A DNA stretch of 18,138 nucleotides, taken from the IMG/VR virus record IMGVR_UViG_648276671_000016; one strand, written 5' to 3'. The stretch is from a virus. Its lineage: Duplodnaviria > Heunggongvirae > Uroviricota > Caudoviricetes. Made by a program: the position numbers and the translations under genes. Below the pieces are notes generated by a model. It did no database searches, was not told where the DNA came from, and saw only the letters and a list, made by a program, of their open reading frames with translations. Below are positions 1 through 18,138 of the stretch, one piece after another (the stretch's first letter is position 1; the number at the start of each line of letters is the position of its first letter).

Positions 1-1143
1 CTATGCTGTTTTGATATCTACGATAACCCAGTCTTTACCACGATCATCATTGTATCGGTCGGTCATTTTTCTGGATTTATGGCCTAACAACTTTTGCGTA
101 TCCAGACCCTGTTCCCGATATAACCGTTCTGACAGAGATCGCTGCTCATGAAATGTGGGCGCAGTTCCTTGCTCCCATTTTATGCCACATTTTTCCCTGG
201 CCTTTTTAAAAGCCGTTGTCAGAGTATTTGCAGAAACCTGGTCTCCTCTGTTTGCTTGAGAGGTAGTGTGACGGTAATGGACCAGATATTTACTAACAAC
301 AGCATCCCTGCACTGAGATATAACTTCACGAAGGGTAATATTCAGAGCATCGCATTTCAGGTTAAGCGGAATAGCAAGTTTTGAACCGGTTTTTTCCTGA
401 GTAATGTGCAACATGTCGTCCCATATATCAGAGAATTTCAAATTGCAGATATCGCCTAAACGTTGTCCAGTGACAAGAGCAAGTAGCATCCCGCATTTTA
501 AATAGGGCTGCCGTCTGCTTACGCTGTCAAATATTGCCTGCCATTCGGGCAGTGATAATCTTTGGCGGTTTACTCGATTTCGCGGTTGTTTTGTTGCCTG
601 CGCTGGGTTAAATCCTGGCGGAACATGTCCTGCGTGTTGTGCTTCTTTGAAGACGTCGATTAACACCATTCTCACGACTTGCGCCATCCTGTTATGACCT
701 TCAGCCTTTACAGCATCAATTATTTCGGCAATATCAAGTGCGGTAATATCCTTGAGGTGTTGCATTCCACAATGCTCACGGAAAAGACGAATGGGTTTGC
801 CTTTTTGCCGATAGGAGTTGGGTCTTAGTTCATTATGTTGCAGCCTGTCCTCCTGGATAGAAATATATTTATCAAGCCATTCTGTCACCGTAATGTCTGA
901 GCGCCTGCCTTTCATTCTTTCCAGACGCTCATTGACGCTTAATATTTGTCGGGTACGTTGTTCAGCAATAATGGTATTTGCTTCAGTAGCAACTTGTTTT
1001 GCTTCATTCTCATCAGTTCCTAAGCTATGAAAACGACCGGATAGTGGATGTTTGTATTGCCAATATACCTTTCCGGTTCGCTTATCTAATTTGCAATATA
1101 AATTGGGTATAGAGATTTTGTGAGATCGGGGTCTAGCAGCCAT
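1..1143 (-). CDS. int: Tyrosine-type site-specific integrase (lambda-family phage integrase)
   Basis: 380-aa ORF. N-terminal RPRSH...PNLY and C-terminal HEQRSLSERLY / LLGHKS...MTDRYNDDRG parallel lambda Int (HELRSLSARLY, LLGHKSDTMASQYRDDRG) but the protein is clearly not lambda Int. Stop codon sits at nt 1-3; start overlaps xis by 11 nt. Confidence 0.9.
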   Translation of the reverse strand: MAARPRSHKISIPNLYCKLDKRTGKVYWQYKHPLSGRFHSLGTDENEAKQVATEANTIIAEQRTRQILSVNERLERMKGRRSDITVTEWLDKYISIQEDRLQHNELRPNSYRQKGKPIRLFREHCGMQHLKDITALDIAEIIDAVKAEGHNRMAQVVRMVLIDVFKEAQHAGHVPPGFNPAQATKQPRNRVNRQRLSLPEWQAIFDSVSRRQPYLKCGMLLALVTGQRLGDICNLKFSDIWDDMLHITQEKTGSKLAIPLNLKCDALNITLREVISQCRDAVVSKYLVHYRHTTSQANRGDQVSANTLTTAFKKAREKCGIKWEQGTAPTFHEQRSLSERLYREQGLDTQKLLGHKSRKMTDRYNDDRGKDWVIVDIKTA

Positions 1144-1369
1144 CAGCGATTATCCGTTGGAGTTTTGGGTTTGCGTTTATTGGGAGTTGCGGTTCTGCAA
1201 GCGTTCCTACAAAACGGGAATTTCGGTCAATCATCCAGTAGCGACCAACTTTTATAGCGGGTGGGGCCATCATTTTCCCTTGCGCGTATTTTTTCAGAAC
1301 TCGCTCACTTGGTGCTAAGTCCCCAAATTCTTCTTTAGCCCAGTCCTGTAAAGTGATTAGTCGAGACAT
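1133..1369 (-). CDS. xis: Excisionase (Xis-like winged-helix protein)
   Basis: 78-aa ORF immediately upstream of and overlapping int. N-terminal LITLQDWAKEE resembles lambda Xis LTLQEWNARQ. Strong RBS (AGAGGAGGACAA then ATG) on the minus strand. Confidence 0.7.
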   Translation of the reverse strand: MSRLITLQDWAKEEFGDLAPSERVLKKYAQGKMMAPPAIKVGRYWMIDRNSRFVGTLAEPQLPINANPKLQRIIADGC

Positions 1370-1508
1370 TTGTCCTCCTCTTAGCTGCTGAGGGAGTTTG
1401 TGACCGATATATCTGACATGATATTAAGCTCATGGCAGGTACATCTCTTGACTGGTCATAGAGATAAATTTAATGCTGAGAAATGCAGTATTGAATTTAT
1501 CAATTTTT

Positions 1509-1748
1509 CTATTTCCTGCGTATGGCACGTAACTTCTTAATGTGTTCTGCTGTATCGATCTCTTCGGCTATCCGATCTGCATCAGCTTTATTCACAGGTT
1601 CAAAGTCATGATTAAAGCGGAACATGCTGGCGATACATGTTCTGCCTTTTCGGATGTAGTGAACTTTGTTGTGGGTAGAACGCAGGATTTTGCAGGGAGT
1701 TCCGTGGTGGTCGACGTACCAGGTGTTAGGAAAAATGATTCTGAACAT
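1509..1748 (-). CDS. Hypothetical small phage protein (in the ea8.5 position of the exo-xis region)
   Basis: 79-aa ORF with good RBS (GAGGTG, 5-nt spacer). Co-oriented with the leftward early operon. Cys/His-rich N-terminal half (HHGTPC...H...H...C); not confidently assignable to a family. Confidence 0.5.
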   Translation of the reverse strand: MFRIIFPNTWYVDHHGTPCKILRSTHNKVHYIRKGRTCIASMFRFNHDFEPVNKADADRIAEEIDTAEHIKKLRAIRRK

Positions 1749-1795
1749 TTTTACACCTCAGTTGGACGATGTTGAAATTTGCTGCTTTGAGGCCA

Positions 1796-2014
1796 TCACA
1801 GTCCCCATTGTTTGTTCTTAAGTTCGATCTCCTCCTGGCAACTTGCACAAGTCCGACAACCCTGAACGGCCAGGCGTCTTCGCTCATCTATGGGATCGCC
1901 ACACTCACAACAATGAGTGGCAGATATAGCCAGGTGGTTCAGGCGGCGCATTTTTATTGCTGTGTTGCGCTGTAACTCTTCAATTTCTGATGCTGAATCA
2001 ATGATGTCTGCCAT
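1796..2014 (-). CDS. TraR/DksA-family C4-type zinc-finger protein
   Basis: 72-aa ORF containing CCEC...(14)...CRTCASC, the paired CxxC arrangement typical of phage/plasmid TraR-like proteins. Sits in the exo-xis region of the leftward operon. Confidence 0.75.
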   Translation of the reverse strand: MADIIDSASEIEELQRNTAIKMRRLNHLAISATHCCECGDPIDERRRLAVQGCRTCASCQEEIELKNKQWGL

Positions 2015-2062
2015 CTTCCATTAATCCCTGAATTGTTGGTTAATACGCTTGAGGGTGAATGC

Positions 2063-2090
2063 GAATAATAAAAAAGGAGCCTGTAGCTCC
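2063..2090 (-). terminator. Intrinsic terminator inside the leftward early operon
   Basis: Minus-strand transcript reads GGAGC-UACAG-GCUCC followed by UUUUUUAUUAUU (plus-strand stem halves at 2076-2080 and 2086-2090, A-run 2070-2075). Lies between the orf61-like and TraR-like genes. Confidence 0.4.
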
Positions 2091-2112
2091 CTGATGATTT
2101 TGCTTTTCATGT

Positions 2113-2328
2113 TCACCGTTCCTTAAAGACGCCGTTTAACATACCGATTGCCAGACCTAAGTGAGTCGGTGTGAATCCCATCAGCGTTACCGTTTCGCGG
2201 TGCTTCTTCAGTACGCTACGGCAAATGTCATCGACGTTTTTATCCGGAAACTGCTGTCTGGCTTTTTTGATTTCAGAATTAGCCTGACGGGCAATACTGC
2301 GAAGGGCGTTTTCTTGCTGAGGTGTCAT
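2113..2328 (-). CDS. Small exo-xis region protein (lambda orf61-like)
   Basis: ORF track gives 93 aa from a Met at 2394; I prefer the internal Met (MTPQQENALRSIARQ..., 71 aa) from position and recalled similarity to lambda orf61. Start choice is uncertain. Confidence 0.5.
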   Translation of the reverse strand: MTPQQENALRSIARQANSEIKKARQQFPDKNVDDICRSVLKKHRETVTLMGFTPTHLGLAIGMLNGVFKER

Positions 2329-2404
2329 TGAACAAGTCCCATGTCGGCAAGCATAAGCACACAGAATATGAAGCCCGCTGCCAGAAAAATGCATTCAGTG
2401 GTTG

Positions 2405-2596
2405 TCATACCTGGTCTCTCTCATCTGCTTCTGCTTTCGCCACCATCATTTCCAGCTTTTGTGAAAGGGATGTGGCTAACGTATGAAACTCTTCGTCTGT
2501 TTCTGCTGGTATTGGCACAAACCTGACTCCAATTTGAGCAAGGCTATGTGCCATCTCAATGCTCGTTCTTAACTCAACAGGAGATGCTTTGTGCAT
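2405..2596 (-). CDS. Small exo-xis region protein (lambda orf63-like)
   Basis: 63-aa ORF ([23 protein letters not shown]...) co-oriented between the orf61-like gene and orf60a/exo. Size and sequence match my recollection of lambda orf63. Confidence 0.55.
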   Translation of the reverse strand: MHKASPVELRTSIEMAHSLAQIGVRFVPIPAETDEEFHTLATSLSQKLEMMVAKAEADERDQV

Positions 2597-2757
2597 ACAG
2601 CCCCTCGTTTATTATTTATCTCCTCAGCCAGCCGCTGGGCTTTCAGTGGATTTTGGATAACAGAAAGGCCGGGAAATAGCCAGCCTCGCTTTGTAACGGA
2701 GTAGACGAAAGTGATCGCACCTACCCGGATATTATCGTGAGGATGCTTCATCGCCAT
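2569..2757 (-). CDS. Small exo-xis region protein (lambda orf60a-like)
   Basis: 62-aa ORF ([26 protein letters not shown]...) starting 10 nt inside the 3' end of exo. Matches my recollection of lambda orf60a. Confidence 0.55.
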
Positions 2758-3428
2758 TGCTCCCCAAATACAAAACCAATTTCAGCCAGTGCCTCGTCCA
2801 TTTTTTCGATGAACTCCGGCACCATCTCGTCAAAACTCGCCATGTAATTTTCATCCCGCTCAACCACGACATAATGCAGGCCTTCACGCTTCATTCGTGG
2901 GTCATAGTTGGCAAAGTACCAGGCATCTTTTCGTGTCACCCACATGCTGTACTGCACCTGGGCCATGTAAGCCGACTTTATGGCCTCGAAACCACCGAGC
3001 CGGAACTTCATGAAATCCCTGGAGGTAAACGGGCATTTCAGCTCAAGGCCATTGCCGTCACTGCATAAACCATCTGGAGAGCAGGCGGTACGCATACTTT
3101 CGTCGCGATAGATGATCGGGGATTCAATAACATTCACGCCGGAAGTGAACTCAAACAGGGTTCTGGCGTCGTTCTCGTACTGTTTTCCCCAGGCCAGTGC
3201 TTTAGCGTTAACTTCCGGAGCCACACCGGTGCAAACCTCGGCAAGCAGGGTGTGGAAGTAGGACATTTTCATGTCAGGCCACTTCTTTCCGGAGCGGGGT
3301 TTTGCTATCACGTTGTGAACTTCTGAAGCGGTGATGACGCCGAGCCGTAATTTGTGCCACGCATCATCCCCCTGTTCGACAGCTCTCACATCGATCCCGG
3401 TACGCTGCAGGATAATGTCCGGTGTCAT
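2748..3428 (-). CDS. exo: Lambda-type 5'-3' exonuclease (Red alpha)
   Basis: 226-aa translation ([40 protein letters not shown]...GEQWR) matches phage lambda Exo over its full length from memory. ATGA overlap with bet stop. Confidence 0.95.
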
Positions 3429-4210
3429 GCTGCCACCTTCTGCTCTGCGGCTTTCTGTTTCAGGAATCCAAGAGCTTTTACTGCTTCGGCCTGTGTCAGT
3501 TCTGACGATGCACGAATGTCGCGGCGAAATATCTGGGAACAGAGTGGCAATAAGTCGTCATCCCATGTTTTATCCAGGGCGATCAGCAGAGTGTTAATCT
3601 CCTGCATGGTTTCATCGTTAACCGGAGTGATGTCGCGTTCCGGCTGGCGTTCTGCAGTGTATGCAGTATTTTCGACAATGCGCTCGGCTTCATCCTTGTC
3701 ATAGATACCAGCAAATCCGAAGGCCAGACGGGCACACTGAATCATGGCTTTATGCCGTAACATTCGTTTGGGATGCGACTGCCACGGCCCCGTGATTTCT
3801 CTGCCTTCGCGGGTTTTGAATGGTTCGCGGCGGCATTCATCCATCCATTCGGTAACGCAGATCGGATGATTACGGTCCTTGCGGTAAATCCGGCATGTAC
3901 AGGATTCATTGTCCTGCTCAAAGTCCATGCCATCAAACTGCTGGTTTTCATTGATGATGCGGGACCAGCCATCAACGCCCACCACCGGAACGATGCCGTT
4001 CTGCTTATCAGGGAAGGCGTAAATTTCTTTCGTCCACGGATTAAGGCCGTATTGGTTGGCGACGATCAGCAATGCGATGAACTGCGCATCGCTGGCATCA
4101 CCTTTAAATGCCGTCTGGCGAAGAGTGGTGATCAGTTCCTGTGGGTCGACAGAATCCATGCCGACACGTTCAGCCAGCTTCCCTGCCAGCGTTGCGAGTG
4201 CTGTACTCAT
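3425..4210 (-). CDS. bet: Lambda-type single-strand annealing protein (Red beta)
   Basis: 261-aa translation ([66 protein letters not shown]...) matches lambda Bet end to end from memory. Confidence 0.95.
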
Positions 4211-4215
4211 CCGTT

Positions 4216-4512
4216 TTATACCTCTGAATCAATATCAACCTGGTGGTGAGCAATGGTTTCAACCATGTACCGGATGTGTTCTGCCATGCGCTCCTGAAAC
4301 TCAACATCGTCATCAAACGCACGGGTAATGGCTTTTTTGCTGGCCCCGTGGCGTTGCAAATGATCGATGCATAGCGATTCAAACAGGTGCTGGGGCAGGC
4401 CTTTTTCCATGTCGTCTGCCAGTTCTGCCTCTTTCTCTTCACGGGCGATCTGCTGGTAGTGACGCGCCCAGCTCTGAGCCTCAAGACGATCCTGAATGTA
4501 ATAAGCGTTCAT
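4216..4512 (-). CDS. gam: Gam, RecBCD inhibitor (short GamS-length form)
   Basis: 98-aa [24 protein letters not shown]...VDIDSEV corresponds to the lambda GamS portion. The in-frame upstream sequence has no start codon before a stop at 4567-4569. Confidence 0.9.
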
Positions 4513-4587
4513 GGCTGAACTCCTGAAAATGGCTGTGAAAATATCGCCCGCGAAATGCCAGGCTGATTAGGAAAACAGGAAAGGGGA

Positions 4588-4878
4588 TTAGCGATTCAGG
4601 CCGTTACCGCGTCCGTCGAGAAAAACTTCCACGAGCAAATCACGGGTATAAGTGCGCTCGATGCCGCGATGCAGATAAAGCCGTCCGCGTAAATTAGCTG
4701 ATGCAGTCCAGGTACCATCTTTGTGTTTGACCAGCATTCCTGGCATGACCGCACCTCGATTAACGGTCTGCGTTCCGTAATGTTGATGAACCATAAAAAC
4801 TCCTGCCCGTAAGCTGGGCTGCTGAACATATAGAGACTTCTGCGCGTATTCAGGCGGTGGATGGCCGCCGGTTGTCAT
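4588..4878 (-). CDS. Hypothetical protein, first gene downstream of the putative pL/OL region (N position)
   Basis: Open frame 4588-4998. The only ATG with an upstream GAGG is at 4878 (96 aa, [20 protein letters not shown]...). The 136-aa form begins at a TTG with no SD. Composition is Trp/Tyr/His/Val-containing and looks like a folded protein, unlike the disordered lambda N. Confidence 0.4.
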
Positions 4879-5035
4879 AACTAAGTCGCCTCGTTGAAGC
4901 GACTGAGGTATGAAGTGTTGAGTTGATTTCAGCTGGTCACACCGACGTTCACGCGTCCGCTTCACCCCTCGCACTCCCCGGAGCCTGCTGAAATTCAAGC
5001 TGCGGATCTAAGCGGTCATCGCAACGGTGAATCAG

Positions 5036-5150
5036 GTGGTTGCCGTATCGTTGTGTTGTTGCGATGAACTTATTTAAAACTATAGTTGTTTTATCGTCAA
5101 CAACAATAGTTGTTTTATTGGTTGTTTTAGATATAACTGGTTGTATTTAG
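5036..5150. promoter_or_regulatory. Putative OL operator cluster and leftward promoter
   Basis: Dense GTTGTT/AACAAC repeats, including the perfect inverted repeat AACAAC-AATA-GTTGTT at 5099-5114 and GTTGTT-N8-AACAAC at 5085-5104. Same half-site as the OR palindrome. A minus-strand -35 TTGACG (5095-5100) and -10 TTAAAT (5072-5077) are plausible. Confidence 0.45.
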
Positions 5151-5240
5151 GATGGATTTATTTTGTGACTTGAATCGCATAGCGATAACTGAAGCGAGGT
5201 TATGGTGGTTTTTTTAACGGTGTGTGTGATGAGGGGAGGG

Positions 5241-5268
5241 CAAAAGAAAACCCGGCACGGTGACCGGG
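5241..5268 (-). terminator. Intrinsic terminator downstream of the repressor gene
   Basis: Plus-strand CCCGG (5251-5255) and CCGGG (5264-5268) form a GC stem. On the minus strand it is followed by UUUUCUUUUG (plus 5241-5250). About 120 nt beyond the cI stop. Confidence 0.5.
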
Positions 5269-5389
5269 ATTCTTACGCCGTTAGGTAAAGATATTATTGC
5301 GGTGGCTTAATATTACTACCTAGAGCAAAGATAGGAATTAGTTCTTTACTGAATGAGCACAATGCCCAGTTGATAATTTTTAATTGGTA

Positions 5390-6079
5390 CTACCCATGCT
5401 TCCTATATGTCTGCGGCATGCTCCCAATAACCTTACCGAAGATGAACACCCGGTTCATCTCGTCTTTCTCGATCGGGTCCCACGGTGAGTAGCTTTTGTT
5501 ATCAGAGATGACCAGCAGCTTATCCTTCATCATTTGCAGGCGCTTTACATGGGCTGTGTCGTCGTACAGAAACGCATAGATACCATCACCGTCGAAAGAT
5601 TTAACTGTGATATCAACGAACAGCAGATCACCTGGTTCGATCGTTCCTGACATGCTGTCACCACGCACGTTAATGATGCGGATATTTTCCGCCTTCCTAC
5701 CATCGAACATGTGACGAGCATCGTCAAACGAGTACTCAACCGAGCGTAGAACTTCTACAAACTCACGGTTGATGACTCCCGGCCCAGCACTGACTTCTAT
5801 ATCAAGAACGTCAATCTTGAAGTATTTGGAATGGCTGACAGTTGATTGTATTGGTTGCACTGTACTGTCTGACATATTTCCAACGCCAGAAGATAACCAT
5901 TCTGCGCGCACACCCAAAGCGTTCGCGATCTCCACGATTTTAGTTGTTTGATTAGCTTTCCCTGTTTCGATTTTCTGAATAGCAGCTTGGCTAACCCCGA
6001 CCAAATCCCCAAGCGCCTTTTGTGTAAGGCCTCGCGCTAATCTGGCTTCTTTAAGTCTTTCTGAGAGTGTTGTTTTCAT
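5390..6079 (-). CDS. cI: CI-type prophage repressor (XRE HTH plus S24 LexA-like peptidase domain)
   Basis: N-terminal HTH (LSERLKEARLARGLTQKALGDLVGVSQAAIQKIETG). C-terminal autocleavage domain with Ser in VRGDSMSGTIEPGDLLFVD and Lys in HVKRL. I start at the internal Met at 6079; the 6145 ATG of the ORF track lies inside the operator palindrome. Confidence 0.85.
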   Translation of the reverse strand: MKTTLSERLKEARLARGLTQKALGDLVGVSQAAIQKIETGKANQTTKIVEIANALGVRAEWLSSGVGNMSDSTVQPIQSTVSHSKYFKIDVLDIEVSAGPGVINREFVEVLRSVEYSFDDARHMFDGRKAENIRIINVRGDSMSGTIEPGDLLFVDITVKSFDGDGIYAFLYDDTAHVKRLQMMKDKLLVISDNKSYSPWDPIEKDEMNRVFIFGKVIGSMPQTYRKHG

Positions 6080-6183
6080 AGTCCAAATGTACAACCAAGG
6101 TTTTATTCTATCAAACGAAAATGGTTGTTGACTAAAAACAACCATAGTTTTAATCTTGATTCAAATTAACCACGGAGGTTGTT
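6080..6183. promoter_or_regulatory. OR operator/promoter region between divergent repressor and cro
   Basis: 25-bp perfect palindrome ATGGTTGTT-GACTAAA-AACAACCAT at 6121-6145, overlapping a rightward -35 TTGACT (6128-6133). Further half-sites at 6069-6074, 6091-6096 and 6177-6183. Minus-strand TAGAAT (rc of 6106-6111) is a candidate -10 for the repressor promoter. Confidence 0.6.
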
Positions 6184-6414
6184 ATGAACCCAGCTATCAA
6201 AACAGCGATCAATATCGTTGGTTCACAAAAGAAACTGGGCGCTGCTTGCGAAGTTTCACAGCAGGCCGTCTATAAGTGGCTTCACAACAAAGCAAAGGTA
6301 TCCCCTGAACATGTCGGCAGCATTGTTACGGCTACTGGTGGAGTAGTGAAGGCATACCAGATTCGCCCGGATCTTCCGAAGTTGTTTCCACACACCGAAA
6401 AGAACGCAGCTTAA
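6184..6414 (+). CDS. cro: Cro-like small DNA-binding protein (YdaS/Cro family)
   Basis: 76-aa ORF divergent from the repressor with strong RBS (GGAGG). Sequence (QKKLGAACEVSQQAVYKWLHNK) is a compact HTH. Confidence 0.8.
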   Translation: MNPAIKTAINIVGSQKKLGAACEVSQQAVYKWLHNKAKVSPEHVGSIVTATGGVVKAYQIRPDLPKLFPHTEKNAA

Positions 6415-6426
6415 ATTTCCATTTCA

Positions 6427-6439
6427 CGCTCTTTAACAA
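6427..6439 (+). promoter_or_regulatory. boxA-like element (candidate nutR component)
   Basis: CGCTCTTTAACAA lies 13 nt after the cro stop, a near-perfect match to the boxA consensus (lambda CGCTCTTA; rrn TGCTCTTTAACAA). No convincing GC-rich boxB hairpin follows within 40 nt. Confidence 0.35.
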
Positions 6440-6483
6440 TAAGCAATCAACTTAACAGTCAATTCAAACTAAAGGAGTCAATT

Positions 6484-7023
6484 ATGCAACCACTTACATA
6501 CCAACAGACTAGCGGATTTAGCCCGACTGCGGTGATAAATCGTTCTCAAACAAAACAGGTGCCAGGCCACGAAAAAATCCGTGATGTCGTCCGCGCTTGG
6601 TCGGCTGAAGATAATCAGGATGTCGTTGCCACACTCATTGTGAATGAGTATCGGGAGCAGGGCGGCGGCACCATCGATTTCCCTGATGATGTCAGCCGTG
6701 CACGCCAGAAGCTGTTCCGCTTCCTCGATAACAAATTCGATTCTGAAAAATACCGAAATAACGTGCGTGAACTGACCCCGGCAATTCTGGCGGTACTACC
6801 GCTGGAATATCGCGGCCACCTGGTTGAGCAGGATAGCTTCATGGCTCGGCTGGCTGAAATGGAAAAGGAACTCAGTGAGGCAAAACAGGCTGTCATTCTC
6901 AACGCACCACGCCACCAGAAACTGAAGGAGATGAGTGAAGGCATTGTGTCGATGTTTCGTGTGGACCCAGATCTGGCTGGTCCATTGATGGCGATGGTTA
7001 CTACCATGCTGGGGGCGATATGA
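6484..7023 (+). CDS. ydaT: YdaT-family protein (Rac-prophage YdaT-like; proposed CII functional analogue)
   Basis: 179-aa ORF with RBS AAGGAG. Motifs EYREQGGGTIDFP and LTPAILAVLPLEYRGHL resemble E. coli Rac YdaT (EYLRQGGGELP, LIPAILAILPRELRHRL). Sits in the cII position. Confidence 0.75.
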   Translation: MQPLTYQQTSGFSPTAVINRSQTKQVPGHEKIRDVVRAWSAEDNQDVVATLIVNEYREQGGGTIDFPDDVSRARQKLFRFLDNKFDSEKYRNNVRELTPAILAVLPLEYRGHLVEQDSFMARLAEMEKELSEAKQAVILNAPRHQKLKEMSEGIVSMFRVDPDLAGPLMAMVTTMLGAI

Positions 7024-7109
7024 CAGGTTCAGAAATGGCGAAAGCCGGTCTGCTGGAACAGAACCGACTTTCAGGTGCAAATCGTAACACACTCATTGCG
7101 GGAGGAATT

Positions 7110-18138: not shown

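Follow-up and report, generated by a model that had tools for sequence, protein, structure and literature searches.

Positions 1509-2757 of the window (the whole 18,138-nt stretch of viral DNA analyzed here, IMG/VR record IMGVR_UViG_648276671_000016) very probably constitute the canonical stretch from exo to xis in the leftward early operon of a prophage related to lambda, in which Orf73, the hairpin t2, and a DUF4222 protein would have the roles proposed below. The block is mostly explained already, its gene content being textbook lambdoid. Two points seem new: the t2 hairpin is kept by compensatory changes, and it lies inside a conserved open reading frame of 29-31 codons.

The minus-strand order is exo, orf60a, orf63, an intact orf61, the small ORF, orf73, a DUF4222 gene, xis, and int, with orf60a, orf63, orf61, and orf73 following exo in the order of the exo-xis block (PMC8614690). 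[quoted passage not shown] The entire 1370-2760 block is 96-98% identical to the sequenced phages 4A7, Perceval, 1W, and 3W and is carried by 1527 of 5426 complete E. coli genomes (≥80% coverage); the observation in its initial form adds one further copy of a gene set found in thousands of E. coli genomes. Beyond orf73, lambda carries ea22, ea8.5, and orf55, whereas the window has a single DUF4222 gene; BLASTP found no Ea22 similarity across 1370-1800, where this gene follows orf73 instead of ea22. The int-xis module, unlike that of lambda, is of the phage-21/icd type, and the window's xis is part of it; in phage 4A7, an icd fragment adjoins the same int as the window's. Within the 3' end of orf73, a lambda-type recombination arm (exo to orf73) very probably meets an int-xis module of the phage-21/icd type.

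Table 1. Coordinates, strand, and supporting evidence for features of the exo-xis segment and its flanks
Feature	Position	Strand	Evidence or description
xis (excisionase), flank of block	1133..1369	-	Pfam Exc 6.7e-6; phrog_629 5.4e-36
DUF4222 (RgdR-family) gene, 79 aa	1509..1748	-	Pfam PF13973 69.8 bits; phrog_285 2e-36
orf73 homologue, 72-aa TraR-like C4 zinc-finger protein	1796..2014	-	89% identity to lambda Orf73
Conserved small ORF, 31 codons from GTG or 29 from ATG 2110	2021..2116	-	peptide MNMKSKIIRELQAPFLLFAFTLKRINQQFRD
Intrinsic terminator-like element t2	2064..2092	-	stem-loop AGGGAGCU-ACA-GGCUCCUU at 2074-2092; U-run at 2064-2073
Intact orf61, maximal ORF 93 aa	2113..2394	-	phrog_303 2.1e-42
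orf63 homologue, 63 aa	2405..2596	-	92% identity to lambda Orf63; Pfam DUF1382 PF07131 5.2e-30
orf60a homologue, 62-aa ORF	2569..2757	-	95% identity to lambda orf60a; Pfam DUF1317 PF07026 7.8e-40; phrog_1998
Counterpart of the lambda tL3 hairpin (t1 of Bloch et al.), within the orf60a frame	2665..2687	-	terminator scan
exo (lambda exonuclease), flank of block	2748..3428	-	97.8% identity to lambda Exo; Pfam YqaJ

The initial annotation correctly labeled this an exo-xis region that encodes a TraR-like protein and is divided by an internal terminator. Five co-oriented minus-strand ORFs lie between xis and exo, as it had listed them (Table 1), and BLASTP bears out three of these as homologues of lambda orf60a, orf63, and orf61; both the conservation of the small ORFs and the homology to TraR are strong. 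A sixth small ORF, the one holding the terminator, had been overlooked. Lambda orf60a is annotated as 60 aa, starting from the second Met of the window's longer ORF. In the reference lambda sequence, orf61 carries a +1 T frameshift (T7, versus T6 and an intact frame in the window by nucleotide alignment), a truncation of lambda Orf61 that has been remarked on previously (PMC8614690), and both halves of the split lambda frame match the window at 96-98%. The window's orf61 probably starts at ATG 2328 and would then encode the 71-aa MTPQQ... protein annotated in phage 4A7, where orf61 is a 216-nt CDS. The tL3-type hairpin has the t1 sequence of PMC4195576 except for one base, a G-to-C change relative to lambda that weakens the fold (-13.1 kcal/mol, whereas the lambda hairpin reaches -18.5 when folded within an equivalent 51 nt).

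Judged by sequence, the 72-aa protein is the product of lambda orf73, a biochemically characterized TraR homologue, rather than a novel occupant of the ea22/ea8.5 position, where it was initially placed; its gene stands at orf73's own position. Its TraR-like zinc finger is well supported: it matches Pfam PF01258 (zf-dskA_traR; 35.2 bits, cut-off 24.9), phrog_54 (2.8e-25), and the TraR structures 5w1s (PDB; 6.5e-5) and 6n57, and is 32% identical to F TraR. With the NCBIfam TraR-family model TIGR02419, it reaches 54.9 bits and so stays below the cut-off of 59.7, and equivalog models fall far under cut-off. The cysteines of the CxxC-x17-CxxC zinc motif (C35, C38, C56, and C59) align with lambda Orf73 and F TraR, the first zinc-finger cysteine of F TraR falling one alignment column later than C35. 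With F-plasmid TraR the window protein also has in common its length class, the DxxDxA tip, ExxR(L/K), and a C-terminal acidic residue. The N-terminal acidic motif DxxDxA, which reaches the polymerase active site (PMC9239242, PMC8614690), is represented by D3, D6, and A8, all invariant in a three-way alignment of the window protein, lambda Orf73, and F TraR; across 12 divergent homologues, D6 and A8 are invariant, and four of the 12 have E at the position of D3. Two further TraR hallmarks are listed in PMC8614690: ExxR(K/L), which appears as E44-R-R-R47-L48, as in lambda, and, within the C-terminal helix, an acidic residue, represented by E64. E44, R46, R47, and E64 are all conserved in the three-way alignment. 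Eight substitutions, mostly C-terminal, separate the window protein from lambda Orf73, and it is one residue shorter; the final ~10 residues differ because of the mosaic joint at window position 1819.

Experiments with lambda Orf73 have demonstrated that it binds in the secondary channel of RNA polymerase and inhibits rRNA promoters; rrnB P1 is inhibited without ppGpp (IC50 ~50 nM), rpsT P2 is inhibited too, and the protein slows growth and raises phage yield 3-4 fold (PMC9239242). Since the window protein is 89% identical to lambda Orf73 and keeps all of these motifs, it is predicted to bind the secondary channel as well. There, as lambda Orf73 does, it would mimic DksA with ppGpp, shutting down rRNA and ribosomal-protein promoters, slowing host growth, and increasing phage yield. 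The rRNA-promoter test proposed in the initial annotation has in effect already been done on the lambda protein.

The 79-aa protein downstream of orf73 is a member of DUF4222, as is the EHEC regulator RgdR, and on its own replaces lambda ea22, ea8.5, and orf55. Its PF13973 score lies well above the gathering threshold of 27 bits (residues 3-53; RgdR itself scores 82 bits), it has 105 homologues in Enterobacteriaceae, and it is 30% identical to RgdR/ECs1581 over 47 aa. An AlphaFold2 model (mean pLDDT 81) has an SH3-like five-strand barrel and a C-terminal helix, for which Foldseek returned PWWP, KOW, SH3, and Tudor-type barrels; on this model, the protein is predicted to be an SH3-like barrel plus helix and not a zinc finger. 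The initial annotation had placed this protein correctly, in that its gene lies where lambda has ea22, ea8.5, and orf55, and the protein has two Cys (C19 and C38) and six His. A reading based on that annotation, in which the TraR-like and Cys/His-rich proteins would be unusual replacements of Ea22 and Ea8.5 and the Cys/His-rich one would bind metal, we regard as very improbable despite the gene's location and composition. The TraR part is refuted by the identity of orf73 in its usual place. As for Ea8.5 (a homeodomain/zinc-finger hybrid, PDB 2M7A), a PDB sequence search with the 79-aa protein found no match to it at E≤1, and BLASTP found no similarity to lambda Ea8.5, Ea22, or Orf55. C19 and C38 are invariant in the close DUF4222 subfamily, but C19 is not conserved in RgdR, leaving C38 as the only cysteine common to both. 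Together with the all-beta barrel, these results led us to reject a zinc-finger or Ea8.5 identity.

The only DUF4222 protein studied so far is RgdR (ECs1581) of the EHEC O157:H7 prophage Sp7/CP-933C; RgdR and its close orthologues activate LEE1 and the T3SS and repress motility, and the RGD tripeptide of RgdR is important for its activity (PMC3378721). Both RgdR and the window protein are small, basic, and prophage-encoded, with one Pfam domain in common. They differ in length (99 versus 79 aa) and in the RGD tripeptide, which is absent anywhere in the 79-aa sequence: the alignments themselves start after RgdR residue 20, and their ungapped extension sets N8-T9-W10 of the window protein opposite R20-G21-D22. 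The genomic setting also differs, since the rgdR gene lies in a P4-like element adjoining a primase, not in a lambdoid exo-xis region. As judged only from family membership and fold, the window protein is most likely a small regulator that resembles RgdR in acting on the host, presumably by binding nucleic acid or protein. This functional reading leans on 30% identity to one characterized protein. Of 17 genome loci, 16 have a TraR-like gene followed by a DUF4222 gene, and the same succession is seen at no fewer than 80 of the 120 viral loci and in a Klebsiella phage; this recurrent pairing singles out a small protein that may cooperate in host reprogramming.

The minus-strand hairpin and T-run of t2 are present as initially described, although they occupy no plain intergenic gap, being inside a conserved small coding frame. 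A terminator scan delineated an 8-bp stem with four G-C pairs and a 3-nt loop, followed by UUUUAUUAUU; the fold has a free energy of -10.2 kcal/mol (z = -3.8), and none of 200 shuffled sequences folded as well. Both its sequence and its position between orf61 and orf73 are identical to those of t2 in lambda and Phi24B, a published predicted terminator that was treated as intergenic and reported from two identical sequences (Bloch et al. 2014, PMC4195576). Rfam searches returned no RNA family for the whole window at gathering thresholds and only chance-level eukaryotic matches for 1300-2900.

Conservation of the hairpin was assessed across 120 IMG/VR and 12 genome loci. An Orf73-alignment scan of viral contigs was useless for covariation because it returned only 94-99% identical loci, and it was replaced by a scan for a DNA pattern with its anchor on the downstream side of the hairpin. 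The sequences were grouped by predicted register before the covariation tests, and separate alignments were used rather than a single consensus structure because two stem classes differ by 1 nt in loop length, staying in frame. Nearly all distinct hairpin variants (61 of 62) fold directly before the T-run. In one alignment (A7), four of the eight pairs have double-sided changes, a value reached by none of 500 shuffles, and 88.6% of cells are paired, whereas sliding the partner columns leaves no more than 64.7% paired; in the separate alignment of the second stem class, 93% are paired. Stems as unlike as GGGAGC/GCUCCC, GGUCGC/GCGGCC, AAGGGAC/GUCCCUU, and GCCUCU/AGAGGC all pair and all abut the T-run. 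The t2 hairpin is thus kept by compensatory changes across Enterobacteriaceae prophages and is under selection as an RNA structure. It is not a universal companion of TraR-like genes, a generalization we considered and dropped: the hairpin and small ORF are both absent from loci L003, L004, L015, and L019 and from Klebsiella phages, where the TraR-like gene is packed directly against the upstream gene.

We infer that transcription terminates at t2, consistent with the published drop in lambda, where mRNA of orf73, ea22, and ea8.5 lies below that of upstream ORFs (qRT-PCR, PMC4195576). In the window, t2 would reduce how far transcription continues into the genes beyond it, namely orf73, DUF4222, xis, and int. 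Alternatively, the hairpin may be no terminator at all, arising as a by-product of coding sequence (the T-run encodes Pro-Phe-Leu-Leu) or serving in mRNA processing or stability. Conservation of the PFLL codons would fit such an origin, as would the modest fold z-scores of several single variants (-1.0 to -3.8 overall) and the observation that in Phi24B, orf73 and ea22 mRNA is as high as that of N, with no lowering of downstream mRNA despite the identical t2 (PMC4195576). However, the unlike stems keep their pairing and their place next to the T-run in every case, although amino acids change as a result, T-rich codons persist where the residues differ (LFFLL, PFYFL), and the lower downstream mRNA in lambda speaks for termination, so that we consider a non-terminator role improbable. 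Equally improbable in our assessment is a pL-independent expression of orf73 and the genes after it from p1, the sigma-70 promoter that Bloch et al. predicted and that would overlap the hairpin. In that case the element would divide the cluster between two transcription units instead of attenuating one. BPROM predicts p1 in lambda and Phi24B (-35 TCATCA, -10 TTTTATTAT), and H2O2 treatment induces orf73 and ea22 of Phi24B more strongly than the upstream ORFs (PMC4195576). Yet a consensus scan of the window recovers no minus-strand promoter here at ≥9/12 matches, on which ground p1 was set aside; the best hexamers found by hand match at 7/12 with 18-nt spacing, and in divergent loci the -35 region falls within the variable stem. 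A plus-strand promoter match at 2040-2069 is within chance (two found, 3.3 expected).

The whole of t2 lies within the small ORF, whose GTG overlaps the orf61 stop as GTGA and whose end falls 6 nt before the orf73 ATG. Lambda has a matching 31-aa ORF between orf61 and orf73 (lambda 30619-30714), starting ATGA, and a 29-aa hypothetical protein is annotated here in phages 4A7, SfI, and PhiR47_2. The frame is conserved across 12 genome loci with a pN/pS of ~0.2-0.3, and in all 12 of these independent loci the hairpin and T-run fall wholly inside it, 18-24 nt past the start codon. The start overlaps the stop of the upstream gene in most loci examined, with five different upstream C-termini represented, and the next ATG follows the stop after 1-6 nt. 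The peptide is homologous to the C-terminus of Orf61-family proteins, and the small ORF appears to be a relic of an orf61 3' end, start/stop-coupled to its neighbors. According to PMC8614690, lambda ribosome profiling (Liu et al. 2013) reported a translated 31-aa peptide in this region; the peptide is equated with 'orf2313' or 'orf2311' by length and location only. The combination of this ORF with t2 suggests translation-sensitive read-through into orf73.

Such read-through would be expected if the small ORF acted as a leader or connector: ribosomes would enter from orf61 via the ATGA/GTGA overlap, a ribosome close behind RNA polymerase would melt t2, and ribosomes would be handed on to the orf73 start, making transcription of orf73, DUF4222, xis, and int dependent on active translation. 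We hold this translation-coupled attenuation to be possible but rather unlikely. It accords with the containment of hairpin and T-run at every one of the genome loci, the recurrence of the start/stop overlap despite the varied upstream C-termini, the tight spacing to the next ATG, the purifying selection on the peptide, and the reported translation in lambda; furthermore, stem codons alter amino acids (RELQA, RSLSR, KGLGV) while base pairing is kept. On the other hand, conservation of the peptide may come from its origin as an Orf61 C-terminus, the last small-ORF codons also encode the orf73 Shine-Dalgarno and would be constrained anyway, and N antitermination alone would account for read-through in lambda. 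In the window, the interval from the pL-like promoter to the kil-like gene yielded no N-type antiterminator gene, and the leader region has no HK022 match (a put-type element was sought) and a boxA-like sequence with no adjacent boxB. In pyrBI-type attenuation, the hairpin of the attenuator is spanned by the leader ORF, and termination is averted when a ribosome stays close behind the polymerase. The likeness lies in an intrinsic terminator wholly within a short frame just upstream of the regulated gene. The window's frame differs in being the apparent relic of a gene's 3' end coupled to cistrons at both ends, and it shows no sign of pyrBI-type nucleotide-sensitive pausing or of a regulatory signal.

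Our tentative proposal, which we put forward at the same low probability, is that t2 and its enclosing ORF form a conserved intercistronic connector tying transcription and translation of orf73 and DUF4222-xis-int to ribosome traffic. If this reading holds, the lowering of ribosome synthesis by Orf73 would close a negative feedback loop. Earlier studies did not explain why expression from orf73 onward differs from that of the upstream exo-xis genes, and why lambda and Stx phage differ in expression despite an identical terminator. A terminator in a doubly coupled mini-frame offers a cheap-to-test hypothesis for the gating of a host-shutoff factor, xis, and int. If true, the connector would be a translation-sensed attenuator gating a ppGpp/DksA mimic in lambda and many enterobacterial prophages, and it could be the main route to far-operon expression in phages such as this one, where no N gene is evident.

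The exo-xis block of the window, which comprises the small genes between exo and xis, is real, rightly placed and broadly rightly named in the initial annotation, yet it is ordinary and has largely been described before. The minus strand is the coding strand of every gene in window 1-4600. Our ORF listing recovered the five small co-oriented ORFs of that annotation at correct coordinates, but a sixth small ORF of 31 codons had been overlooked. Three ORFs had been likened to lambda orf60a, orf63 and orf61, and their identities to lambda are 95%, 92% and 96-98%, respectively, the last for both halves of the lambda frame; orf60a and orf63 belong to Pfam families DUF1317 and DUF1382. Exo-xis genes alter lysogeny and induction behavior (PMC3824215, PMC4195576).

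Gene order at the left end of the window
Feature	Position	Strand
int	1-1143	minus
xis	1133-1369	minus
79-aa ORF (DUF4222)	1509-1748	minus
72-aa ORF (TraR-like, orf73 homologue)	1796-2014	minus
31-codon ORF	2021-2116	minus
93-aa ORF (orf61)	2113-2394	minus
63-aa ORF (orf63)	2405-2596	minus
62-aa ORF (orf60a)	2569-2757	minus
exo	2748-3428	minus
bet, gam	beyond 3428	minus

By blastn, lambda 30418-33193 corresponds to window 1819-4594 at 97.5% identity with one indel, while window 1370-2760 is matched over its full length by phages Perceval, 4A7, 1W, 3W and others at 96-98% identity and occurs in 3423 of the 5426 complete E. coli genomes (at least 80% covered in 1527). The lambda reference differs from the window in orf61, where it has T7 (lambda locus L001, ~3363) and the window T6 (2262-2267). 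The extra T breaks the lambda frame in two, the annotated ORF of 61 aa and a 60-aa frame without annotation, so the window gene is intact, in the same form as in Stx phages; the truncation of lambda Orf61 has already been remarked on (PMC8614690). In phage 4A7 the gene is annotated as 71 aa from MTPQQ, a start equivalent to window 2328.

Lambda similarity ends at 1819, within the 3' end of the 72-aa gene, and to the left lies an int-xis module differing from that of lambda. Since an icd fragment adjoins the same integrase in phage 4A7, the window module is of the phage-21/e14 type. A mosaic joint with other phages is located at ~1519-1522. The DUF4222 stop and the xis start are separated by a region with an AT-rich inverted repeat (1463-1501, plus strand), whose 16-bp stem precedes AATTTTTCTATTT. 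Owing to G-U pairs, the repeat is far more stable when folded as RNA of the plus strand (-18.0 kcal/mol, z = -3.9) than of the minus strand (-8.8). It resembles a terminator for transcripts running antisense to the early-left operon or, alternatively, a palindrome bound by a protein and belonging to the phage-21-type int-xis module. Two cargo genes lie to the right of O and P, the replication genes of the window, and encode a 1157-aa inverse autotransporter with an intimin/invasin-type beta-domain and Ig-like repeats (9081-12554, plus strand) and a 347-aa alpha/beta-hydrolase of the BD-FAE/esterase type (12586-13629, minus strand).

The TraR homology proposed for the 72-aa protein was borne out: it passes the Pfam threshold (zf-dskA_traR) and matches TraR chains of polymerase complexes in the PDB, with an NCBIfam TraR score slightly below cut-off. 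Pairwise alignment gave 32% identity to F-plasmid TraR and 89% to lambda Orf73, and the DxxDxA tip (D3, D6, A8), four cysteines, the ExxRL motif and E64 are retained. Judged by this identity, the protein is the homologue of lambda Orf73, and its assignment to the ea22/ea8.5 position was therefore wrong, as lambda orf73 lies between orf61 and ea22. The lambda RefSeq record leaves the orf61-ea22 interval without annotation, yet this interval holds the 73-aa ORF known in the literature as orf73. Purified lambda Orf73 competes with DksA for polymerase and inhibits rrnB P1 (IC50 near 50 nM) as well as rpsT P2; expression of lambda Orf73 from pL slows host growth, and the protein raises phage yield 3-4 fold (PMC9239242); the experiment that the initial annotation proposed for the TraR-like gene has thus in essence been published. 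By homology with lambda, the window protein would act as a DksA/ppGpp mimic on RNA polymerase.

The 79-aa protein had been described as Cys/His-rich and placed at the ea22/ea8.5 position. It clearly belongs to Pfam DUF4222 (69.8 bits; also phrog_285), with 105 homologues in Escherichia, Salmonella, Citrobacter, Enterobacter and related genera; BLASTP found no similarity to lambda Ea8.5, Ea22 or Orf55, and a search of solved structures in the PDB, Ea8.5 included, gave no match to the sequence. In its AlphaFold2 model (mean pLDDT 81, from a 28-sequence alignment), five short strands are accompanied by two helices, a short one and a long C-terminal one, and Foldseek returned weak matches (E ~1e-2 to 1e-3) to PWWP, KOW, SH3 and Tudor small beta-barrels. 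The one studied DUF4222 protein, RgdR (ECs1581), comes from a P4-like prophage of EHEC; it activates LEE1/T3SS and represses motility, and its binding to DNA is weak and non-specific (PMC3378721, PMC10877973). ECs1581 scores 82 bits on the DUF4222 profile and shares 30% identity over 47 residues with the window protein, which lacks the RGD motif of RgdR. Among the two cysteines and six histidines of the window protein, C19, C38 and H69 are invariant within its close subfamily, but C19 is absent from RgdR, and the data lend no support to a zinc finger. This protein is not a metal-binding replacement for Ea8.5 but an uncharacterised member of the DUF4222/RgdR family, and family membership and fold suggest that it may be a small host-directed regulator.

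In 16 of 17 loci from different species recovered through the DUF4222 protein, an Orf73-like gene (47-99% identical) precedes the DUF4222 gene in the same orientation at variable spacing; in a Klebsiella phage, the two genes overlap start to stop. The small ORF served to recover 120 viral contigs: a TraR-like gene lies downstream of that ORF in 117, and a DUF4222 gene occurs 0.2-1.9 kb past the TraR-like gene in at least 80. The 'Ea22 protein' of phage D2 (P0099; 95 aa, Ead/Ea22 Pfam domain) is 97% identical to 46% of the window DUF4222 protein, which suggests a recombinant joint of ea22-type and DUF4222-type genes in some phages. In phage PhiR47_2 (PV340567.1, 1529-1904), two plus-strand hypothetical ORFs annotated opposite the minus-strand DUF4222 and Orf73 genes are probably a mis-annotation.

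The internal terminator was found on the minus strand as AGGGAGCU-ACA-GGCUCCUU followed by UUUUAUUAUU (2092-2064), and is identical in every base to t2 as predicted by Bloch et al. for lambda and Phi24B. Its 41-nt context folds at -10.2 kcal/mol (z = -3.8; none of 200 shuffles as stable). A second hairpin lies within the orf60a coding frame (2665-2687, minus strand), where a G-to-C change costs ~5 kcal/mol (-13.1 versus -18.5 kcal/mol in lambda); the lambda counterpart, t1, corresponds to tL3, carried on the Red plasmid pKD46. Bloch et al. gave the name t1 to this hairpin inside orf60a and invoked t2 for the lower orf73, ea22 and ea8.5 mRNA in lambda, whereas the identical sequence in Phi24B lacked that effect (PMC4195576).

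The t2 hairpin is under selection as RNA. In divergent loci, a hairpin and T-run with varying stem sequences precede the TraR-like ATG by 57-60 nt or stand another gene upstream. A further 120 viral loci came from scanning for a pattern anchored on the downstream side of the hairpin, and across both sets 61 of 62 distinct 36-nt variants fold to a hairpin abutting the T-run. Because the stem classes differ by one nucleotide of loop length, pairs were counted per class; in that of the window, 88.6% of cells are paired and four of eight pairs have changed on both sides, with the caveat that class assignment by predicted fold favors structure. None of 500 shuffles reached these values, and sliding the partner columns gave at most 64.7% pairing. 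The other class is 93% paired with little variation.

The hairpin is not intergenic but lies in frame within the small ORF, which is conserved throughout the 12 loci found independently, with the pattern M..(L/I)I(T/I)R(E/S)L..PFLL.AFT..RIN.QFR(E/D). Its start overlaps the preceding stop as ATGA in most of these loci (GTGA in the window), and its stop falls 1-6 nt ahead of the next ATG. The same ORF is present in lambda, where its start is ATGA. Over the 13 codons past the T-run, synonymous changes greatly outweigh non-synonymous ones (pS 0.2-1.0 versus pN 0-0.34); in the stem codons, by contrast, residues change (RELQA, RSLSR, KGLGV) and base pairing is retained. The frame around t2 is under selection as protein and coupled at both ends. 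In several phage records this stretch carries a hypothetical protein of 29-31 aa, and a 31-aa peptide from this region was detected by lambda ribosome profiling, according to a review (PMC8614690). The small ORF shares homology with the C-terminal ~30 residues of the Orf61 family: in locus L021 (1503-1715), an Orf61 homologue of full length (71 aa; phrog_303, 3.7e-25) ends in this sequence, and the 3' end of its gene contains the hairpin. In loci L012 and L013, the region upstream of the TraR-like gene holds an Orf61-like N-terminus (MTPDTENAS...) fused directly to the small-ORF sequence, in what looks like an internal deletion. Most simply read, these homologies make the mini-gene the remaining 3' portion of an orf61 allele, retained because it carries the terminator and coupling signals.

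A pL-like promoter/operator cluster with repeated ACAACTAT-type operators lies at ~5060-5130. In the region 4588-5390 (minus strand), no N-type gene was found between this promoter (~5060-5100) and the kil-like gene, so lambda-style read-through by N cannot simply be assumed here. The Kil family match of a 136-aa ORF is confined to residues 52-127; the N-terminal part of the ORF outside the match is rich in arginine (RGVKRTRERR). An rrn-type boxA, CGCTCTTTAACAA, directly follows cro (6427-6439, plus strand), with no obvious boxB.

As a terminator, t2 would reduce the amount of transcript reaching orf73, DUF4222, xis and int. Ribosomes translating the small frame could oppose formation of the hairpin and then pass on to orf73, in a step resembling leader-peptide attenuation, although we regard this as unlikely. 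The novelty is modest: comparative evidence for t2 as a selected RNA hairpin within a conserved, coupled, orf61-derived mini-frame, which applies to lambda as much as to the window.

What the first reader, a model, noticed from the sequence alone, without database searches (positions are those of the whole stretch)
5036..6183. Rac-type immunity logic (CI/Cro-like/YdaT) with GTTGTT/AACAAC operators on a lambda-type replication backbone
The repressor is flanked on both sides by operators built from the same half-site: a 25-bp perfect palindrome ATGGTTGTTGACTAAAAACAACCAT in OR overlapping a rightward -35, and multiple overlapping inverted repeats in the left cluster. No rex-like genes lie downstream of the repressor. 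The protein in the cII position is YdaT-like rather than CII. This combination next to lambda O/P indicates recombination between Rac-like and lambda-like lineages.
Basis: partly seen in the sequence, partly recalled or inferred. Interest (0 to 1): 0.4.

Follow-up and report, generated by a model that had tools for sequence, protein, structure and literature searches.

The report
Ordinary lambdoid prophage immunity switch

Summary
The sequence features are real. GTTGTT/AACAAC half-sites cluster on both sides of a CI repressor gene. No rex-type genes follow it. A YdaT-family gene sits in the cII position, next to lambda-type O/P genes.

The interpretation needs correcting in three places.

1. 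The "25-bp perfect palindrome" is 9-bp arms around a non-palindromic 7-bp spacer. It arises where two neighbouring operators meet. The conserved unit is a 14-mer, ACAAC-N4-GTTGT, like the phage 434 operator. There are three in OR and two in OL, plus one lone half-site. Their centres lie 18.5, 42.5 and 65.5 bp from the cI ATG, against 19, 42 and 66 in lambda. Across four diverged loci, 0 of 50 outer operator positions vary, against 62 of 125 other intergenic positions.

2. The repressor is not RacR-like (E = 2.3). It is a 434-like HTH fused to an S24 autocleavage domain.

3. The "YdaT" is 66% identical over its full length to phage phi80 cII, against 38% to Rac YdaT. It is inherited with O/P, not with cI/cro.

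The region is about 99% identical to isolated phages and is found in 2226 of 5426 complete E. coli genomes, so it is ordinary.

One side observation may be worth following. A perfect YdaT box overlaps a conserved promoter upstream of the nin/Q genes.

The parts
4588..4998 (-). kil-like gene, the first ORF of the leftward (PL) operon. The true start is probably internal. No N-like gene lies between PL and kil.
   Evidence: PHROG phrog_294 Kil at 1.8e-38 over residues 60-135. It is annotated Kil in PhiR47_2.
5071..5100 (-). Predicted PL. The -35 is TTGACG (5100..5095). The -10 is TTAAAT or TAAATA (5077..5071), giving a 17- or 18-bp spacer.
   Evidence: Read from the sequence. It has the same layout as PR, and TTGAC and GTTTTAAAT are conserved in relatives. 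The consensus scan did not call it, so this is an inference.
5076..5089 (-). OL1. On the minus strand it reads ACAACTATAGTTTT and lies between the PL -35 and -10.
   Evidence: The outer pentamers are invariant in 4 loci.
5100..5113 (.). OL2, ACAACAATAGTTGT, the best match (10/10 outer positions). It lies 24 bp from OL1 and overlaps the PL -35 by 1 bp.
   Evidence: The central N4 varies among relatives (AATA, AAAA, TATT, CATT) while the outer pentamers stay fixed.
5138..5144 (-). Conserved lone half-site ACAACCA, a candidate weak OL3. It lies 31 bp from the OL2 centre, and its partner half does not match.
   Evidence: Invariant in all 4 aligned loci and listed.
5241..5268 (-). Intrinsic terminator after cI. 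It occupies the otherwise empty rex/moron slot.
   Evidence: Relatives carry 1.4-kb inserts here, for example GevT/GevA in PhiR47_2, or two ORFs in L006 and PhiR68_2.
5390..6079 (-). cI repressor, 229 aa. It has a 434-like HTH N-terminal domain and a Peptidase_S24 C-terminal domain, with Ala98-Gly99, Ser142 and Lys179.
   Evidence: Pfam HTH_3 5.4e-13 and S24 1.2e-18. It matches the 434 repressor at E 4.5e-9. The cleavage and catalytic residues align with those of lambda CI.
6086..6114 (-). Predicted PRM, TTGATA-17-TACATT. The transcript would start at about the A of the cI ATG, so the mRNA would be leaderless.
   Evidence: Promoter scan. There is no Shine-Dalgarno sequence before the ATG.
6091..6104 (+). 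OR3, ACAACCAAGGTTTT. It overlaps the PRM -10 and spacer. Its centre is 18.5 bp from the cI ATG.
6115..6128 (-). OR2. On the minus strand it reads ACAACCATTTTCGT. It abuts the PRM -35 and touches the PR -35. Its centre is 42.5 bp from the cI ATG.
   Evidence: Lambda OR2 is at +42.
6138..6151 (+). OR1, ACAACCATAGTTTT. It lies between the PR -35 and -10. Its centre is 65.5 bp from the cI ATG.
   Evidence: Lambda OR1 is at +66.
6121..6145 (.). It is the strong halves of OR2 and OR1 facing each other across the PR -35.
   Evidence: One search shows 9+7+9 bp. The right arm is not conserved, and the left cluster has no equivalent spacing.
6128..6156 (+). Predicted PR, TTGACT-17-TAATCT.
   Evidence: Read from the sequence. 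The -35 is conserved, and the -10 is TA(A/T)TCT in relatives. The consensus scan did not list it.
6184..6414 (+). cro, 76 aa, of the YdaS / P22-Cro-like all-alpha HTH family.
   Evidence: Pfam YdaS_toxin 4.1e-17 and P22_Cro 8e-5. PDB 3bd1 Cro at E 7e-4. It is 30% identical to Rac YdaS.
6484..7023 (+). phi80-type cII (YdaT family), 179 aa.
   Evidence: Pfam YdaT_toxin 7.7e-30. PHROG 163, CII-like activator, 7.5e-67. It is 65.6% identical to phi80 cII, 38% to Rac YdaT, and matches 8bt1 at E 0.003.
7020..8737 (+). O (probable true start at 7110; iterons at 7461-7573) and P replication genes.
6156..6173 (.). Weak YdaT-box-like site, TTGATTCAAATTAACCAC (2 mismatches), in the PR leader.
   Evidence: It is not significant on its own. 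PhiR68_2 has a 1-mismatch box over its cro start. Relatives with lambda-type CII have TTTGTT here.
13895..13923 (+). Perfect YdaT box, TTGATTATGAATAATCAA, overlapping the -35 and spacer of a conserved promoter (-10 CATAAT) upstream of ybcN/ninB...Q.

Best explanation
This is the immunity (lysis/lysogeny) switch of a lambdoid, DLP12/lambda-like E. coli prophage, and it is wired like lambda's.

Repressor: the 229-aa CI has a 434-like helix-turn-helix domain and a LexA-type S24 self-cleavage domain. It binds as dimers to 14-bp operators of consensus ACAAC-N4-GTTGT.

Right operator: OR1 (6138-6151) and OR2 (6115-6128) cover PR. OR2, centred 42.5 bp from the cI start, is placed to activate PRM as in lambda. 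OR3 (6091-6104) covers PRM for negative autoregulation. cI is probably translated from a leaderless PRM transcript.

Left operator: OL1 (5076-5089) and OL2 (5100-5113) cover PL, which drives kil-gam-bet-exo.

Other regulators: Cro, a YdaS/P22-Cro-type HTH protein, is expected to use the same operators with the opposite preference. The 179-aa YdaT-family protein is the phi80-type CII, the establishment regulator. SOS-activated RecA would trigger CI autocleavage at Ala98-Gly99 and so induce the prophage.

Status of each step: the gene families, motifs, spacing, conservation and module exchange are shown here. Binding, cooperativity, PRM activation, the order in which Cro fills the operators, and what YdaT does are inferred by analogy with lambda, 434, CP-933P and Rac.
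For: Families: Pfam and PHROG assignments. The CI N-terminal domain matches the 434 repressor at E 4.5e-9, and I counted about 38% identity (24 of 64 aligned residues) from that alignment. The Ala-Gly, Ser and Lys residues align with those of lambda CI.

Operators: the five best 14-mer matches in 18 kb all lie in the two clusters. Within each cluster the spacing is 24 or 23 bp.

Geometry: the operator centres lie at +18.5, +42.5 and +65.5 from the cI ATG, against +19, +42 and +66 for the annotated lambda operators.

Phylogenetic footprint: four loci keep the recognition helix GVSQAAIQKIETG(K/R)A but have diverged spacers. In them 0 of 50 outer operator positions vary, against 62 of 125 other intergenic positions (Fisher 2e-12). 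The central N4 varies at 9 of 20 positions.

Promoters: PRM was found by the scan. PR and PL were read from the sequence and are conserved.

The region works in real phages: it is about 99% identical in inducible phages such as PhiR34_1, PhiR47_2, IdasGreatGrand and Turner, and it occurs in 2226 of 5426 complete E. coli genomes.

Literature: YdaS as Cro and YdaT as a CII analogue, homologous to phi80 CII, are described in PMC5917428, PMC8630535 and PMC9986795.
Against: There is no binding or transcription data for this immunity type.

OL has only two full 14-mers plus one lone conserved half-site, so a lambda-like three-part OL is not shown.

OR2 matches only 8 of 10 outer positions.

Two of the three base-contacting residues of the 434 recognition helix differ here (Q29A, Q33K), yet the operator keeps ACAA. 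The 434 analogy is therefore structural, not a proof of how the bases are read.

The consensus promoter scan did not call PR or PL.

No significant YdaT box or PRE-like promoter was found between cro and the YdaT gene. How this CII analogue turns on cI is unknown.
Confidence: 0.8

Rival explanations
1. The operator is the long inverted repeat ATGGTTGTT-N7-AACAACCAT, bound by one CI dimer over the PR -35, and the left cluster holds related long repeats.
For: The 9-bp arms are perfectly complementary. The repeat overlaps the PR -35. The GTTGTT half-site is enriched on both sides of cI.
Against: Only one such site exists, and none lies in OL even with 3 mismatches allowed.

The equivalent facing half-sites in OL are 1 bp further apart: the operator centres are 24 bp apart there and 23 bp in OR.

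In Klebsiella relatives with the same recognition helix the right arm becomes TTAGTTGTA, and only GTTGT is kept.

The half-site centres are 14 bp apart. That does not suit a 434-type HTH dimer, whose operators are 14 bp overall (my recollection of the 434 repressor-operator structures, PDB 2or1 and 1rpe).
Confidence: 0.08
2. The region is a recombinant between a Rac-like prophage, which gave the racR/ydaS/ydaT-type immunity, and a lambda-like phage, which gave O/P.
For: The Cro and CII-position proteins fall in the Pfam YdaS and YdaT families. They are 30% and 38% identical to the Rac proteins. P is 97% identical to lambda P.
Against: CI is unrelated to RacR. RacR is 158 aa against 229 aa here; I did not scan RacR itself for an S24 domain.

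The Rac intergenic sequence has different repeats.

The YdaT gene is far closer to phi80, mEp237, HK225 and HK639 cII, at 51-66% over the full length.

The mosaic joint lies between cro and the YdaT gene. YdaT (96% identical) is found next to annotated O and P replication genes in PhiR68_2, which has a different CI N-terminal domain and a different upstream region.

The same CI N-terminal domain and Cro pair occur next to a lambda-type CII gene elsewhere.
Confidence: 0.07
3. The 6121-6145 repeat acts as a hairpin, either as a bidirectional transcription terminator or as a cruciform, rather than as protein-binding DNA.
For: The terminator scan flags it on both strands, with a 9-bp stem followed by a T-rich tail.
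Against: It sits between two divergent promoters, upstream of both start points, so no transcript is expected to cross it.

Only 3 of the 9 stem pairs are G-C.

The arm symmetry is lost in relatives.
Confidence: 0.02

Closest known systems
Phage lambda immunity region (cI-OR-cro-cII, OL/PL, O/P)
   Same: The gene order is the same, with divergent PRM and PR. OR has three operators at almost identical distances from the cI start: 18.5/42.5/65.5 bp here and 19/42/66 bp in lambda. Operator spacing of 23-24 bp is shared. cI is probably leaderless in both. CI has an S24 autocleavage domain. P is 97% identical, and the C-terminal half of O is nearly identical.
   Different: CI is only 23% identical to lambda CI. 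The operators are 14-mers, not 17-mers. Cro and CII belong to other families. There is no rexAB, and no N gene lies between PL and kil. The N-terminal domain of O and the origin iterons differ.
Phage 434 repressor and its 14-bp operators (ACAA-N6-TTGT)
   Same: The CI N-terminal domain is the closest solved relative (E 4.5e-9). The operators are 14 bp with conserved outer bases and a free centre. ACAAC-N4-GTTGT fits within ACAA-N6-TTGT.
   Different: The recognition helix is QAAIQK here and QQSIEQ in 434. The fifth base is a fixed C. The spacers between operators are longer, so the centres are 23-24 bp apart. Cross-immunity was not tested.
Phage phi80 early region (cI, gene 30 Cro-like, cII, genes 15/14)
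   Same: The cII-position protein is 65.6% identical over the full length, and its recognition helix SRARQKLFRFLDN is identical. The same box, promoter and leader lie upstream of the ninB/ybcN homologue.
   Different: CI is only 24% identical. Cro similarity is marginal: 12 of 26 residues over a 26-aa stretch, E 0.003. The phi80 operators are annotated as 19-mers. No M3/oop-like RNA was recognised by eye after cII here.
CP-933P (PaaR2-YdaS-YdaT) and Rac (RacR-YdaS-YdaT) immunity regions
   Same: A YdaS-family Cro and a YdaT-family CII analogue are transcribed divergently from the repressor. OR and OL operators share one motif. The repressor gene is leaderless in CP-933P (PMC8630535, PMC9986795, PMC11879457).
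   Different: The repressor here is a cleavable CI, not RacR. No toxin-antitoxin genes follow the repressor. YdaT similarity is low: E 0.003 to 8bt1 and 38% to Rac. The operator motif differs from the GTTTAGTAA repeats of CP-933P (PMC8630535). No strong YdaT box lies between cro and ydaT.
Sequenced phages PhiR34_1, PhiR47_2, PhiR26_1, PhiR5_1, IdasGreatGrand and Turner
   Same: They carry the same immunity region at 97-99.5% nucleotide identity, annotated as cI, Cro, cII and O.
   Different: They differ only in the cargo in the rex slot (GevT/GevA in PhiR47_2) and in the genes between P and the nin region.

Membership tests
Lambda/434-type cleavable CI repressor (HTH + Peptidase S24) | N-terminal Cro/C1-type helix-turn-helix domain | tested here: met
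   Pfam HTH_3 5.4e-13 over residues 9-62. It matches the 434 repressor at E 4.5e-9.
Lambda/434-type cleavable CI repressor (HTH + Peptidase S24) | C-terminal S24 domain with an Ala-Gly cleavage site and a Ser/Lys dyad | tested here: met
   Pfam Peptidase_S24 1.2e-18. A98-G99, S142 (GDSM) and K179 (VKRL) align with lambda A111-G112, S149 and K192.
Lambda/434-type cleavable CI repressor (HTH + Peptidase S24) | Repeated dyad operators overlapping divergent PR/PRM and a distant PL | tested here: met
   There are five 14-mers in two clusters, 23-24 bp apart. The outer positions are invariant in 4 loci.
Lambda/434-type cleavable CI repressor (HTH + Peptidase S24) | Operator binding and RecA-stimulated autocleavage | not testable with these tools
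   This needs purified protein or genetics.
Rac-type immunity (RacR-YdaS-YdaT) | Repressor homologous to RacR | tested here: not met
   BLASTP E = 2.3 with no alignment.
Rac-type immunity (RacR-YdaS-YdaT) | YdaS-family Cro and YdaT-family protein downstream of PR | tested here: met
   PF15943 4.1e-17 and PF06254 7.7e-30. They are 30% and 38% identical to the Rac proteins.
Rac-type immunity (RacR-YdaS-YdaT) | The three genes inherited as one module | tested here: not met
   The same CI N-terminal domain and Cro occur with a Phage_CII gene. The same YdaT, next to annotated O and P genes, occurs with a different CI N-terminal domain and a different cro-side region.
phi80-type CII (YdaT family) | Full-length homology to phi80 cII and a position between cro and the O-like gene | tested here: met
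   65.6% identity over 179 aa, with an identical recognition helix. PHROG 163 at 7.5e-67.
phi80-type CII (YdaT family) | A cognate [T/A]TGATT-N6-AATCAA box near the cro/ydaT junction, as in Rac and CP-933P | tested here: inconclusive
   There are only 2- and 3-mismatch sites at 6156-6173 and 6433-6450. The window holds 20 such matches against 15 expected. A perfect box lies 7.4 kb away at 13895-13912.
phi80-type CII (YdaT family) | Tetrameric DNA binding and activation of a leftward PRE-like promoter | not testable with these tools
   No PRE-like promoter could be recognised by eye in the 6415-6483 sequence, and the repeat search found no inverted repeat there.
434-type operator | A 14-bp dyad with conserved outer 4-5 bp and a variable, uncontacted centre | tested here: met
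   Outer positions vary at 0 of 50 and central positions at 9 of 20. OL2 has the centres AATA, AAAA, TATT and CATT in four loci.
Lambda O/P replication module | An O initiator with iterons inside its gene, and a P helicase loader | tested here: met
   Pfam assignments. P is 97% identical to lambda P and O is 67% identical overall. Tandem iterons lie at 7461-7573.

The most novel reading that the evidence does not exclude
The phi80-type (YdaT-family) CII has a second, undescribed target: a dyad operator, TTGATT-N6-AATCAA, built into the -35 and spacer of a conserved promoter upstream of a structured leader and the ybcN/ninB-ninE-rusA-Q genes (window 13895-14060).

Binding there would let the establishment regulator control transcription into the Q (late-gene activator) region directly. 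That would be the functional counterpart of lambda CII acting at PaQ.

The box equals the footprinted YdaT boxes of Rac and CP-933P. It is kept in 117 of 120 sampled phage loci, with 27 different spacers.

The protein that binds it is unproven. Four loci with a lambda-type CII also keep a near-box.
Probability: 0.3. Interest if true: 0.5.

Novelty: new member of a known kind. Interest (0 to 1): 0.2.

Why it matters
The finding itself matters little. It is a textbook lambdoid switch that is already present and annotated in isolated phages and in about 40% of complete E. coli genomes.

The useful outputs are practical:
- An operator and promoter map for a very common E. coli immunity type. The map can be tested directly and can be used to predict which of the many co-resident prophages share immunity.
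- A correction of database labels. The proteins annotated "toxin YdaT" and "YdaS toxin" here are the CII and Cro analogues.
- A clear example of module exchange at two levels. One joint lies between cro and cII. Another lies inside cI, between the DNA-binding and cleavage domains.

The side observation, a conserved YdaT-box promoter upstream of the nin/Q region, could widen the known regulon of YdaT-type CII proteins if it is confirmed.

Tried and rejected
- CI homologues at 72-82% identity (PhiR68_2, Salmonella S149, Klebsiella phage 6) were fetched for phylogenetic footprinting. They share only the C-terminal domain and have a different N-terminal domain and different operators. I used them as evidence of domain swapping instead.
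- An Rfam search of the whole window, and a permissive search of 13850-14110, found nothing.
- A 10-bp-stem hairpin in the PL leader (5016-5067) is not significant (z -1.6). It also did not look conserved in L007 when I read the alignment by eye.
- The search for a YdaT box or an inverted repeat between cro and ydaT found only a direct repeat, AGTCAATT twice, 19 bp apart, and non-significant near-matches.
- A 14-mer-like site inside cI (5934-5947) lies in codons for conserved residues and is not kept as an operator in L006, so I treated it as chance.
- A 9/10 match over the cro ribosome-binding site (6169-6182) is conserved, but translation signals explain that equally well. It is left open.
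- A literature search for GevT/GevA returned only unrelated papers.
- The region after cII (7024-7110) shows no similarity by eye to the phi80 or HK639 M3/oop-like RNA.
- The terminator reading of the 25-bp repeat was rejected because of where it sits.
Full report
WHAT IS THERE

The window is the early region of a lambdoid prophage. From left to right it holds:
- integrase (1-1143, minus strand)
- exo, bet and gam (2748-4512, minus strand)
- a kil-like gene (4588-4998, minus strand)
- the left operator cluster
- a terminator
- cI (5390-6079, minus strand)
- a 104-bp control region
- cro (6184-6414)
- a YdaT-family gene (6484-7023)
- O and P (7020-8737)
- cargo genes, then the nin region and Q

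The stretch 4950-7100 is 99.2% identical to phage PhiR34_1 and 97-99.5% identical to several other isolated phages that annotate cI, Cro, cII and O there. It matches 2226 of 5426 complete E. coli genomes, and 1243 of them hold at least 80% of it.

CHECKING THE OBSERVATION

The half-site enrichment is real. GTTGTT occurs 27 times against 12.5 expected, with five copies in 5055-5126 and four in 6069-6183.

The "25-bp perfect palindrome" is really 9-bp arms (6121-6129 and 6137-6145) around a non-palindromic 7-bp spacer. It overlaps the PR -35, TTGACT at 6128-6133.

The stretch between OL and cI holds no gene, only an intrinsic terminator. Relatives carry inserts there, for example the GevT/GevA pair in PhiR47_2.

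P is 97% identical to lambda P. The C-terminal half of O is nearly identical to lambda O, while its N-terminal half and its iterons (7461-7573) differ.

THE OPERATORS

The CI N-terminal domain is most like the phage 434 repressor (E 4.5e-9). I counted about 38% identity over 64 residues from that alignment. 434 operators are 14-mers of the form ACAA-N6-TTGT. That is established knowledge which I recalled, not something tested here.

Scanning for ACAAC-N4-GTTGT gives five top sites, all in the two clusters:
- OR3, 6091-6104
- OR2, 6115-6128
- OR1, 6138-6151
- OL1, 5076-5089
- OL2, 5100-5113

Neighbouring sites lie 24 or 23 bp apart. Measured from the cI ATG, the OR centres are at 18.5, 42.5 and 65.5 bp. 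The annotated lambda operators are at 19, 42 and 66 bp.

O1 sits between the -35 and -10 of PR and of PL. O2 touches the -35. OR3 covers the predicted PRM (TTGATA-17-TACATT). The PRM start point falls on the A of the cI ATG, so the transcript would be leaderless as in lambda and CP-933P (PMC8630535).

PHYLOGENETIC TEST OF THE OPERATOR MODEL

I searched with the N-terminal domain alone and recovered homologues that keep the recognition helix GVSQAAIQKIETG(K/R)A but come from Klebsiella and from metagenomes. Their cI-cro spacer is also 104 bp.

In four diverged loci, 0 of 50 outer operator positions vary, against 62 of 125 other intergenic positions (Fisher 2e-12). The central N4 varies at 9 of 20 positions.

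The long GGTTGTT-N7-AACAACC site has no counterpart in OL. The palindrome is therefore the meeting of the strong halves of OR2 and OR1, not the unit that is recognised.

OL has only two full sites, plus a conserved lone half-site at 5138-5144.

THE PROTEINS AND THE 'RAC-TYPE' LABEL

CI has no detectable similarity to RacR (E 2.3). It carries a complete S24 domain with the Ala-Gly site and the Ser/Lys dyad.

Cro is in the YdaS/P22-Cro family and is 30% identical to Rac YdaS.

The YdaT-family protein is 38% identical to Rac YdaT over its DNA-binding domain. It is 65.6% identical over all 179 residues to phage phi80 cII, with an identical recognition helix. It is 51-66% identical to the cII genes of mEp237, HK225 and HK639.

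It is already published that YdaS and YdaT are the Cro and CII analogues, and that YdaT is homologous to phi80 CII (PMC5917428, PMC8630535, PMC9986795).

MODULARITY

- The same CI N-terminal domain and Cro sit next to a lambda-type Phage_CII gene in other loci.
- The same YdaT gene (96% identical), next to annotated O and P replication genes, sits next to a different CI N-terminal domain and a different cro-side region in PhiR68_2. The upstream sequence changes right at the YdaT start codon.
- cI itself is a chimera. Its C-terminal domain is identical to that of PhiR68_2, while the N-terminal domain differs.

The region is therefore mosaic, as lambdoid phages usually are, but it is not a Rac-by-lambda cross.

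HOW IT MOST LIKELY WORKS

- CI dimers fill OR1/OR2 and OL1/OL2 and shut off PR and PL.
- CI at OR2 helps PRM, and OR3 limits it.
- RecA-stimulated self-cleavage lifts repression.
- Cro uses the same sites to shut off PRM.
- The phi80-type CII promotes establishment of lysogeny.

Only the sequence anatomy and its conservation are shown here. The activities are inferred from lambda, 434, CP-933P and Rac.

I could not locate a PRE-like promoter or a significant YdaT box between cro and the YdaT gene.

SIDE OBSERVATION

A perfect copy of the footprinted YdaT box, TTGATT-N6-AATCAA (PMC9986795, PMC11879457), lies at 13895-13912. It overlaps the -35 and spacer of a promoter with -10 CATAAT. That promoter was already annotated as putative in phage 82.

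Downstream of it comes a structured leader. Its minimum free energy has z = -4.5, and its first hairpin has covarying pairs. The ybcN/ninB...Q genes follow.

Phage 82, PhiR34_1, HK639 and CobraSix have perfect boxes with other spacers. phi80 and HK225 have the symmetric variant TTGATA-N6-TATCAA.

Of 120 phage loci anchored on the leader, 117 keep the box at a fixed offset, with 27 different spacers. The in-spacer ATCA is kept in 75-78 of 78 distinct contexts.

Where the cII type could be seen upstream, 38 loci had the YdaT type (22 with perfect boxes) and 4 had the lambda type (none perfect).

Rac and CP-933P YdaT are only 30% identical yet bind each other's boxes (PMC11879457). The YdaT-type CII is therefore the best candidate binder, but this is not shown.

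VERDICT

The region is an ordinary and very common member of a known kind of switch.

Noticed in passing
window 13895-13923: A perfect YdaT box, TTGATTATGAATAATCAA, overlaps the -35 and spacer of a conserved promoter (-10 CATAAT) upstream of ybcN/ninB...Q. It is kept in 117 of 120 sampled phage loci with 27 different spacers, and most of those loci are linked to a YdaT/phi80-type cII.
   Followed up: partly
window 13929-14056: A structured leader or possible small RNA follows that promoter. It folds into three hairpins (MFE -41.5 kcal/mol, z -4.5). The first hairpin has 5 of 6 covarying pairs and a conserved loop, CCUGAACAA. It has no Rfam family. Phage 82's record calls the hairpin a 'possible regulator-binding site'.
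   Followed up: partly
window 9081-13629: A cargo island lies between P and the nin region. It holds a 1157-aa inverse autotransporter (intimin/invasin-like: IAT_beta plus five Big_1 domains) and, on the other strand, a 346-aa BD-FAE / alpha-beta hydrolase esterase. PhiR34_1 carries emrE-ybcK-ybcL-ybcM at the same place.
   Followed up: partly
window 5150-5390; L012 826-2254: The rex/moron slot between OL and cI is empty here and holds only a terminator. Relatives carry different cargo there: GevT/GevA toxin-antitoxin in PhiR47_2, and two unknown ORFs in PhiR68_2 and in the Klebsiella locus L006.
   Followed up: partly
window 5390-6079 vs L003, L004, L005: cI is a domain chimera. Residues from about 85 to 229 are 100% identical to PhiR68_2 CI, and residues from about 97 onward are more than 90% identical to the Salmonella and Klebsiella phage CIs. 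Those proteins have a different DNA-binding domain and different operators.
   Followed up: yes
window 4998-5075: No N-like antiterminator gene lies between PL and kil. The PL leader can form a hairpin with a 10-bp stem (5016-5025 / 5058-5067), but it is not significant (z -1.6) and did not look conserved. How early-left antitermination works here is unclear.
   Followed up: partly
window 6169-6182 and 5934-5947: There are two further operator-like 14-mers. One lies over the cro ribosome-binding site (ACCACGGAGGTTGT, 9/10, conserved in relatives, 31 bp from the OR1 centre). The other lies inside cI (8/10, not conserved as a site). Both may be chance or explained by coding or translation signals.
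   Followed up: partly
window 7020-7110 and 7461-7573: The O reading frame is probably annotated 30 codons too long, because similarity to lambda O starts at Met31 (7110). The origin iterons (consensus TTTACCCGAATCAGGTAAA) differ from lambda's, which matches the diverged N-terminal half of O.
   Followed up: partly
window 16414-17157: An AraC-family regulator gene (HTH_AraC / HTH_18) lies just downstream of Q, where the late promoter region is expected. It is a possible prophage-borne host regulator.
   Followed up: no
L002 6119-6136 (Rac, K-12): Rac carries a perfectly symmetric near-box, CTGATTCGCGTAAATCAG, inside ydaW, downstream of its replication genes. It might be a remnant of the same nin-region operator.
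   Followed up: no

Follow-up and report, generated by a model that had tools for sequence, protein, structure and literature searches.

A consensus boxA without boxB at the nutR position of an N-less lambdoid phage of Escherichia coli: an apparent remnant of a phi21-type nut site

Introduction

In bacteriophage lambda, cro is followed by the nutR/tR1 region, where a boxA (CGCTCTTA) overlaps rutA within a rut-like, C-rich stretch ahead of the cII position; the region also holds boxB (GCCCTGAAAAAGGGC), and the phage has N. In the rrn operons of Escherichia coli, boxA shields transcription from Rho, and the leader BoxA is served by NusB, NusE, NusA, NusG, SuhB and S4. The phage 21/933W-type nutR is represented by the Stx phage PA28 (NC_041935), where the cro stop is followed after 11 nt by the boxA CGCTCTTTAACA and, another 10 nt on, by the hairpin TTCACCTCTAACAGGGTGAG, an intact 8-bp boxB. 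PA28 also has a matching nutL and encodes a phi21-like N with an arginine-rich motif. The BoxA of imm21 is identical to that of E. coli and binds NusB-NusE with an affinity above that for the lambda boxA (PMC3177189).

BoxA elements also occur alone on mRNAs. The functional consensus GYTCTTTAANA was defined by mutation, with C4 and T6 being critical, and BoxA alone blocked Rho together with Nus factors in reporter constructs (PMC5725501). The two natural mRNA targets tested, suhB and the C. koseri ParE-like toxin gene CKO_00699, carry a perfect GYTCTTTAANA in an untranslated stretch tens of nucleotides before the Shine-Dalgarno (SD) sequence, with neither boxB nor N; in both, translation is repressed and Rho termination promoted. 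Every natural BoxA on an mRNA that has been examined to date acts in repression and not in antitermination (PMC5725501). Lambdoid phages without N are represented by HK022 and HK639.

BoxA elements are known, as are nut sites and lambdoid phages that lack N. We found, however, no earlier description in the literature of a consensus boxA at the nutR position of a phage that has neither N nor put. Here we describe such a site in an 18,138-nt stretch of viral DNA (IMG/VR record IMGVR_UViG_648276671_000016), which was analysed as a whole and is called the window below.

Results

The phage and its early region

The window holds the early region of a lambdoid E. coli phage. PhiR34_1 is 99.1% identical to it over 2.6 kb, and its near relatives are 4A7 and Perceval of the genus Bievrevirus. 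Chromosomal copies of the element lie at argU, adjoining intD, emrE and ybcK; on this basis the element is related to DLP12, the cryptic prophage of K-12, and is itself complete. The phage is thus a DLP12-like, Bievrevirus lambdoid without an N gene, and its prophage type is among the commonest in E. coli, ST131 strains included. Its genes are arranged as follows.

1-1143, minus strand: int
1796-2014, minus strand: TraR-like gene
2748-3428, minus strand: exo
3425-4210, minus strand: bet
4216-4512, minus strand: gam
4588-4794, minus strand: kil, the first leftward gene, 68 aa (phrog_294, 1.6e-38)
5390-6079, minus strand: cI (HTH and S24)
6184-6414, plus strand: cro of immunity type A, YdaS-family HTH (Pfam YdaS_toxin, 4e-17, and P22_Cro; phrog_35)
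6415-6483, plus strand: cro-cII spacer, 69 nt, holding the boxA and the SD sequence AAGGAG at 6472-6477
6484-7023, plus strand: gene at the cII position, YdaT family, 179 aa (YdaT_toxin PF06254, 7.7e-30; phrog_163 'CII-like', 7.5e-67)
7020-8039 and 8036-8737, plus strand: O and P
9081-12554, plus strand: inverse-autotransporter moron, 1157 aa (IAT_beta and Big_1 repeats)
12562-12580, both strands: bidirectional intrinsic terminator after the moron, between PR and Q (terminator scan)
12586-13629, minus strand: esterase-like gene (BD-FAE/alpha-beta hydrolase)
14077 (start), plus strand: ninB
14982-15344, plus strand: rusA
15478-16182, plus strand: Q (PF06323)
16235-16257, plus strand: tR'-like terminator
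16414-17157: AraC-family regulator gene (HTH_AraC, HTH_18)

A search of PDB sequences with the YdaT-like protein gave no match at E 1e-3.

A perfect boxA in the cro-cII spacer

6427-6439, plus strand: boxA RNA element CGCUCUUUAACAA on the PR transcript, rrn/phi21 type, exact and unique match

The spacer contains CGCTCTTTAACAA at 6427-6439 on the plus strand with 0 mismatches, 13 nt past the YdaS-type cro and 45 nt ahead of the YdaT-type cII analogue, and this sequence is unique in the window even with 2 mismatches permitted. The exact boxA that a sequence-only reading had placed after cro is therefore real. The functional consensus GYTCTTTAANA also has a single perfect match in the window, GCTCTTTAACA at 6428-6438, with the critical C4 and T6 intact. 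By our own estimate, a match to the 11-mer would arise by chance about 0.07 times in such a window and a match to the 13-mer about 5e-4 times. The element differs from the E. coli rrn BoxA at nucleotide 1 only, sharing 12 of the 13 positions, and by its sequence belongs to the high-affinity rrn/phi21 type. Like the rrn BoxA, it lies on a long Rho-exposed operon and would act without a phage protein; unlike it, it is accompanied by no rrn-type boxB or boxC and lies on an mRNA between two translated genes. The end of the boxA is separated by 33 nt from the SD sequence and by 45 nt from the ATG of the cII analogue.

The RNA of 6405-6500 is unfolded, with an MFE of -5 kcal/mol and a z of +0.37, and adding the 3' end of cro gave a z of -0.45, which is not significant. 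No boxB hairpin was found about 8-12 nt past the boxA in the fold of 6405-6500, as the sequence-only reading had held, whereas the controls P22 and PA28 showed GC-rich boxB hairpins 8-10 nt past their own boxA. The boxA is sense-oriented and single-stranded on the plus strand, 3' of the PR-side operators and cro, and from this gene order it is presumably transcribed.

The spacer is C-rich and G-poor, with a GC skew of about -0.4 over 6380-6500 and of -0.27 to -0.40 over 6380-6520. The region after cro is thus C-rich, G-poor and unstructured over at least about 80 nt, as in tR1. The order of cro, a boxA in a rut-like C-rich stretch and the cII position is that of lambda, from which the window differs by its stronger boxA and by having neither boxB nor N. 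The cro-cII spacer thus appears rut-like at the position of lambda tR1, with a likeness to the rutA/boxA/rutB region of that phage, and Rho-dependent termination could occur there.

Relation to the nutR of PA28

Beyond the family itself, the closest Cro relatives are in put phages and in N21-type Stx phages such as PA28: identity is 68% to UPF_BP1 (put), 67% to PA28 (N21-type) and 62% to HK639 (put). The PA28 nutR occupies the same position as the window boxA, 11-13 nt past the homologous cro stop. Its boxA is identical (12/12), while the flanks are diverged by about 30% (the spacer and boxB remnant by 20-30%) and the Cro protein by 33%; the downstream sequence is collinear and weakly similar. 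The intact boxB, the nutL and the phi21-like N of PA28 have no counterpart in the window. The probability of such a boxA being retained by chance is about 0.01-0.07, our own estimate from small numbers. The identity of the boxA amid diverged flanks hints at retention by selection, although for part of that time the boxA may have resided in an ancestor that had N.

6447-6463, plus strand: tentative remnant of a phi21-type boxB, TCAAC TTAACAG TCAAT

A type-A variant longer by 12 nt, found in strains W4 and 2016C-3878 and making up about 3% of the copies, is collinear with PA28 through boxB: TCAACT-TAACAGACTGA aligns with TCACCTCTAACAGGGTGA at 27 of 38 identical positions. With the boxA excluded, this similarity is marginal (p about 0.055), and the stem pairs of boxB are lost. 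The window is without the 12 nt (TTAACAGACTGA) of the longer variant, the gap lying between direct TTAACAG repeats. On these alignments the element looks like the remnant of a phi21-type nutR whose boxB decayed in an N-less phage and whose boxA is still perfect.

The 12-nt indel TTAACAGACTGA, at the equivalent of window 6451/6452, creates the hairpin GACUG-AUUAA-CAGUC (5 bp, 5-nt loop). It lies 21 nt past the boxA and coincides with the region aligned to the phi21-type boxB.

Distribution of the boxA and immunity types

Of 5426 complete E. coli genomes, 1524 (about 28%) carry the module of cro and boxA, always within the same N-less backbone, and in 1377 of the 1524 it is at least 99% identical over 351 nt. 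Because most copies are this similar, an unchanged boxA within the family is weak evidence of selection.

We surveyed 85 loci, namely those encoding close relatives of the cII analogue, and found two cro types only. In type A, the boxA was unchanged in all 52 loci examined, 56 nt ahead of the ATG. In type B, which comprises about 33 of the 85 loci and includes 4A7 and Perceval, a different cro is followed by a 30-nt spacer without a boxA, while the PL leader, kil, the cII analogue, O and P are the same as in type A. The boxA is tied to one cro allele and its immunity module, not to the phage family, which is independent of it. Since type-B phages are viable without it, any function of the boxA is either dispensable or specific to the immunity module.

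Type-B phages and HK639 carry a GC-rich hairpin at the cro stop. In type B (4A7, locus 4790-4830), a 5-bp GC hairpin, GCCGC-CUAAUCU-GCGGC, has the UAA stop of cro in its loop. In HK639 (locus 310-335), the corresponding hairpin is GCCGC-UUAACG-GCGGC; the stem is conserved relative to type B and the loop varies.

Partner systems and the PL leader

Among the submitted ORFs, both candidates at the N position included, none matched an N family in Pfam or PHROG, and Rfam at gathering thresholds returned nothing in the window. The first leftward gene, which the earlier reading had considered unlike N, is kil. PGAP and the 4A7 annotation agree on 68 aa for Kil, and longer ORFs are broken by indels upstream of 4794. 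A 77-aa ORF at 4596-4829 (minus strand), hypothetical in PhiR34_1, matches no family and lies across the leader and kil in a different frame; it is probably a mis-call.

An HK022-type put RNA was rejected. A covariance model of 8 sequences (HK022 L/R, HK639, CobraSix, PdC23, phiEt88 L/R and S9-5), run with filters off, gave no match in either leader, its best hit in the window (E 0.64) being outside the leaders, and blastn-short for put found nothing. The window phage thus resembles HK022 and HK639 in being an N-less lambdoid and has put phages among its Cro relatives, but the put RNA itself is absent. In the HK639 record, an 'M3-like RNA' directly follows the YdaT-like cII gene (locus 911-970); in the window, where the cII analogue and O overlap, there is no space for such an RNA.

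The leftward early region contains the following elements.

5072-5130, minus strand: PL and operators
5072-5100, minus strand: PL promoter-like site amid operator repeats, read from the sequence (-35 TTGACG at 5100-5095, 17 nt, -10 TTAAAT at 5077-5072)
4795-5065, minus strand: untranslated PL leader ahead of kil, about 270 nt

The promoter-like site is accompanied by the operator repeats D4, I2 and I6, and homology to phages of other immunity begins at about 5064, the predicted +1 of PL. Several immunity types have the leader in common, and 2235 of 5426 complete E. coli genomes (41%) carry it at 95-100% conservation. Its core (4955-4926) is invariant in the 22 distinct variants compared, all of them at least 95% identical; variation was too little for covariation analysis, and only the hairpin at 4913-4875 (minus strand) is clearly non-random. 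This hairpin has a z of -6.3, and the stem variants seen all still pair via G.U, whereas the leader as a whole folds no better than its shuffles (z -1.2 to -0.4). The hairpin sequesters an upstream AUG at 4878 and stands ahead of kil in HK225 and phi80 as well; it may be an RNase III site or a site of translational control for the toxic kil.

A nutL was sought in this leader and none matched. The boxA-like sequence that the sequence-only reading had noticed on the left is indeed present in the leader, at 5014-5007 on the minus strand (CGCTTAGA), but as a boxA it fails: CGCUUAGA violates the consensus at the critical C4 and T6. Similarity of the leader to a decayed P22- or phi21-type nutL, judged against the nutL of P22 and of PA28, had a p of 0.06-0.12 and is not claimed. 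The left leader and the right spacer have a 15-mer (CGCAGCTTGAATTTC versus CGCAGCTTAAATTTC) and a 13-mer in common in collinear order, with a chained score that ranks first of about 3500 windows, albeit narrowly (23.58 versus 23.44). We take this nutL/nutR-like pair of motifs as chance, as type-B phages keep the leader without the right-side motifs.

A hidden N was also considered and rejected. In the frame of kil, a leader ORF starting at GUG 4965 with a good SD sequence encodes MKRTRERRCDQLK..., which resembles the arginine-rich motif of N. No other ORF near the N position has an arginine-rich N-terminus. Of about 55 family loci, 19 have this ORF closed by a stop at codon 21, the viable phages PhiR34_1 and IdasGreatGrand among them; in other loci it is frameshifted, and in distant Kil homologues it is not conserved. 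It is probably non-coding, or it may encode a 20-aa micropeptide. In the window, the arginine-rich, N-like peptide MKRTRERRCDQLKSTQHFIP (4905-4965, minus strand) is fused in frame to Kil, and a C-to-T change at 4905 shortens it to 20 aa in about a third of the relatives.

Terminators and a putative route to Q

2064-2092, minus strand: intrinsic terminator of the leftward operon, stem 2092-2074 followed by TTTTTATTATT (terminator scan)
13895-13923, plus strand: promoter-like site upstream of ninB...Q (-35 TTGATT, 17 nt, -10 CATAAT)

The terminator reported earlier in the leftward operon is present, but the read-through system it was thought to imply does not follow from it. It lies between orf61 and ea22, which we take to be the position of lambda tL3, within 2.8 kb of DNA (1819-4594) that match lambda 30418-33193 at 97.5% identity; it was therefore inherited from an N-using phage and gives no sign of a local read-through system. 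On the right, PR transcripts reaching ninB would have to pass the strong bidirectional terminator at 12562-12580 and then run antisense to the esterase-like gene for about 1 kb.

The promoter-like site before ninB includes a perfect YdaT box, TTGATT-ATGAAT-AATCAA at 13895-13912, which doubles as the -35. TTGATT-N6-AATCAA is the operator of the YdaT proteins of CP-933P and Rac (PMC9986795, PMC11879457). In 5 phages the half-sites and the -10 are invariant and the 6-nt spacer is variable. The homology blocks upstream of ninB begin exactly at 13894: the put phages HK639 and CobraSix have this module in common with the window phage from the YdaT box on, while homology to phi80 ('IR4') and HK225 starts at about 13936, about 40 nt downstream and beyond the box and the -10. 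YdaT-family proteins were confirmed in the window phage and in CobraSix. Two conserved hairpins follow the site, CACCGGAG...CTCCGGTG (13929-13953) and GATGCAGAAA...TTTTTGCATC (about 14017-14048). From its sequence, the site at 13895-13923 looks like an internal promoter of ninB...Q under the control of the cII analogue, with a predicted start near 13930, and it may provide an N-independent route to Q, which would lessen the need for read-through from PR.

In the cro-cII spacer, TTAACA-N6-AATCAA at 6433-6450 agrees with the YdaT box at 9 of 12 positions, and AATCAA/AGTCAA half-site-like repeats occur throughout the spacer.

Discussion

The boxA described here is the single perfect BoxA of a window in which N, boxB and put were not found. 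We tentatively regard it as the boxA half of a phi21/933W-type nutR that may now serve to recruit host Nus factors only, limiting Rho locally. The immunity module of cI and the YdaS-type cro would have brought the boxA into an N-less lambdoid backbone, where its boxB partner would have decayed and, in the window, been partly deleted. On the nascent PR transcript, the boxA would bind NusB-S10 and nucleate a host-only Nus complex with NusA, NusG and SuhB on RNA polymerase, and this complex would limit Rho-dependent termination locally, such that the cII analogue, O and P could be transcribed without N. A high-affinity E. coli-type BoxA on unstructured RNA is expected to bind NusB-S10, and from the published properties of this sequence NusB/E should bind here. 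An anti-Rho outcome at the cro-cII spacer would most likely be local in its consequence. The setting, with a rut-like spacer and a boxA 33 nt before the SD sequence, fits both protection from Rho and repression.

The sequence-only reading had proposed that antitermination in this phage is non-canonical or uses the boxA alone. Its premises hold in that N, boxB, put and any Rfam family were not detected and the boxA is of the high-affinity type, but the boxA is missing in type B and a promoter-like site precedes ninB-Q. The boxA is unlikely to serve processive antitermination across the whole phage; host factors may have an effect through the boxA alone, which would probably be local.

The element could instead be a neutral relic, a leftover of the ancestral nutR without a role, unmutated since the module spread recently and is near-clonal. 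Taken by itself this is somewhat unlikely, and it is nearly as likely as a recruitment of Nus factors from the host alone, with a local effect on Rho or on translation of the cII analogue. The near-identity of the module in most of its copies (1377 of 1524), the type-B relatives that manage without a boxA, the decayed or deleted boxB and the absence of N are all what a relic would leave behind. It accords less well with a boxA that equals that of PA28 at 12/12 positions, against differences of 20-30% in the spacer and boxB remnant and of 33% in Cro. Moreover, a consensus BoxA that lies exposed on an early RNA made in abundance would be expected to bind NusB/E regardless (PMC3177189), and some effect should follow.

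Repression of the suhB type is quite unlikely. By analogy, Nus factors bound to the boxA would loop the RNA to the polymerase, block the SD sequence of the cII analogue and expose the transcript to Rho, which would tune cII, O and P to the host supply of Nus factors and hence to growth rate. The distances of 33 nt to the SD sequence and 45 nt to the ATG would suit it, as repression is effective up to 100 nt and both natural targets tested are repressed (PMC5725501), and the spacer and the start of the cII-analogue gene are rut-like. However, reduced expression of O and P after induction looks costly, and type-B phages have no boxA. The consensus match also lies 56-46 nt upstream of the start codon, 6 nt beyond the 50-nt search window of the published survey, and the E. 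coli list in part 2 of its supplement, the portion considered here, has no entry for this site among its putative BoxA targets (PMC5725501).

A far broader reading would take this prophage type, present in about 30-40% of E. coli genomes, as running both early operons without a phage antiterminator protein: on the right, an rrn-type BoxA would borrow the host's rRNA antitermination, and on the left, the 270-nt PL leader would be a new cis-acting RNA, together forming a host-only or RNA-only alternative to N and put. We consider this improbable.

Very improbable is a non-canonical processive system in which the boxA is one arm and works with some further phage factor or with an RNA acting in cis, for example the PL leader, carrying polymerase through the terminators at 2092-2074 and 12562-12580. 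Complexes of the rrn boxA type are weak against intrinsic terminators, which speaks against such a system. Intrinsic terminators in both early operons, the absence of N and put, and the conservation of the 270-nt leader in phages of different immunity, with a presence in 41% of E. coli genomes, would make it attractive. Yet type-B phages with the same leader have no boxA, the similarity of the left leader to the right spacer is at chance level with a top rank by a negligible margin, and the leader as a whole folds no better than shuffles. Furthermore, the arginine-rich leader ORF is interrupted in a good part of the loci (19 of about 55, viable phages included), the left terminator is lambda-inherited, and a conserved internal promoter-like site stands before ninB-Q.

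It is extremely improbable that the site is a DNA-level element, either a YdaT operator or a PRE-like leftward promoter, with a coincidental likeness to boxA: YdaT does bind between ydaS and ydaT in CP-933P and Rac (PMC9986795, PMC11879457), and the spacer holds the 9/12 match and the half-site-like repeats, but the imperfect YdaT-like site overlaps only the last 7 nt of the boxA, and the 13-nt boxA identity and the match to the boxA in the nutR of a related immunity region, homologous to this one, would be left unexplained.

If the boxA is active in host-only Nus recruitment, no earlier case would have been shown of a phage early operon that engages the Nus complex of its host in the absence of N, and the lysis-lysogeny circuitry of cro, the cII analogue, O and P would be linked directly to the host supply of Nus factors. 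If it is inert, it is an ordinary evolutionary remnant. The conserved PL leader and the putative YdaT-box promoter are the more intriguing loose ends. The loci form a natural decay series, from the intact nutR of PA28 through the broken boxB of the W4 variant and the deleted boxB of the window to type B without a boxA, showing how an antitermination site decays after the loss of N and what a BoxA does alone.

Several features of the surrounding map deserve mention. The gap between the cI terminator (5268-5251) and PL, window 5135-5389, is an insertion hotspot in relatives, where genes for a HipA-like kinase, SIR2, GevT/GevA and an ASCH-domain protein are inserted, and is empty in the window. 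An AraC-family gene (16414-17157) lies just 3' of the region of Q and the tR'-like terminator, at the start of the late operon. Between P and ninB, the window carries two morons (9081-13629), an invasin-like adhesin and an opposite-strand hydrolase with the bidirectional terminator between them; in PhiR34_1, emrE-ybcK takes their place.
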